A stretch of 64,000 nt of DNA from positions 160,001 through 224,000 of the forward strand of contig CAVXRD010000002.1 in NCBI GenBank assembly GCA_963764165.1, written 5' to 3'. This DNA is from an uncultured Verrucomicrobiae bacterium. Its GTDB lineage: Bacteria > Verrucomicrobiota > Verrucomicrobiia > Limisphaerales > Palsa-1400. Below the pieces are notes generated by a model that searched no databases, was not told where the DNA came from, and saw nothing but the letters and a program-made list of their open reading frames with translations. Made by a program: the position numbers and the translations under genes. Positions 1 through 64,000 of the stretch are shown here, in pieces (position 1 is the stretch's first letter; every line of letters starts with the position of its first letter).

Positions 1-990
1 CATTTTCAGGCCAAGCTTCTTGTAAGTCAGCTCGGTGGCCACGCGGCCTTGCGGGGTGCGGTTGAGATAGCCCTCCATGATGAGGAACGGTTCATAAACC
101 TCCTCCAGCGTGTCCGGTTCTTCACCGACGGAAACGGCCAGCGAATTCACTCCGACCGGGCCGCCACCAAATTTTACCACGATGGCTTCGAGAATCCGCT
201 TGTCCATTTCATCGAGACCGTTTTGGTCGATGGCGAGCATGGCCAGCGCCTGGTCGGCAATTGGCACCGTGATGCGGCCGTCGCCGCGCACTTGCGCAAA
301 ATCGCGGACGCGGCGGAGAAGATTGTTGGCGACGCGCGGCGTTCCACGGCTGCGGCGGGCGATTTCCGACGCTCCGCCATCCTCCATCGCCACCCCGAGA
401 AGGTTGGCGGAGCGAAGAAGAATTTTTTGCAATTGATCCGCGTGGTAATAATCCAACCGCTCGCGAATGCCAAAGCGCGTCAGCAGTGGAGCCGTCAGCA
501 AGCCACTTCGCGTCGTTGCGCCAATCAAAGTAAAGCGTGGGAGCGAAAGACGCACGCTGCGTGCGTTCGGCCCCTGGTCAATAATAATATCCAGCTTGTA
601 ATCCTCCATCGCAGGATAGAGATATTCCTCGATGCTTTTCTGAAGGCGATGGATTTCGTCGATGAACAAGACGTCGCCTTCCTCCAGGTTTGTCAATAAT
701 CCCGCAAGGTCGCTGGCTTTTTCGATGGTGGGGCCGCTGGTGCATTTGAGGTTCGTGCCCATCGCCTTGGCGATGATGTTAGCCAGGGTCGTTTTTCCCA
801 ACCCCGGCGGGCCGCTGAAGAGCAAATGGTCAAGTGCTTCACCGCGTTGCTTGGCGGCTTGAACGGCAATTTCGAGGCGTTCCTTGACATTGGCCTGGCC
901 GACAAATTCGGAGAAAAGCGATGGCCGCAGCGTCATTTCCAACGCCGCGTCCGGCTTCGCCAGCACGTCTGTCATTTTACGCTCCGCCAT
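1..990 (-). CDS. ruvB: Holliday junction branch migration helicase RuvB (3' end runs off the window)
   Basis: Own translation of the minus strand from ATG 990: [10 protein letters not shown]...[12 protein letters not shown]...[17 protein letters not shown]...LFIDEIHRL...[18 protein letters not shown]...[17 protein letters not shown]. Not in the ORF track because no stop is in the window. Confidence 0.95.
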
Positions 991-1212
991 GTGCCATGGA
1001 GAATGGGCAACCCGGCGCGGAGCGACAAGGGAAAACTCGCGGCAGCAAAGGGCACGGACACAGATCAGCTTTTGGCAGAGTCGGATTGCTGCGCCGAACC
1101 GAAGACGATCCGCTACAGCGCCCCCGGGACCGATTCAAGAGTCGATCTGTCCCTTTTTAGAAACTCCTTTTCTTTTTTCTCGGACACACAACAATTACAT
1201 TGCTAAGCTTGG

Positions 1213-1258
1213 CACGGGGGCATTGAAGGCCAGCAATGCCCCCCGTGTTAATTTATTT
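1213..1258. terminator. GC-rich stem-loop, possible terminator between murJ and ruvB
   Basis: CACGGGGGCATTG-N8-CAATGCCCCCCGTG followed by TTAATTTATTT on the + strand. Confidence 0.35.
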
Positions 1259-1412
1259 GTCGAAGGAATTGGAAGCAAAATGCAAATCAAATCCAAGCAA
1301 ACCAAATTTGAACCGATGCCGCGGGGGAAAGTGAGTTTGCAAATTCTGATTCGCGCTCAGAGGATTCATCCCACGCCCACCGTAGAATTAGCGAAGGAGG
1401 GGCAAAGCGTCC

Positions 1413-2981
1413 TTACCTTTCTGGGGCGACGCGCGATGTGATCATCGCGAGCATTTCGCGAGCGGACGAAACTTTCATGAACCAGCACAGCACGAAATAA
1501 ACGATGCTGGCCGCAATCATCGGCAGAAAAACTTCTCCCAACCGAGGCAGGAGCGTGGCGTGGCCAAAATGGTTCGACCAGAGTTTCGCGCCCCGCCAAG
1601 CCACCAAGCCAGCCACCAATCCCGCTGCGGCGAGCGAAGGCAGTTGGCCGAGCACCGTTTTCATTTCGAGCGTCCGCAATTTTTTCCTCAACGCAAAAGC
1701 GAGCAAAGATAAATTGACCACCGCGCTGGTGGAATTGGCAACGCCCAGCGCGCCTGCTCCAAGGTTAAACACCAGCAACAATGTCGCCGCCATGATCAAA
1801 TTTATGACCAGGCAGAAAACGCTTATTTTCATTGGCGTGACGAGATCATTAACCGCGTAGAAAGCGCGCGCAAAAATGTTGACGAGCGAGAACGCAATTA
1901 ATCCCGGGACGAGGCACATGAGCGCAAAACTTACGCGCTCCGTCGAATGCGCGTTGAAAAGCCCGCGTTCAAAAAGCAGCCGGATGATCGGCTCGGCGAG
2001 CGTGAAAAGAAGCACCGACGCGAGCAAGTTGATAAAAATCAAATGCCCCACTGCCTGGCGAAGGGTCAGCCGGAATTGAGGATAATTTTTATCGATTGCC
2101 AGTCCGGCCAGGGTTGGCAGCAGGAAGGTGGCCAGGGACAGGCCGAATACGCCTTGCGGCAATTCCATCAAGCGAACTGCGTAGGCAAATTGCGCCAGGA
2201 TTTTCGCATTCTCACCAAAGGCCAGCCCCTGCGTCAGCGAGACATTGATTTGAAAAGCCGCCACTCCAATCGTGCTGGGAATCATTTTCTTGACAACCTC
2301 GCGGACGGCTGGATCGCGCCACGGCGTGACCCAGCGATAGCGAAATCCCTCGCGGTGCATCGTCGGATATTGGAAGAACGCCTGCGCAATGCCCGCCGCC
2401 AGAACACCGATGGCGAGGGCGTAAATTCTTGTGTTGAGCGTCGGCCCCATTCTCGGCGCGAGGAGGAGCACCGAGGCGATCATCACCACGTTCAAGACCG
2501 CCGCACCGAGGGCCGGAATAAAAAAATGGCCGCGCGCATTGAGGATGCCGATGAACACCGCGCCCAGGCATGCCAAGCCCATATAGGGAAACATCATCCC
2601 CATCAGCTTCAGCATGAGCTGCGTATTGGGATCCCAATGCCCAAGCAGCAAAAGCGCGCCAAGCACCGCCAGCGCCACAAATATGATTCCCGCCGAAACC
2701 GCCAGCAAACCGGAGATGACCGCGTTCGCCGCGTTCCACATGGATTCCGCGCCCTCCGTTTTCTCCTTGGCCTTAAAGACCGGAATGAACGCCGCCGTCA
2801 GCGAACCTTCACCAAGAAGCCGGCGAAAAAGATTCGGCACAGTGAAAGCGAATACGAACGCGCCATACACGTCGCCAGTCCCCATAAAGCCGGCGTAGAC
2901 CTGCTCCCGCACCAGGCCCAGCACGCGGCTGGTCATGGTGGCCGCGCCAATCCCGCCCGACGATTTCAACATTTTGGACAT
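1413..2981 (-). CDS. murJ: Lipid II flippase MurJ (MviN)
   Basis: SRVLGLVRE, AFTVPNLFRRLLGEGSL, RLMELPQGVFG motifs; highly hydrophobic 522 aa. Confidence 0.95.
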   Translation of the reverse strand: MSKMLKSSGGIGAATMTSRVLGLVREQVYAGFMGTGDVYGAFVFAFTVPNLFRRLLGEGSLTAAFIPVFKAKEKTEGAESMWNAANAVISGLLAVSAGIIFVALAVLGALLLLGHWDPNTQLMLKLMGMMFPYMGLACLGAVFIGILNARGHFFIPALGAAVLNVVMIASVLLLAPRMGPTLNTRIYALAIGVLAAGIAQAFFQYPTMHREGFRYRWVTPWRDPAVREVVKKMIPSTIGVAAFQINVSLTQGLAFGENAKILAQFAYAVRLMELPQGVFGLSLATFLLPTLAGLAIDKNYPQFRLTLRQAVGHLIFINLLASVLLFTLAEPIIRLLFERGLFNAHSTERVSFALMCLVPGLIAFSLVNIFARAFYAVNDLVTPMKISVFCLVINLIMAATLLLVFNLGAGALGVANSTSAVVNLSLLAFALRKKLRTLEMKTVLGQLPSLAAAGLVAGLVAWRGAKLWSNHFGHATLLPRLGEVFLPMIAASIVYFVLCWFMKVSSAREMLAMITSRVAPER

Positions 2982-2998
2982 GCCGGAACGCGCCGCCG

Positions 2999-4732
2999 CT
3001 ATTCTCCAAGCTTCACGAGTTCGGATTGCACCATTTGCACCAGTGGCTCGACGGTCTTGCGGCTGAAATCAAATCTGCACCCGGCGGCTTCAAACAATTC
3101 GGGAAGCGGGCGCGAGCCGCCCAGCGCCAATCCGCGCTGATAAGCCTTCAACGCGCCTGCCTTGTCGGACTTCGAATTGCTCCAAACTTGCAGAGCGCCA
3201 AGTTGCGCGATGCCGTATTCCACGTAATAGAACGGATGCAGGAAAATATGAAGCTGGCGGTGCCACAAATTTGCGCGAACCGATTCGTAATCGCTCCAAT
3301 CGACATCGCCGCCGAAGCGCTTCATCAGATCCACCCACGCCTGCTGGCGCTCTGGCCGCGTGTGGCCGGGATGCGAGTAAATCCAGTGCTGGAACGCATC
3401 GACGGTCGCGATCCACGGGAAGATGTCAATAATACCTTCAAGATGCTTCCGCCGCGCCCGCTGGGCGTCATCGGTGGAATAGAATTTTTCGAGAAATTCA
3501 TTGCCGAGCAATTCCATGCTCATCGACGCCACTTCGCAAAATTCTATAGGCGCGCTGCGGTAGGCGTACATGTCATCCTCGCGGGCGGCCAGGGCGTGAA
3601 AGGCGTGGCCGGCTTCGTGCAAAATGGTTTCGACGTCGCGCTGCATGCCAACAGCGTTCATGAAAATAAACGGCAGGCGCGATTCGTTCAGGGTGGATTG
3701 GTAGCCGCCCGGCGCTTTGCCTTTGCGATTCTCCAAATCCAGCAAGCGCTTTTCCCGCATCAGCCGGAAATCAGCGGCTAGCGAACTGTCCAATTGGTTG
3801 AAAATATCCTGGGTGGATTCGATCAGCGCATCCACTTTTTCGAAGGGTCTCAACGGCGCCTGGCTCGCCGGATCAACGGCTAGGTCCCACGGGCGAAGTG
3901 TCGCCAACCCCAGCTTTTCGCGGCGGCGCTCCTGTAACTTGCGAAGCACGGGAACCACGCACGTCTCGATGGCGTCGTGAAATTTGCGGCAATCCTCGGC
4001 GGTGTAATCGAAGCGGCCGCGTAATTTGAAAGCGTATTCCAAGTAGTTGGGAAACCCGGCGTTGGCGGCGATTTTTTCCCGGAGTTTGAGCAAACTCTCA
4101 AAGAGTTCTTCAATGCGGTCGGCTTCTTGCAATCGTCGCTGCGCCGACAATTCCCACGCTTCCTGCCGGAGAGCGCGGTCAGTCTCCTCCTGGAAACGGC
4201 CCATTTGCACGAGCGTTTTTTCCTCGCCGCGAAACTTCACCGTCAGCGAGCCGATCAGCTTCTGGTATTGCTGCGAGAGCTTGGCCTCCTCCGTTTCCAG
4301 CGGGACGTTTTCGTCGCGGTAAAGCTCCACCTGCACCTGGCAACTTCTGTCAAAAACAAAATATCGATCCGTTGAAAGTCCGGCCCGCGCCGGGTGCGCG
4401 AGGTAAAGCTTTGCCAGGTTGAACTGCTTCGGCTTGGTGAACGGCTCCACGTTCTCGACGAAATGAAGATAGGCCTTTTCCGCCTCGGGATTATCCGTGT
4501 GGCAAGTCATCGCGATGTAGCGCCGGGACGATTCCTCATCGAGCGCCGCCGTCAATTCGCCGCCATCGATCAGCCAGCGCTCCAATTCCGCCGCCGTGCG
4601 GGCTTTGGCGGCTGCGGCCTCCAGCTTGTCAAACAAAGGCTCAACCTGCTTCCAATCACCCAAATCAATCGACTTGGGCACGAAGGACCGGGGCCGGTAG
4701 GGAGGTTGCGGATCAAATGGCAGCAAATTCAT
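2999..4732 (-). CDS. M3 family oligoendopeptidase (PepF-like)
   Basis: HEAGHAFH zinc motif, EVASMSME, HPFYYVEY; start taken at ATG 4732 (MNLLPF). Confidence 0.9.
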   Translation of the reverse strand: MNLLPFDPQPPYRPRSFVPKSIDLGDWKQVEPLFDKLEAAAAKARTAAELERWLIDGGELTAALDEESSRRYIAMTCHTDNPEAEKAYLHFVENVEPFTKPKQFNLAKLYLAHPARAGLSTDRYFVFDRSCQVQVELYRDENVPLETEEAKLSQQYQKLIGSLTVKFRGEEKTLVQMGRFQEETDRALRQEAWELSAQRRLQEADRIEELFESLLKLREKIAANAGFPNYLEYAFKLRGRFDYTAEDCRKFHDAIETCVVPVLRKLQERRREKLGLATLRPWDLAVDPASQAPLRPFEKVDALIESTQDIFNQLDSSLAADFRLMREKRLLDLENRKGKAPGGYQSTLNESRLPFIFMNAVGMQRDVETILHEAGHAFHALAAREDDMYAYRSAPIEFCEVASMSMELLGNEFLEKFYSTDDAQRARRKHLEGIIDIFPWIATVDAFQHWIYSHPGHTRPERQQAWVDLMKRFGGDVDWSDYESVRANLWHRQLHIFLHPFYYVEYGIAQLGALQVWSNSKSDKAGALKAYQRGLALGGSRPLPELFEAAGCRFDFSRKTVEPLVQMVQSELVKLGE

Positions 4733-4795
4733 TTTCAAAGGATAAATGGCGCGACAAAAACCACAAGGGCGCAACAAAATTTCGGTGAAAGAATT

Positions 4796-5308
4796 TCAAT
4801 GCTTCCGAGTCAGGAAGCAAAACAAACCGAATAGCACGATCAGAAGCACCAGCGTCAGCGCGACGAAGCGATTTCGCGCCACTCTTTTCTCGTAGCGCAA
4901 CGGGCGCAATCCCTGAATGTTCCCGGCGGCCAGATAATTCACCAGCTTCGGATTGGCGGCGGGCGGGCTGCGGAAATAATTCTTGAACCGATCCAGCGCC
5001 GCGACGAGATCGAATTTCCGCGCGCCCTGCTCGTTGAAATGCGACTCGGTCGTCGGCGGTTCGCCGATTTCCTTGAGCGGTTTCTGGTCGACGTGCTCGA
5101 AGACCGGCTCAGGATGGTGCGGTGTGCGCGGCGGCGCGGCGGCGCCCGGCGGATAGGCGGTGGAGCGAAATTTCCTCGGGTCTTCCGGCTCAACCTGCTT
5201 GTTGAGCTGTTTGATGCGGGCTTCCAGTTCGGCGATTTTGCCGGTCAACTCCCGCGACCGTTCAGTAATGGGATCGGCTTTTCGCTTGAACAATCCCTTG
5301 TCCCCCAT
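4796..5308 (-). CDS. Hypothetical protein, N-terminal coiled coil and C-terminal TM anchor
   Basis: ATG 5308 overlaps the upstream stop (TGATG); C-terminal FVALTLVLLIVLFGLFCFL. Confidence 0.7.
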   Translation of the reverse strand: MGDKGLFKRKADPITERSRELTGKIAELEARIKQLNKQVEPEDPRKFRSTAYPPGAAAPPRTPHHPEPVFEHVDQKPLKEIGEPPTTESHFNEQGARKFDLVAALDRFKNYFRSPPAANPKLVNYLAAGNIQGLRPLRYEKRVARNRFVALTLVLLIVLFGLFCFLTRKH

Positions 5309-5979
5309 CAATGCCGCCATAACAGCGCCGCGAATATCGCCGCGCCCAAAACTACCAGCGGCCAAGTCAGCGCCAGGCCAATCTTGAACAACTGAAGCAT
5401 GCTGGTTTCAGGCGATAAAATGGATGGATGTGCGGGTGTTTTCGATTCGGCGGCATTGGGCGCAGTCCCGCTCAAAATCGAAAATCTCAAACGCGCCGAG
5501 TTCCATTCCATCCGCGCGTTTTCGACGGTGGTTGAAGCGGTGGTCAATTCAACATGGTGATTATCGGAGGTCCACGCCTTTTCGTTGATGGCTTGGACTT
5601 TTTGAACGGTCACGCGAAAATCGGCCAGGGTGCGGGCCATGGCTTCGGTTTCGCGGCGGGCGGACATTTCGGCCTCTTCGAGCAAACCAATGCCACGAGT
5701 TAAATTATGCAGCATTTCATCGCGGCCAGTCTGAAATTCAACTTGACGCCGGCGCAACTCCTCAAGCCCGGCGCGCTCGCGCTCGAGTTCCTCCTGGGCT
5801 CGCTTCAGCTCGGCCAGACGGATTTGCTTTTCGCTGACCATGGCCTCGATTTCTTCGCGCGTGGGGGGACGATTGGGCGCGGCGGGGCCGGACGATTTCG
5901 CGGGGGCAACAGTCGCTTGCGACGGCTGAAAGTCACTGTCGATAAATTCCCCGGCATCGTGGTGAGCGGACATAGGCAT
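5308..5979 (-). CDS. Hypothetical coiled-coil protein with C-terminal TM anchor
   Basis: Long heptad-rich region, hydrophobic tail; starts 15 bp after the smc stop. Confidence 0.75.
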   Translation of the reverse strand: MPMSAHHDAGEFIDSDFQPSQATVAPAKSSGPAAPNRPPTREEIEAMVSEKQIRLAELKRAQEELERERAGLEELRRRQVEFQTGRDEMLHNLTRGIGLLEEAEMSARRETEAMARTLADFRVTVQKVQAINEKAWTSDNHHVELTTASTTVENARMEWNSARLRFSILSGTAPNAAESKTPAHPSILSPETSMLQLFKIGLALTWPLVVLGAAIFAALLWRH

Positions 5980-5994
5980 GTGAAGGTAGTCTGT

Positions 5995-8900
5995 TTACTT
6001 GGCCATGACAATGGTTTCTTCCGGCGCTCCCTCGCCAGATCGCAGACGATTGGGAGGCGACGACTCCGCTGCCGCGGTCGCGTTTCCATTTTCGTGGCTG
6101 TGACCGTTCCCGTTTCCGTTGGCGTGTTCGGCGGCATGGCCGTTTCCATTTTCGCCGCCGCCATTTCCCTCGGCGGTTTCATTCGCTTTGTGGAATTTGA
6201 CGCTGACAATTTTGCTCACGCCATGCTCTTGCATGGTCACGCCGTAAAGCACGTCGGCCATCGAAATGGTGCGCTTGTTGTGCGTGATGATGACGAATTG
6301 CGATTGCACCAGAAAGCGCTGGAGGACTTTGACGAATCGGTTGACGTTCGCTTCATCGAGCGGGGCGTCCAATTCGTCCAGCACGCAGAACGGGCTGGGC
6401 TTCACCTGATAAATCGAGAACAATAGCGCAACAGCCGTCATCGTCTGCTCGCCGCCGGAGAGCAGCGAGATGCTTTGCAGTTGCTTGCCGGGCGGGCGCG
6501 CCACGATGTCGATGCCGCATTCCAAAACGTCGCCTTCTTCTGTCAAAATAAGATCCGCTTTGCCGCCGCCGAAAATCTCGACGAACATCGTTCGGAAATT
6601 ATCGCGCACTTTCTCAAACGTCTCGACGAACATCTGGCGCGTTTGCGTGTTGATGCGATTGATGACGTCCACCAATTGCGCTTTGGCTTGGACAAGATCG
6701 TCGTTTTGCTTGGTGAGGAATTGATAGCGCTGCTCGGTTTCCTCGTATTCGTCGATGGCGACGAGATTCACCGGCCCCATTTCATCAATGCGCGACTGCG
6801 CTTGCGCGACTTGCGCCGCGACGGCATCCCAATCGGTCGCCGCTCCACTGGCCGCCATCTCCTCGGGTGTCAGCGTCTGGATTTTCGGCGCGCCTTCTTC
6901 GGCCACCGTGATGGTGATGCACTCGCTGCGAATATCTTCGAGGTTGATTTGATATTTCTCGCGAATGCGGTCGCGCACGTTTTGCGAAGCCATCGTCTTC
7001 TGCGCCAACTCAACTTCCACCGATCCGCGTTGCGCTTGCAAATCGCTCAAGGCGCGGCGCTGTTCGCGCAATGAAGCATCGGCCGTCTCGATTTGCTCCT
7101 CGATGACGTTCTTCTGCTCCATCATTTCCGTCACTTGCGCGCTGACTTGCTCGCGTTGATGAGCGAGCGCTTCGATCTTCTGGCGCGCATCGGCAATTTC
7201 CATTTCCGCCTGGCGTTTGCGGTCGAGGAAAGACTGAACTTCCTTGCGGCGCTGTTCGGCCAGATGCGTCAATTCCGTGATGCGCTGTTCGAGCGGGCGC
7301 TTCTGATTGGCGAAGGAGTGAGCCAACTGCTCTTCGGTGGCGAGCGCAACTTTGGTTTCGGTGAGCGAAGTATTGGCGGCGTCGCGCTGCTGGCGCAATC
7401 CTTCCAATGACGCCGTCGTCTGCGCGACGGCGGCCACGCTTTCCTGCTCGGCGGTTTCGAGAGTGGCGATGCGGGTGGCGATGGCGTCGCGCTTCTTCAA
7501 GCCCTCCTCTTCCTGCCCTTTGAGGCTGTCGATTTCATAAACAACCGTCTCAATTTTCTGGCGCAGCATGCGGGCGGAATTTTCCAGCGCCTTGAACTCG
7601 CCCTGCCGCGTGGCAATGGCGACTTCCTGCGTGCGCAACGCCGTTTGCGCCTCGTGCAAGCCCGCCTGCAATTGTGTCTGCTCGCTGGCGAGGGCGCCCT
7701 TTTGCCGGCTGAATTCGTTGACACTCTCCTGCAATGCCGCGACCGCCGCCTGCAATTCGGCGATTTGATTCTTGCGGCCCAAAATAGACGAGGCGGCTTT
7801 GCCGGAACCATTGCCGCTGGCATAACCGCCGGTGAAAATTCCGTTGCGGTTCAACAATTCGCCCGCTGCCGTCACAAAGTCGCAAGCACCGTTGGTCGTG
7901 CGCCAAGCGTCGGTGGCAGCAGCCAAATCCGGCGCAATCCAAGTCTGGCCGAGCAGGCGCTGCAAGAGCGGCTGCACGCTCGGATCGGCCTGAATCACGC
8001 TCATCGCGGAAACACAGCTCGCCAGAGCTTCGTGTTGGATCGTCTCGGCGCCCGCGGGGGCAGCCAATTGCAACGCGGCGATGCTGGCGCGGCCGGATTT
8101 CTTTTCGCGCAGGTCGTCGAGAATTTGCCGCGCGGTCTCCGGCTGCTCCGTCAATACCAATTGAAGATGGTGGCCGAGCGCGGTTTCAATGGCTACGACG
8201 TGCGGATCCGGCACGCGGATTTTATCCGCGAGCGAACCAAGAACGTTGGTCGCCGTTTTCAGGGCTGACAACGCACCCGGCGCAAAGCCTTCGTGTTCAG
8301 ATTGCAATTGCTCGAGCACGTTGAGCCGTGAGCGTTTTTCGGCGCTTTGGCGAAGGACGTCGTCCAATTGGCGCGTCACGACGACCAGTTGCTCCTGAAT
8401 TTCGCGCAAGCGGCGCTGGCGTTCTTCCACAGTGCCGCGGTGCGTTTGGGCGTTCAGCAATTCTTCCTGCACGCTGACGGAAAATTGCTGCAAGCGGGTC
8501 TCCAAGCCCACACGCTCTTCCTCGAGCTGAATTTTTTCGGCGGAAAGTTTTTCGAGGCGGATGGCGTTTCCCTGCTTTTGCAAATCCAGCGCGTTGATTT
8601 CGTTGCGGGCGCGGCTGAGGTGCTGCGTCGCTTCGAAGGCCCGCGCTTGCGCCTGGCGCAGCGTTTCCTGATCGGCGCGAAGGCTTTGCTCAACGGTTTG
8701 CAATGCCTGGCGTTTGCTGTCCAAGGTCTGGCGATGTTCAAGGACGGCCGCTTCGGCGGTCGCCAAACGGGCGGCGACGCTCTCCAATTCCTGGCGGGCC
8801 GCCACCACGCGCTCGTCGGCTTGCGCGATGTCCTGCATGGCGCGGGAATTTTGCGCTTCCAAATCGCGCTGGCGATCTTCGTTGAAATGAATGCGGCTTT

Positions 8901-9819
8901 CGTTGCGGTCGATCTGGCCCTTGAGTTCCAAACCCTGCTGCTGGAGGTGGCCGATCTGCTGCTCCTGCTCGGAATACTGCGCGCGCAAAATGCTAATTTC
9001 GTTATCCGCGCGCAGGACCGTTTCGGAAAGCGTCTCGATTTGCTGGCGCGATTGCTCCAACTGCGTTGTGCGGGCCTGGATGTCGGCTTGAAGGACGTCG
9101 AAATGATGGCGCGCCAACTGCGTGTCGAGGTGCTGCAGCTCAGTCATCAGTTGCTTGTAACGACGAGCTTTGCCGGCCTGGCGTTGAAGCGAGCCGATTT
9201 GGCGCTTCACTTCGCGAATTAGGTCAGCGACGCGGAGCAGATTTTGGTCGGTCGCTTCCAATTTGCGGAGCGACTCTTTCTTTTGAGCTTTGAACTTGGT
9301 GATGCCCGCGGCTTCCTCGAATACCAGCCGGCGATCCTCGGGTTTGCTGGAGAGGATTTGGGTGATGTTCCCCTGCGCCATAATACTATAACTGGTGCGC
9401 CCGACGCCCGTGCCCATGAAAAGCTGCTGGATGTCCTTCAGCCGGCACGGTGTTTTGTTGAGAAAGTATTCGCTGGAACCGTCGCGAAAGACCCGGCGGG
9501 TCAGCGTGACCTCGTTGTAGGCGATTTCCACGCCCGCCGCCGAAAGATGTTCGCCATCGACGCCGCCGATGGTTAGCGACACCTCGGCCATGCTGAGGGG
9601 CTTCCGGGAATCCGTGCCGTTGAAAATGACATCCGCCATCTCGCCGCCGCGCAGGGCTTTGGCGGATTGCTCGCCCAGAACCCAGCGGATAGCGTCCGAA
9701 ACATTGGACTTCCCGCAGCCGTTAGGCCCGACGATGGCCGTTACACCCGGCTGGAAATTCAGCGAGGTCTTGTCCGCAAACGATTTGAACCCTAGAACAG
9801 TCAAATTCTTCAAATACAT
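5995..9819 (-). CDS. smc: Chromosome segregation protein SMC
   Basis: MYLKNLTVLGFKSFAD, Walker A GPNGCGKSN, long coiled coils with hinge, LSGGEQ signature, LDELDAPLD; likely start ATG 9819. Confidence 0.97.
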   Translation of the reverse strand: MYLKNLTVLGFKSFADKTSLNFQPGVTAIVGPNGCGKSNVSDAIRWVLGEQSAKALRGGEMADVIFNGTDSRKPLSMAEVSLTIGGVDGEHLSAAGVEIAYNEVTLTRRVFRDGSSEYFLNKTPCRLKDIQQLFMGTGVGRTSYSIMAQGNITQILSSKPEDRRLVFEEAAGITKFKAQKKESLRKLEATDQNLLRVADLIREVKRQIGSLQRQAGKARRYKQLMTELQHLDTQLARHHFDVLQADIQARTTQLEQSRQQIETLSETVLRADNEISILRAQYSEQEQQIGHLQQQGLELKGQIDRNESRIHFNEDRQRDLEAQNSRAMQDIAQADERVVAARQELESVAARLATAEAAVLEHRQTLDSKRQALQTVEQSLRADQETLRQAQARAFEATQHLSRARNEINALDLQKQGNAIRLEKLSAEKIQLEEERVGLETRLQQFSVSVQEELLNAQTHRGTVEERQRRLREIQEQLVVVTRQLDDVLRQSAEKRSRLNVLEQLQSEHEGFAPGALSALKTATNVLGSLADKIRVPDPHVVAIETALGHHLQLVLTEQPETARQILDDLREKKSGRASIAALQLAAPAGAETIQHEALASCVSAMSVIQADPSVQPLLQRLLGQTWIAPDLAAATDAWRTTNGACDFVTAAGELLNRNGIFTGGYASGNGSGKAASSILGRKNQIAELQAAVAALQESVNEFSRQKGALASEQTQLQAGLHEAQTALRTQEVAIATRQGEFKALENSARMLRQKIETVVYEIDSLKGQEEEGLKKRDAIATRIATLETAEQESVAAVAQTTASLEGLRQQRDAANTSLTETKVALATEEQLAHSFANQKRPLEQRITELTHLAEQRRKEVQSFLDRKRQAEMEIADARQKIEALAHQREQVSAQVTEMMEQKNVIEEQIETADASLREQRRALSDLQAQRGSVEVELAQKTMASQNVRDRIREKYQINLEDIRSECITITVAEEGAPKIQTLTPEEMAASGAATDWDAVAAQVAQAQSRIDEMGPVNLVAIDEYEETEQRYQFLTKQNDDLVQAKAQLVDVINRINTQTRQMFVETFEKVRDNFRTMFVEIFGGGKADLILTEEGDVLECGIDIVARPPGKQLQSISLLSGGEQTMTAVALLFSIYQVKPSPFCVLDELDAPLDEANVNRFVKVLQRFLVQSQFVIITHNKRTISMADVLYGVTMQEHGVSKIVSVKFHKANETAEGNGGGENGNGHAAEHANGNGNGHSHENGNATAAAESSPPNRLRSGEGAPEETIVMAK

Positions 9820-9867
9820 GCTGGGAGTGAAAAGAACACAAAATCCCCAGCGTTGTAAAGGAAAAAA

Positions 9868-9883
9868 CCACCATATATGGGGG
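9868..9883. promoter_or_regulatory. NrdR-box-like palindrome upstream of smc
   Basis: CCACCATATATGGGGG; near-exact reverse complement of the box upstream of nrdJ; fits acaCwAtATaTwGtgt. Confidence 0.6.
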
Positions 9884-9967
9884 GTTAAGGGCGAAAAAAG
9901 CACTCTGGATGGGGTTTTTGAGGGTTTCTCCCTGTTTTCAGCGGAATGAGGATCTCCGCAGCAGCCT

Positions 9968-10254
9968 TTTGCCGGAAACCTGTTTTGGGGAGCGCAATCT
10001 GGGTGCAACTGGGGCTTAAAAACGCAAAGTGAAATAGGGTGCAATAGGGTGCAACGCCAAAACAGAACAACTGGGCTGCGGCGCATGAGCGCGAAGTGCC
10101 GTGCCGCGCTTCTTCCCATAATCTGACCTTGCATATATAGATGCACTTTGACACGACCAGGGCTGGACGGAAAACCTACCGGAGTGTTTTCTGCACGATT
10201 TTTGGAGAAATAACGGGGAAAATTGAATCAGGAACGACCGAACTCAGGAAAAGA
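9968..10254. repeat. ~290-bp non-coding module also present upstream of nrdJ (53583-53889)
   Basis: Six colinear conserved blocks shared with 53583-53889 (see findings). Confidence 0.7.
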
Positions 10255-10346
10255 TACCAAAAGAGGACTCCAACGAAAGGGCGCAAAGGGACCGCAGGTC
10301 AAGCCCAGTAAGAAATGCTTCGCCCGAACCATGCAGTTCATTTCAC

Positions 10347-10486
10347 GGGGAGCACACCCGCCCTCGGGTGTGGACGACTGGCGCCTCGCCAGTCGCTGTC
10401 GGCAAATTCTTCGAACTAAACGGTTCAGTCTTTGAATGTGTTCCGCGAGGGCGCGGAACACTGCACGCGAGGCGCGTGCGCTCCCC
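10347..10486. repeat. REP-like inverted doublet (GGGAGC(A/G)CAC family)
   Basis: GGGGAGCACACCCGCCCTCGGGTG ... CACGCGAGGCGCGTGCGCTCCCC with internal hairpins; right arm recurs at 15717-15765. Confidence 0.75.
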
Positions 10487-10572
10487 AAACCATCTGCATC
10501 GTTCCGGCTTAGACAGGATGAACATGATTAACAGGTTAAAAGCCGGAGGGGCGGAGAGCGGATTTGCCTTTC

Positions 10573-10602
10573 TTCCTCTGCGCACTCATCTTCTCTGCGC
10601 GA
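10573..10602. repeat. Dispersed CGCAGAG-type repeat arm
   Basis: Reverse complement TCGCGCAGAGAAGATGAGTGCGCAGAGGAA matches 30718-30746 except for one indel. Confidence 0.65.
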
Positions 10603-10730
10603 GATTCCTTTTCCGCTCGGGCACCGGAAATGGGAGTTATGAATTGCAAGTTACTAACTGAAAGCAATTTGTGTTACTTTGCCGACGCGCAGATGGGAAG
10701 AATGGGAATAATGGGAGCCATCAGCGACCG

Positions 10731-11561
10731 TTAGGCGAGCAAATGGCGTACGAAATCGACCGATTCTTTGATTCCGGGAACAGGGTCAGCGCCGCCCTTT
10801 TCGTATTCGAAGGCCACGATTCGCGAGTATTTCACTTCGATCAACGCGGCGATTATCCCTTTAATGTCCAAGTGGCCCTTGCCGACCTCCATGGGAATGT
10901 CTTTGGTCGCGCCCTTCTCGGCAAGCGAGTCCTTGAAATGAATGTCGTATAAGCGGCTCTGGCATTTGCGAATCGCGTCCACGGGTTCGACGCCGGCGCG
11001 ATAGCAATGCCCCACATCGATGCACACGCCGATGCGTTTATCATAGGGTTGAATGGCCGTCCAGGCATCCAAAGGCGAAGGATATTCCTTGTCACCGGGA
11101 CCGTGATTGTGAACAGCCAGCGTTTGGTTGTATTCTTTGACAAACTTTTCCACCAGCGGATAGGCGTTGAGGGCTGGTTTGCAAATCATCGTCGGAAGGC
11201 CGACGGCTTTCGCATTCTCGAAGGCAACGCGCACCTTGGCTTCGTCATTGGGCAAATTGATTACGCCACATCCGGTCACGTGCAATCCGGCATCCTTGAA
11301 TTTTTGCGCGGCGGCCCGGCATTGCTCCGGCGTGCCGGTCCACGGGCAGTGCGTTCCGAAAAGCGAGACGTTTTCGAGCCCGACCGACTTCGCGGCCGCA
11401 ATGACTTTATCCACCGGAAATTTTGAAACGGAAACGGTGGCCAATCCCAATTGAAACCGAACTTGCGCCGCTTTTGCCTTAAACGTCGTTCCCGCCAAAA
11501 TTCCCGCCGCGAACATGGCGGTGGTGCCAACGGCTTGCCGCCGAGTCATTAGAGTTGCCAT
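10731..11561 (-). CDS. Sugar phosphate isomerase/epimerase (xylose-isomerase-like TIM barrel) with Tat-like signal
   Basis: TRRQAV twin-arginine leader; HNH, DVGH, DIHFKD, EYE motifs. Confidence 0.85.
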   Translation of the reverse strand: MATLMTRRQAVGTTAMFAAGILAGTTFKAKAAQVRFQLGLATVSVSKFPVDKVIAAAKSVGLENVSLFGTHCPWTGTPEQCRAAAQKFKDAGLHVTGCGVINLPNDEAKVRVAFENAKAVGLPTMICKPALNAYPLVEKFVKEYNQTLAVHNHGPGDKEYPSPLDAWTAIQPYDKRIGVCIDVGHCYRAGVEPVDAIRKCQSRLYDIHFKDSLAEKGATKDIPMEVGKGHLDIKGIIAALIEVKYSRIVAFEYEKGGADPVPGIKESVDFVRHLLA

Positions 11562-11599
11562 GGGTCGATCTTAGAATTGGCGGTCTGCCGCGTCGAGCT

Positions 11600-11627
11600 T
11601 GTAATATTGGCGCCGGCAGCCGCGACT
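11600..11627 (+). promoter_or_regulatory. Possible autoregulatory ECF promoter
   Basis: TGTAAT-N17-CGACT directly upstream of the ECF sigma gene. Confidence 0.35.
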
Positions 11628-11649
11628 AATCTATACAGAGAACGGCATT

Positions 11650-12180
11650 ATGCCCCCGAACGACACGCACGAACGCGACGAAAGATTCCTGGCGCTGGTC
11701 AATGAGAACCGCGCGAGGATTCTTAAAATCTGCCGTGTCTACGCCAGCAACCCGTCTGACCACGAAGACCTCTACCAGGAAATACTCATGCAAATCTGGC
11801 GAAGTTTCGGAAGCCTTCAGGAAGCCGCGCACGCGGATACGTGGCTTTATCGCGTAGCGCTGAACACCGGCATTTCCTTCCTGCGAAAGCGGACGGCCGC
11901 GCACGCCAAATCGACACTGTCGCTGGCCCCGGATCAGATTCGCGAACTCGCCGACAAACAGCCCGCCGACAGTCAAGAGAATTCCCAAGCGCTAGCCGTG
12001 TTATACGAAGCCATTTCCAAGTTGGACGCAGTCGAGCGCGCGCTGATCACACTTTTTCTTGAAGACCTGAGCTACGAACAGATTGCGGAAGTGCTTGGGA
12101 CAACGACCAGCAACATTGGCGTCATGCTGCATCGTGCCAAAAAGAAACTCGCCGCGCTAACGCAGGAGGTTGCGCCATGA
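11650..12180 (+). CDS. ECF RNA polymerase sigma factor
   Basis: EDLYQEI..QIWRS, TWLYRVALNT, region 4 LSYEQIAEVLG. Confidence 0.92.
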   Translation: MPPNDTHERDERFLALVNENRARILKICRVYASNPSDHEDLYQEILMQIWRSFGSLQEAAHADTWLYRVALNTGISFLRKRTAAHAKSTLSLAPDQIRELADKQPADSQENSQALAVLYEAISKLDAVERALITLFLEDLSYEQIAEVLGTTTSNIGVMLHRAKKKLAALTQEVAP

Positions 12181-12776
12181 ACGAAGATGACTTGAAGAAA
12201 CTCTGGCGGCAGCAACCGTTGAATGTTCCCCCGCCACTTGCGGGAGCAGGCCAGATACGAGACATCGAGCAGAAGATGAAACGCTTTGATCGCATTATCA
12301 AATGGCGCGACGTGCGGGAATTGGCCGCGTGCGCTGTTGTGGCAGTTGCGTTTGGCGGGCTGTTCGTTGGCGTGCATCCGCCGGTGGCGCGGCTTGGGTG
12401 CGCGATCACCGTTGCTGGGGCGTTTTTCATTGCCTGGCGTCTCGTGTCAAGCAAACGCAAAGCGGGGCCGGAAATTCCCGGCGCGCCGGTGATGGAGGCT
12501 TTGCGCCGGGAGATTCTCAAGGTGGATATTCAAATCTCGCTGCTGCGTTCCGTTTGGTGGTGGTATCTTCTGCCCACACTCGGCGGCGCTTCCATTTTTG
12601 CTTTGGGTGTTCAACCGGACCCGCGCAAGCGAATCGTGATGCTGGCCGCATTTCTATTCGCGGGCGTGGTGGTCCATTGGGTGAATCAACGCGCGGTGCG
12701 GCAGTATCTCGTGCCGCTCAAAACTGAACTCGAATCCATGATTGGTTCGAGTTCGCAAACTGACAAAACAAAATGA
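12177..12776 (+). CDS. Putative membrane anti-sigma factor
   Basis: ATGA overlap with the sigma gene; DDLKKLW N-terminus and about four TM segments. Confidence 0.75.
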   Translation: MNEDDLKKLWRQQPLNVPPPLAGAGQIRDIEQKMKRFDRIIKWRDVRELAACAVVAVAFGGLFVGVHPPVARLGCAITVAGAFFIAWRLVSSKRKAGPEIPGAPVMEALRREILKVDIQISLLRSVWWWYLLPTLGGASIFALGVQPDPRKRIVMLAAFLFAGVVVHWVNQRAVRQYLVPLKTELESMIGSSSQTDKTK

Positions 12777-14411
12777 AATCAATCGTTACAAATACCTTGC
12801 ACTTAATTCAATCCAAACGGCCGGTAGGGCGAGGCTCCTGCCGAACCATCCCCTTTCTGCGTATCGCACGCTTCCAAGCCTGCATGACGTGTTGCGGCAA
12901 GCAGATTTGGAAATCTGCGATACAGCAGACTTGGAAGTCTGCGCTACGCCTTCAGCAGGCATTCGTTGCGAATGAGGACGGCTCGGCGGGAGCCTCGCCC
13001 TACCGTGCTTTTTCGAATGCGACCATCGAATTATTTATTCGGCCAGCGGCTATTGCGCTGCTCTTTCTTGCAAACAGCGTGATCGCAAAGGCCGATTCCA
13101 AACTTCCCTCGGACAATGCCATCCAGGCCGTCCTTACGAAATGCGTGGCCGAACAGAATCGCGCCCCGGGCATTGTCATCGGGGTAGTCGACTCCAGCGG
13201 CGCGCGTGTATTTGCCAGGGGCACGATCGATTACGATGATCCAAAATCCGTCACGGGCGACAGCGTTTTTGAAATCGGCTCGGCGTCAAAGGTCTTCACC
13301 GCACTGCTGCTGGAGGAGATGGTGGAGAACGGCGAAGTGAAGTTAGACGATCCAGTTGGCAAATATCTTCCCGCCTCCATCAAAGTGCCCTCGCGAAATG
13401 GCCGCGAAATAACGCTGGTTGATCTTGCCACACAAACTTCCGGGCTGCCACGATTGCCGGACAATCTCGATTCCAAGGACTTCAATAATCCCTACGCCGA
13501 TTACACTGCCGACAAGCTCTACGAATATCTTTCGCAGTGCAAACTGACGCGTGATATTGGCAGCAAATACGAATACTCCAACCTCGCCGTCGGGTTGCTC
13601 GGTCATGCCCTGGCGCTGCGCGCGAAATCCGATTACGAGAACGCTCCTGGTGAATCGCATTTGCAATCCGCTTCACATGGACAGCACGCGCATCACGCTG
13701 TCCCCGGAATTGAAAGCGCGCCTCGCACTGGGCCATAACGCAGCCGGGTTCCTCGCGCAGAATTGGGACTTGAACGTGCTGGCTGGCGCAGGCGGCATCC
13801 GCTCCACCGTGAACGACTTGGTGAAATTCATGGCGGCAAACGCGGGTTTGAGCAACAGTACCCTATCGCACGCAATGGCAGCCACCCATGAACCGCGGCA
13901 TGAAACTTCACCGGGCGGGAAAATCGGCCTCATTTGGCAGATTAAAACTTCGTCGGGCGTTGTCTGGCACAATGGCGGGACAGGTGGGTATCATTCCTAT
14001 ATTGGCATGGCGAAGAATCCGAATCGCGCCGTAGTCGTCCTCGCCAACTCTGCCAATGACATCGATGACATCGGCCAATATCTGCTCGGTGATCGCAACG
14101 ACGTGAAAGATTTCGAAGCGCCCAAGCATCACAAATTGGCGAAGATCGATACCAAGGTTTACGACGATTACGAGGGGGTTTATCAATTCAGCGGCGCGCC
14201 TGTCACTATTACGATGACTCGCGATGGCGACCGTTTTTACGCACAAATGACGGGGCAGGACAAATTCGAAGTTTTCCCGGAATCGGCGACGGACTTTTTC
14301 TTCAAGATCGTCGATGCGCAACTGACGTTCGAGCGGAACGCGGATAAATCCGTGAGCGCGGTCATCCTGCACCAAGGTGGAATCGATCAACGCGTGACTA
14401 GAGTCAAGTAA
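12773..14411 (+). pseudogene. Serine hydrolase (class C beta-lactamase/AmpH-like) with C-terminal DUF3471-like domain; +1 frameshift near 13640
   Basis: FEIGSASK (SxxK) and YEYSN in ORF 12773-13738; WHNGGTGG in ORF 13551-14411; GAT TAC GAG A ACG CTC CTG has one extra base. Confidence 0.8.
12822..13005. repeat. GTAG-type REP doublet containing a second REP-like unit
   Basis: CGGTAGGGCGAGGCTCCTGCCGAACC ... GGCTCGGCGGGAGCCTCGCCCTACCG; internal GCAGATTTGGAAATCTGC / GCAGACTTGGAAGTCTGCGCTAC at 12901-12947. Confidence 0.8.
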
Positions 14412-14427
14412 AGACGTTCGCGAAGCG

Positions 14428-14531
14428 AGGTAGGGACGCCTCGCCGAGGCGTCCGGTTGCGTGTGAAGAATGCAACGGCTCTCGCATAAAGAAAGCCTCA
14501 CCCCGGACGCCTCGGCGAGGCGTCCCTACCT
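14428..14531. repeat. GTAG-type REP doublet (intact copy of the family targeted by IS1182)
   Basis: Perfect 29-bp inverted arms AGGTAGGGACGCCTCGCCGAGGCGTCCGG / CCGGACGCCTCGGCGAGGCGTCCCTACCT, between convergent genes. Confidence 0.9.
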
Positions 14532-15635
14532 TCAAACCAGAGCGTTGCCGGTCGCGGTGTCAAAGAAACAGACCCCGCCCATGTCAAAATTCAGCGCCAG
14601 GCGTTCCCCTGCCCTGGCGCTGACGCCACTGGCGGTTCGAAGAACAAAAGGAATTCCGTGCGCCGCGCAGTAAATCAAATTCTCAGGCCCCATCCGCTCA
14701 ACGCGCTGAACGCATCCCTCGATGCCCAATGGTCCGGCGACTGAAATGCGCTCGGGCCGCAAGCCAAGCGTGACCGCCTTGCCTGTATGGCTCACCAGTC
14801 TCTGGCCAATGCCTCGTTCGAGCGGCACGACAAATCGATTTTCGACTCCTCCAGTGAAGGCCAGGGATCCGTTGCACTGCTGCAATGTCCCCTCGACAAA
14901 ATTCATCGGCGGCGAACCCATGAAACCCGCCACAAAACGGTTGGCCGGGCGCTCGTATAATTCCACCGGCGACCCGATTTGCTGCAACGCGCCATCGCGC
15001 ATCACCGCGACGCGGTCCGCCAGCGCCATCGCCTCGGCCTGGTCGTGCGTCACGTAAATCATCATCGCGCCCGCTTTGCGGCGGAGTTCCGTGATTTCCC
15101 CGCGCAGTTGCAGGCGCATGGGTGAATCGAGATTGGAAAGCGGCTCGTCAAATAGAAAAACTTTCGGCTGCCGCACCAGTGCCCGTCCAAGCGCCACCCG
15201 CTGGCATTCGCCGCCGGAAAGCGCGGGCGGCTTGCGTTCCAGCAAGGTTGTCAAATGAAGCATTTCCGCCGCGGAATTCACCCGCCGCGCAATTTCGTCC
15301 TTGGGCACCTTGCGCAGCATCAGCCCGAAGGCGAGATTTTCGTAGGCCGTCAAATGCGGCAGCAGCGCGTGGTTTTGAAACAACATCGCCACATCGCGAT
15401 CCCTCGGCGGCACACCGGCAAGCGACACGCCATCGAGTTGAATGTTGCCTTCATCCGGCGTTTCCAAACCGGCGATCAAACGCAGCGTCGTCGTCTTTCC
15501 GCAGCCCGAAGGACCGACGATGACGAGAAATTCCTGATCAGCGAGGGCTAGATCAAGATGCGACACCGCGCCGACGTTTTCACGCCGCGCTCCTTTGAAC
15601 TGCTTGGAAACATTCTCAAGAACCAACCGAGCCAT
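14532..15635 (-). CDS. Carbohydrate ABC transporter ATP-binding protein (MalK/UgpC-like)
   Basis: GPSGCGKTT, LSGGECQRVALGRAL, DEPLSNLD, TOBE-like tail; start ATG 15635. Confidence 0.92.
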   Translation of the reverse strand: MARLVLENVSKQFKGARRENVGAVSHLDLALADQEFLVIVGPSGCGKTTTLRLIAGLETPDEGNIQLDGVSLAGVPPRDRDVAMLFQNHALLPHLTAYENLAFGLMLRKVPKDEIARRVNSAAEMLHLTTLLERKPPALSGGECQRVALGRALVRQPKVFLFDEPLSNLDSPMRLQLRGEITELRRKAGAMMIYVTHDQAEAMALADRVAVMRDGALQQIGSPVELYERPANRFVAGFMGSPPMNFVEGTLQQCNGSLAFTGGVENRFVVPLERGIGQRLVSHTGKAVTLGLRPERISVAGPLGIEGCVQRVERMGPENLIYCAAHGIPFVLRTASGVSARAGERLALNFDMGGVCFFDTATGNALV

Positions 15636-15716
15636 CGCCCGATTTTCATTGGGCCACGCGCGGCTGTCCAGAACCGTTTGTGAAATGCGCGCATCTAGTG
15701 TTGCAGAGCGGAGGAT

Positions 15717-15765
15717 GCGGTCGGCGAGGGCGCCGACCGCGACACGCGAGGCGCGTGTGCTCCCC
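15717..15765. repeat. Single REP-like arm (GGGAGCACAC family)
   Basis: GCGGTCGGCGAGGGCGCCGACCGC hairpin then CACGCGAGGCGCGTGTGCTCCCC, as at 10440-10486. Confidence 0.7.
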
Positions 15766-15840
15766 AAACAGGTCGATCCAAGCGTACGGCGACTTAGATG
15801 TCCGGGGAGCGGAGGCGCCCCCGCATGCAGCGGGACGCGC

Positions 15841-16317
15841 CTAGCGTACAGCATCACGCAATTCCAATAAATGCGTCACGTCTTTTGTCGATTCGGTTGG
15901 GCGAAAGCCATTCGATTCAAAAAAAGCGGCCGCCGCCTCAGTTCGCAGATGCAACAGCTCGAAGCGCCCGCGCGCTTCTGCAATCACCGCTTGCAGCAAC
16001 GCCTTCCCAAGTCCCTGTTTGCGGTATTTCGGGAAGACATAGAGGCGGCGCACGCGACCAACTCGTTCGTCCGCCGCATACGGATCGCAATTCAGCCCGC
16101 AAATGCCAGCAACGACGCCGTCGATTTGACAGCAAAACAACGCTTCACCAGGACGTTCAAAGCGATTCGCGCCCGACTCCCATTCGCGCATCAAGCGATC
16201 AACAAACTTAAAGCCTTCCGAGAGGCTTGAAGCGCGCAATTCCGCGAGCAATTCGGGGTCAAGTCGAATGATTATGGAAATGTGGATCATTTGGGACTGC
16301 GCTTCACCCACCATCAC
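15841..16317 (-). CDS. GNAT family N-acetyltransferase
   Basis: VRRLYVFPKYRKQGLGKALL acetyl-CoA motif, FFESNGF. Confidence 0.85.
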   Translation of the reverse strand: MMVGEAQSQMIHISIIIRLDPELLAELRASSLSEGFKFVDRLMREWESGANRFERPGEALFCCQIDGVVAGICGLNCDPYAADERVGRVRRLYVFPKYRKQGLGKALLQAVIAEARGRFELLHLRTEAAAAFFESNGFRPTESTKDVTHLLELRDAVR

Positions 16318-17210
16318 GACAAGGCCGGCCGCCTTCGGAGCGCGAGGACTGCAGCCGCCGCGCCGCCCAAAACCGCAAGCAACGTTCCCTCCGTCAGCCA
16401 GCGGAAGAACGCGCGGTAATTTGGAAAAGTTGGTTTTTGCTCCGCTCTGGCCGGATTGAGGACGGTGACATTCGCGCTGGTTTTCCCGCGCTTTTCCTCC
16501 TCCACTTCGAACTGATGGTAACTTTCGGCCATCGCGTTGGCAATCAGCGCAGCCTGCGCCGGATCCGGGCTGCTGGCGGAAATCTCGTACAAATCCATCA
16601 GGCGCGTTCGTTTGACGGTGATTAGTCTCAAAAGGCGGCCATACGTTTCGGCCATTGTGAATCGAGGCAGATTAGCCTGTTGCGCCAATTTCTCGTCCAA
16701 ACGCAGTTGGACGATGACGTTGGTCAGGAGCCGGTAGGATTCCATAATCTTCGGCTGCGTCCTCGTAAAATAAGCATCTTTGCCGGGGTTCGATGCCCTA
16801 ACCAGAACCTGGCTGGAATAGACGCGAGGAGACCAGAGCATTAGCAATTCGCTCCAGACCAGCGCCGCCACTGTCGCACCGATAAACACCCGCAGAAACG
16901 CGAGCCGAACAGGTGTGTCGCGCCGCAGAGTGTTCGCGAATTTGCCGAACAACCCTCCCCCCTCGCGCAAGCTGGAAATGTGTTCCGTGACTATCGTTCT
17001 CACCAAATCCACCAACGCACGCATCCACAGCAATCCCAGCCCCAAACTGCGTGACCGGCGCCACGCATCCCGACATTGATCGCGGAAGACTTGTTTCATC
17101 GGCGCGCCGAACTCGCGGCGAAAGGCCCCTGGATACATGCACAGCAAGCACGCATAAATCCGGACGGAGATATCCACGGCGCGGCTATCGGATTTGTTGG
17201 GCGCGCTCAT
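16314..17210 (-). CDS. PadR-associated membrane protein with a Wzz/GumC-like periplasmic segment
   Basis: N-terminal YACLLCMYPGAFRREFGAPM domain typical of genes after PadR; TM, then SPDPAQAALIANAMAESY, then TM. Confidence 0.7.
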   Translation of the reverse strand: MSAPNKSDSRAVDISVRIYACLLCMYPGAFRREFGAPMKQVFRDQCRDAWRRSRSLGLGLLWMRALVDLVRTIVTEHISSLREGGGLFGKFANTLRRDTPVRLAFLRVFIGATVAALVWSELLMLWSPRVYSSQVLVRASNPGKDAYFTRTQPKIMESYRLLTNVIVQLRLDEKLAQQANLPRFTMAETYGRLLRLITVKRTRLMDLYEISASSPDPAQAALIANAMAESYHQFEVEEEKRGKTSANVTVLNPARAEQKPTFPNYRAFFRWLTEGTLLAVLGGAAAAVLALRRRPALS

Positions 17211-17593
17211 GCTGCTCCTTCTCTCGCTGGCTTTTGAAGATGGCTGAGAAGCTGTTTGCGCCGGGCCAGCTTCGCCATCTCATGGTATCGCCGCGCCTCC
17301 GCTTCGACGACGCGCTGCCCAACCCCGGTCAGGCGATAGTAACGGCGCCGCTCGTCATCCTCCTTGGCGGCCGGACGTTGGTCCGATTCCTCGATCAACC
17401 CAGCCTTGAGCAGTCTCTTGATGGTTCCGTAGAGCGTGCCGGGCCCCATTTTAATTCCCCCATCCGTGGTTTCCGCGACGTCCTGCATGATGGCATAGCC
17501 GTGCCGCTCCCCATCGGCCAAGGCGAGCAGGATGTGGAAAACCGCGGGTGTCAGCGGCAAAAAATCTTCGGGATCAATATCTAATGTCTTCAT
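17207..17593 (-). CDS. PadR family transcriptional regulator
   Basis: ILLALADGERHGYAIM, GPGTLYGTIKRL, RRRYYRLT. Confidence 0.93.
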   Translation of the reverse strand: MKTLDIDPEDFLPLTPAVFHILLALADGERHGYAIMQDVAETTDGGIKMGPGTLYGTIKRLLKAGLIEESDQRPAAKEDDERRRYYRLTGVGQRVVEAEARRYHEMAKLARRKQLLSHLQKPAREGAA

Positions 17594-17614
17594 GGCGAAC
17601 TATCATTTTGACGG

Positions 17615-17635
17615 TTATATCCATTACGGATATAA
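17615..17635. promoter_or_regulatory. Putative PadR operator
   Basis: Perfect TTATATCC-N5-GGATATAA palindrome about 21 bp upstream of the padR start. Confidence 0.6.
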
Positions 17636-17764
17636 AATGGCAGAACTGGTTTGCGGCGTCAAGCCCTTTAGTTGCGCAAATCAAGCCCTTGTGAAAAAAT
17701 CTCGGCAATGCGGTGAAAATTGGATTTGCAATGCGTCCGTTCATCGAAAAAATTACGGCTGCGA

Positions 17765-18373
17765 ATGACCAAACCCAAAACCAAAAAGGCCGCGAGGGCA
17801 AAGCCGGCACCAGTCAAGCCGCTTGAGTTTCCAGGATCATCCGAATTTCGCGCCTGGCTGGAATTAAACCACGACAAGTGTGATGGCATCTGGCTGCGGT
17901 TTTTCAAGAAGGCGTCGAAGGTGGTGTCTGTCAATTATGCGGAAGCGCTCGATCATTCACTCAGTTTTGGGTGGATTGACGGGCAGGTGCGCCCGTTTGA
18001 CGAGAAATCGTGGATACAGAAATTCACGCCGCGCCGCGCCCGCAGTTCGTGGTCGAAGCGGAATACCGAACACGTCGCGCGCCTGACCAAATCCGGCCTT
18101 ATGCATGCCGCCGGCCAAAAGGCCATCGACGCCGCCAAGGCTGATGGGCGCTGGGCGGCTGCCTATGATTCGCCGCGCAACGCAGCCCCGCCGGCGGATT
18201 TTCTCAAAGCGCTTGAGTCAAATAAAAAGGCGAAGGAGTTTTTCGCCATCCTCAACCGCGCCAATATTTATTACATCGCCTACAACCTTCAGACCGCCAA
18301 GAAACCGGAGACGCGGGAGCGGCGTTTTAAGATGATTATGGATTCGCTGGAGCGCGGGAAGAAATTTCACTGA
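17765..18373 (+). CDS. YdeI/OmpD-associated (bacteriocin-protection) family protein
   Basis: FRAWLELNH, FGWIDG, FTPRRARSSWS, AKKPETRERR. Confidence 0.85.
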   Translation: MTKPKTKKAARAKPAPVKPLEFPGSSEFRAWLELNHDKCDGIWLRFFKKASKVVSVNYAEALDHSLSFGWIDGQVRPFDEKSWIQKFTPRRARSSWSKRNTEHVARLTKSGLMHAAGQKAIDAAKADGRWAAAYDSPRNAAPPADFLKALESNKKAKEFFAILNRANIYYIAYNLQTAKKPETRERRFKMIMDSLERGKKFH

Positions 18374-18386
18374 CCTCGCCGAATTA

Positions 18387-18554
18387 AGGTAGCAACGGCC
18401 TCGCCGAGGCGTCCGAAGCCGTGGCAAATTGTTGACGTTTTCTTTTCCCCAGAGCAAGCGGCAGGCGCCAGCTTTGCCACACTGCGCGTTAGCACATATG
18501 TGTGCGTTGGAAAATCATCACATCCCCGGACGCCTCGGCGAGGCGTCCCGACCT
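18387..18554. repeat. GTAG-type REP doublet (diverged, longer spacer)
   Basis: AGGTAGCAACGGCCTCGCCGAGGCGTCCG ... CGGACGCCTCGGCGAGGCGTCCCGACCT between convergent genes. Confidence 0.85.
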
Positions 18555-18577
18555 TTAATCAGCGGGCTTCGCCCGGG

Positions 18578-19684
18578 TTACATGTTTCGGACGAAGACCT
18601 TGCCTGGCAGCTGGCGAACCATCCGTTTCATTTCCAAGCCCAGCAAACCAACTGATACCGCCGAGGCCGGCAAGCCGCTTCGCCGGATGATGTCGTCGAT
18701 GCTGATCTCCTGGCTGTCAACCAAATCGTAGATGGTTGTTTCGTTTTCGGACAGCGACAAGGCGGGCATATCCGGCGAGTCCTTCAGCATCGAAGGCCGC
18801 TTGCTGGCTGGGAACAGATATTCAAACTCAGAGAGGATGTCATCAATGCCTTCGCATAGCTTTGCGCCGTTCTTGATGAGGTCGTGGCAGCCCTTGCTGC
18901 GCGGAGAATCGATGCGGCCGGGCACCGCGAAAACCTGCCGCCCGTTCTCCGCCGCCATCTTGGCCGTGATGAGCGCCCCGCTGGTGAGATTCGCCTCGAC
19001 GACAACGGTGCCGAGCGTCATGCCAGCCACAATGCGGTTTCGGATGGGAAAACTTTGCTTGTCGGCTTTGCGATTGAAAGGGAATTGGGTAATGACCGCG
19101 CCTTGGGTGGCGATGCGCTCGAACAGCTCCCGATTTTCCGACGGGAACACAATGTTGATCCCTGTGCCCAGCACGGCAATGGTGCGCCCTTTGGATTGGA
19201 GCGCGCCTTGATGCGCCGCCGTGTCGATGCCCCGCGCTCCACCGCTGACCACCGTCACTCCGATGTAGCCCAATTGATAGGAGAATTTGCGCGCGACTTC
19301 CACCCCGTAATGAGTGGTCATGCGCGAGCCGACAATGGCCACCGCGTTCTTATCCTTCGCCAGCAGCGTTCCCTTCACGTAGAGGACGATGGGAGGATCG
19401 TAGATTTGCTTGAGGTGCTCGGGATAAGCGTCGTCAGTGGGAATAACGATTTGGCAGCCGTATTTTTCGATGTTCGCCAGTTCCCCTTTGAGGTCGATGG
19501 ATTTTTCCCAGCCCGCGATGGCCGCCGCCGTTTCCGGGCCGATGCCTTGGACGCGCTGCAATTGGGAAACGCCCGCCTTTAGTATGTCACCCGGCTCGGC
19601 AAAGTGCTCGAGCAACTGCCGGGCGCGCACCGGGCCAATGCCGTCAATAAGATTTAGCGCAACAAACGTTTCGCGGGCATCCAC
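18578..19684 (-). CDS. dprA: DNA-processing protein DprA
   Basis: VAIVGSR, VSGGARGIDTAAH, FPIRNRIVAG, SGALITA, C-terminal winged helix; start probably GTG 19684. Confidence 0.93.
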   Translation of the reverse strand: MDARETFVALNLIDGIGPVRARQLLEHFAEPGDILKAGVSQLQRVQGIGPETAAAIAGWEKSIDLKGELANIEKYGCQIVIPTDDAYPEHLKQIYDPPIVLYVKGTLLAKDKNAVAIVGSRMTTHYGVEVARKFSYQLGYIGVTVVSGGARGIDTAAHQGALQSKGRTIAVLGTGINIVFPSENRELFERIATQGAVITQFPFNRKADKQSFPIRNRIVAGMTLGTVVVEANLTSGALITAKMAAENGRQVFAVPGRIDSPRSKGCHDLIKNGAKLCEGIDDILSEFEYLFPASKRPSMLKDSPDMPALSLSENETTIYDLVDSQEISIDDIIRRSGLPASAVSVGLLGLEMKRMVRQLPGKVFVRNM

Positions 19685-19741
19685 GCGCGGAGCAAACAGG
19701 TTTTCCGCCCAAACCGCAAGCCATAACCACAGAGACGGGAA

Positions 19742-19882
19742 GCCACAGACGGCACAGATCAACACAGATAAATTCAAAACCCGAAAAGAAACGGGAGATC
19801 GAGTCGGTTACTGAAAACTTCTCGCGTTGGCGTCCTTCACAATCAGTTCTTTAAAATCTGTGTTGATCTGTGCATCTGTGGC
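19742..19882. repeat. CACAGAT-type inverted repeat pair
   Basis: GCCACAGACGGCACAGATCAACACAGAT ... ATCTGTGTTGATCTGTGCATCTGTGGC. Confidence 0.8.
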
Positions 19883-19897
19883 TCGAAAAGGAGTTTG

Positions 19898-20227
19898 TTA
19901 TCTGTGGAGCGAATCGAGGTATTTCTGATACTGCTTCTGCTGCCGTTCCCAGGTTTCCAGGATTTTGTCATATCTATCTTCTTGGGCGGCCTGGCGTTTG
20001 ACGACTTGCTCCTCTTGTTGCTGGAGGGCATCGGCGCGTTTATGCATGTCTTCCTGCTCCTTGAGCAATTCGTTGTAGCGTTTTGCTCTCGCCAATTGGT
20101 CTTCGGTCAGTTTCTGGTAGTTGGCGTTGTCGGCGCTCGATTGCGCCGTGACTGGGGACGTTGTCAGAAAACAGATGACCGCCACTCCCGCTGCGATCCC
20201 GCCCGAAATGAACATTATTCGTTTCAT
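19898..20227 (-). CDS. Small secreted coiled-coil hypothetical protein
   Basis: Signal-peptide-like N-terminus, Q/E-rich helix. Confidence 0.65.
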   Translation of the reverse strand: MKRIMFISGGIAAGVAVICFLTTSPVTAQSSADNANYQKLTEDQLARAKRYNELLKEQEDMHKRADALQQQEEQVVKRQAAQEDRYDKILETWERQQKQYQKYLDSLHR

Positions 20228-20361
20228 AGAGAATTCCGTTGCAGGGGGCTGCGCTCGAATCCTTCAACAAGCGACGTTCGCATAACGTAGCGCACGTCAG
20301 GAATAGAATCAACGGGGCCAGGCGGAGCGGAAGAACCGCCGCGTCAGGCAGTGGGAAGCGC

Positions 20362-22155
20362 CTACGGCAAATTAAAGGTCTTGCGCTGATTCTGATATTC
20401 CAGCGTCACTGCCGAAGGACTGATGTCTAACACACGGCAGCCGCCAACGACATCATTGATCGACGCCGTTTGGCCGCTGATGAGCGCGCTCGGATGTTTG
20501 GCGGAGTAAAAGATGGCCTGCACTTTGATTCGATCCAGCGCCGTTTTTTCCGGCGCTTTGACCGGCGCGGGTTTGGGAGTTTCGACCGGGACGACGGCTG
20601 CGGGAGCGGGCGCAGGTTGAGGAGCGGGTTCAGGGCCTTTCACCTCGGCAACTTTTGCGGGAGGGATATCCGCCGGAGCCGCGTGCCGCAATGCCGAGGG
20701 GATCTGCTCGGCCACTTCCTCCGATTTTGGCGTCGTCGCTTTCAACCGGGCGATCTCAAACCACGCAAAGCCCCCTGCCGCAGCGCAGACACCCATGCCG
20801 ATGGCGACCCAGCGCGAAACGGATTGCAAGACGCGCGCTTTTTCCGCCTCTTCCGGCGGGGCAAATTTATGGACGTTCCGAGCAGGGACAGGGGCCGGGG
20901 CGGCTTTTTTTGCAGTGGGGGCGGCCGTCGCCTTGGCATGCAGCATTCGAGTCTCAAACGCCAGCGATTCGGGATTGCGGTGACCTTCGCGCCACGCTTC
21001 CAGACGATCCTCCATCCCGATTTGCTGAAGGTAGGCCAGGTCAACCTCTGGGACCGGCAAATCGTCGGCGGTTAACGGAACACCTTCGTATTCAAGCGCG
21101 TTGGCTACATGAACCGCCGTCAGCGCCGTAAATCTGTCGTCGCTCGAACGGGCCGGATGATGATGATTGGCCGCAATTTGGGTCACGTCCGGAGAGATGC
21201 CCCAAAGTCCCAGCAGGTATGCCCCGATCTCCCCGTGACTTGCCCCGAAAATCTCCTTCTCCACCTCCCACAACGGCACGCGTTGTTTCCGGGCGATGGT
21301 GTGCGCACCGTGGTATTGATCGTCAAAATTGGCGGCGAGGATGACTTTGCCCAAATCGTGCATCAAGCCGGCGGTGTAGGCGTGGCCGCTGATTTGCGTG
21401 TCGCCCGTTTCCAACATGGCCAGCGCTTTTGCGGTTTGGGCGACATTGGTGCTATGCTTCCAGATGCTGTCGATGGAAAAGTAGACCGGCTTCACCTTGT
21501 CGTATTGGTTCAGCATTTTCACGGTCATGATAAGCGACTTGACCGTCTCAAATCCAAGGATGCCAACAGCTTCCGTCGGGTCCGTAATCGTCCGAGGCAG
21601 CCCGAAGTATGCCGAATTGAGCACCTGCACCAGTTTGGTTGTCATTGCCATGTCCTTGGCGATGATGTTCCCAATGTCTTCGGTGGTGGCGTTGGGATCA
21701 TTCAGGGCGCTGACCACGTCGAGATAAAGGGAGGGAATGGAGGGGAAGGTTCGAATGCGGCCAACCAGCTCGCGCATGCTCTGGCTCATCCCATAGCTCT
21801 CAGCCACAGAGCGTTCGATAACCGTCTTGGTTATCGCGCGGTTGTAAGGAATCGGCAGGAATTGGTGTCCGCCCAAAACATGGCAGACGACTTTTTCCCG
21901 CTGCGACTCGGCTGCGGCGATGAAACGCAGCGTTTTGGGATTGGCGATGCGAAGCTGGTTCAGCAACTCGGCGCCATCCAATTCCGGCAAATCATAAACG
22001 GCGACGATGGCATCGAACGGGCGCTTGTCGGCTTCCGCCAACGCCGCGCGGCCGTCGCCCACGCCGACCACGGTCCAAGATTCGCCGAGCGTTTGGCGAA
22101 ATTCTTCCCATGCGGCTTGGTTGGGATCGGCTATCAGTATTCGTTTGTCACCCAT
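20362..22155 (-). CDS. Receiver-HDOD protein with TM helix and C-terminal GspB-like periplasmic domain
   Basis: REC-like N-terminus, NSAYFG and GLMHDLGK HDOD motifs, TM WVAIGMGVCAAAGGFAWF, Pro/Ala linker, IFYSAKHPSALISG...VLDISPSAVTL. Confidence 0.85.
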   Translation of the reverse strand: MGDKRILIADPNQAAWEEFRQTLGESWTVVGVGDGRAALAEADKRPFDAIVAVYDLPELDGAELLNQLRIANPKTLRFIAAAESQREKVVCHVLGGHQFLPIPYNRAITKTVIERSVAESYGMSQSMRELVGRIRTFPSIPSLYLDVVSALNDPNATTEDIGNIIAKDMAMTTKLVQVLNSAYFGLPRTITDPTEAVGILGFETVKSLIMTVKMLNQYDKVKPVYFSIDSIWKHSTNVAQTAKALAMLETGDTQISGHAYTAGLMHDLGKVILAANFDDQYHGAHTIARKQRVPLWEVEKEIFGASHGEIGAYLLGLWGISPDVTQIAANHHHPARSSDDRFTALTAVHVANALEYEGVPLTADDLPVPEVDLAYLQQIGMEDRLEAWREGHRNPESLAFETRMLHAKATAAPTAKKAAPAPVPARNVHKFAPPEEAEKARVLQSVSRWVAIGMGVCAAAGGFAWFEIARLKATTPKSEEVAEQIPSALRHAAPADIPPAKVAEVKGPEPAPQPAPAPAAVVPVETPKPAPVKAPEKTALDRIKVQAIFYSAKHPSALISGQTASINDVVGGCRVLDISPSAVTLEYQNQRKTFNLP

Positions 22156-22195
22156 TTGATCCTCTGAGCGCGATTCGTTTGCAGCATTACGAACT

Positions 22196-22223
22196 GTATC
22201 GGCGGAAATGTCCTGAAACTTTA
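22196..22223 (-). promoter_or_regulatory. Sigma-28 (FliA) promoter
   Basis: Minus strand TAAA-N16-GCCGATAC, 40 bp upstream of the HDOD gene. Confidence 0.7.
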
Positions 22224-22300
22224 AGATCCACTCAACGCTTGGCGCGCAGCTATTTCCGTCAAATCAGCGCCATCGCCATTTGCGGGCATCCATTTAGCGC

Positions 22301-23542
22301 TCACCCTGCCGGAATGTTGAATAACCGAATCCAGCGCTCGGCCGCATTTGGCAGGCCAATGCGGGTAAAATACTCGGCGCTCAGCCCCCGCGGAACGGCG
22401 GATGGCGCGTGGGAAATGACATTCGCCGCATGCACCGCGGAGAGCAGTGTAAAGGCCCGGTCTGGCGAACGTTCCGGTTCGTGATGCCATGCCACGGCTT
22501 CAAGAATCCCCAGCGGCAATCCCCACGACGCCAGCAAACACGCGCCAACCGCAGCATGGGTGGCCCCGAAAACTTCCATTTCCGCCGCCGCGTCGGAAAG
22601 ATGTTTCACGCTCCGCAGGGTGCGCGCCTCGCGATAACGATCCGGCAAGTTTCCCGCGAGAATGACTTTCCCCATATCGTGCAGCACGCCTGCGGTGAAA
22701 GCCGCCTCCGCCATCGCGGCGCTCTTGGTTTCCGCGAGCGCAATGGCCCGCGCGCAGACGCCCGCCTGGATGCTGTGTGTCATGAGGGCGTCCATTGAAG
22801 GAATGGCCTCCCCGCTTTCCTTGTATTGCGAGAAAACTCCGGCCAGGAGGATGAGCGATTTAATCCGTTCCGTCCCAAGAATCATGACGGCGTCCATCAT
22901 ATCGGTCACCTCCCGCGCGAGGCCGAAAAAGGCCGAGTTGACCAATTGCAGCATCTTGGCCGACATGACAGGATCCTGGCGGATAAGGTATGCCAGCATG
23001 TCAAGGGAACTGTCGGACGACCGCAATTCCTCGGTGACTTGCGTGTAAAGCCGCGGCATGGCGGGCAGCTTGTGAATGTGAGGAAGAATTTGTTTGACCG
23101 CCGGGTCAGCCATCCACTCGCGCAAGCGGACATTCCGCAATAGCGCGGAAGCCAGGGCGCTCGCGTCGATGGTGCTGGCGATGATGGGCAGCCCGCTTCC
23201 CTTCCACGCTTCCACTGCCGGTTTCGAGGCAAGATCACAACGAACGACACATGCGATATCCGGCCGTTCCTTGCGGATGGACTGAATCCATTCCCGCGCT
23301 CCCGCCACGCTGCCCTCGATGACGACCGCATCGGCGGAATTCCATTCCGGCTTCATAGGGCCGAGCCGCGCATCAGTGGCCAGCGCGCAACTCCAGGAGG
23401 GATAAAGGCATCCCATATCTCGCTTCACTTGCCCGAACCAAAGGGAATCGACGCCTAGGAAAAGAATTTGCGAAAGCGTCCCTGCCGTCTGGTTGCTTGC
23501 CGTTGTTTGCGAATCCATAGCCTTTTGACTTTTGGTTGACAT
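22301..23542 (-). CDS. HDOD domain protein with degenerate receiver-like N-terminus
   Basis: LPAMPRLY, LVNSAFFG, GVLHDMGK, WHHEP; start uncertain. Confidence 0.85.
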   Translation of the reverse strand: MSTKSQKAMDSQTTASNQTAGTLSQILFLGVDSLWFGQVKRDMGCLYPSWSCALATDARLGPMKPEWNSADAVVIEGSVAGAREWIQSIRKERPDIACVVRCDLASKPAVEAWKGSGLPIIASTIDASALASALLRNVRLREWMADPAVKQILPHIHKLPAMPRLYTQVTEELRSSDSSLDMLAYLIRQDPVMSAKMLQLVNSAFFGLAREVTDMMDAVMILGTERIKSLILLAGVFSQYKESGEAIPSMDALMTHSIQAGVCARAIALAETKSAAMAEAAFTAGVLHDMGKVILAGNLPDRYREARTLRSVKHLSDAAAEMEVFGATHAAVGACLLASWGLPLGILEAVAWHHEPERSPDRAFTLLSAVHAANVISHAPSAVPRGLSAEYFTRIGLPNAAERWIRLFNIPAG

Positions 23543-23684
23543 TAGGGCATCCAACTCTTTCTGGCAATCAAACGACTTCCAGAGGCTCGTTTCAAAATTT
23601 TGACAGGAGAATTCTGTCTCACACCCATCAAGAGAATCGCCGCCCAATTTTCCTTGCCGCAAAGCCTGTTCAGGCCGATAGTAT

Positions 23685-26600
23685 GTGACAACCGAACCGA
23701 AAGACGTGAATTTTTACGATCTGGAGGCAGCAGCCAGCCAACTCGCAACGTGCCCAAACGACTCGGATGCGCCCTCGCGAGTCGCCTCTTTCCGCGCATC
23801 CGAAAGCGGAGTGAGAGTTGTTCTCGCCTTGCTTAGGTTTTCCCGGCTGCTTCTGATTTTGTCGCTCTTCCTGCCGCTTTCCGGCAAGTGTGACACGACG
23901 AAGGTGGGGAGCGTGAAGGATTCATTCATTCTCTCCGTGTGGCAGAGTGATCGATCGGACCTGCCGGATTATGCCTTCACGACCGCCGCCCAGACGCCAG
24001 ACGGCTACCTGTGGTTCGGGAGTTTTCAAAATGTCTCGCGCTTCGACGGCAAGCAATTCACGATCTTCGACGCCTCCACCACGCACGACCTTCCGGGCGA
24101 CCTGGTGCGCGCACTCATCACCGACCCCAGCGGCGCGCTTTGGGCTGGGACGGACAAAGGCGTCGCGCGCTGGAAGGATGGCCAATGGAAATCCTACACG
24201 TCTGCCCAAGGGCTCCCGCCTGATGGCTTGGTTTGGTCTATTGCAACGGACTCGCGCTCGAATGTTTGGGCCTGCACGGGAACGCAGATTTACCAGCTTA
24301 AGGATGACAGGTTCGTCCTTATTCATGGTCCTGACCGTGGAGCGGACAATTCGCGCGTCAACTGCAAAGTTGGATCGGACGACACTCTTTGGATTTACAG
24401 CTACCATTATGTGGGCGCCCTCCGCAACGGCTCGTGGCAGCCGATTGTCTCTGGCAAAGACAATTATGTCAGTGGCGTCTGCGCCGGCGCCAACGGGGGA
24501 TTATGGGTCACGGACTACTCGCACGCGCGTCTGTGGAAAGATGGGAAATGGAGCCGTGAACTTCTCATTCCGGAGGCCTTTCGGGATAATTCTTTCGGCC
24601 CATTCGAGGACTCCCAGGGGAATCTTTGGCTGGGAGGATACGACAATGGCGTCGTGGTCTTCCTGACAGACGGGCGCGTGCTTGGCTGCACGACAGCGGA
24701 TGGTTTGGAAAATAATTCCACACTGACGATCTTTGAAGATTGGCAGGGCCAGATTTGGATTGGCTCCAATGGCGGAGGTTTGGCCAGGCTCCGGATTCGC
24801 AATGTCACCACATTCGATGTGAGCGAAGGGTTGACCCAATCCATCGTCGACACTATGGCCGAAGTTTTTCCGGGCCATTATCTGGTTGGCACGCATGGCG
24901 GGGGAGCGCTGCCGTTTGATGGCAGGAAATTTGGCCCCGCCATCATCGGGCCCGCCGCGCCCGACACGTCCACTGTAGGACAATTGTCGCAGCGCTCATG
25001 GGTGCATTCCCTGGTCAACGATTCGACGGGAGCAAGTTGGGCCGGCACATACGGCGATGGCTTGTTTCGCTATTCAAACAGTGTGGTGGAGCATTTCCCA
25101 TTGAAAGCGCCGGACTATGACATCATTTATGCCATGCTGGTTGATTCGAAGGATCGTCTCTGGCTCGGCACCGAGGCGGGATTGGTTTGCCGGGACAAGG
25201 GTCAATTAACTTACTACGGAACCAACTCGGGGTTGCCTTCACCTGTCAACGGAAAATTTCGTTCTCTGGCCGAAGATGGGCAAGGGAACATTTGGGTCGG
25301 CGGCCCTTACACGGAGCCATTGCGATTGGAGGGCGATCGTTTTGCCCCCGTTGCCGCACCCGTTTCCAACGGATGGCCCGTGTATGCCTTCTTCACCAGC
25401 CGTGACGGTTCGCTGTGGATTTCCACCAGCCAGCGCCGATTGCTGCGGCTGCTCACAGGTCATTGGACTGTTTATGCGGAGAAGGACGGCTACCCCAATG
25501 CGCTGGCCACCGCAATCCTGGAGGATGATTCGGGCAACATCTGGCTCGGCGCGGGCAACGGCATCATCCGCCTGTCACGCGCCACGCTGGACGCAATCGC
25601 CGCCGGCCAGAATACCCAATTGGAATGCGTGCTGTTCGACAAGGGGGATGGGATGAAAAGCGCGCTTTGCCATCGCGGCTTTCAACCAGCGGGCTTCAAG
25701 AGTTCCGATGGCCGGCTGTGGTTTGCGACCATGCATGGTTTGGACATGGTGGATCCCCGGCACGTCGTGGTGAAGAGCAGGCCGGCATTGACGTGGATTG
25801 AAAAAGCCGAATGCGACACCGGCACCATTCTCCCACTGCAACGAGGATCGCCGCCTCACTTCACCGTGCCGCCGGGCAGCAAGCGGCTGACCATTTATTA
25901 TGCGGGGATCGACCTGACCGCTTCGGAGGATCTGCAATACCAATATCGCCGGGACGGGTTGGACAAGGAGTGGGTCAATGCCGGCACCGAACACGTTGCC
26001 CGGTTGTTTGATCTTCGACCCGGCCATTACAGCTTCACCGTGCGCGCCAGCAACAAGCAAGGAACCTGGAGCCAGGCTCAAGCCACCGTGGCCTTCGACG
26101 TCCAACCCTTTGTGTGGCAGACGGCTTGGTTCCGCACGGTGGCGCTTTTGCTCCTGATGGCGGGGGTGGCGGCAACGGTGTGGGGAGTCGTCAGCGCACG
26201 CCACCGCCGGGATGCGCAAGAGCGAGCCCTGAAGGAAGAACGAGCCCAATCCGCCGCCCTTCTGAAAGCCAAGGAAGCGACGGAGCACGCCTTGCGGCGA
26301 TTCGAAGCCGTTCTTGAAAATGCCTCCTTTGTCGCCATTCAAGGGTGCGATTTGCATGGGACCATTGTCCACTGGAACGCCGCCAGCGAAGTGCTCTTTG
26401 GATATTCCCGCAAGGAGGCGCTCGGCGCGCGTCTCCAAGACTTGGTGCTCGCCAAGAAGCATGTCGCCGAATTCGAGAAACTTCTCGAGAAAGTCAGGCA
26501 AACCAGCCAGGCCTGCCCGCCCAGCGAATGGAGCGTCCGTGCGCGCTCAGGCGCGGAGCGCTTGGTTTATCTCTCCGCCTTCGCGATTCGGGGAGAGCGC

Positions 26601-27800
26601 AATGCCATCGAAATATTTTGCATGGAGGTGGACATTACGGAACGCAAGGAATTGGAGATAGAATTGCGGCAGGCGCAAAAAATGGAGGCCATCGGCCAAT
26701 TGGCCGGCGGCGTGGCGCACGATTTCAACAACATCCTGACTGTCATCCAAGGAAACGTCGGGCTTATGTTGGAAGATTACGCTGACGCACCAGCCGAAAT
26801 GATCGCCTCCCTTGAGGAAGTGGCGGGGGCGGCGAACCGCGCCGCCAATCTCATCCGGCAACTGCTCGCCTTCGGGCGGCGGCAACTGTTGAACACGGCC
26901 CCGCTGGAACTCAACCAAAGCGTGGACAGTCTTTCCAAGATGCTTCGGCGGGTTTTGGGTGAACACATTGCCTTGCAGGTCCAGTTCTCGCCGGATCGTC
27001 CCTGGATCATGGCCGATCCGAGCATGGTCGAGCAGATTATCTTGAATCTGGCCGTCAACGCCCGCGATGCCATGCCCAATGGCGGAACGCTTGCCGTCAG
27101 CACGGCGCTGATTCGGGTGGATCAAGAATACATTCGCCATCATCCCGAAGCGCGCGAGGGAGAGTTTGCCCGCCTTTCGGTCGCCGATACCGGCTGCGGC
27201 ATGGCGGAAAGCACATTGAATCGAATTTTCGAGCCGTTCTTCACCACCAAAGAAATGGGAAAAGGAACGGGACTGGGACTGGCCACGGTTTACGGCATCA
27301 CCAAGCAGCATCAGGGCTGGGTTGAAGTTCAAAGCAAGCCGGGGCAAGGGGCTGCCTTCAGCGTTTTCTTCCCGACTTGCCCGCCGGGAAAGACCGAGGC
27401 CAAGGCCGCCCCCGCCATTGTGCGCGGAGGCAGCGAAACCATTTTAGTGGTCGAGGACGAACCCGAGGTGCGGGGCTTGGTGAGGGATTGCTTGCGGCAT
27501 TATGGCTATCAGGTTTTGGAAGCCGGGCATGGGCCCGAGGCGCTCACCATTTGGAAGCAGCACCGCGAAGGCATCGATCTTGTGCTCACTGACATGGTGA
27601 TGCCCGGCGGCATGTCCGGCGGCGACCTGGCCAAGAAGCTGAAACAAGACCGGGGCGGACTGCGAGTCCTTTTCTCCAGCGGCTACAGCGACCAAATGGC
27701 AATCGAGGGCGTGCGTCTCGAAAAGGGCGACGGGTATCTTGCCAAACCCTACGACCCCGTCAAATTGGCCATCGCCGTTCGCGGTTGTTTGGATGGGTGA
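23685..27800 (+). CDS. Hybrid sensor histidine kinase (beta-propeller, YYY, PAS, HisKA, HATPase, REC)
   Basis: Repeated D..G.LW.G propeller units, GHYSFTVRA, TM, AGGVAHDFNN, NLAVNARDAM, GTGLGL, LVLTDMVMPG; true start may be later (~23811). Confidence 0.93.
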   Translation: MTTEPKDVNFYDLEAAASQLATCPNDSDAPSRVASFRASESGVRVVLALLRFSRLLLILSLFLPLSGKCDTTKVGSVKDSFILSVWQSDRSDLPDYAFTTAAQTPDGYLWFGSFQNVSRFDGKQFTIFDASTTHDLPGDLVRALITDPSGALWAGTDKGVARWKDGQWKSYTSAQGLPPDGLVWSIATDSRSNVWACTGTQIYQLKDDRFVLIHGPDRGADNSRVNCKVGSDDTLWIYSYHYVGALRNGSWQPIVSGKDNYVSGVCAGANGGLWVTDYSHARLWKDGKWSRELLIPEAFRDNSFGPFEDSQGNLWLGGYDNGVVVFLTDGRVLGCTTADGLENNSTLTIFEDWQGQIWIGSNGGGLARLRIRNVTTFDVSEGLTQSIVDTMAEVFPGHYLVGTHGGGALPFDGRKFGPAIIGPAAPDTSTVGQLSQRSWVHSLVNDSTGASWAGTYGDGLFRYSNSVVEHFPLKAPDYDIIYAMLVDSKDRLWLGTEAGLVCRDKGQLTYYGTNSGLPSPVNGKFRSLAEDGQGNIWVGGPYTEPLRLEGDRFAPVAAPVSNGWPVYAFFTSRDGSLWISTSQRRLLRLLTGHWTVYAEKDGYPNALATAILEDDSGNIWLGAGNGIIRLSRATLDAIAAGQNTQLECVLFDKGDGMKSALCHRGFQPAGFKSSDGRLWFATMHGLDMVDPRHVVVKSRPALTWIEKAECDTGTILPLQRGSPPHFTVPPGSKRLTIYYAGIDLTASEDLQYQYRRDGLDKEWVNAGTEHVARLFDLRPGHYSFTVRASNKQGTWSQAQATVAFDVQPFVWQTAWFRTVALLLLMAGVAATVWGVVSARHRRDAQERALKEERAQSAALLKAKEATEHALRRFEAVLENASFVAIQGCDLHGTIVHWNAASEVLFGYSRKEALGARLQDLVLAKKHVAEFEKLLEKVRQTSQACPPSEWSVRARSGAERLVYLSAFAIRGERNAIEIFCMEVDITERKELEIELRQAQKMEAIGQLAGGVAHDFNNILTVIQGNVGLMLEDYADAPAEMIASLEEVAGAANRAANLIRQLLAFGRRQLLNTAPLELNQSVDSLSKMLRRVLGEHIALQVQFSPDRPWIMADPSMVEQIILNLAVNARDAMPNGGTLAVSTALIRVDQEYIRHHPEAREGEFARLSVADTGCGMAESTLNRIFEPFFTTKEMGKGTGLGLATVYGITKQHQGWVEVQSKPGQGAAFSVFFPTCPPGKTEAKAAPAIVRGGSETILVVEDEPEVRGLVRDCLRHYGYQVLEAGHGPEALTIWKQHREGIDLVLTDMVMPGGMSGGDLAKKLKQDRGGLRVLFSSGYSDQMAIEGVRLEKGDGYLAKPYDPVKLAIAVRGCLDG

Positions 27801-27805
27801 TTAGA

Positions 27806-28339
27806 ATGAGCGAAGGCCAGCCATCGCAGCGGAGCCGCGAAGATTGGACGGCGTTGGTTTACGATGAATTGCGGGCGCTTGCCGCTCAAAAGCTCGCGCA
27901 TGAATCACCCGGACAAACGCTTCAGGCCACGGCGCTCGTGCATGAGGCGTGGCTGCGCCTCGGCGGCGACCAGCAGCCTGCCTGGGAAAACCGGGCTCAT
28001 TTTTTCACCGCCGCAGCCGAGGCGATGCGTCGAATTCTTATTGACCGCGCGCGCCGCCGCGGCGCTATTCGGCACGGAGGCGACGTTAAACGAGTCAATC
28101 TCGAAGACGTGGAGTTGGCTTCCGATGCGGATGGTGAACAATTGCTGGCCTTGAACGATGCGCTGGAACAATTGGCCGAACACGACTCCGTCAAAGCGGA
28201 ATTAGTCAAATTGCGGTTCTTTGGCGGCCTTACCATCGAAGAGGCCGCCCGCGTGCTGGGTTTTTCGGAACCGACCGCCAAACGGCACTGGGCCTACGCA
28301 CGAGCATGGCTTTACCGCCGCATTAAAAACCCGGATTAG
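27806..28339 (+). CDS. ECF sigma factor, TIGR02999-like
   Basis: LVYDELRALA, TLQATALVHEAWLRL, AMRRILIDRAR, WAYARAWL. Confidence 0.9.
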   Translation: MSEGQPSQRSREDWTALVYDELRALAAQKLAHESPGQTLQATALVHEAWLRLGGDQQPAWENRAHFFTAAAEAMRRILIDRARRRGAIRHGGDVKRVNLEDVELASDADGEQLLALNDALEQLAEHDSVKAELVKLRFFGGLTIEEAARVLGFSEPTAKRHWAYARAWLYRRIKNPD

Positions 28340-28512
28340 CAGCGATGTTTGGCCGGGCGAGCCCGCCGACGAACCTGCCCGTCGAGCGCAACAGGGTGGC
28401 ATCCCAGAGGGGAAGCAGGCATTCATCGAGGGATGTGCCCGCCGCGCTCATCGGACGGGCTCATTGGCAGCATCGCCCTATCGAGATTAGCTCATAATCC
28501 TCGGGCCAGAAC

Positions 28513-28890
28513 TCAAGAATAGGAATTAATGGCCAGCTTTTGCTGGGCGGCGTAAGAGGACTGCACCCGGCGCAAATTGAAACGGGCTTGTTCGATGTGC
28601 CGCTTTCGCTCCTGCAATCGATGGCGGCGGGCGATCAGCATGTTGGCGTTTCGCGTCTGCATGGCTATCAGTTCGGAAATCTCGTTCGCAAACGGTTTGG
28701 AAGCAGCTTCAGCGGGATTCTCCGCGCGCCATTGTGCGACGTGGCGGCCAAGGCGGAGGCGCAATTCAGTTCGGGAATTTTGGACGGTGCGGAGGGCGGT
28801 CCAGTCGCCAAGGCGAATGGCGCGGTGTTCAGCCTGGGTCAGGCCGAGATATTCGCGGAGAGATTCGGCAATGTGCTGCCGATGGTTCAT
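28513..28890 (-). CDS. FlgN/FliT-like flagellar export chaperone
   Basis: Small helical protein directly after fliS; family assignment by context. Confidence 0.55.
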   Translation of the reverse strand: MNHRQHIAESLREYLGLTQAEHRAIRLGDWTALRTVQNSRTELRLRLGRHVAQWRAENPAEAASKPFANEISELIAMQTRNANMLIARRHRLQERKRHIEQARFNLRRVQSSYAAQQKLAINSYS

Positions 28891-28902
28891 GACGGAGCGA
28901 AG

Positions 28903-29337
28903 TTAAGCTGCCTCAGGTTGGTCGAGGAAATCGGCCGGGCGCGGTTCGCCGCCGTTGCGCAGCATTTGCGACCAGCTATCACGGATCGTGCGCAAACGCG
29001 CAATGACTTCGTCAATGGGCTCTTTTTGCTTCTTTCGGTTGGCCTCGCCGAGCCGGCGGTAAAAGTAATTATACAATTGGCGGAAATTTCCCGCCACTTC
29101 GCCGCCCGCGCGCATATTCAGAGCGGCGTTCAATTCGTGAATGATGGCCTGGGCGCGGACAAGATTATTGCTGATGGTCTGGTTGAAAAGGAGCGGGTCC
29201 TTGTGGTCGAAGCCGGTTTTCGCCTTTTCGAGGAAATTCAGCGCGCCATCATAGAGCATCAGGACAAGCTGGCCGGGCGTTGCCGTTTGCGTGGCAACTT
29301 TCCGGTAGGAGTCCCAGGGTTTGTTGCGGGAGATCAT
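28903..29337 (-). CDS. fliS: Flagellin chaperone FliS
   Basis: TATPGQLVLMLYDGAL, GGEVAGNFRQLYNY, IRDSWSQ. Confidence 0.92.
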   Translation of the reverse strand: MISRNKPWDSYRKVATQTATPGQLVLMLYDGALNFLEKAKTGFDHKDPLLFNQTISNNLVRAQAIIHELNAALNMRAGGEVAGNFRQLYNYFYRRLGEANRKKQKEPIDEVIARLRTIRDSWSQMLRNGGEPRPADFLDQPEAA

Positions 29338-29349
29338 AGGCGGTGCGTG

Positions 29350-29619
29350 TTACTGTCCGTCAGAAAGCATGGACGAAGCCAGTTGCCGCGACACCGCCGA
29401 AAGGGTGGCCGACGAGGGGTAATTAGGGTCTGCGATGAGGCTCTTGGCGCGCTCAACCATATCAGGCCGGCTGGCAGGAGTATTGTCGAGAGCGTGTTCC
29501 AAGGCCGACGAATTTGTTAAAGAGACTCGATCCGAAGCCATGTTAGGTGCGGGCGCGGAGCGCGGCGGGGTCGCCGGTCCATTAACGCCGTTAGTGCTCA
29601 GATTTGTATTGATTTCCAT
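29350..29619 (-). CDS. FlgM-like anti-sigma-28 factor
   Basis: 89 aa low-complexity protein with DRVSL and SRPDMVERAKSLI..PNY motifs; sigma-28 promoter upstream. Confidence 0.7.
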   Translation of the reverse strand: MEINTNLSTNGVNGPATPPRSAPAPNMASDRVSLTNSSALEHALDNTPASRPDMVERAKSLIADPNYPSSATLSAVSRQLASSMLSDGQ

Positions 29620-29677
29620 AAAATCAGCAGCCCCTAAACCTGTGAATTGTTATACATCATATCGACTGCCACCTGAC

Positions 29678-29704
29678 TTATCGGTTTGTGTCATCAAAAC
29701 TTTA
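29678..29704 (-). promoter_or_regulatory. Sigma-28 (FliA) promoter
   Basis: Minus strand TAAA-N15-ACCGATAA upstream of the flgM-like gene. Confidence 0.75.
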
Positions 29705-29706
29705 GG

Positions 29707-30402
29707 TCATCTCGCCGGCATTGTGGTCAAAAGCGCATGCAGCGTATATTGGCCAAACCGGCTCGGCGAACTCAATATAGCATTCGGATCGGGAATTGGC
29801 GATTGGGTTACGATGTGGTCGGACTCGTAAGAACGGGCGGAATTGGCCACGCTTTCGTCGCCGGCATCGAATACTTCGTCCGCCATCCAATGAATGTCGC
29901 GATCCTTGTTGTAAACGAGAGTCATTTTCCAGCCAACCGCCACCGGCTGATACGGCTGGTAACGGGTCAATTGATTGAAGAACACGCCCTGGCATCCCGT
30001 TTCTTCGCGGATGCGATCAAAGAAATCCGGCGGCAATTGTTCGTCTGCCCGCCACACGCGCTGGCCGGTCCAATTTTGCAATTGTTCCGGCGTCACCAAT
30101 ATCAATTCAAAGCGCTTCGCCTTGGACATTTCGGCCCGCAAGAGAGGCTGCAGGGAATCCACGCCCGCCTGGAAAGTCTCGGTGCGCTGCAAGGTGGCCA
30201 TCGGCAGGACAGCCACGCGGCGGACATCGGGATCGAGCACGGGGGATTTGCTGTAAATATTGCTCGGGTGATAGTGCGCAAGCACAGGCATCTTGAGCGG
30301 CGGCGTATCGCAGCCCACGGAAAGGCAAAGAAGGGCGAGACTCGGCATCAGCCAAGCCATCGCACGCCAGCGCCTTCGAACTTGATCAAGCAGCAGTATC
30401 AT
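29707..30402 (-). CDS. Putative lipoprotein in the flagellar cluster
   Basis: LSVGC lipobox; RRVAVLP motif seen in CsgG/TolB_N-like folds. Confidence 0.7.
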   Translation of the reverse strand: MILLLDQVRRRWRAMAWLMPSLALLCLSVGCDTPPLKMPVLAHYHPSNIYSKSPVLDPDVRRVAVLPMATLQRTETFQAGVDSLQPLLRAEMSKAKRFELILVTPEQLQNWTGQRVWRADEQLPPDFFDRIREETGCQGVFFNQLTRYQPYQPVAVGWKMTLVYNKDRDIHWMADEVFDAGDESVANSARSYESDHIVTQSPIPDPNAILSSPSRFGQYTLHALLTTMPAR

Positions 30403-30417
30403 CAGATCGTTGAGAGA

Positions 30418-30444
30418 GTATCGGCAGGTTTTGGAAATACTTTA
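30418..30444 (-). promoter_or_regulatory. Sigma-28 (FliA) promoter
   Basis: Minus strand TAAA-N15-GCCGATAC upstream of the lipoprotein gene. Confidence 0.75.
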
Positions 30445-30808
30445 GCCTAAGTGTCCAAATATTCGACAGCAGTCGAAGGTCAACCGCCCACCATCGCGGA
30501 GCGCCGTTGAACGACATGTTCGCAGAGACGATTAAAAAGACTTTCATGCTCTATTAGGACCAGAACAGGTGAGGAAGGTTCCTCGGCGATTCCGGTGAAA
30601 TAGCAGTGCCAAATTTAATTGATTTCGGCGAGGAAACTCCGCGTTCTCTGCGCCTCTCTGCGCGCGATTGCGTTTAATGCCACGATGGAACCGACGAGAT
30701 CAGATGGAAAAGAATATTCGCGCAGAGAAGATGAGTGCGCGAGGAACTCAAACGACAGGACTTTTCCACGCACTTTCGATTTCCGCGCGCCTTCCGCCAG
30801 ATTCTCCC

Positions 30809-31723
30809 TCAACGCCTCAAGTCCCGCAAATAAACGAGGCTTTGCGGTATTTGCTCTTCAGAAGTCGGCGATTCGTCTTCGATGAAATACCACTCAATTC
30901 CAACCTGATGGGCGGTGATCAGGATGTTTTTCAAGTCGATCTTGCCAGTGCCGAGCGCGACGTCATTTTTCACATCCGTGCCACCCGTCAAGAGGCCGGT
31001 TGGCGTCTCCTTGCGCATGTCCTTTAAGTGCATTAGCTCCCAGCGGAATGGATATTTCCACATCAAACTCACCGGATCCTGGCCGGCGTGGACGATCCAG
31101 AAAATATCCATCTCGAAACCAACATCCGCAGGTTTGGTGGCCCCCACTAGAAGATCGAAAAGCGTGCCATCTTTGTAGGGTTGGAATTCGTATCCATGCG
31201 TATGATAGAAAAAATGCATGTGGTGTTCCGAAGCCAATTTGCCCGCGCGATTGAAAACCGATATGGCCTCGCGGCAGGTGCTTTCATCGAAATTTCCCGA
31301 ATGCGGAATCCACGCGCAACCGACGTAAACCAACCCCAGCTCATGCGCTTCGCGAATGACGTCCTCGGGATGGTCGCGCCAGGCGTCGTAGGAAAAGTGT
31401 CCGCTGACGGCTTCGATATCGTGGGCCGCAAGTTTCGCGCGAAAATCGCCGGGTGAAAGCCCGTAAGTTCCGGCCAGTTCGACGTATTTGATGCCCCAAG
31501 CATGGACTTCCGCCAGCGTGCCATCGACGTCTTTAGCCATTTGGTTGCGGACGCTGTAAAGCTGGAGGCCGGCCACCGTCTTGAAGACGCGCGGATGGAA
31601 AATCGCGCAACCGGCCAGCAAGGCCGCGCCAGCCAGAACCGCAGCCGTGACCAACAAAAACCTTCGCGAATACGCGCCCAAATGCGTCGGAGCTTTCATG
31701 GCGGGATAATGTTCCCGGGACAC
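30809..31723 (-). CDS. Sugar phosphate isomerase/epimerase, Tat lipoprotein
   Basis: SRRFLL...LLAGC leader; [26 protein letters not shown]. Confidence 0.87.
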
Positions 31724-31847
31724 GCCGGGCGCAAATCAAAAAAACTTGGGCCATTCTCCGCAAAAACGCCGCATTGACTATTGACGGGCTGAAGGACAGG
31801 CCCGCGTCGTCTTAAACCGGCTTCATGGCCTGATAAACGAAACTTGT

Positions 31848-34211
31848 ATGAAACACATTATGATCGAATGGCGCAAAGTGACTGCCTTGGCGGCTCTGTT
31901 GATTTGCTTTGGCATCTGTTCAGCCCGGGCACAGGCGGATTACGACCAAGCTATTTACAGCGGCCAACTGACAAATGGCTGGGAAAGTTGGAGCTGGTGC
32001 TATTTTGATTTCGGCAACACTCAGGTTCCAGCCCCGTCCGGGAATGAATCAATCTATGTCGGTTTTGGCGCCTACTCCGGCCTTTGGTTCGAGCACGGCC
32101 CTTTCGACCCCACTCTATACACCAATATAAGCTTTTGGATCAACGGCGGCGCCGGCGGACAGCAGCTAACGCTCGAAGCCTCTTTCACGGTGGGCTTGGC
32201 TAACGGGGTGCTCGATACCAATGACGTCATCGCTATCGGGCCCCTGGCGACCAATGTCTGGGAGCAATACAGCTTCCCGCTTTCCATGCTTGCCGCCGCG
32301 ACGAACGCGAATCTCGACGGCTTTATCCTGATCAACGGCACAGGTGGCGATCTCCCCGCCATGTACGTGGCCGATGTCAAGCTGATCGCCGGCCTGCCGC
32401 CCGCGCCAACAACCAATGTTTTGGTCATTGATGCCGCCGCCAATGCGCACCCGATCAGCAGCTTGATCTACGGCGTCGCCGAAACCGATTCCAACACGTT
32501 ATCCGACCTGAATCTCACTGCCAACCGCTCGGGTGGAAATGAAGATGGCAGCACCTATAACTGGGCCGATGGCGTTCACGGCAAAGGCCAGGATTGGTAT
32601 TTCGAGGCTATTCCAGATGATTCGCCAAATCCGGGATATTCAACGGACGAATTCATCTCTAACAGCGTGGCGGGCGGGGCGCAGCCGCTGGTTTCAATTC
32701 CCATGATCGGCTGGAGTCCCAAACTCGGAACCAATCGCAGCATCATATGGAGCTATTCCATCGCAAAATATGGCCCGCAAGAATATTTCTCCCCGAACGT
32801 TGGCGAAAGCGATGCTGGCAACGGGTTCAGCACCACCAATAATTCGCCCATCACCTGGAACGATCCCAACGACGCTTACTTTCCTGTCGGCACTAATTTT
32901 CAAGCCGGCTATCTCAAACACTTGATCGGCCTGTGGGGCAAGTCGGACAAAGGCGGCGTCCCGTTCTACATCATGGACAACGAGCACAGCCTTTGGCACG
33001 CCACGCATCAGGACATCCATCCGCAGGGCGCGACCATGCAGGAAGTTCTATCCAAAATCGTCGATTACGCCAGCTTGGTAAAGAGCATGGACCCGTCGGC
33101 AAAGGTGCTCGCGCCTGAAGAATGGGGCTGGGAAGGCTATCTGTACAGCGGCTACGACCAGCAAAACCCGGGGCGCGCTGACCGCGCGGCCAACGGGGGC
33201 TGGGATTATATGCCTTGGCTCCTCAACCAGCTTTATCAGCATGACACCGCCACCGGCCAGCGACTGCTGGATTATTTCACCCTTCATTGCTACCCGCAGG
33301 GCGGCGAAGACAGCGACGACGTGACCGTCCCCACCGAACTCTTGCGCAATCGATCCACCCGGCAACTGTGGGATACAAACTATGTTGACGACAGTTGGCA
33401 GGAGGCAAACATCCAGTTGATCCCGCGCATGAAGAATTGGGTTTCAGCCAATTATCCCGGCACGAAAATCGGCGTTACCGAATACAACTGGGGCGCCGAT
33501 GATTCCATGAACGGCGCCACCACCCAAGCCGACATCCTTGGCATCTTCGGACGCGAGTCCCTTGACTTGGCCACGCGCTGGGGAACCCCGTCCAACACCA
33601 CACCGACCTACGAGGCGTTCAAAATGTATCGCAATTACGACGGCAAAAAATCGACCTTTGGGGATACCAGCGTCTCGGCCCTTCCCCAAAATCCGGACAA
33701 CGTGTCCGTCTTTGCCGCCAAACGCTCGGTGGATGGCGCGCTCACCATCATGGTTGTGTCAAAATATCTTTCTGGCACGGTGCCATTGACGATGACGATT
33801 ACGAATTTTTCGGCGACGGGAGTGGCGCAAGTCTGGCAGCTTAATTCCAACAACCCTTCCTCCATTCAACGCCTTGCCGACATTTCCTACGCGGGCCAAG
33901 CCTTGAATGCATCCGTCCCTGGCCCGAGCGTCACGCTGTATGTCATTTCGACCAACAGCCCGGCGCCGAGGATCACATCCGGCGCGCTTAGCGGAAATCG
34001 AATGGTGTTCAGCGGCCTGGATGGCCCCGCAAGAGGCGCCAATCACACACCTTATTCTTATTATGTTCTCACCTCGTCCAACCTTGCTCTGCCCCTGGCG
34101 AAATGGACGCCGATCGCGACCAACACATTTAACGCCGATGGCACCTTCAGCTTCACCAATCAAGTCAACGCCAGTTCGCAAGCGCAGTTTTTCACCATTG
34201 CCGTGCCATAA
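31848..34211 (+). CDS. Secreted glycoside hydrolase family 44 (endoglucanase/xyloglucanase) with accessory beta domains
   Basis: Signal peptide, HPISSLIYG, RSGGN, YIMDNEHSLW...H.DIHP, GVTEYNWG, QADILGIFG. Confidence 0.88.
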   Translation: MKHIMIEWRKVTALAALLICFGICSARAQADYDQAIYSGQLTNGWESWSWCYFDFGNTQVPAPSGNESIYVGFGAYSGLWFEHGPFDPTLYTNISFWINGGAGGQQLTLEASFTVGLANGVLDTNDVIAIGPLATNVWEQYSFPLSMLAAATNANLDGFILINGTGGDLPAMYVADVKLIAGLPPAPTTNVLVIDAAANAHPISSLIYGVAETDSNTLSDLNLTANRSGGNEDGSTYNWADGVHGKGQDWYFEAIPDDSPNPGYSTDEFISNSVAGGAQPLVSIPMIGWSPKLGTNRSIIWSYSIAKYGPQEYFSPNVGESDAGNGFSTTNNSPITWNDPNDAYFPVGTNFQAGYLKHLIGLWGKSDKGGVPFYIMDNEHSLWHATHQDIHPQGATMQEVLSKIVDYASLVKSMDPSAKVLAPEEWGWEGYLYSGYDQQNPGRADRAANGGWDYMPWLLNQLYQHDTATGQRLLDYFTLHCYPQGGEDSDDVTVPTELLRNRSTRQLWDTNYVDDSWQEANIQLIPRMKNWVSANYPGTKIGVTEYNWGADDSMNGATTQADILGIFGRESLDLATRWGTPSNTTPTYEAFKMYRNYDGKKSTFGDTSVSALPQNPDNVSVFAAKRSVDGALTIMVVSKYLSGTVPLTMTITNFSATGVAQVWQLNSNNPSSIQRLADISYAGQALNASVPGPSVTLYVISTNSPAPRITSGALSGNRMVFSGLDGPARGANHTPYSYYVLTSSNLALPLAKWTPIATNTFNADGTFSFTNQVNASSQAQFFTIAVP

Positions 34212-34388
34212 GCTCACCACCGCACGCGTCAATGTCTCGGCCAAATCGAAAGCGAGACAGGGCGGCATCGACGGGGGTGATTAAGCGTAACGCAAATGGT
34301 AGCAACGCCTCGCCGAGGCGTCCGGGCCGACACGTGAAATTTTCATCACGCTGGAATTGGAGAGAGCCTCACCCCGGACGCCTCGGCG

Positions 34389-36071
34389 GAGACTGTCTTA
34401 AAACGTTTTAGTCTGGCCGATCTGGTTATATGGGCACCAATAGGGGCTGTGGAAACGGGTGTCAACTTTTAGTTGTCAGAGCGTGGCTGGCGTCAGCGAT
34501 GACGCCAAGCTTCCCTTTCCCTCCTTTTTTAGGCCGCCATCGCCAAATTTCCTTCAACCGCGGCGGTTTTGACTTCCATTTTCGGCGTCTGGACCCGGGC
34601 CTGCCACTTTTTATAGAGGATTCGCAGGTTCAAGGTGGCGCATAACAAGGCCCATTGGGCTTGCACGGCTTCCAGACCCCAAACTGTCCAACGCCGAAAG
34701 CCGTCGTGTTGCTTGAGCTGCCCAAACCGGCGTTCGATGATCTCTTTGCGCTTTCCATAAAGCGCGGCGGGTCCTGGCTCTTGCAGCCGGGCCCGCATGG
34801 CTTGCACCAGCGTGGTGTGCGGCCACACTTCGACTTGCCGCCCTTTGGGATCGCGGCTGCAGAGGGCGCGCACGGGACAGTCTCGGTGATGGCAGCGGAA
34901 GCGCTCAACGGTCTGGCCTTTCTTGGTGGTCTGGCCTTCGTGGTCCAGAAGGCGCTCTTGCGGGCAGGTGACGGTGTGGGCCGCCTCGTCATAATGAAAA
35001 TGCTGCGTCGCGTAGGCGTTGTCGTGGGCTGGCTTGCCCTCCGCCGGCGGGGCCAGCACATTCATCTGCTGTTCCACGGCCGCTTTCAAGTCGGCCCCGC
35101 CCCCATAGCCGGCGTCGGCGGCGGTGAGGGTTGGAATGGCCGCCGGACCGAGGTTTTGCCTCGCTTCTTCAATCATGGGGACCAGCTGGCCGGCGTCGGT
35201 TTCCTGGCGGGTGGCTTGACAGGCGACCATGATGCCCTCCTGGCTGTCGGCCACCGCCTGGGCGTTGTAGGCAAAGCGGTTGGTGTCGCCGACTTTCATC
35301 CGGCGCGCCTCCGGTTCGGCTGGATGGTAATGGTGGCGCCCGTCGGCCTGCAGCTGGGCCAGGCCTTTTTTGATTTCCTCGCGCAGGGCCTGGCGCTGGG
35401 CCAACCCGGCGGGCAGCCGGCAGCCCGGTGCGCTGGAATCCTGGTTCTCCGCCACGACTTTGAGCTCGATTTCCTCCAAGGCGCCATCCAGCTGGGCCAG
35501 GAGCTTCTCCATGTAAACCTTGCTCCAGCCCTGCGGCCCGCTGCAGGCGGCTTGAATCTTGGTGCCGTCCAACGCTTGCAAGGCAAATCCCACCGCCCCG
35601 GTGCGGAGGGCCAGCTGCACGGTTTGCTTGAAAACCTGGCGCAGGGCCTTTTTGTTTCCGTCCCAGAACCGCCAGAGGCTGTTGTGGTCGGGGGCGTTGA
35701 GCCCCGTCAGCCACAGCAGCGAGACATGCTCCGTGCAGGCGGTTTCCAGCTTGCGGGTGGAGCGAATGCGGTGGAAATAACCGTAAAGCCAAATCTTGAG
35801 CAGGAGGCTGGGGGCATAGGGCGGACGGCCTTCGGCGGCGGCGGGAATGACAAACCCAAGCTGGGGCAGATCCAACTGGTCGACAAATTCGCGCAGGAAG
35901 CGGGCGGGATGGTCGGCGGACACCCAGTCCTCCAGGGCGGGCGGGAGGAGGAACTGCTGTCCGTAATCAGGGGCAATCGGTTGAGCCATATTTGTTGAAC
36001 GGCATTGTCAACTAAAGGCTCACATATTGTCAAATACATTCCTCAAAAAACAGAAGTTTTGAGACAATCTC
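34389..36071 (-). mobile_element. IS1182-family insertion sequence, copy 1 (1683 bp)
   Basis: Terminal IRs GAGACTGTCTTAAAAC / GTTTTGAGACAATCTC; near-identical copy at 60784-62466. Confidence 0.93.
34529..35989 (-). CDS. IS1182 family DDE transposase
   Basis: GRPPYAP..LLKIWLYGY, PDHNSLWRF, LDGTK, YNAQ, ADAGY, IERRFGQLK. Confidence 0.93.
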   Translation of the reverse strand: MAQPIAPDYGQQFLLPPALEDWVSADHPARFLREFVDQLDLPQLGFVIPAAAEGRPPYAPSLLLKIWLYGYFHRIRSTRKLETACTEHVSLLWLTGLNAPDHNSLWRFWDGNKKALRQVFKQTVQLALRTGAVGFALQALDGTKIQAACSGPQGWSKVYMEKLLAQLDGALEEIELKVVAENQDSSAPGCRLPAGLAQRQALREEIKKGLAQLQADGRHHYHPAEPEARRMKVGDTNRFAYNAQAVADSQEGIMVACQATRQETDAGQLVPMIEEARQNLGPAAIPTLTAADAGYGGGADLKAAVEQQMNVLAPPAEGKPAHDNAYATQHFHYDEAAHTVTCPQERLLDHEGQTTKKGQTVERFRCHHRDCPVRALCSRDPKGRQVEVWPHTTLVQAMRARLQEPGPAALYGKRKEIIERRFGQLKQHDGFRRWTVWGLEAVQAQWALLCATLNLRILYKKWQARVQTPKMEVKTAAVEGNLAMAA

Positions 36072-36192
36072 TGCGAGGCGTCCCTACCTGGCTTCGCGAC
36101 CAAAATCTCGCGGGCTTTCAATCGCGCTTGCCTCGCCCGGTGGTCCCCACCAATGCTTGTTTTTGGCCCTGCGTGGGCTACCCTCCTCCTTC

Positions 36193-37434
36193 GTGATCGA
36201 ATCTCTAAATCCCAGGCGCACCATCGAGGAATTGAAGGAGCTTCGCGCTTTGACGGGCGACGAAAATGGCGCCCAGCGGGTGGCTTTCACAAAGACCTGG
36301 CTCACCGCGCGCGCGTGGCTTCGCCAAAAATTGGAGGCGCTGCCAGTCGAAATTCATAATGATGCGGCGGGCAATACGTGGACAACTTTGCGGGGAAAAT
36401 CCGAACGGGCCTTGCTCATCGGCGGCCATATGGATTCTGTTCCCAACGGCGGCTGGCTCGATGGCTGCCTGAATGTGCTGGCGGGATTGGAAGTGCTGCG
36501 CCGCATCAACGCCGAATTTAACGGCCAGCCTCCCATCACCGTGCGCCTCGTCGATTGGGCGGATGAAGAAGGCGCTCGCTTCGGGAAGAGCCTTTTTGGA
36601 TCTTCCGCCTGCTCAGGCAATTTGAATTTGGATGAAGCGCGGGGGCTGAAAGACAAGGACGGCATCCGGCTGCCGGATGCGCTGAAGGAAATCGGCGTGG
36701 ATTTTGAGCGGGTGAAGGATTCCGGCGCGGAATTGAAAAATGCGGCGGCTTATTTGGAACTGCACATTGAGCAGGGGCCGGTGTTGCTGGATATGAATTT
36801 GCCGCTGGGCGCGGTGTTGGGAACATTCGGCGTTGAGCGCCACGCCATCACGTTTCACGGGCAGGCCGCCCATTCCGGCAGCACGCCGATGAACCGGCGC
36901 AAGGACGCGTTTCTCGCGGCAGGAAAAATGGCGGCGGAGATTTATCCCATCGCCGACCGGCACGGCGGCGTTTGCACCATCGGCTCATGCTCAACCAAAC
37001 CGGGAATTGTGACGAGCGTGGTCGAGGATTGCCGCATCACCCTCGACCAGCGCCATCTCGACGCCGCGAAATTGGCTGCCATGCTGATTGACGCCCGCAC
37101 GGCCGCCGCCAAATTTGCCGCCGAAGGAAATGTCACCGTTTCGTGGGAGCGTTTGTGGCAGATTGAACCGGTGCATTTTGATCCGATTCTCATTGGATTT
37201 TGTTACGACGCCATTGGTGAAGTCTGCGAAACGAGCCATCGACTTCCGTCCGGCCCGCTGCACGACGCCGCTGAAGTCGCGCGCGCGGGCGTGCCGACGG
37301 TGATGATGTTCGTTCAGAGCCTGCATGGCATCAGCCATAATAAAATTGAGGATACGCTTGAGGAGCATCTCGAACTTTGCGTGGCGGCGTTCGACAAATT
37401 GGCCAACAAAGCCATGCAGTGGATTGAGGGCTGA
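36193..37434 (+). CDS. Zn-dependent M20 amidohydrolase (allantoate amidohydrolase/N-carbamoylase family)
   Basis: GGHMDSVPNGGWLDG, DEEGARFG, ELHIEQG, AHSGSTPM, SGPLHDA; start probably GTG 36193. Confidence 0.9.
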   Translation: MIESLNPRRTIEELKELRALTGDENGAQRVAFTKTWLTARAWLRQKLEALPVEIHNDAAGNTWTTLRGKSERALLIGGHMDSVPNGGWLDGCLNVLAGLEVLRRINAEFNGQPPITVRLVDWADEEGARFGKSLFGSSACSGNLNLDEARGLKDKDGIRLPDALKEIGVDFERVKDSGAELKNAAAYLELHIEQGPVLLDMNLPLGAVLGTFGVERHAITFHGQAAHSGSTPMNRRKDAFLAAGKMAAEIYPIADRHGGVCTIGSCSTKPGIVTSVVEDCRITLDQRHLDAAKLAAMLIDARTAAAKFAAEGNVTVSWERLWQIEPVHFDPILIGFCYDAIGEVCETSHRLPSGPLHDAAEVARAGVPTVMMFVQSLHGISHNKIEDTLEEHLELCVAAFDKLANKAMQWIEG

Positions 37435-37436
37435 CG

Positions 37437-40400
37437 ATGGGAGACGCGCTCGATTTTACGCTGAATGGCCAGACGGTCCGGTTCGACAAGCGCTCCCCCA
37501 ACACCACCCTGCTGGATTTTCTCCGCGCGCGCGGCCTGACCGGCACGAAGGAAGGCTGCGCGGAAGGCGATTGCGGAGCGTGCTCGGTGGCTGTGATCGA
37601 GCGCGATGCCTCCGGCAAAACGGTGCTGCGCGCAATCAATAGCTGTCTCACGCCCGTCTGCCTGCTGGCCGGGCGCGAAGTGATTTCGGTGGAAGGTCTT
37701 GGAACAAAGGACGCGCTGCATCCGGTTCAACGCGAAATGGCGCAGCGCCACGGCTCCCAATGCGGCTACTGCACGCCGGGTTTCATTTGCTCCATGGCGG
37801 AAGGATTTTACCGGGACGATGTCAACACGGGAGACGACATCGACGATCAGCTTTCCGGCAATCTGTGCCGTTGCACCGGCTACCGTCCGATTCGCGAAGC
37901 GGCGGTGGCGGCGCTCGCGCATCAGCCGCACGCCCACCGCCATGACGCCATCGCCAATCGGTTGAAGGAAGAGTGCCGCGAATTATCCGCCGCGAATTAC
38001 GAATTCGGCGGCGAGCGTTTTTTCCGTCCCAATGCGCTGGCGGATGTTTTCAAGTTGATGCGCGAATTTCCCGAGGCGCGGTTGATCGCCGGGGCGACTG
38101 AACTCGGCGTGGATATTGCCAAGCGCTTTCGAAAATTTCCCACGCTGATTTCGCTGGAGGCGGTGGCGGAATTGCAAGGCATCGACGCGAAGGAAGATTC
38201 CTGGCGAATCGGCGCGGCTGTCAAGTTGACGGAAATTGAGGATGCGCTGGGTGAGGAATTTCCCGTGCTTGGGGCGATGCTGCGGGCGTTCGGTTCGCGC
38301 CAAATTCGCAACCGCGCGACGATGGCGGGGAATATCGTGACTGCCTCGCCCATCGGCGACAGCGCGCCTTTGCTTCTGGCGCTGGATGCGTCGCTGACCT
38401 TGGCTTCCGCGAAGGGCGAGCGCACGGTCCTCATTGCGGATTTTTTCACAGGCTATCGCAAGACAGTTTTGCAGGCGGGCGAAATTCTTAAGACGATCAT
38501 TATTCCGCGCATCGGTTTTGATTCGGCGTTATTTCGGCACTCCCGCTGGTATAAAGTTTCGCGCCGGCGCGAGATGGACATCAGCACGGTGGCGGGTTGC
38601 TTTGTAGTTGACATCGATTCTGACGATGTGGTTCGCCATGTCCGGATGGCGTTTGGCGGCGTCGCCGTTTCGCCGAAGCGCGCCCTGAAAGCGGAAGCCG
38701 CCCTGCTCGATCAACCGTGGTCGCAGGAAACCATGGCTCGCATGCTTCCTGTTCTCGGCGCGGAGTTTGAGCCGATTACCGATGTTCGCGGCACGAAGGA
38801 ATATCGTCTCGGCCTGGTGACAAGTTTGCTCGAGAAGTTTTTCACCGAGTTCAATTCCGACGAGGAAATCCCCGAGCCATCGTGGCCAAATCCTTCCCCC
38901 ATCAACGCCTCACCGCACGAAAGCGCGCACAAACACGTCACCGGCGAGGCAATCTACACCGATGACGACGCGGCCAAGCGAAACATGCTCGAAACGTGGC
39001 CCGTCTGCTCGCCGCATGCGCGGGCGAAAATTCTGCGCCGCGATGCCTCCGCCGCCCGCGCGATGCCCGGAATTGCCGCGGTGCTCCTGGCCGAGGATAT
39101 TCCGGGCGAAAACAATGTTGGCGGCGTCAAGAAAGATGAAATTCTCCTCGCCGATTCGGAAGTGATGTATCACAGCCATCTGGTCGCGCTGGTGATTGGT
39201 GAAACCGCCGAAGCCTGCCGCGCCGCCGCCGCCAAGGTCGTCGTCGAATACGAACCGCTCGAACCGGTGCTTACGCTGCGGCAGGCGATCGAAAAACAAT
39301 CGTTCCACAACGAACCGAATTTCATCCGGCGCGGCACCGTTTACAACGCGCTCGAAAAATCTCCCGTCCGCATCGAAGGCGAATTTGAGATGGGCGGGCA
39401 GGAGCATTTTTATTTGGAGATGCAAGCGGCCTGGGCCGAGCCGGGCGAGGACGGTGGCGTGTTCGTGATGTCCTCGACGCAGCATCCATCGGAAGTGCAG
39501 CACACCATCGCGCATGTGCTGCATGTCCCGGTGAGCCGCGTTGTCGTGCAATGTCCGCGCATGGGCGGCGGTTTCGGCGGAAAAGAAACCCAGGCGGCCA
39601 CACCCGCCGCGCTGGCTGCGCTGGCCGCGAGCAAAACCGGGCGCGCCGTGCGCGTGCGCCTCAATCGCGACCAGGACATGGCGATCTTCGGGCATCGGCA
39701 CCCCTTCCTGGCCAAGTTTGAAGCCGGTTGCGACGAGCAAGGAATTTTGACCGCTGCGCGAATTCACCTTTGGTCGAACGGCGGATGGGCGCTGGATTTG
39801 TCGCAAGCCGTGACGGACCGGGCTTTATTTCATCTTGACAACTCTTATTACATTCCGGCGGTGGAATTTCGCGGGCAGGTGGCGAAAACGAATCTTTCGT
39901 CCAACACCGCCTTTCGCGGATTCGGCGGCCCGCAGGGAATGCTTGTCATTGAGGAAATCATGGATCGGCTGGCGCGCCGGTTGAATTTGCCGCCGGAATT
40001 GGTGCGCGAGCGGAATTTGTATCGCGGCAACGGCGCGTCGAACACGACGCATTACGGCCAGGAACTTGAGGACAATCGCCTTCAAACAATCTGGCACGAG
40101 TTGAAAGCCAGCAGCCACTTCGCGGAACGCCGGACGGAAATCGCGCGGTGGAATGCGGCGCATCCCCATCGCAAACGCGGCCTGGCCATGACGCCGGTGA
40201 AGTTTGGCATCAGCTTCACCGTCTCGCATTTGAACCAGGCGGGCGCGCTCGTCTTGATTTACCAGGACGGCACGGTGCAAGTGAACCACGGCGGGACGGA
40301 AATGGGCCAGGGCGTCAATACGAATATGCGCGCCATCGCCGCGATTGAATTCGGCCTGCCCTTGGAGGCGGTCCGCGTCATGCCAACGCGCACCGACAAA

Positions 40401-41201
40401 GTCCCCAACACCTCCGCCTCCGCCGCCTCGGCCACCACCGATCTCAACGGCGCCGCTGTCAAGAAAGCGTGCGAGGTTTTGCGGGCCCGACTGGCTGGAG
40501 TCGCCGCGGGCATCATGGGCATCTCCGTGCAAAACGTGAATTTCGCGGACGGCAAAGTTTTTGTGGGCGACGCGCGCGAGCGGCGCGAATTCCCGTTCAG
40601 CGAAATTGTGCGGCAAGCCTATCTGTCGCGCGTCAGCCTTTCGGCCACCGGCTATTACGCGACTCCCGGGATTCATTGGGATCGCGCGGCCGGGCGCGGG
40701 CATCCCTTCTTGTATTTCGCCTGCGGCGCGGCGGCGGTCGAAGTCGAAGTCGATGGTTTTACCGGAATGTCGCGCGTCCTGCGGGCCGATATTTTGCAGG
40801 ACGTCGGCAATTCGATTAACGAAGGAATCAATCGCGGCCAGGTCGAAGGCGGATTCATCCAGGGCATGGGCTGGCTGACCAACGAAGAACTCAAATGGGA
40901 CGGCCAAGGCCGGCTGCTAACCCATTCACCCGACACCTACAAAATTCCATCGGTGGGCGACACGCCGCTCGTGTTCAATGTGACGTTTCTCAAGAACGCC
41001 GCGCAAAAGAATGTCGTCCACGGCAGCAAGGCCGTCGGCGAACCGCCGTTTATGCTCGCCATCGCGGTGCGTGAAGCGCTGCGCGACGCGGTCGCGGCCT
41101 TCGGCCGCGCTGGCGCCCAAATCCAACTCGATTCGCCTGCCACCCACGAAGCCATCTTCCACGCCATCGGCCAGCGTACTCGTTCCAAGCCCTCCGCTTG
41201 A
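37437..41201 (+). CDS. Xanthine dehydrogenase, fused XdhA (2Fe-2S, FAD) and XdhB (molybdopterin)
   Basis: CAEGDCGAC, QCGYC, NLCRCTGY, QIRNRAT, GGGFGGKE, AFRGFGGPQG, SKAVGEPP. Confidence 0.93.
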   Translation: MGDALDFTLNGQTVRFDKRSPNTTLLDFLRARGLTGTKEGCAEGDCGACSVAVIERDASGKTVLRAINSCLTPVCLLAGREVISVEGLGTKDALHPVQREMAQRHGSQCGYCTPGFICSMAEGFYRDDVNTGDDIDDQLSGNLCRCTGYRPIREAAVAALAHQPHAHRHDAIANRLKEECRELSAANYEFGGERFFRPNALADVFKLMREFPEARLIAGATELGVDIAKRFRKFPTLISLEAVAELQGIDAKEDSWRIGAAVKLTEIEDALGEEFPVLGAMLRAFGSRQIRNRATMAGNIVTASPIGDSAPLLLALDASLTLASAKGERTVLIADFFTGYRKTVLQAGEILKTIIIPRIGFDSALFRHSRWYKVSRRREMDISTVAGCFVVDIDSDDVVRHVRMAFGGVAVSPKRALKAEAALLDQPWSQETMARMLPVLGAEFEPITDVRGTKEYRLGLVTSLLEKFFTEFNSDEEIPEPSWPNPSPINASPHESAHKHVTGEAIYTDDDAAKRNMLETWPVCSPHARAKILRRDASAARAMPGIAAVLLAEDIPGENNVGGVKKDEILLADSEVMYHSHLVALVIGETAEACRAAAAKVVVEYEPLEPVLTLRQAIEKQSFHNEPNFIRRGTVYNALEKSPVRIEGEFEMGGQEHFYLEMQAAWAEPGEDGGVFVMSSTQHPSEVQHTIAHVLHVPVSRVVVQCPRMGGGFGGKETQAATPAALAALAASKTGRAVRVRLNRDQDMAIFGHRHPFLAKFEAGCDEQGILTAARIHLWSNGGWALDLSQAVTDRALFHLDNSYYIPAVEFRGQVAKTNLSSNTAFRGFGGPQGMLVIEEIMDRLARRLNLPPELVRERNLYRGNGASNTTHYGQELEDNRLQTIWHELKASSHFAERRTEIARWNAAHPHRKRGLAMTPVKFGISFTVSHLNQAGALVLIYQDGTVQVNHGGTEMGQGVNTNMRAIAAIEFGLPLEAVRVMPTRTDKVPNTSASAASATTDLNGAAVKKACEVLRARLAGVAAGIMGISVQNVNFADGKVFVGDARERREFPFSEIVRQAYLSRVSLSATGYYATPGIHWDRAAGRGHPFLYFACGAAAVEVEVDGFTGMSRVLRADILQDVGNSINEGINRGQVEGGFIQGMGWLTNEELKWDGQGRLLTHSPDTYKIPSVGDTPLVFNVTFLKNAAQKNVVHGSKAVGEPPFMLAIAVREALRDAVAAFGRAGAQIQLDSPATHEAIFHAIGQRTRSKPSA

Positions 41202-41325
41202 CGTTTAACTGCCATAGCTTTGCCCGGCGCCCCCGAAAAAACGGGCGCGCGGTAATTCTTGGCCGGGACGACTCGGCGAGGCCTCCCTGCCATCTATATG
41301 GCAATGCGCTGGGGAGTCGTGTATC

Positions 41326-43842
41326 GTGATTAAAGTGGATCCAATCCTGACCCAGCCAATCGCGGACGCTTCCCTGCCCTCGCGGCATCCAAGCGCGGAT
41401 GCTCATTTGCCGCGCCCGGAGCTGCTCGCGCCGGCCGGCGATTGGGAGTGCGCCCGGGCTGCGGTCGAAAATGGCGCGGATGCCATTTATTTCGGCTTGG
41501 ATCGTTTCAACGCGCGAATGCGGGCGGATAATTTCACTTCGGCGGATTTGCCAAAGTTGATGGAGTTCCTCCACAGTCGAGGCGTGAGGGGCTACGTCAC
41601 TTTCAACACGCTCGTCTTCGCGGATGAAATGGCGGCGGCGGAGGAATATCTTCGCACGCTCATCGCCGCCGGAGTGGATGCGGCGATTGTGCAGGACATC
41701 GGCGTTTGCCGGCTGATCCGCCAGCTCTCGCCGGATTTTCCGATTCACGCCTCCACGCAAATGACGATCACCAGCGCGGCGGGTGTCGAATTCGCGCGCG
41801 ATCTGGGCTGCTCGCTGGTGGTGCTGGCGCGCGAATGCTCTATGAAAGAGATCGGCAGGATTTCCGCCGCCGTCGAATTGCCATTGGAGGTTTTTGTGCA
41901 TGGCGCGCTTTGCGTGGCGTATTCCGGCCAATGCTTGACAAGCGAATCGCTGGGTGGGCGCTCGGCCAACCGGGGCGAATGCGCGCAGGCGTGCCGGATG
42001 CCTTACGAATTGATCAGCGACGGCCAGACGGTTCCTCTCGGCGACAAGCGGTATCTGCTCAGCCCCCAGGATTTGGCCGGATTGGATGTGCTGCCGGAAT
42101 TAGTGCGCTCGGGCGTGGCGTCCCTTAAGATTGAAGGGCGCCTGAAATCGCCCGAGTACGTTGCCAACATCACGCAAGTTTATCGCGATGCGCTTGACAA
42201 GGCATTTTCCAAACCGACGCCGGAGACACGCTACAAATTAGAGATGGCGTTTTCGCGCGGGCTTTATACGGGATGGTTCGGCGGCATCAACAACCAGGCA
42301 TTGGTGCATGCGCGTTTCGGAAAGAAGCGCGGCGTCTACTTGGGCGAAGTGGAGAGCGTGCGCTCCGGCAGCGTGCTCGTGAAGCTCGAAGCGCCGCTCA
42401 AGGCGGGTGATGGAATTGTATTTGACGCCGGACACCCGGACCAGGACGAGGAAGGCGGCCGCGTGACACATCCGAGCCATGCCGGGCCGGGCAATACGGC
42501 GGAAATCCGGCTGTTCGGCGAAGTGGATTTTTCGCGCGTCCATGCGGGCGACAAAATTTGGAAGACGAGCGATCCCGTGCTTGATCGGGAATTGCGCCAA
42601 AGTTTTTCGCAGGCCGCGCCGCAGTTTCAACGGCCCATCGATTTGGAAGTGCGCGGCCGCGCCGGAGAATTCATGACGGTAATCGCGCGTGACGAACAAC
42701 AATCCGTGGAGGCAAAATCGAATTTGCCGCTCGAGGCGGCGCAGAAACAGCCGATGACCACCGAGCGTTTGCGCGAGCACCTGGGCCGGCTCGGCGGGAC
42801 ACCCTTCCGCCTCGGCGCGCTGGAGAATAAGCTCCAAGGCGCGGTGATCTTGCCGATGAGCGAATTGAACCGGATTCGCCGCGACCTGGTCAGCCAAGTC
42901 GAGGCATTGCGCAAGGCGCCCAAGCGATGGACGCTTTCGGCGGCGCCCGCAGTCGTGAGTTTTTCCGGGCCGGAGAAGCCGCATGGCGAGCCGCGTCTCG
43001 CGGTCTTGGCGCGCTCGATGGAGCAATTGGAGGCCGCGCTCAAATTCGACTTGGCTACAGTTTATTGCGAATTTGAGGACCCAAAAAAATACCGCGACGC
43101 GGTGGGCCGTTTTCGCGAGGCGCAAAAGACGGGCGCGGCGCCGGCGGAAATTTTCATCGCGCCCCCGCGCATTTTCAAAACCGGCGAGGAGTGGATTCAA
43201 AGGCAGGTGCGCTCGTGCGATGCGGATGGCTGGCTTGTCCGAAATTACGACGATTTGATATTCTTCGCGGGCGCGCGCTGTGTCGGGGATTTTTCATTGA
43301 ACGTGGCCAATGCGCTGGCCGCCGATCATTTCAAGAACCACGCAAGCCTCGAGCGAGTGACGCCCTCCTACGACTTGAACGTTTTGCAATTGGAAGCGCT
43401 CTTGAAATCCGCCCCGCCGGAGTGGTTCGAGATCACGCTGCACCAGCACATGCCGATGTTTCACATGGAGCATTGCGTGTTCTGCGCGTTTCTTTCGCGT
43501 GGCACTGATTACACGAATTGCGGCCGACCGTGTGACAAGCATACAGTGCTGCTGCGCGATCGCGTCGGGATGGAGCATCCGTTGAAGGCGGATGCGGGGT
43601 GCCGGAACACGCTCTTCAATGCGCAGGCGCAGAGCGGAGCGGAGTACGCGCGGCGCCTGATGGATTTGGGGGCGCGCCGTTTTCGAATCGAGTTCGTCAG
43701 CGAGAGCGCGGCGGAAACCACGCGCGCCATCGAGAAATACCAGTCGCTGCTGCGCGGTGAAATCAGCGGAGCGGAACTGTGGCGCGAATTGAAAGCGCAT
43801 CATCGCCTCGGCGTGACGCGCGGGCCGATGGAGTCGTGGTGA
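41326..43842 (+). CDS. U32 family protein with DUF3656-like domain (RlhA-like rRNA hydroxylase)
   Basis: PELLAPAG, IHASTQM, HGALCVAYSGQC, NRGECAQACR, LKIEGR; long form. Confidence 0.87.
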   Translation: MIKVDPILTQPIADASLPSRHPSADAHLPRPELLAPAGDWECARAAVENGADAIYFGLDRFNARMRADNFTSADLPKLMEFLHSRGVRGYVTFNTLVFADEMAAAEEYLRTLIAAGVDAAIVQDIGVCRLIRQLSPDFPIHASTQMTITSAAGVEFARDLGCSLVVLARECSMKEIGRISAAVELPLEVFVHGALCVAYSGQCLTSESLGGRSANRGECAQACRMPYELISDGQTVPLGDKRYLLSPQDLAGLDVLPELVRSGVASLKIEGRLKSPEYVANITQVYRDALDKAFSKPTPETRYKLEMAFSRGLYTGWFGGINNQALVHARFGKKRGVYLGEVESVRSGSVLVKLEAPLKAGDGIVFDAGHPDQDEEGGRVTHPSHAGPGNTAEIRLFGEVDFSRVHAGDKIWKTSDPVLDRELRQSFSQAAPQFQRPIDLEVRGRAGEFMTVIARDEQQSVEAKSNLPLEAAQKQPMTTERLREHLGRLGGTPFRLGALENKLQGAVILPMSELNRIRRDLVSQVEALRKAPKRWTLSAAPAVVSFSGPEKPHGEPRLAVLARSMEQLEAALKFDLATVYCEFEDPKKYRDAVGRFREAQKTGAAPAEIFIAPPRIFKTGEEWIQRQVRSCDADGWLVRNYDDLIFFAGARCVGDFSLNVANALAADHFKNHASLERVTPSYDLNVLQLEALLKSAPPEWFEITLHQHMPMFHMEHCVFCAFLSRGTDYTNCGRPCDKHTVLLRDRVGMEHPLKADAGCRNTLFNAQAQSGAEYARRLMDLGARRFRIEFVSESAAETTRAIEKYQSLLRGEISGAELWRELKAHHRLGVTRGPMESW

Positions 43843-43851
43843 AACAACGAA

Positions 43852-44592
43852 TTAACGGCCTTCGACATCAAGCAGCTTTGTCCGCTTCTTGATCGTGCGC
43901 AAGGTGGCAAAGATGGCAAAGCCCGCCAGAAAAATAACAAACCAGCTGGAGCTCACATGAAAATGGCGCTCAGCAAACGAATCGCCAACAACGTCAAATA
44001 CAAAAAACGTTCCCAGGATGAGAATAAACGCGTTGTATTCCCGCTGCAAAACGATGCGCCAGCTAAAACTGAAAGCTGAAGGCTGGTAGTGGCGGAAATT
44101 CGGTATGATGGACGGGGTCCGGGCGGCCCAAATCTCAAATTTCTCTCTGAAACGCTCCCGCAAGAACGCCTCCTCCGCAAGCATGATGCGCTCGTAATAA
44201 AGCGCATACAGGCAGGTCGTCAGCGCCGCCAGCCACCAGACATGCGGCCAGAGCGCCATGCCGAAGAACACGAGATAATTCCCCAAATAAAGCGGATGGC
44301 GGACAACAGAATATATTCCGGTCGTGTTCAAGGTATTGGCGACTTGCTCGCGGGTGTTGCGGCCAGAAGTTCCAATCGGAGCGCGTCCTATCGTCATGAT
44401 TCGAATCGCCAGGCCGGAGAAGGAAATCAACAGGCAAAAAATTTGCCACCACTCGTTCATTTGGTGGCTGGCGCCCAGATACGTGAACGTCGGCAAATAG
44501 GCAAGGAACACAGGAATCGCTATTATGGGAAGATAGCTCCTGTGCCGAAACAGCCACGAACCGTTCTGTTCCAACTGGTTGCGGAGTGTCAT
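43852..44592 (-). CDS. Membrane SAM-dependent methyltransferase (ICMT/PEMT-like; resembles lipid A phosphate methyltransferase LmtA)
   Basis: WLFRHRSYLP, GTSGRNT..Q.A, TGIYSVVRHPLYLGN, YERIMLAEE.FL. Confidence 0.8.
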   Translation of the reverse strand: MTLRNQLEQNGSWLFRHRSYLPIIAIPVFLAYLPTFTYLGASHQMNEWWQIFCLLISFSGLAIRIMTIGRAPIGTSGRNTREQVANTLNTTGIYSVVRHPLYLGNYLVFFGMALWPHVWWLAALTTCLYALYYERIMLAEEAFLRERFREKFEIWAARTPSIIPNFRHYQPSAFSFSWRIVLQREYNAFILILGTFFVFDVVGDSFAERHFHVSSSWFVIFLAGFAIFATLRTIKKRTKLLDVEGR

Positions 44593-44739
44593 TGCTCGAA
44601 CATAAATGAAGCTATCCGGTTTGAGGCGTTCCGTCGATATGAAAATTCTCGAAAAAAGATTGAACGAATTCGCCCATGCCGGAAGGAGAGACCGTAACGG
44701 GATGAATAGGCCGGCGACTTGGGCTCCCGCCCAAAGTGG

Positions 44740-45420
44740 CTACGCCGCGTGCGGAACGGCGACGCGATGCGACGGAATGGAGAGGACCACCGCGAACAAG
44801 CCGCTGGTCCCGACCGGCGTTGCGTCGACAGTTCCGCTCAGGCAAAACAGGCGGTCATGGACGAGCAGCTCGTCCAATTTCCGCGGCGCGGCCATCGCAA
44901 GTGTCGATGCCTTCTCGACCGTGGCGATGCGGAAGCGGACGAACTCGTCGGCTTCCTCGAGAGTGATGGTGGCTTCCTTGACGCCGTGCGGCGCAAACAG
45001 TTCGTTCACAATATCGCGGCAGACGGAGAAAATTTCGTTTGCCGCCGTCTGCGGAATTGTCACGGGCTGGGCGGGCAGTTGAACATGGCATTGGACGGTT
45101 TCACACGCGGCGCAGGCGAACCAGTTCAGCGCGTCTCCGATGCCCGTGTCGTCGGTCACGCGCGGCTGGAGCTCGTTCATGACGTGGCGCAGGTTCTGGC
45201 CGAGTTCGAGCACGAGAGAAGACCATCTGCCGCAGATAGCCGCCCAATTGGCCGGCGGATTGGAATCCATTTGCGCCATGGAAAGTTGGAGAGAAAGCAG
45301 AGTGAGCTGCTGGCTCATCTCGTCATGAAGGCGGCGAGCCAGCCGTTTCTGCTGCTGCTGGTGGAGCGACTGTTGACGAGCCAGAAGCTCCCGGCATTGG
45401 CCTGGGGTAGTAGTTGGCAT
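44740..45420 (-). CDS. HisKA_3-like protein with degenerate ATPase domain
   Basis: LARRLHDEMSQ H-box and ELQPRV.DD.G; no recognisable N/G1/G2 boxes. Confidence 0.65.
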   Translation of the reverse strand: MPTTTPGQCRELLARQQSLHQQQQKRLARRLHDEMSQQLTLLSLQLSMAQMDSNPPANWAAICGRWSSLVLELGQNLRHVMNELQPRVTDDTGIGDALNWFACAACETVQCHVQLPAQPVTIPQTAANEIFSVCRDIVNELFAPHGVKEATITLEEADEFVRFRIATVEKASTLAMAAPRKLDELLVHDRLFCLSGTVDATPVGTSGLFAVVLSIPSHRVAVPHAA

Positions 45421-45562
45421 TTTCTCGGGCGCGTTAGCAGCAGCCGTAGTGCCAATGGCGCAAACCCCTTAACGCGGGCGCGCCCGCACGGCGAATTTGT
45501 AAGTGAAAGTGTCCAACTTCTATCGTGTTCCAGAATTGGGTGTCACAGAACTGGACGAAAGA

Positions 45563-45844
45563 TCACGCGGCCTTCGCCACAGCGGCCTTCCGGATCAACC
45601 GGGCGCCGTTGGTGCGCAGATACGCTTGGACCGCGGTAATGCCTCCCAAGCTGATCGGGACGCGCTTTTGATTTTGGAACAGCCGGTAATGAGCGAGCGT
45701 TTTGCCCACTTCCATGATCTCGATATGCCTGTCGGCCATCTTCCAAAGCTGGCCTTTGGCCAGAGGGACAATTGTCTCCTTGGTGGTTTTGGCTTTCTTA
45801 GGAGCCGCAGTCGAACGTTTTACCATTGTAAGGTCCATTTTCAT
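45563..45844 (-). CDS. Small basic hypothetical protein
   Basis: K-rich N-terminus then LAKGQLWKM...IEIMEVGKTLAHY; start uncertain. Confidence 0.5.
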   Translation of the reverse strand: MKMDLTMVKRSTAAPKKAKTTKETIVPLAKGQLWKMADRHIEIMEVGKTLAHYRLFQNQKRVPISLGGITAVQAYLRTNGARLIRKAAVAKAA

Positions 45845-45991
45845 ACTCGTATCGCCGGACATTCGGAACGTGAGAATCCCAAAAAGGATTCCGTTGCGCC
45901 AGTGCTCCTCATCGAGCAACGACGTCTTCTTAAACACAATGAAAACTCATCCCGATTCGCTTGTGTCTGACGAAGGGGAAAATTGAGCGGT

Positions 45992-47161
45992 CTACGGATC
46001 GTTTGGCCGCTTGGGCATGACCAGCACACTAGGCCGTTCCGGAACTCCGTAGCGGGAGGCCCGGCTCTCGGTGGGCTTGGTAAAAAAGCTGCGGCTGGCC
46101 CAATGCTGGGGCTTCGAGGGATCCTGCGGGGCCGCAAAGCCGGGAATCGCACTGTTCTGGCCGCCCTCACGGGACGAATGCCACTCATTCGGTGTGTTAA
46201 ACGTCCCGCTGCCGATGGATCTGGTCAGGGAGTCACCTGCCGGCTCCGACCCATTGCCCAAACCGGCCGCCGCTGTTGGCTTGTAACGATCCGCAAATGC
46301 GCTTGCCGGCTCTGGATCGGCTTGCTCAGATGAATCCGACTTGGAAAATGCAAAGTGCGGGGCCGCTCCGGGTTCATGGTTGAAAATCTTGTTCCAGAAT
46401 GATCCGTCCCCCTGATTGGCTCCATCGCGGTTGAATCGACTCGGTTCCCGGGATTGCGATCCGTCCCGTTGGTTGTCCGCACTCGATCGTGAAGAAAGGG
46501 CATCAAATCCTTGTGCCGAACCGTAGATCGGATTATCAAAATGGTGGAACATTCCAGCGTCGTCCTGCGGCTGCCGCCCCCATACCCGGTCAACAGAATT
46601 CTTGAGAGCCGAAGTGTTGTTGGTGGGCTGAGAGGAGGATGCAGAAAGCAGGCCATTCGGATACTGTCCGTAGTCCCGCGAAAACGGATCATTTTGGTCG
46701 AATGAAGAATTTTCACCAGGTGTGTTCAAGTTCCATTCGTCACGCCGCGGCTTGCGGGTGATGATAATGCCACCAGACGAGGGAATCATGGCAGACTCAT
46801 CGATCAGGCCGCCTACTGCATCATGCGAAGGGGAAAATTTGTCACTGTCAGTGTCCTTCATTTGCACGACGGCGCGAGGCACGCCCAAGGGCACCGTGGA
46901 GGATGAGAATTCAATGGGATCCGCAGCGCAAAGATCCGGCTGTAGCAGGGCAAACGCCATGCTCCCTGCCATAAGAGCGATGCTGGCCGCCGAGTTGAAA
47001 CAACGAAACTCCATAACCACGAGACTTACTTTGTAGGCCAAAAGGCCATTAAAGTCAACTCTCCGTATCATGTTTTTGTTTCCCAGTTGTTCGAGGCCGT
47101 TTTTCCCGCCGCGAAAGCTTAACGGAGCAGCGCCGTGAATCCGCAGGATGTGGAGCGGCAT
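45992..47161 (-). CDS. Hypothetical, probably secreted low-complexity protein (true start likely ~47014-46980)
   Basis: Long ORF with internal signal-like segment and S/P/D/N-rich body. Confidence 0.55.
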   Translation of the reverse strand: MPLHILRIHGAAPLSFRGGKNGLEQLGNKNMIRRVDFNGLLAYKVSLVVMEFRCFNSAASIALMAGSMAFALLQPDLCAADPIEFSSSTVPLGVPRAVVQMKDTDSDKFSPSHDAVGGLIDESAMIPSSGGIIITRKPRRDEWNLNTPGENSSFDQNDPFSRDYGQYPNGLLSASSSQPTNNTSALKNSVDRVWGRQPQDDAGMFHHFDNPIYGSAQGFDALSSRSSADNQRDGSQSREPSRFNRDGANQGDGSFWNKIFNHEPGAAPHFAFSKSDSSEQADPEPASAFADRYKPTAAAGLGNGSEPAGDSLTRSIGSGTFNTPNEWHSSREGGQNSAIPGFAAPQDPSKPQHWASRSFFTKPTESRASRYGVPERPSVLVMPKRPNDP

Positions 47162-47311
47162 CCCGGCATGGGGCGGGCGCGGCTGCTACTCTGCCGATAA
47201 CCAGCCGCAATGAAGACACCCCAATTTTTGCGCCTCGTTAACAAATCGACTCTGCCTCGCCGTGGCTGGGCGCTTGAAAAAATTTGCCGCCTCGTTGAAT
47301 AATGCTCGTCC

Positions 47312-49471
47312 ATGGGCGAAATTCTTGATAGCAGGCAGTTGAAAGCCTTTTCCGTTCTTGCCACCACCGAGAGCTTTAAAGACACCGCGAAACTGCTTTC
47401 ATTAACTCCGTCGGCGATCAGCCACTCCATCAGCGCGCTGGAGGAGCAAGTGGGCTGCCGCCTGTTTGTAAAAATGGGCAAGAAAACCGTGCTGACCGAA
47501 GCTGGTGAAGCGCTGTTCCATCACTCCAATCGCGCCCTTGGCGAGCTGGATCAAGCCATCCGGACGCTCAGTTATTTTAACAAATGGGGGACGCGCCGGC
47601 TGCGATTGGCCGCGGAAGCGGCATTTCTTTCAGTTTTCCTTCCGCCGGTCTTGTTGAGGTTCCACAAGGAGTCTCCGCATATTTTGCTTCAGGTCGAATC
47701 TCATGACCCTGGCGAGCCATTCGATCGCCTGGGAAAAAACCAGGTTGACCTTATCTTGACCGAAAAGCCGGCGGGAACTGATGCGGTGGATTTCTATCCC
47801 CTGATAACGGATCGCTACCAATTGATCGCCAAGCCCGGGCATCCGCTCGCGGCTAAAAGCGGCCCGCTTCGGGATGAATTTGGCGAATATCCGTGCTTCC
47901 TGATCAAGAACTCCAGCCAGCATCGGAAGCAGGTGGAAGATTTTTTGTCCTACCACAAAGTCAACCTCAGCATCCTGGGGGAGATTGAAAATCTGGAGAT
48001 TGTCAAAGAAATGGTCAAGAACACGCTGGCCTTGAGTTTCCTGCCGGGCTGGAGCGTCAAATGGGAATTGGAGAATCAATCTCTCGTTTCTCTGCCGCAT
48101 GGCCGCGGTGTTTTCGAGCGGACATGGGGATTGGTGCATTCACGAAATCGCCCCCTTAACATGACAGAATCAACCCTGCTGAAACTGTGCAGGCGGCGGG
48201 CCGCGGAATCGGAATGGAAGCCCCAAAACACAGTCACGGTGGGCGTGCTTCACTCGTTAAGCGGAACGATGGCCATCAGCGAAACGTCCCTGCGCGATGT
48301 TTTGTTGTTTGCGTTCCATGAAATTAACAAGGCCGGTGGCATCAAAGTCGGCAACAAGGCGTATGCCATCGAACCGGTGGTCGTGGATGGCGCGTCCAAC
48401 TGGTCATTATTTGCGGAAAAGGCCAGGGAACTCCTGGTGGAAGACAAGGTGGCTGTCACCTTTGGCTGCTGGACCTCTGCCAGCCGCAAGTCCGTGCAGC
48501 CTGTTTTCGAGAAGCACAACGGATTGCTGTTCTATCCCGTGCAATATGAGGGCGAGGAAATGTCCAAGAACATCTTCTATGTCGCCGAGACATTCAACCA
48601 GCAAGCCATGCCGGCCGTCGATTATCTGCTCGCCAGGGGCACAAGGAAATTTTACCTGATCGGCACTGATTACATTTATCCGCAAACCACGAATTTGATT
48701 CTGTACAAATACCTTCTCTTGCACGGCATTCCGCCCGAAAGCATTGGCGGCGGCGTCCGCAAGGCTCCATCCGGCAACGTCATTTCCGCGGGAAAATACA
48801 TTCCTTTCGGCCACACGGATTTTGAGGATATTGCCGCGGAAATAAAGGCGTTCGCGGCTTCCGGCGAGGCGTGCGTGATCAACACGATCAACGGCGATTC
48901 CAACGTGTCCTTCTTCAAGAAAATCGCGGCGGAAGGATTGAGGCCATCGCACTGCACGGTGGTTTCGTTCAGCCTGGCGGAAGATGAACTCCGCAGCATG
49001 CCGACCAAGAATCTTGTCGGTGAGATCGGCTGCTGGAGTTATTTCATGTCGCTCAAAACACCCGCCAACAAAGCCTTCCTCAAAAACTGGTACAACTGGC
49101 TGAAAAACGAAAGCTATCCAGGTGTCGTCAGGGAAAAGCGCGCGGTGGACAGCCCGATCGTGCTTTCCTACAGCGGCGTTTACTTGTGGAAAATGGCCGT
49201 GGAAAAAGCCGGCACGTTTGATGTGGACACTGTGCGCAACGTGCTGGAATCAGGTGAAATCAGCTTCGAGGGCCCCGGCGGCAAAATCACCGTGCAAGCC
49301 AATCATCATTGCACCAAGAATGTTTACATTGGTGAAACGACCGCCAACGGCCAATTCAGGATTCGGGAAACCTTGCCGCAGGTTTTTGGCGAGCCCTTCG
49401 TCGCGGAAAAATTCCTCCTTGAACACTTGGATCAAAAGCTGTCCGCCGACAATGGCCACCCGATTGAATAG
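47312..49471 (+). CDS. LysR-type regulator fused to UrtA/AmiC-like urea/amide-binding domain
   Basis: LysR HTH (LKAF..LA...[18 protein letters not shown]) in the first ~300 aa, then [38 protein letters not shown]. Confidence 0.88.
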
Positions 49472-49504
49472 TTGACTGATCCTTGGTGAATGCAGGACAC
49501 GCAT

Positions 49505-50200
49505 TCATTCGAGGAAAAAATCGACGGTCGTCACGACGCGCAGCCGCTTCCATTCGGGAGAGGCGGCATCGCGATTCTCGATCTCGAACTCGCCTTGCGC
49601 GGCGTGGCGGATTCGGCCAACCGTCGCATGAGAATCCAGCGCGAATTTCTCGGCCGCCGCCCGGGCGTTTGCGGTGGCGTCTTTGATCATGCCCGGCTTC
49701 ACTTCGTTCAGCGCGTTGAAAATGAATTCGACTCTTTCCTGGCCTTCCTCCAACGTCACGCCCTTGGATAGCATGCCGTCAGCTTCCTGGATCGCTTTCT
49801 TGACAGTATCCACATTCGAACTGCGAACCACCAGCGTCACCGTTCCGCGATAGCGGACGAGGTTTGACTTCCTGGTGCGCTCGTCGATTCTATCGTTGAC
49901 AGTTGGAAGGCCGAAGGTGATTTCCTTGCTGTCGAACCCGTGCTCCTTGAGGAAGTCCAAGACGATTTGGCGGCTCGATTCCATGTTCTCTTTCAATTGG
50001 CCAAGATCCTCCGCGGAGACCGAAAAATGGATGGGCCAGATGGCGAGATTGGCCTTCTCCTCCTTTTCGGACAAGCCTTTGACGGAAAGGTAACGATCAA
50101 ATTCCCGCCCCAGCTTGACCGCCCGCCCCACTTGCACGCCGAATACAGCAAGTCCCAATGCCAGGCAAAGGCCCAGCGCCAAAAATGGGCGAGTGGTCAT
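49505..50200 (-). CDS. SIMPL domain (DUF541) protein
   Basis: VKGLSEK, ANLAIWPI, ATANARAAAEKFA.D, RVVTTVDFFL. Confidence 0.85.
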   Translation of the reverse strand: MTTRPFLALGLCLALGLAVFGVQVGRAVKLGREFDRYLSVKGLSEKEEKANLAIWPIHFSVSAEDLGQLKENMESSRQIVLDFLKEHGFDSKEITFGLPTVNDRIDERTRKSNLVRYRGTVTLVVRSSNVDTVKKAIQEADGMLSKGVTLEEGQERVEFIFNALNEVKPGMIKDATANARAAAEKFALDSHATVGRIRHAAQGEFEIENRDAASPEWKRLRVVTTVDFFLE

Positions 50201-50215
50201 GCATCCTCCTCCGCT

Positions 50216-53200
50216 TTACGAGCAGCCAAGGCTCTCGCCGCAGTTCAGGCACTTGTAACACGCGCCATTGCGGACGGCCATGTGCCCGCAATTCGGGCAG
50301 GTCGGCGCGTCCATTTGGAAATGCGCCACGCTGTCGTTCAAGCTCGTCACCACGCGATGCGGCTCGTGCTTGGCGGCTCCGTTTCCTGAGCCGTTTCCAT
50401 TGCCATTGCCGATGCGAGCGGTCGCGTGGACAATGATTTCCGTGTCGTCCGACAGCGGAAGATCAGAAACCGGACGGTTTACTTTTTTTTTAATTTCCTC
50501 GGCCAGTCCAGGCATCGCCAAATCCGGCTGGTTCCGCGCCCGCTGCATTGTCTCCCGGTAATCCGGGATGAACTGCAGCGCCAGCCAGCGGAACACGTAG
50601 TCAATAATAGAAGACGCGTTGCGGATTTCCGGATTCTTCGTGAAGCCCGAAGGCTCGAAGCGCTGGTGCGCGAATTTCTTCATCAGCGCCTCCAGCGGCA
50701 CGCCGTATTGCAGGGCCAGGCTTGTCAGCGTCCCCACGCAATCCATCAATCCGCCAATCGTCGAACCCTCCTTGGCCATCGTGATAAAAAGCTCGCCGGG
50801 CTGCTGGTTCTCGAACAGCCCGACTGTCAAGTATCCTTCGTGCCCCGCGATGTCGAACTTGTGCGTGATCGCCGTGCGGGTGTCAGGCAAACGGCGGCGC
50901 AGCGGCTGGCCGGTTTGCGCGCGCAGCTTCGCCACTTCCGCTTCCAGTTCCTTCACGCGATCATCCACCGCCGGCGGATTTTCGCCTGACTCGTTTGTCT
51001 TGCGCGTGTTCAGCGGCTGCGAACGCTTCGATCCGTCACGGTAGATAGCCACGCACTTCAAGCCCATCTTCCACGCCTGGACATAAGCATCCTTGATGTC
51101 CTCCACTGAGCATTCGTTCGGGAGGTTGACCGTCTTGGAAATCGCGCCGCTGATGAACGGCTGCGTCGCGCCCATCATTTTCAGGTGCGCCATGTAGCTG
51201 ATGCTCCGCTTGCCGCGATACGCCTTGAACGCGCAATCGAACACCGGCAAATGCTCGGGCTTCAACCCGCTCCGGATCGTCACGCCTTCTTCGGTAAAAT
51301 CTTCAATCGTGTCAAATTTCTCGACGTGCGCGGCCATGGCGGCAATTTCCTTCTCGGCGTAACCGAGGCGCCGCAACGCATCCTGCACCCCGCGATTGAC
51401 GATCTTCAGCATGCCGCCGCCAGCCAATAGTTTATACTTGACCAACGCTATATCCGGCTCAACCCCCGTCGTGTCGCAATCCATCAGGAAGGCAATCGTG
51501 CCGGTCGGCGCCAGCACCGTGACTTGCGCGTTGCGGTAGCCAGATTGTTTGCCGCGGGCCAAGGCGCGATCCCAGCAATGCCGCGCTTCTTCCTTCAAAT
51601 AGGCGAACTCGCTGCTCGGATGAATGTTCTCCACTTCATCGCGATGCTGCTGGATGACGCCGAGCATGGAATCCACGTTGTCACGGCCCAGCGGTTTGGG
51701 AACATGCGCGCAACGCGCGTCCTTATATCCCGCAAACGGCCCCATCACCGACGCCACATCCGCCGATTGCTCGTAAGCGTGGCCGGTCATGATCGCGGTC
51801 ACCGCTCCCGCCAGGGCGCGTCCTTCGTCGGAGTCATACGGCAAGCCGTAGCTCATAATGAGCGAGCCGAGATTGGCGAAGCCAAGTCCCAGCGTGCGGA
51901 AGATGTGCGAGTTCTCCGCAATCTCCGCCGTCGGATAACTGGCGTTGTCAACAAGAATCTCTTGCGCAGTGATGTAAACCCGCACCGCCGCCTTGAAACG
52001 CTCGATGTCGAAGACCCCATCTTCGCGCTTGAACTTCATCAGGTTCAGCGAAGCCAGATTGCAAGCCGTGTTGTTGAGGAAAACGTATTCCGAGCATGGA
52101 TTCGTCGAGTGGATCGGCTCGGTCGCTTTGCAGGTGTGCCACTTCTGAATCGCGCCGTCGTATTGCAAACCGGGATCGCCGCAAGTCCAGGTGCCTTCCG
52201 CGATCTTGTGCAGCAATTTCGACGCTTCCTTCTTTTGCAGCGGCTGGCCGCTGACCTTGCGCGTCCACCATTCCTTGTTATCCAGCGCCGCCTGCATGAA
52301 TTCGTCACTCACGCGCACCGACAAATTTTCGTTCTGGTACATGACGCTGCCGTAAGCGTCGCCATTGTAAGAGCCGTCGTAACCCTGTTCGATCAAAGCC
52401 CAGGCCTTCATTTCCTCCTTCTGCTTGGCATCGATGAATTCCTCGATGTCGCCATGCCAGTCGCGCAAGGTGTTCATCTTGGCCGCGCGACGGGTCTTGC
52501 CGCCGCTCTTTACCACGTTGGCGACTTGATCGTAAACTTTCAGGAATGACATAGGCCCGCTCGGCCGTCCGCCGCCGCTGAGCTTCTCGCGGCTGGAACG
52601 AATCGGGCTCAAGTCCGTTCCCGTGCCGGAGCCGTATTTGAACAGCATCGCCTCGCTGTAAGCCAGATGCATGATGCTCTCCATATTGTCATCCACCGAT
52701 TGGATGAAGCACGCGCTGCCCTGTGGATATTCATATTGGGTGCGGGCGCGTTCTGTCTTTTCGGTCTGGCGATTGAAAAACCAATTGCCGCGGGCCGAAT
52801 CTTTGCCCACGCCATATTGGGTATACAAGCCGACGTTGAACCAAACCGGCGAATTGAACGCGCCATATTGATTCACGCACAGCCAAACCAATTCATCGTA
52901 AAAAACTTCGCCCTTGGCCGCGTCAAAATAGCCATCGCGAACGCCCCAATCGGCAATCGTCCGGCAAACGCGGTGAATCAATTGGCGGACGGACGTCTCG
53001 CGCTCCCCGGTATTCTGCTCGCCATAAAAGTATTTGGAAACGACGACTTTGGTCGCCAAAAGAGACCACGATTTCGGCACCTCAACATTTTCCTGCTTGA
53101 AAATGACTTTGCCACCATCATCAGTGATTTCGGCCGTGCGTTTGTCCCATTCGATTTGGTCGAAGGGCTTGACCTTGGCATCGCTGAAAACGCGGTCAAT

Positions 53201-53320
53201 GGCGACCGACTTGGATTGGGAGGTGGACTGACCTAGCCGAGACCGCCCTTTGGCCGGCTTAGACGAAAGGCGGCGGGAGGTTGCGGGTGCGGGAGAGAGG
53301 TGGTCACGAGCATCAATCAT
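50216..53320 (-). CDS. nrdJ: Class II (adenosylcobalamin-dependent) ribonucleotide reductase
   Basis: FNSPVWFN, SACFI, TNPCSEY, APTGTI, SGAISKTVN, YRDGSK, TSCPD-like domain and C-terminal CPNC/CLNC. Confidence 0.95.
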   Translation of the reverse strand: MIDARDHLSPAPATSRRLSSKPAKGRSRLGQSTSQSKSVAIDRVFSDAKVKPFDQIEWDKRTAEITDDGGKVIFKQENVEVPKSWSLLATKVVVSKYFYGEQNTGERETSVRQLIHRVCRTIADWGVRDGYFDAAKGEVFYDELVWLCVNQYGAFNSPVWFNVGLYTQYGVGKDSARGNWFFNRQTEKTERARTQYEYPQGSACFIQSVDDNMESIMHLAYSEAMLFKYGSGTGTDLSPIRSSREKLSGGGRPSGPMSFLKVYDQVANVVKSGGKTRRAAKMNTLRDWHGDIEEFIDAKQKEEMKAWALIEQGYDGSYNGDAYGSVMYQNENLSVRVSDEFMQAALDNKEWWTRKVSGQPLQKKEASKLLHKIAEGTWTCGDPGLQYDGAIQKWHTCKATEPIHSTNPCSEYVFLNNTACNLASLNLMKFKREDGVFDIERFKAAVRVYITAQEILVDNASYPTAEIAENSHIFRTLGLGFANLGSLIMSYGLPYDSDEGRALAGAVTAIMTGHAYEQSADVASVMGPFAGYKDARCAHVPKPLGRDNVDSMLGVIQQHRDEVENIHPSSEFAYLKEEARHCWDRALARGKQSGYRNAQVTVLAPTGTIAFLMDCDTTGVEPDIALVKYKLLAGGGMLKIVNRGVQDALRRLGYAEKEIAAMAAHVEKFDTIEDFTEEGVTIRSGLKPEHLPVFDCAFKAYRGKRSISYMAHLKMMGATQPFISGAISKTVNLPNECSVEDIKDAYVQAWKMGLKCVAIYRDGSKRSQPLNTRKTNESGENPPAVDDRVKELEAEVAKLRAQTGQPLRRRLPDTRTAITHKFDIAGHEGYLTVGLFENQQPGELFITMAKEGSTIGGLMDCVGTLTSLALQYGVPLEALMKKFAHQRFEPSGFTKNPEIRNASSIIDYVFRWLALQFIPDYRETMQRARNQPDLAMPGLAEEIKKKVNRPVSDLPLSDDTEIIVHATARIGNGNGNGSGNGAAKHEPHRVVTSLNDSVAHFQMDAPTCPNCGHMAVRNGACYKCLNCGESLGCS

Positions 53321-53434
53321 GGCGGGTCCTTATCGTAGATTGTTCAGTTTAAATATATACCAAAAAGTCGACCGATTCACGCCCTGAGAGTCCGTTAAAT
53401 CAGAGCAATTGGCCAACTCGTCAACAAGCAGTGG

Positions 53435-53482
53435 CCCCATTTAGTTGTGAGTCCTTGGGCAGTGTAGCCCCATATATGGTGG
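53435..53482. promoter_or_regulatory. Tandem NrdR boxes upstream of nrdJ
   Basis: GCCCCATATATGGTGG (53467-53482) and a weaker CCCCATTTAGTTGTGA (53435-53450), 32 bp apart. Confidence 0.75.
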
Positions 53483-53582
53483 TGGCAAGCATTTTTTGAA
53501 AAAACTTACTAAAAATTTGTTCCCCACTAATTCGCCGGTTATTCGCATCATTATTCACCCTCCTTTTTCCCCTGGGGCGAGC

Positions 53583-53889
53583 TTTGCCTGAAACCAGTTT
53601 TGGAGGGTGCAAACTGGGTGCTGAAAACGGTAGGTGCAAGAGGGTGCAATAGAGTGCAACAGTTCTTTCCGGCGAAACCCGGTTGCATCGGATCCCGGAG
53701 AATTGAGGCAGGAGACCGCCTGACCGCAGTTCCACGTTCATCATCCATATTTATATGCATCTTCATATTCCCGGAGCACAGCGTGGCACATCCAACGCCA
53801 AACAGAAAACCTACGGGAGGTTTTTCGGCCCGGTTTTTGCCGAAAAATTGGGGGAAATTGAATCTGGAACAACCGAACTTAGGAAAAGA
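53583..53889. repeat. ~307-bp non-coding module homologous to 9968-10254
   Basis: Six colinear conserved blocks. Confidence 0.7.
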
Positions 53890-54047
53890 GGCCAGGGTCG
53901 TTATTCGGGCGACGGCCGTCAGTTGGATTGCGGAAAAGAAAGAATGTTTAACGGCGAATCAGGATTACCGATGCGCATGAAATCGGCTTGAGTCTCCTTT
54001 CCTGAGTTCGAGCGTTCCAGATTATATAATATATAATCTCAAAAAAC

Positions 54048-54129
54048 CCGCTACATCCGCTACATCGTTGATCATCAACCAGATAAACCGCTACATTGGC
54101 CGCTACATGTCCGCTACAAAGCCGCTACA
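54048..54129. repeat. Six direct CCGCTACA repeats (iteron-like)
   Basis: Starts at 54048, 54057, 54088, 54100, 54111, 54122. Confidence 0.85.
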
Positions 54130-54270
54130 TTTCCTCAAGGGGGTCGACTTTGCCTGTTACCAGAGGAAAAGAACGCCTGAAAGCCGCGAGAGGGCAGGAC
54201 GCCAACTCCCAACCTCGCGCGCTGAGGTTTGAAAAACGCATGAAAAGCCCGATTGGCCGACTGCTTCTTG

Positions 54271-54421
54271 TCCCCTCCCCCCGCCCAGCGGGGATAGGGT
54301 TAGGGAGAGGGGGAACTAGCAAACGACTTGATCCCGGCAATCGCGATTACAAATAGACTCGAGAAAACTATTCTTGGGCGCCTCTCTCTCCGGCTCTATC
54401 CCCGCAGGCGGGGCGAGAGGG
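54271..54421. repeat. CCCTCTCCC/GGGAGAGGG-type REP-like hairpins
   Basis: CCCCTCCCCCCGCCCAGCGGGGATAGGGTTAGGGAGAGGGG and CCTCTCTCTCC...CCCCGCAGGCGGGGCGAGAGGG. Confidence 0.55.
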
Positions 54422-54624
54422 TGGGACGCCAATTCTAATATCCGTGGCCTTGGGAGGTTTTGCAGGCAAAAGAACAGCGGTTGTCAAAATAGGAGGTGGT
54501 CAGACAGAATTCTTCATCAGGCGCTGCCCCTCAGCGCCCTAGTTGCGGCATCGTTGGCAGAAACGGCAAAAAAGGCTTTCCCAGCCCCTTTCAGAGGCAT
54601 CTTCAATCCCCCCACCACCCAAGA

Positions 54625-54653
54625 TTGACCAGCCTGTCGGCTTATGGTATTAC
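54625..54653 (+). promoter_or_regulatory. Sigma-70-like promoter of the TA pair, probably leaderless
   Basis: TTGACC-N17-TATTAC with TGn extension, 8 bp before ATG 54662; TGGTATTAC/TGGTATGAC direct repeat overlaps it. Confidence 0.45.
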
Positions 54654-54661
54654 CTTTTGGT

Positions 54662-54928
54662 ATGACGCATGCGACTATTGTGAGCGTAAAGATTCCGGCG
54701 CGGATTTTAGAACAGATTCCGCCCGCAGGACACGGACGAAGCGGCTTTATCGTGCAGGCGATTCAGGAAAAGATAGCCAAGCGCAAACCGGTGCCATGGA
54801 AACCGAAAACAGAACGCGGGCGCCGAATGGAAGCCCTGCTTAAAAAAGGGCAAGTCGAACGCGGGCCGCTGCTTTCTGACGCGCAGGCAGAGCAGGAATT
54901 GAAGGAACGCCGGGGGCGAAGTTTTTGA
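54662..54928 (+). CDS. Putative RHH-type antitoxin (VapB-like)
   Basis: IVSVKIP..ILEQI...RSGFIVQAIQEK RHH pattern; overlaps the PIN gene by 4 bp. Confidence 0.75.
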   Translation: MTHATIVSVKIPARILEQIPPAGHGRSGFIVQAIQEKIAKRKPVPWKPKTERGRRMEALLKKGQVERGPLLSDAQAEQELKERRGRSF

Positions 54929-55332
54929 AAACATTCTTGGACAGCGGCGTCTTGCTGCATGCCTGGCGCGGGGAAACGCTGTCAGGTGCCGCCATGAGCA
55001 TCATGGATGATGACAGTCGCGAGTTTTTCACGTCCCAACTGGTCCGGTTGGAACTTCTGCCCAAGCCGCGTTTTGAAAAACGGCCAAGAGAGGTGGCTTT
55101 TTATGAGTGGCACTTTGCAGATTGCGCAGGTTGCCAAGCCTTAAGCCAGGAGCTTGGATTAGAGGCTGAAAATCTTGCCGCCCGGCACGGTTTGGCCGGG
55201 CCGGATGCGCTGCAGATTGCCGCCGCCATTCGCCAAGGCGTGGAAGAGTTTTATACTTCCGAAAAGCCCGGCAAGCCCATGTTCCGGGTGAAGGAAATCA
55301 GGGTTGTTTCGTTGTATTCACTCTTGGATTGA
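54925..55332 (+). CDS. PIN domain toxin (VapC-like)
   Basis: TFLDSGVL, LELL, DALQIAAA, FYTSE. Confidence 0.85.
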   Translation: MKTFLDSGVLLHAWRGETLSGAAMSIMDDDSREFFTSQLVRLELLPKPRFEKRPREVAFYEWHFADCAGCQALSQELGLEAENLAARHGLAGPDALQIAAAIRQGVEEFYTSEKPGKPMFRVKEIRVVSLYSLLD

Positions 55333-55430
55333 ATATAGGCGCCTCACAATGTTGGGCGACCCTTTTTTTGGCCACAGATGAACACCGATCAACACAGGTT
55401 TTCTGATAATCGCTGTTTGACAGCATTATT

Positions 55431-56228
55431 TTGACAACGCAAGTTCTCGCTGTGAAAAAGCCAATGTGTTTGCTTGTTGCGGCTGCGCTCGCCGGGCTGG
55501 CATGCGCGTGCCATACGATCCAAACGCGCCTGCTAAGATACCAAGTTCGGCACATGACCCTGCCAAGCGAACAGCTCACCAACATGGATTACCTGGTCCA
55601 GTTGCCCAATGGCTACGAACAAGACACCAGTCGCTCGTGGCCACTGGTGTTTTACCTGCACGGGATCGGGGATGGCCAGAATTTCACCAAGGTTCTTCAC
55701 TTCGGCCCGCCGCATCTCGTTGATGAAGGAAAAGACTTGCCATGCATCGTCGTGAGCCCGCGGCTGCCAGCGGGCCATTTCTGGTTTCATGAATCGAGAA
55801 TGTTGTTTGCCATCCTGGACGAGGTGATCAGAAGCAATCGGGTGGACAAAACACGAATATGCGTGACTGGGAATTCGTTGGGTGGATTTGGGGCCATTGC
55901 CCTGGCCGCGCTTGAGCCCGAGCGATTTGCGTCACTGGTTCCGATTTGCGGGGGCGTTGATTATCTTGACAGCATGCGGCTGCGCGATGTTCCCATTTGG
56001 GCGTTCCACGGCGAAAAGGATCCTATAATTCCGGTTGAGGAGTCCCGGCGGCTAGTCAGGCTGGTCAACGAGATTGGCGGGCACGCGAAGCTCACCACCT
56101 ACCCAGGCGTGGGTCATCATTCCTGGGAGCGCGCCTACGAAGACCCTGAGTTATGGCAATGGATTCTCGCGCAAAAGAAAGAGCCGCGAGATGGAAAAAT
56201 ACGCATTAACCTAACCGGGTGCGATTAA
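55431..56228 (+). CDS. Alpha/beta hydrolase (phospholipase/carboxylesterase-like peptidase)
   Basis: WPLVFYLHG, TGNSLGGFG nucleophile, WAFHGEKD, GHHSW; start may be 55464. Confidence 0.85.
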   Translation: MTTQVLAVKKPMCLLVAAALAGLACACHTIQTRLLRYQVRHMTLPSEQLTNMDYLVQLPNGYEQDTSRSWPLVFYLHGIGDGQNFTKVLHFGPPHLVDEGKDLPCIVVSPRLPAGHFWFHESRMLFAILDEVIRSNRVDKTRICVTGNSLGGFGAIALAALEPERFASLVPICGGVDYLDSMRLRDVPIWAFHGEKDPIIPVEESRRLVRLVNEIGGHAKLTTYPGVGHHSWERAYEDPELWQWILAQKKEPRDGKIRINLTGCD

Positions 56229-56301
56229 CCATCGACGGCCTCCCTGCTTTTGGTGGGAATCGCTTGCCAATGGCGGGGGAGCGATTATTCTCTGGCGCAA
56301 C

Positions 56302-57633
56302 ATGAGCGTCCTCCGCAAAGCCACCCGCGCTTGGATTCCTTTGGCGGCCGTTCTATTTCTGTCCGCCCTTCCCCTGCCCGCGCAAGATGTTCAGGATTTG
56401 AAAAAGGAACTCGATCAATTGCGGGAGCAAAACCGGCTGCTGCAGGAGCAGTTGCAGCAGCAGCGGCAGATGATCGATCAATTGAATGCGAAATTTTCCG
56501 GCTTGCAGCAAAGCAACCAGCAGACACAAACCGAACTTCATTCCCTGCAGAGCGCTTCAGAAAATCCGCCCGCCCTGGAGAAGCCCGCCAAATTCTCGCT
56601 CGGCGGAGTGACCATCAGCGGGGAGGGCGCGGTGGGCGTCATCGAAGGCCAAAGGGCCACCCGCTATGACCAGGGTTCTCTCCTGCTGGATGAGGCGCGG
56701 CTGTTTTTCGATGCCCCCGTTTGGGGAGATGTTTATTTTTACAGCGAGGTCGATTTGCAGACGCGGGACAATTATGAAGCTGATTTCACGCTGGGCGAAA
56801 CGTATCTCGAATGGGATAACCTTGGAAAACTCTGGAAGAACGATCAAACCCTCAACGCGCGCCTGGGCCAATTTTACATTCCGTTTGGCGAGGAATACCA
56901 ATACCGATTCGCCATGGACGACGTTTTGATCACGCATTCCTTGAGCGACCTGTGGGGAGTCAACGGCGGCTTGGAACTTTTTGGCGCCTTCGCCCCTCTT
57001 AGCTATGTCGTCGCGGTGCAGAACGGCGGAATTTCCACGGTCGACACCGGCACGGCCGACAAGTCGGTGGCCGGGCGCATCGGTTATGACCCGCTGCCGT
57101 GGCTGCATTTGAGCGCCAGCGGAATGCGCACAGGGCATTTGAGCCCGACCGATGACGGGATCTCGGCGCAATGGTTCGGCGGGAATTTTTTCAGGCCGAT
57201 TGGCGGCGCGGCGACAACGGTTTTTCAGGCAAACTTGGCGGAGGCGGATGCGCAGGCTAAATGGAAAAGCGGTTATGTTCGACTGGCGGGTGGTTATGCC
57301 GATTACGACGACAACAATTCGTCGGCCGATGACCACCGGGACATCTATTACTATTACGTGGAAGTCCTGCAAGGATTGGCGCCCAAGTTTTACGGGGCGG
57401 CCCGCTGGAGCCAAATCCGCGCTCCGGCCGGCTATCCGCTCGCGGGCGATATTGAGGCCCGCCCCCCGCCTTCCACGACGGATTTATGGCGGCTGAGCCT
57501 GGGATTGGGCTACAGATTCAGCCCGCATTTGACGTTAAAAGTGGAATACGCGTTTGAAGAGGGCCAATGGACCGCGGGCGGCTCCCGCGGGGGCGAGAAT
57601 TTATTTGCGGCGGAAGTCGCGTTCAGATTTTAG
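56302..57633 (+). CDS. Outer-membrane beta-barrel (porin-like) with N-terminal coiled coil
   Basis: Signal peptide, Q-rich coil, GQFYIPFG, LKVEY, terminal AFRF. Confidence 0.8.
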   Translation: MSVLRKATRAWIPLAAVLFLSALPLPAQDVQDLKKELDQLREQNRLLQEQLQQQRQMIDQLNAKFSGLQQSNQQTQTELHSLQSASENPPALEKPAKFSLGGVTISGEGAVGVIEGQRATRYDQGSLLLDEARLFFDAPVWGDVYFYSEVDLQTRDNYEADFTLGETYLEWDNLGKLWKNDQTLNARLGQFYIPFGEEYQYRFAMDDVLITHSLSDLWGVNGGLELFGAFAPLSYVVAVQNGGISTVDTGTADKSVAGRIGYDPLPWLHLSASGMRTGHLSPTDDGISAQWFGGNFFRPIGGAATTVFQANLAEADAQAKWKSGYVRLAGGYADYDDNNSSADDHRDIYYYYVEVLQGLAPKFYGAARWSQIRAPAGYPLAGDIEARPPPSTTDLWRLSLGLGYRFSPHLTLKVEYAFEEGQWTAGGSRGGENLFAAEVAFRF

Positions 57634-57638
57634 CATTT

Positions 57639-58326
57639 ATGAAGAGAGTCTTGCGCATGGCGGCGTTGGCGATGGCGATGGCTGCTGTGTCGGCATCACG
57701 GGGCGGTTCCATTTCCGGCACCGTTCGGGCTGAAGGCAAACCGGGGACGGATGAGGTACTCGTCGGCGGGCGCTTATTCCAGCAAAGCTCTCAAGAACGC
57801 GGAGCGCATCGACTACGAGGAGATGCACGACTTCATCGTCTACATTGAGGGGCCGGTGCCAGGGGCGAAACTTCTTCGCCCAAACGAAAAAATTGTCCAG
57901 AAGAATGCCACTTTTGTGCCACACTTGCTTCCGATCATGGTCGGAACCACGGTCGAATTTCCCAATGACGACAATATTTTCCACAACGTCTTCTCCAAGT
58001 CCGACGCCATGCCGTTCGACCTGGGACTTTACAAAAAAGGCGAGGCCGATCATTCGGTGACGTTCACCAACGTGGGCCAGGTGGATGTGTTCTGCTCGAT
58101 TCACGCGCGGATGAATTGCGTCATTCTTGTGCGTGACAATCCCTACTTTGCGGTGACTGATGGGCGCGGACGCTACACGATCCCGGATGTTCCGCCGGGA
58201 ACTTACAAGCTGGTGGCGTGGCAGGAGCGGCTTCCGAAGGATGTCAAACAAATCACGGTGCCCGAGTCCGGCCCGCCGGTCGTGGCGATGTTCACGCTGG
58301 GGCCCAAAAATCTGCCCAAATACTGA
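57639..58326 (+). pseudogene. Secreted cupredoxin-like/carboxypeptidase-regulatory-like protein with +1 frameshift near 57755-57772
   Basis: Signal peptide and GSISGTV in one frame; FPNDD.IFHNVFS, FCSIHARM, VPPGTYKL in another. Confidence 0.75.
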
Positions 58327-58359
58327 CGGCCCTTCCGCACTGTCGCTGGCTTCGCCGGA

Positions 58360-60612
58360 GTGAATCTAAAATTTCAAAGCAAAGTATTGATCCCCGTGGT
58401 GACGGTGATGGTGCTGTTTCTGGCTGGCACGATGTGGCTGGTCAATAACCGCATTCAAAAGCAGCTCGAAACAGAGCATCAACTGGACCTTCGCAATACG
58501 GTTTCGCTGTTTTCGACCAATTTCGCGCGGCGCACGGAGAATTTGAACCGCCAATACACCACGATTGCCAACCGCCAGGAACTCATTGCGCTGGCGGATA
58601 AATTCACCGTCCCCGACGACGACCCCGAAACGTCGCGCCGGACCATGCAGAGCTATTTCGATGACCAGCAATTTCCCGCGGGATCGGTCGTCATCTTTGT
58701 CGGCCCGACGAATCAATGGCTGGCTGGCACAACCAATGCCGCTTTTACCAACGCCAGCGCTGCGCTGGTCAAGGACGCGCTGGAAACCCGCGCCGCACAG
58801 GGCCGCATGGTGCAGGTGAATGATTCCCTGCTGGATGTCATCGCGATTCCGACCATCCGAGCCGACGACAACAGCCTGCTGGGGGCGTTGGTGGTCGGTT
58901 TCGCCATGGATGACGCCACCGCGCAGCAGCTCAAATCCCCGGAAAGCCAGATCGTTTTCATAGCTCACGATCGCATTGTCGCAAGCACGCTGAGCGACAA
59001 GGGGCTGAATCCCTCCCTGCTCCGCGAATACCATTCGCGGCTGGAGAATCGCTCCGAGGAAGCGACCTTCATATTGCAAAACGACCATTACGCCGCCCTG
59101 GCCGGGCATTTTCCTGATTTGCGAAATGACGCCGACGCCGGCTACCTGCTTCTCTCCTCCTACGAGCAATCGTGGCGGGAGTTCCAGCAAACACAGCATG
59201 TCCTGATTTTCTTCAGCCTGGCCGCCCTCGCGGCTGGCGCGGTGATTGTCTATTTGCTTGTCAGCCGCGTGACAGAGCCATTGCGCCTCTTGCGCGACAG
59301 CGCGGAGGCTGTCGGACGCGGCGATTTCTCGCGCCGCATCGACATTCATTCAAAGGACGAATTGGGCGAGCTGGCCGCTGTCTTCAACCAAATGACCGGC
59401 AACTTGCAGAAATCGCTCGCGCAATTGGAGAAGACCGTCGAAATCCTCCGCGCGACCCAGGCGCAATTGAGCCATTCGGAGAAATTGTCGGCCGTCGGCG
59501 AATTCGTGGCGGGCGTTGCGCACGAATTGAACAATCCCCTCACCGCGTTGATCGGCTATTCCGAACTGCTGCAAATGGGCAGCGTGAATGAGGAACAGCG
59601 CGATTCGCTCCAGCGCATCAGCAGCAGCGCCGAGCGCTGCCACAAAATCGTGCAAAGCTTGTTGAGTTTCGCCCGGCAGCATCCGCCGGAGCGCAAGCTG
59701 GCCAGTGTCAACACGCTGGTGGATGGCGTCATCGAGATCCTCATATACGAATTGCGCACGAACAATATCCGGGTGGAGAAGAATCTGTCGCCAACGCTGC
59801 CTCGATTGCTGCTGGACCCGCACCAGGTTCAGCAGGTGTTTCTGAACATCGTCAATAACGCCCGCCAGGCGATTGAGGCGCACCGGGCCAGCGGCCTCAT
59901 TCGCATCACCACCATCGCGACCGGACAAAAGGTGCGCATTATCTTTGAGGACGATGGGCCGGGCATTTCCGAGGAAAATCTGGCGAAAATTTTCAATCCA
60001 TTTTTCACCACCAAGCCTGTCGGAAAAGGAACCGGGCTGGGGTTAAGCCTGTCCTACGGGATCATCCAGGAGCATGGCGGCACCATCACGGCGGCCAGCA
60101 AACCAGGTGTCGGCACCACCTTCGTGATTGAATTGCCAATCACCAACCAACCGGAAACTGGCGCCGCTGAGGCCGCCTCCGCCGCCCGCCCGGAATTTGG
60201 CCAGGGCCACGGCCGCAAAGTTTTGATTGTTGACGATGAGGCGGACATTTTGGATTTGGTGGGCAAAATTCTGCGTCCGCAAGGATACTCGGTGCAAACG
60301 GCGCCGGAAGGCGAAGCAGCGCTGCGCGAACTGGCCGGCGCCAAATTCGATCTGATCGTTTCCGACTGGAAAATGCCCGGCGTCAACGGCCAGCAACTGT
60401 ATCTGCGCCTGCTCGAGCGCGACCCTGAAGCCGCCCGCCGAATGGTATTCATGACTGGCGATGTGCTGAGCGAAAAAACGGAGAAGTTCCTCAGCGAGCA
60501 CAAAAAAATCTGCCTGCCGAAGCCATTCTCCATCCACGACTTTCAAAAGGTCGTCAACGAAATGTTCCGCCAATCTGGGCAGCCACAGATGGACACAGAT
60601 CAACACAGATAA
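58360..60612 (+). CDS. Hybrid histidine kinase (periplasmic sensor, HAMP, HisKA, HATPase, REC)
   Basis: Two TMs, [37 protein letters not shown]. Confidence 0.92.
60582..60612. repeat. CACAGAT-type repeat arm overlapping the kinase stop codon
   Basis: GCCACAGATGGACACAGATCAACACAGATAA; similar arms at 19742, 55371, 62610, 63785. Confidence 0.75.
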
Positions 60613-60783
60613 GAAAAGCCAACAGAAGGTGGCAAGGGAAACGAAGGAGGGCGAACTCTACCGGGCCACAGGGCAGACGCATCTTAATTCCGAGGTAGGG
60701 ACGCCTCGCCGAGGCGTCCGGTTGCGCGTGAAAATGCTTCTGGCGTTGTGCGTGAATAACGCCTCACCACGGACGCCTCGGCG

Positions 60784-62466
60784 GAGACTGTCTCAAAACG
60801 TTTTAGTCTGGCCGATCTGGTTATATGGGCACCAATAGGGGCTGTGGAAACGGGTGTCAACTTTTAGTTGTCAGAGCGTGGCTGGCGTCAGCGATGACGC
60901 CAAGCTTCCCTTTCCCTCCTTTTTTAGGCCGCCATCGCCAAATTTCCTTCAACCGCGGCGGTTTTGACTTCCATTTTCGGCGTCTGGACCCGGGCCTGCC
61001 ACTTTTTATAGAGGATTCGCAGGTTCAAGGTGGCGCATAACAAGGCCCATTGGGCTTGCACGGCTTCCAGACCCCAAACTGTCCAACGCCGAAAGCCGTC
61101 GTGTTGCTTGAGCTGCCCAAACCGGCGTTCGATGATCTCTTTGCGCTTTCCATAAAGCGCGGCGGGTCCTGGCTCTTGCAGCCGGGCCCGCATGGCTTGC
61201 ACCAGCGTGGTGTGCGGCCACACTTCGACTTGCCGCCCTTTGGGATCGCGGCTGCAGAGGGCGCGCACGGGACAGTCTCGGTGATGGCAGCGGAAGCGCT
61301 CAACGGTCTGGCCTTTCTTGGTGGTCTGGCCTTCGTGGTCCAGAAGGCGCTCTTGCGGGCAGGTGACGGTGTGGGCCGCCTCGTCATAATGAAAATGCTG
61401 CGTCGCGTAGGCGTTGTCGTGGGCTGGCTTGCCCTCCGCCGGCGGGGCCAGCACATTCATCTGCTGTTCCACGGCCGCTTTCAAGTCGGCCCCGCCCCCA
61501 TAGCCGGCGTCGGCGGCGGTGAGGGTTGGAATGGCCGCCGGACCGAGGTTTTGCCTCGCTTCTTCAATCATGGGGACCAGCTGGCCGGCGTCGGTTTCCT
61601 GGCGGGTGGCTTGACAGGCGACCATGATGCCCTCCTGGCTGTCGGCCACCGCCTGGGCGTTGTAGGCAAAGCGGTTGGTGTCGCCGACTTTCATCCGGCG
61701 CGCCTCCGGTTCGGCTGGATGGTAATGGTGGCGCCCGTCGGCCTGCAGCTGGGCCAGGCCTTTTTTGATTTCCTCGCGCAGGGCCTGGCGCTGGGCCAAC
61801 CCGGCGGGCAGCCGGCAGCCCGGTGCGCTGGAATCCTGGTTCTCCGCCACGACTTTGAGCTCGATTTCCTCCAAGGCGCCATCCAGCTGGGCCAGGAGCT
61901 TCTCCATGTAAACCTTGCTCCAGCCCTGCGGCCCGCTGCAGGCGGCTTGAATCTTGGTGCCGTCCAACGCTTGCAAGGCAAATCCCACCGCCCCGGTGCG
62001 GAGGGCCAGCTGCACGGTTTGCTTGAAAACCTGGCGCAGGGCCTTTTTGTTTCCGTCCCAGAACCGCCAGAGGCTGTTGTGGTCGGGGGCGTTGAGCCCC
62101 GTCAGCCACAGCAGCGAGACATGCTCCGTGCAGGCGGTTTCCAGCTTGCGGGTGGAGCGAATGCGGTGGAAATAACCGTAAAGCCAAATCTTGAGCAGGA
62201 GGCTGGGGGCATAGGGCGGACGGCCTTCGGCGGCGGCGGGAATGACAAACCCAAGCTGGGGCAGATCCAACTGGTCGACAAATTCGCGCAGGAAGCGGGC
62301 GGGATGGTCGGCGGACACCCAGTCCTCCAGGGCGGGCGGGAGGAGGAACTGCTGTCCGTAATCAGGGGCAATCGGTTGAGCCATATTTGTTGAACGGCAT
62401 TGTCAACTAAAGGCTCACATATTGTCAAATACATTCCTCAAAAAACAGAAGTTTTGAGACAATCTC
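60784..62466 (-). mobile_element. IS1182-family insertion sequence, copy 2 (1683 bp)
   Basis: IRs GAGACTGTCTCAAAAC / GTTTTGAGACAATCTC (15/16 match). Confidence 0.93.
60924..62384 (-). CDS. IS1182 family DDE transposase (same protein as 34529-35989)
   Basis: Identical 486-aa translation in the ORF track. Confidence 0.93.
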   Translation of the reverse strand: MAQPIAPDYGQQFLLPPALEDWVSADHPARFLREFVDQLDLPQLGFVIPAAAEGRPPYAPSLLLKIWLYGYFHRIRSTRKLETACTEHVSLLWLTGLNAPDHNSLWRFWDGNKKALRQVFKQTVQLALRTGAVGFALQALDGTKIQAACSGPQGWSKVYMEKLLAQLDGALEEIELKVVAENQDSSAPGCRLPAGLAQRQALREEIKKGLAQLQADGRHHYHPAEPEARRMKVGDTNRFAYNAQAVADSQEGIMVACQATRQETDAGQLVPMIEEARQNLGPAAIPTLTAADAGYGGGADLKAAVEQQMNVLAPPAEGKPAHDNAYATQHFHYDEAAHTVTCPQERLLDHEGQTTKKGQTVERFRCHHRDCPVRALCSRDPKGRQVEVWPHTTLVQAMRARLQEPGPAALYGKRKEIIERRFGQLKQHDGFRRWTVWGLEAVQAQWALLCATLNLRILYKKWQARVQTPKMEVKTAAVEGNLAMAA

Positions 62467-62609
62467 TGCGAGGCGTCCCTACCAATCAACGAGCTGGGCG
62501 CTCGTTGATTTTCAATGGATTACGAGAATTAAGATGCGTCTGCCCTGTACCGGGCCATTGTCCCCTTTGCTCACTTCCTTTCCCTCTGTTAAACCGGCAC
62601 GGATTGTTC

Positions 62610-62693
62610 GGCCGCAGATTCACGCAGATGAACGCAGATTTGCTGATGATGCGCCGCTTTCTTCATCTGGTTCATCTGTGCCCATCTGTGGCC
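62610..62693. repeat. CACAGAT/CGCAGAT-type inverted repeat pair
   Basis: GGCCGCAGATTCACGCAGATGAACGCAGAT ... ATCTGGTTCATCTGTGCCCATCTGTGGCC. Confidence 0.7.
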
Positions 62694-62841
62694 AAATCCG
62701 GCAGTGAACTTCGCCGGGAGCTTCGTTTGAGCTTGATTTGGCGCGCGGGATTTGGGATTTATCAAGCGTCTGAAACCACGCTCAGACGAAACCAAACGAC
62801 CGCGTCTCATTCTAAATTGGAAGCAATTGAAAGGCCCAGCT

Positions 62842-63762
62842 ATGAAGACAAGAGATCCAGGCGCAATCCCCGCCCGTGGCATGCCCAGCGGAGCCTTCAC
62901 ACTGATCGAATTGCTGGTGGTTGTCGCGATCATCGCCATCCTGGCGGCGCTGCTGCTGCCGGCCTTGAGCAAATCCAAATCCACCGCCCAGGGGATTGTG
63001 TGCATGAGCAATTTGCGTCAATTAACGATGGGCTGGGTTCAGTATGACCACGACAACAAGGACGTGGTTCCGTGGTCCGACCCGGTAAATCCTCAGGTTC
63101 CGGGTCCCACAGACGGTTACGCCTGGGTGGCGGGGTGGCTCGATTACACTGCCGCCAACACCTGCAATTGGGACATTACTGTCAATATTATGAAGAGTCC
63201 GTTATGGCCGTATAGCGGCAAGTCCGCCGGGATCTGGAGATGCCCGGGGGATACTTCGACGGTGGTGCCTTCGTCCGGCCCCTACATGGGGCAACGAGCG
63301 CCGCGGGTGCGGAGCTTCACAATGTCAGTGTGGTTTGGGGGCTTTGGCGGGACGCTGGATCCGCCTGGCGGCGGGCCGGGGGTGGAAAACCCGCCCTGGC
63401 GGCTTTACCACAAGCTGGCCGACTTGGTTGCTCCAGGCCCCTCCCAGACCGTGTTGCTTTGGGACGAGCGGGAGGACACGATCAACAGCGGGAATTTCTA
63501 TATTGACATGAGTGGTTTCCCAGACAGCCCAAATCAGACGCAGTTCAACTGGGATTTTCCCGCCAGTTATCATGCCGGCGCGGGCGGCCTTTCTTTCGCG
63601 GATGGACACGCGGAAATCAAACGCTGGCTCGACTACCGAACCACCCCTCCCCTGCATAGCGGCGACATGACGGGAGCGGGCATGACGGACGTGATCCCAT
63701 CCCCGCGCAATCCAGACATTATCTGGCTGCAGAATCGGGCCACGCGCCTCATAGAACCGTGA
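62842..63762 (+). CDS. Prepilin-type N-terminal cleavage/methylation protein with H-X9-DG motif
   Basis: [50 protein letters not shown]. Confidence 0.92.
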
Positions 63763-63784
63763 GTGTGGTCCGCCGGTTTGATTA

Positions 63785-63921
63785 GCCGCAGATGGACGCG
63801 GATCAACGCAGATAAGAAAGGGCCGGAACGAATTCAGTCACGCATAGAATTGTGAAGACGCAGTGGTTTTGAACGAACAGTTTCCCAGAAAATCTGCCTT
63901 GATCTGCGTTCATCTGAGGCC
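63785..63921. repeat. CGCAGAT-type inverted repeat pair
   Basis: GCCGCAGATGGACGCGGATCAACGCAGAT ... ATCTGCCTTGATCTGCGTTCATCTGAGGC. Confidence 0.7.
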
Positions 63922-64000
63922 AATTTCCCAGGCCCTCGGTGCCATCGCCTGCCCTTCTGTCATGTAAACCCTTATTGACGAAACAAGTCTTGATGATACG

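Follow-up and report, generated by a model that had tools for sequence, protein, structure and literature searches.

The fused gene and its surroundings

The LysR-type regulators (LTTRs) are the largest family of regulators. They are modelled with two domains, the ligand being sensed in the protein's own cleft, and usually end after the effector domain at about 300 aa. The window analysed here, a 64-kb stretch of the genome G000, carries an extended LTTR of 719 aa with an extra domain of 390 aa. HTH_1, LysR_substrate and Peripla_BP_5 all score above the Pfam cut-off in this protein, which we call the fusion. The features of the locus are collected in Table 1; C2 stands for contig coordinates in G000.

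The initial annotation had described an uninterrupted reading frame in which a LysR protein runs into a UrtA-like sequence, with neither a signal peptide nor a transmembrane segment at the junction and with no urtBCDE genes nearby, and this description holds. The hydropathy maximum in a 19-aa window is 0.68 at the junction, and the peak for the whole protein, 1.68, lies at aa 97-115 within the LysR domain. No urtB-E genes were found near the ORF, and the only other UrtA-type sequence of G000 lies outside the window. In 68 of 76 fused proteins, 14 residues separate LC from the first strand of UrtA; the pattern did not match the other eight. The GASTTACQ motif of the family to which the LysR half belongs, with its STT after the first strand, has been lost in the fusions. 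An AlphaFold (AF2) model of the fusion has a pLDDT of 63.8 and a pTM of 0.38, too low to judge domain packing. The fused proteins are labelled in the database as 'urea transport system substrate-binding protein', which masks the LysR half.

Table 1. Features of the fused gene and its upstream region, by position in the window
Feature	Position	Strand	Evidence
lysR-urtA fusion gene (P0001), 719 aa	47312..49471	+	ORF, no internal stop, Pfam domains, homologues
LysR winged HTH, aa 8-66	47333..47509	+	PF00126 (HTH_1), E 1e-16; dN/dS 0.15
LysR effector-binding domain (LysR_substrate), aa 95-297	47594..48202	+	PF03466; GASTTACQ replaced by AAEAAFLS
Predicted sensor-docking face, half 1, aa 112-120	47645..47671	+	Transferred from the predicted complex of relatives; conservation
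Predicted docking face, half 2, aa 281-296, C-terminal LysR helix leading into the UrtA domain	48152..48199	+	Predicted complex; conservation
Junction, aa 298-308, short, hydrophilic, without signal peptide	48203..48235	+	Hydropathy; alignment
UrtA-derived, putative urea-binding domain (Peripla_BP_5), aa 309-696	48236..49399	+	Pfam; pocket residues; PMC10392092
Degenerate LTTR box (TGAA-N5-TTCA type), candidate autoregulatory site	47275..47287	.	Pair 5.3 bits; position in relatives
Second degenerate LTTR box, its end 3 nt short of the start codon	47296..47308	.	Pair 5.3 bits; position in relatives
Weakened candidate enhancer palindrome, 9.9 bits, within the HTH coding sequence	47465..47481	.	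Motif score

Purine genes, namely an xdhAB fusion and an M20 amidohydrolase, lie 6-11 kb from the fusion gene. The xdhA and xdhB parts share one 1254-aa ORF (37437-41201) which passes both TIGR cut-offs. A 486-aa transposase-like ORF is present in two copies, one directly before the amidohydrolase-xdh genes (34529-35989) and one at 60924-62384. On the minus strand, a strong sigma-54-like motif (45439-45455, 17.3 bits) immediately precedes an ORF of 226 aa (44740-45420) whose only domain is HisKA_3, and two adjacent ORFs at 20362-23662, which we take to resemble HDOD-type signalling proteins, are linked upstream to a hybrid kinase.

The ligand pocket of the UrtA domain

The third domain of the fusion matches solved urea-binding proteins with E-values of about 1e-92 to 1e-96, and AmiC with 1e-29. 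According to the available part of PMC10392092, Prochlorococcus UrtA binds urea with a Kd of 141 nM in a pocket of nine residues, W120, S122, Y141, Q144, E146, Y190, F192, N246 and S274, of which F192 is dispensable. The corresponding residues of the fusion, mapped by motif and checked on the alignment with 8HIC, are W387, S389, Y408, Q411, E413, Y454, Y456, N527 and S554. All nine positions are invariant in 76/76 fused and 36/36 stand-alone proteins, and eight of the nine residues are identical between Prochlorococcus UrtA and every one of the 76 fused proteins, F192 being replaced by Tyr.

The initial annotation had proposed a one-component transcription factor for urea or amides. Its urea half is supported by the pocket residues, by selection and by gene context, and its amide half is narrowed, the pocket residues being of the urea and not of the AmiC type. 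The fusion carries YPVQYEG and N527, as in urea-type proteins, and the amide pocket of AmiC reads YPTPYEG and has no Asn at the place of N246. Both AmiC and a formamidase-linked paralogue have other residues at the places of Q411 and N527, whose counterparts in UrtA bond the two nitrogens of urea (available part of PMC10392092). From these residues we infer that the domain binds urea. Against TIGR03407 it scores 449 bits, below the cut-off of 492.75; the same cut-off is failed by G000's own UrtA (480) and passed by the formamidase-locus protein (505.5). The two formamidase loci (L158, L159) combine a formamidase with a UrtABCDE-like transporter, headed by a NasS-like gene and a distant LTTR of the family, and their binding protein has an AmiC-like pocket yet scores above the urea TIGR cut-off.

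Distribution, selection and origin

The fusion is not unique to this assembly. Homologue search scored 8000 candidates, and among the 120 best matches, which were inspected, 76 (the fusion itself included) are full-length relatives with all three domains at 69-81% identity. An assembly artefact was rejected: at least 75 relatives are full-length, the junction is fixed and every domain is under purifying selection. Across 13 genes, the median dN/dS is 0.15 for the HTH (55/78 pairs usable), 0.18 for the LysR effector domain (76/78) and 0.12 for the UrtA domain (78/78), the lowest of the three.

The source names of the matches point to Verrucomicrobiota, apart from two labels that disagree: the fused proteins P0009 and P0020 have non-Verrucomicrobial ones, by either mislabelling or transfer. 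The fusion is present in five of the 31 genomes of the family, in 2/401 genomes sampled from the order (G000 and one of another family) and in 10/42 metagenome loci, where L125 is counted as fused by its 87% identity, its sequence ending before the UrtA part. Locus L151, at 75% identity to the unfused P0180, is not counted as fused and remains in the motif training set and the neighbour check described below. An ESM Atlas search with the fusion gave no usable match, and a scan of genomes for related loci returned only stand-alone UrtA. No other LysR fusion was seen among 189 further UrtA-like proteins scanned, and no second LysR-UrtA fusion family in the best 150 representatives, a set in which the cluster of the fusion itself did not appear at full length. 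LysR-NasS fusions were rejected: three long matches of a nitrate LysR lack a second Pfam domain and resemble ORFs called too long, on the weak evidence of a search with 8000 candidates scored.

The fused LysR parts form one clade, grouped with the LysRs of urea operons, in a careful tree of 31 chosen rows (100/99) and in a quick tree of 72 rows. Two unfused proteins, P0180 and P0198, are closer to them than these LysRs are, at 42-52% identity. In a quick tree of 43 rows, with the nearest rows picked for similarity and a midpoint root, the fused UrtA parts fall together as a single clade nested among the periplasmic UrtAs of the lineage, and the urtA of G000 itself branches elsewhere. Judged by its sequence, the UrtA domain is a descendant of the lineage's own periplasmic UrtA and not of AmiC. 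The sequences suggest one fusion event, in which urtA was duplicated onto the neighbouring regulator, and they also suggest a later sideways spread of the fusion that displaced resident LysRs.

The urea operon and its candidate regulatory sites

G000 has an operon porin-urtABCDE-ureD-ureAB-ureC-ureF-ureG at about C2:120.8-132.9 kb, 74 kb from the fusion; two of its genes we take, by their position, to be ureD and ureF. A separate urtA with a signal peptide heads the urea transporter genes, and the promoter region of the operon holds the decayed 5' remnant of an old lysR. The fusion is the only one of its clade among the eight LTTRs of G000, the others having at most 32% identity, and urease is present in G000 and in 5/5 other fusion genomes tested.

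The fused gene adjoins porin, urt or ure genes in 12 of 16 fused loci, some of which are close kin and two of which (G003, L124) lie on contigs that carry the porin gene only. It is directly divergent from the porin gene in seven, divergent behind a lysR remnant in two and adjacent to urea genes in other orientations in three. It stands elsewhere, among unrelated neighbours, in three more (G000, G019, G022), and one locus is too short to tell. In five other genomes a stand-alone LysR, divergent from the porin-urt-ure operon, takes the same place as the seven fused genes. In G019 the fused gene is found behind a nif cluster (nifN-like, nifB and nifV-like; L019:1-8800), and an intact stand-alone LysR is still present at the urea operon.

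A GG-N10-GC sigma-54 motif toward the porin gene was found in all 21 promoter regions examined. Upstream of it, in 17 training regions, are two boxes of the TGAA-N5-TTCA type at a spacing of 22 bp. The proximal box lies 40-43 bp ahead of TGGC, and the two centres are at about -84 and -62. This training set is circular because its positions were picked by pattern, and G000 was held out. On both strands of the 7 Mb of the held-out genome, the best box-pair site is the urea promoter at 30.9 bits, followed by a site at 20.1. When the box pair and the sigma-54 promoter are combined, the urea promoter scores 43.6 and the next site 16.4, and among 376 sigma-54-like sites in G000 the urea promoter alone has a box pair at the proper offset, the next score being 0.7. 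The predicted sites follow the paired T-N11-A pattern of LTTRs, between regulator and divergent target, in 17 relatives and in held-out G000. The fusion likely binds these two boxes, which closely precede the sigma-54 promoter at the urea operon.

Nine fused genes are not directly divergent from the porin gene. At the start of six of them there is a box pair, with scores from 31.4 down to 5.3 bits, and three have none. The pair upstream of the fusion gene in the window is the weakest of the six, and no clear sigma-54 promoter was found before this gene. The fusion probably represses its own gene. Another box pair of 13.3 bits, just past the stop codon (49465-49499), was set aside, as 46 sites of at least 12 bits occur genome-wide.

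Three genomes (G028, G012 and G024) have no regulator adjacent to the urea operon, and no fusion was found in them. Both G028 and G024, the latter an assembly which is 83% complete, keep the operon and its promoter, with no such regulator found and no box at the offset. G012 keeps the operon, the sigma-54 motif and one box, again with no such regulator found.

G000 encodes rpoN and has 12 strong matches to Sigma54_activat, the enhancer-binding protein domain. A candidate enhancer palindrome, TTG-N2-CA-N3-TG-N2-CAA, has a strong copy at the urea operon (20.8 bits, G000:C2:133059) which ranks second genome-wide in G000. The palindrome lies inside the HTH coding sequence of divergently placed relatives and is kept in lysR remnants. 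In the decayed stand-alone lysR genes (G000 L016, C2:132,900-133,100; G022, G028, G012, G024 and L121) similarity stops shortly after it, and its distance to the sigma-54 motif downstream ranges from 174 to 253 bp, with most values near 220. The palindrome is likely an enhancer embedded in the regulator gene. Ahead of ammonium transporter genes, a similar palindrome of 14.2 bits stands 117 bp in front of a sigma-54 motif. Genome-wide, the motif is not enriched near sigma-54 sites (10/314, against 2.5% at random).

A sigma-54 motif also faces back into the regulator gene in 14 of the 21 regions. Face-to-face motifs, one of them toward the porin gene, are seen at L021, L023-L026, L116-L119, L124 and L125. 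The back-facing motif is 75-90 bp downstream of the porin-directed one, and the arrangement is similar at nitrate loci.

Two further proposals of the initial annotation concern the local sequence. The direct repeat reported before the gene exists, with the core CGCCTCGTT at 47231 and 47288, but as a site it is unconserved and at chance level: an exact 9-mer repeat occurs in 448 of 5000 random 150-bp windows of the same contig, and none of 15 other upstream regions contains CGCCTCGTT with fewer than two mismatches. The purine genes, named as candidate targets, are present as described, but as targets they find no support: none of the top-six box pairs falls on either strand of the purine region (34,000-41,300), and not one of seven window neighbours, among them the purine genes, reappears at any of 15 further loci (14 fused and L151).

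Related regulators with predicted free sensors

The LysR half of the fusion belongs to a family found at sigma-54 operons for nitrogen sources (nitrate, nitrite, formamide), with similar box and promoter geometry. Among 46 non-urea LTTR loci, 16 open the divergent operon with a gene for a signal-less, NasS-like NMT1_2 protein (L129, L138, L142, L143, L149, L150, L152, L158-L160, L163, L165 and L167-L170), and five further non-urea loci have an NMT1_2 version with a signal-like N-terminus. One NMT1_2 sensor was searched, and the closest match was the C-terminal regulatory domain of NrtC/CmpC. No ANTAR proteins were found in the 31 family genomes, 18 of which are at least 90% complete; the positive control returned them in 3/3 betaproteobacteria.

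Two copies of the LTTR from the nitrate locus of G019 were co-folded with its NasS-like sensor, using 12-row alignments. The predicted complex scored 0.69, and the best of three controls 0.00. The mark for this score was reached by 116/157 solved complexes and 2/215 mismatched pairs, a calibration that applies to this complex only roughly. The contacts agree to at least 89%, and the pLDDT of the partner is at least 89. The listed matches of the two G019 partners have no PDB entry in common. The G019 LTTR is predicted by the model to bind the NasS-like sensor on its C-terminal face. On the LTTR side the predicted interface is made of aa 112-120 and the C-terminal helix 281-299, and that helix is the one which runs into UrtA in the fusion.

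Conservation of this face was compared as identity over 17 positions against the rest of the effector domain. It is 0.66 vs 0.54 in the 16 paired LTTRs, where R115, E116 and S120 occur in 16/16, and 0.88 vs 0.73 in the 76 fused proteins. It is 0.25 vs 0.48 in the five stand-alone, unpaired urea LysRs, 0.34 vs 0.47 in 15 LTTRs for which no partner is visible and 0.68 vs 0.78 in five LTTRs whose first gene is of the periplasmic type. By resampling of columns, P is about 0.05 (paired), 0.002 (fused), 0.001 (stand-alone urea) and 0.03 (no visible partner), values which are overstated by kinship. The conservation near the fusion point could be merely structural. The face residues differ, with LK.HKE in the fusion and RE.KES in the paired relatives, and so does the sensor family, UrtA versus NMT1_2, so the transfer of the docking mechanism to the fusion is by inference.

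Proposed mechanism and alternatives

With somewhat more confidence than doubt, we propose that the fusion is a urea-released anti-activator at the sigma-54 promoter of porin-urtABCDE-ureDABCFG. It likely holds the promoter down until urea closes the UrtA domain. Sigma-54 polymerase requires an enhancer-binding ATPase (available part of PMC4987338), so an LTTR at -62/-84 could only gate that activation. Under nitrogen limitation, an enhancer-binding protein about 220 bp upstream would activate the sigma-54 promoter, and the regulator, bound near -84 and -62 on the stretch that separates enhancer from promoter, would bend or block the loop. Cytoplasmic urea would then close the tethered UrtA domain, and the closed domain may pack on LysR helix 112-120 and on the C-terminal helix, shifting the regulator so that activation proceeds. 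The outcome would be an AND gate for nitrogen starvation and urea.

The same protein, ligand and target would fit the opposite sign, with the urea-bound fusion as an indispensable co-activator: by bending DNA, much as IHF does, it would help the activator on the enhancer to reach sigma-54 polymerase. The boxes do sit between candidate enhancer and promoter at fixed helical spacing, and most LTTRs activate upon ligand binding (available part of PMC11495319). A strict requirement, however, would not easily allow G028, G012 and G024 to keep the operon and the sigma-54 motif without a regulator, and we consider co-activation unlikely. Anti-activation is preferred to it because three genomes retain operon and promoter without the regulator, two of them without a box at the offset. 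The sign is thus argued from the position of the sites and from two genomes, kin not being independent. Rather less probable than co-activation is a regulator in which the LysR domain senses an effector of its own, either a nitrogen-status metabolite or urea, with UrtA as a second tuning input or a structural passenger; the initial annotation had likewise allowed for two inputs. The closest solved LTTRs are NtcB and 5Y2V, which we take to be NdhR. The ligand of NdhR is 2-oxoglutarate (available part of PMC11495319). The effector domain is under purifying selection, and the five stand-alone urea LysRs stand at the same boxes with no partner gene; because they use these boxes without a fused sensor, the UrtA domain is not needed for the site. 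Against a ligand in the LysR cleft stand the urea pocket, invariant in all 76 fused proteins, the dN/dS of the UrtA domain, lower than that of either LysR domain, and the loss of the family's STT motif.

Two narrower readings concern the target and the ligand. Regulation of the neighbouring purine genes, or of other local genes in G000, has their proximity in its favour, and purine breakdown yields urea. The purine region is, however, free of top-six box pairs, the window neighbours do not recur, and the neighbours in G000, G019 and G022 are unrelated, which leaves this reading very improbable. The least probable of the readings is a UrtA domain for another small amide (formamide, acetamide or carbamate) in place of urea. 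Peripla_BP_5 does include AmiC, and the TIGR03407 score falls short of its cut-off, but the fusion retains Q411 and N527, two positions at which AmiC and the formamidase-locus protein differ from it, and the cut-off itself excludes the true UrtA of G000 and admits the formamidase-locus protein.

Relation to known systems

The proposed anti-activator has partial precedents. AtzR reportedly acts as an antiactivator at PatzT. The available part of a review (PMC11495319) presents AtzR of Pseudomonas sp. ADP as an LTTR for an alternative nitrogen source, cyanuric acid, in which it resembles the fusion, and cites 'Mechanism of antiactivation at the ... sigmaN-dependent PatzT promoter'. Unlike the fusion, AtzR is without an attached binding protein, and its effector domain is itself the place where the ligand binds (available part of PMC12831285). 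Nac of Klebsiella and E. coli is a nitrogen-controlled LTTR which autoregulates by preventing the DNA bending that an activator requires (available part of PMC11495319). The sigma-54 motif which faces back into the regulator gene is a Nac-like trait in the fusion's relatives, but Nac is ligand-free and global, whereas the fusion has a ligand domain and one strong predicted target. Placement is similar to both systems, with a predicted site beside a -24/-12 promoter of nitrogen-source genes in a genome with rpoN and enhancer-binding proteins.

On the sensor side, AmiC-AmiR and NasS-NasT also use a signal-less solute-binding protein as a cytoplasmic sensor for nitrogen-source genes (available part of PMC3795266). 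Their output is a separate RNA-binding ANTAR protein, whereas here it is a DNA-binding LTTR, fused or adjacent; with no ANTAR partner found in the 31 family genomes, the fusion belongs to neither sensor-antiterminator system. It has fold family, pocket residues and descent in common with UrtA (TIGR03407; PDB 8HIC, 7S6E, 7S6F, 8TG1), and differs from transport UrtA in having no signal peptide and no adjacent permease of its own and in being attached to a DNA-binding protein. UrtA-like Peripla_BP_5 domains are fused elsewhere to histidine kinases, GGDEF, HD, SpoIIE, MCP, protein kinases and TrmB HTH. The proteins P0124-P0312 likewise include UrtA-like domains with TIR, caspase, SIR2-like, kinase, MCP, GGDEF and TrmB partners, some in tandem with up to nine stretches. 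Since such domains recur on many outputs, their recruitment as a sensor is common, which lowers the surprise of a LysR-UrtA fusion. The known fusions attach to enzymes or to a bare HTH, whereas here the partner is a complete LTTR. No description of a LysR-UrtA fusion was found in a literature search that covered few subscription papers, and the available part of a 2024 review of LTTR exceptions (PMC11495319) has no such fusion, the terms 'fused' and 'additional domain' occurring 0 times in it.

Significance

A broader reading, to which we give slightly less than even weight, is that this LTTR family of Verrucomicrobia gates sigma-54 nitrogen-source operons and takes its signal from a cytoplasmic solute-binding protein docked on the C-terminal face, not from its own pocket. 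A free sensor resembling NasS or the NrtC domain, replacing NasT, would serve at nitrate and formamide loci and a tethered UrtA here, so that two unrelated binding folds would drive one face. If the docking reading is true, the fusion is a Rosetta stone for signalling between an LTTR and its sensor.

Direct tests are possible for such a conserved LTTR, which has a second sensor domain and for which both a target and a docking face are predicted; one possible use of it is a one-gene urea biosensor. If true, the proposal would mean that LTTRs can receive protein-to-protein input and that a sigma-54 promoter can be gated by a ligand through a protein which is not its activator. It would also name a urea regulator for a group of Verrucomicrobiota that is known here from genomes and metagenomes only.
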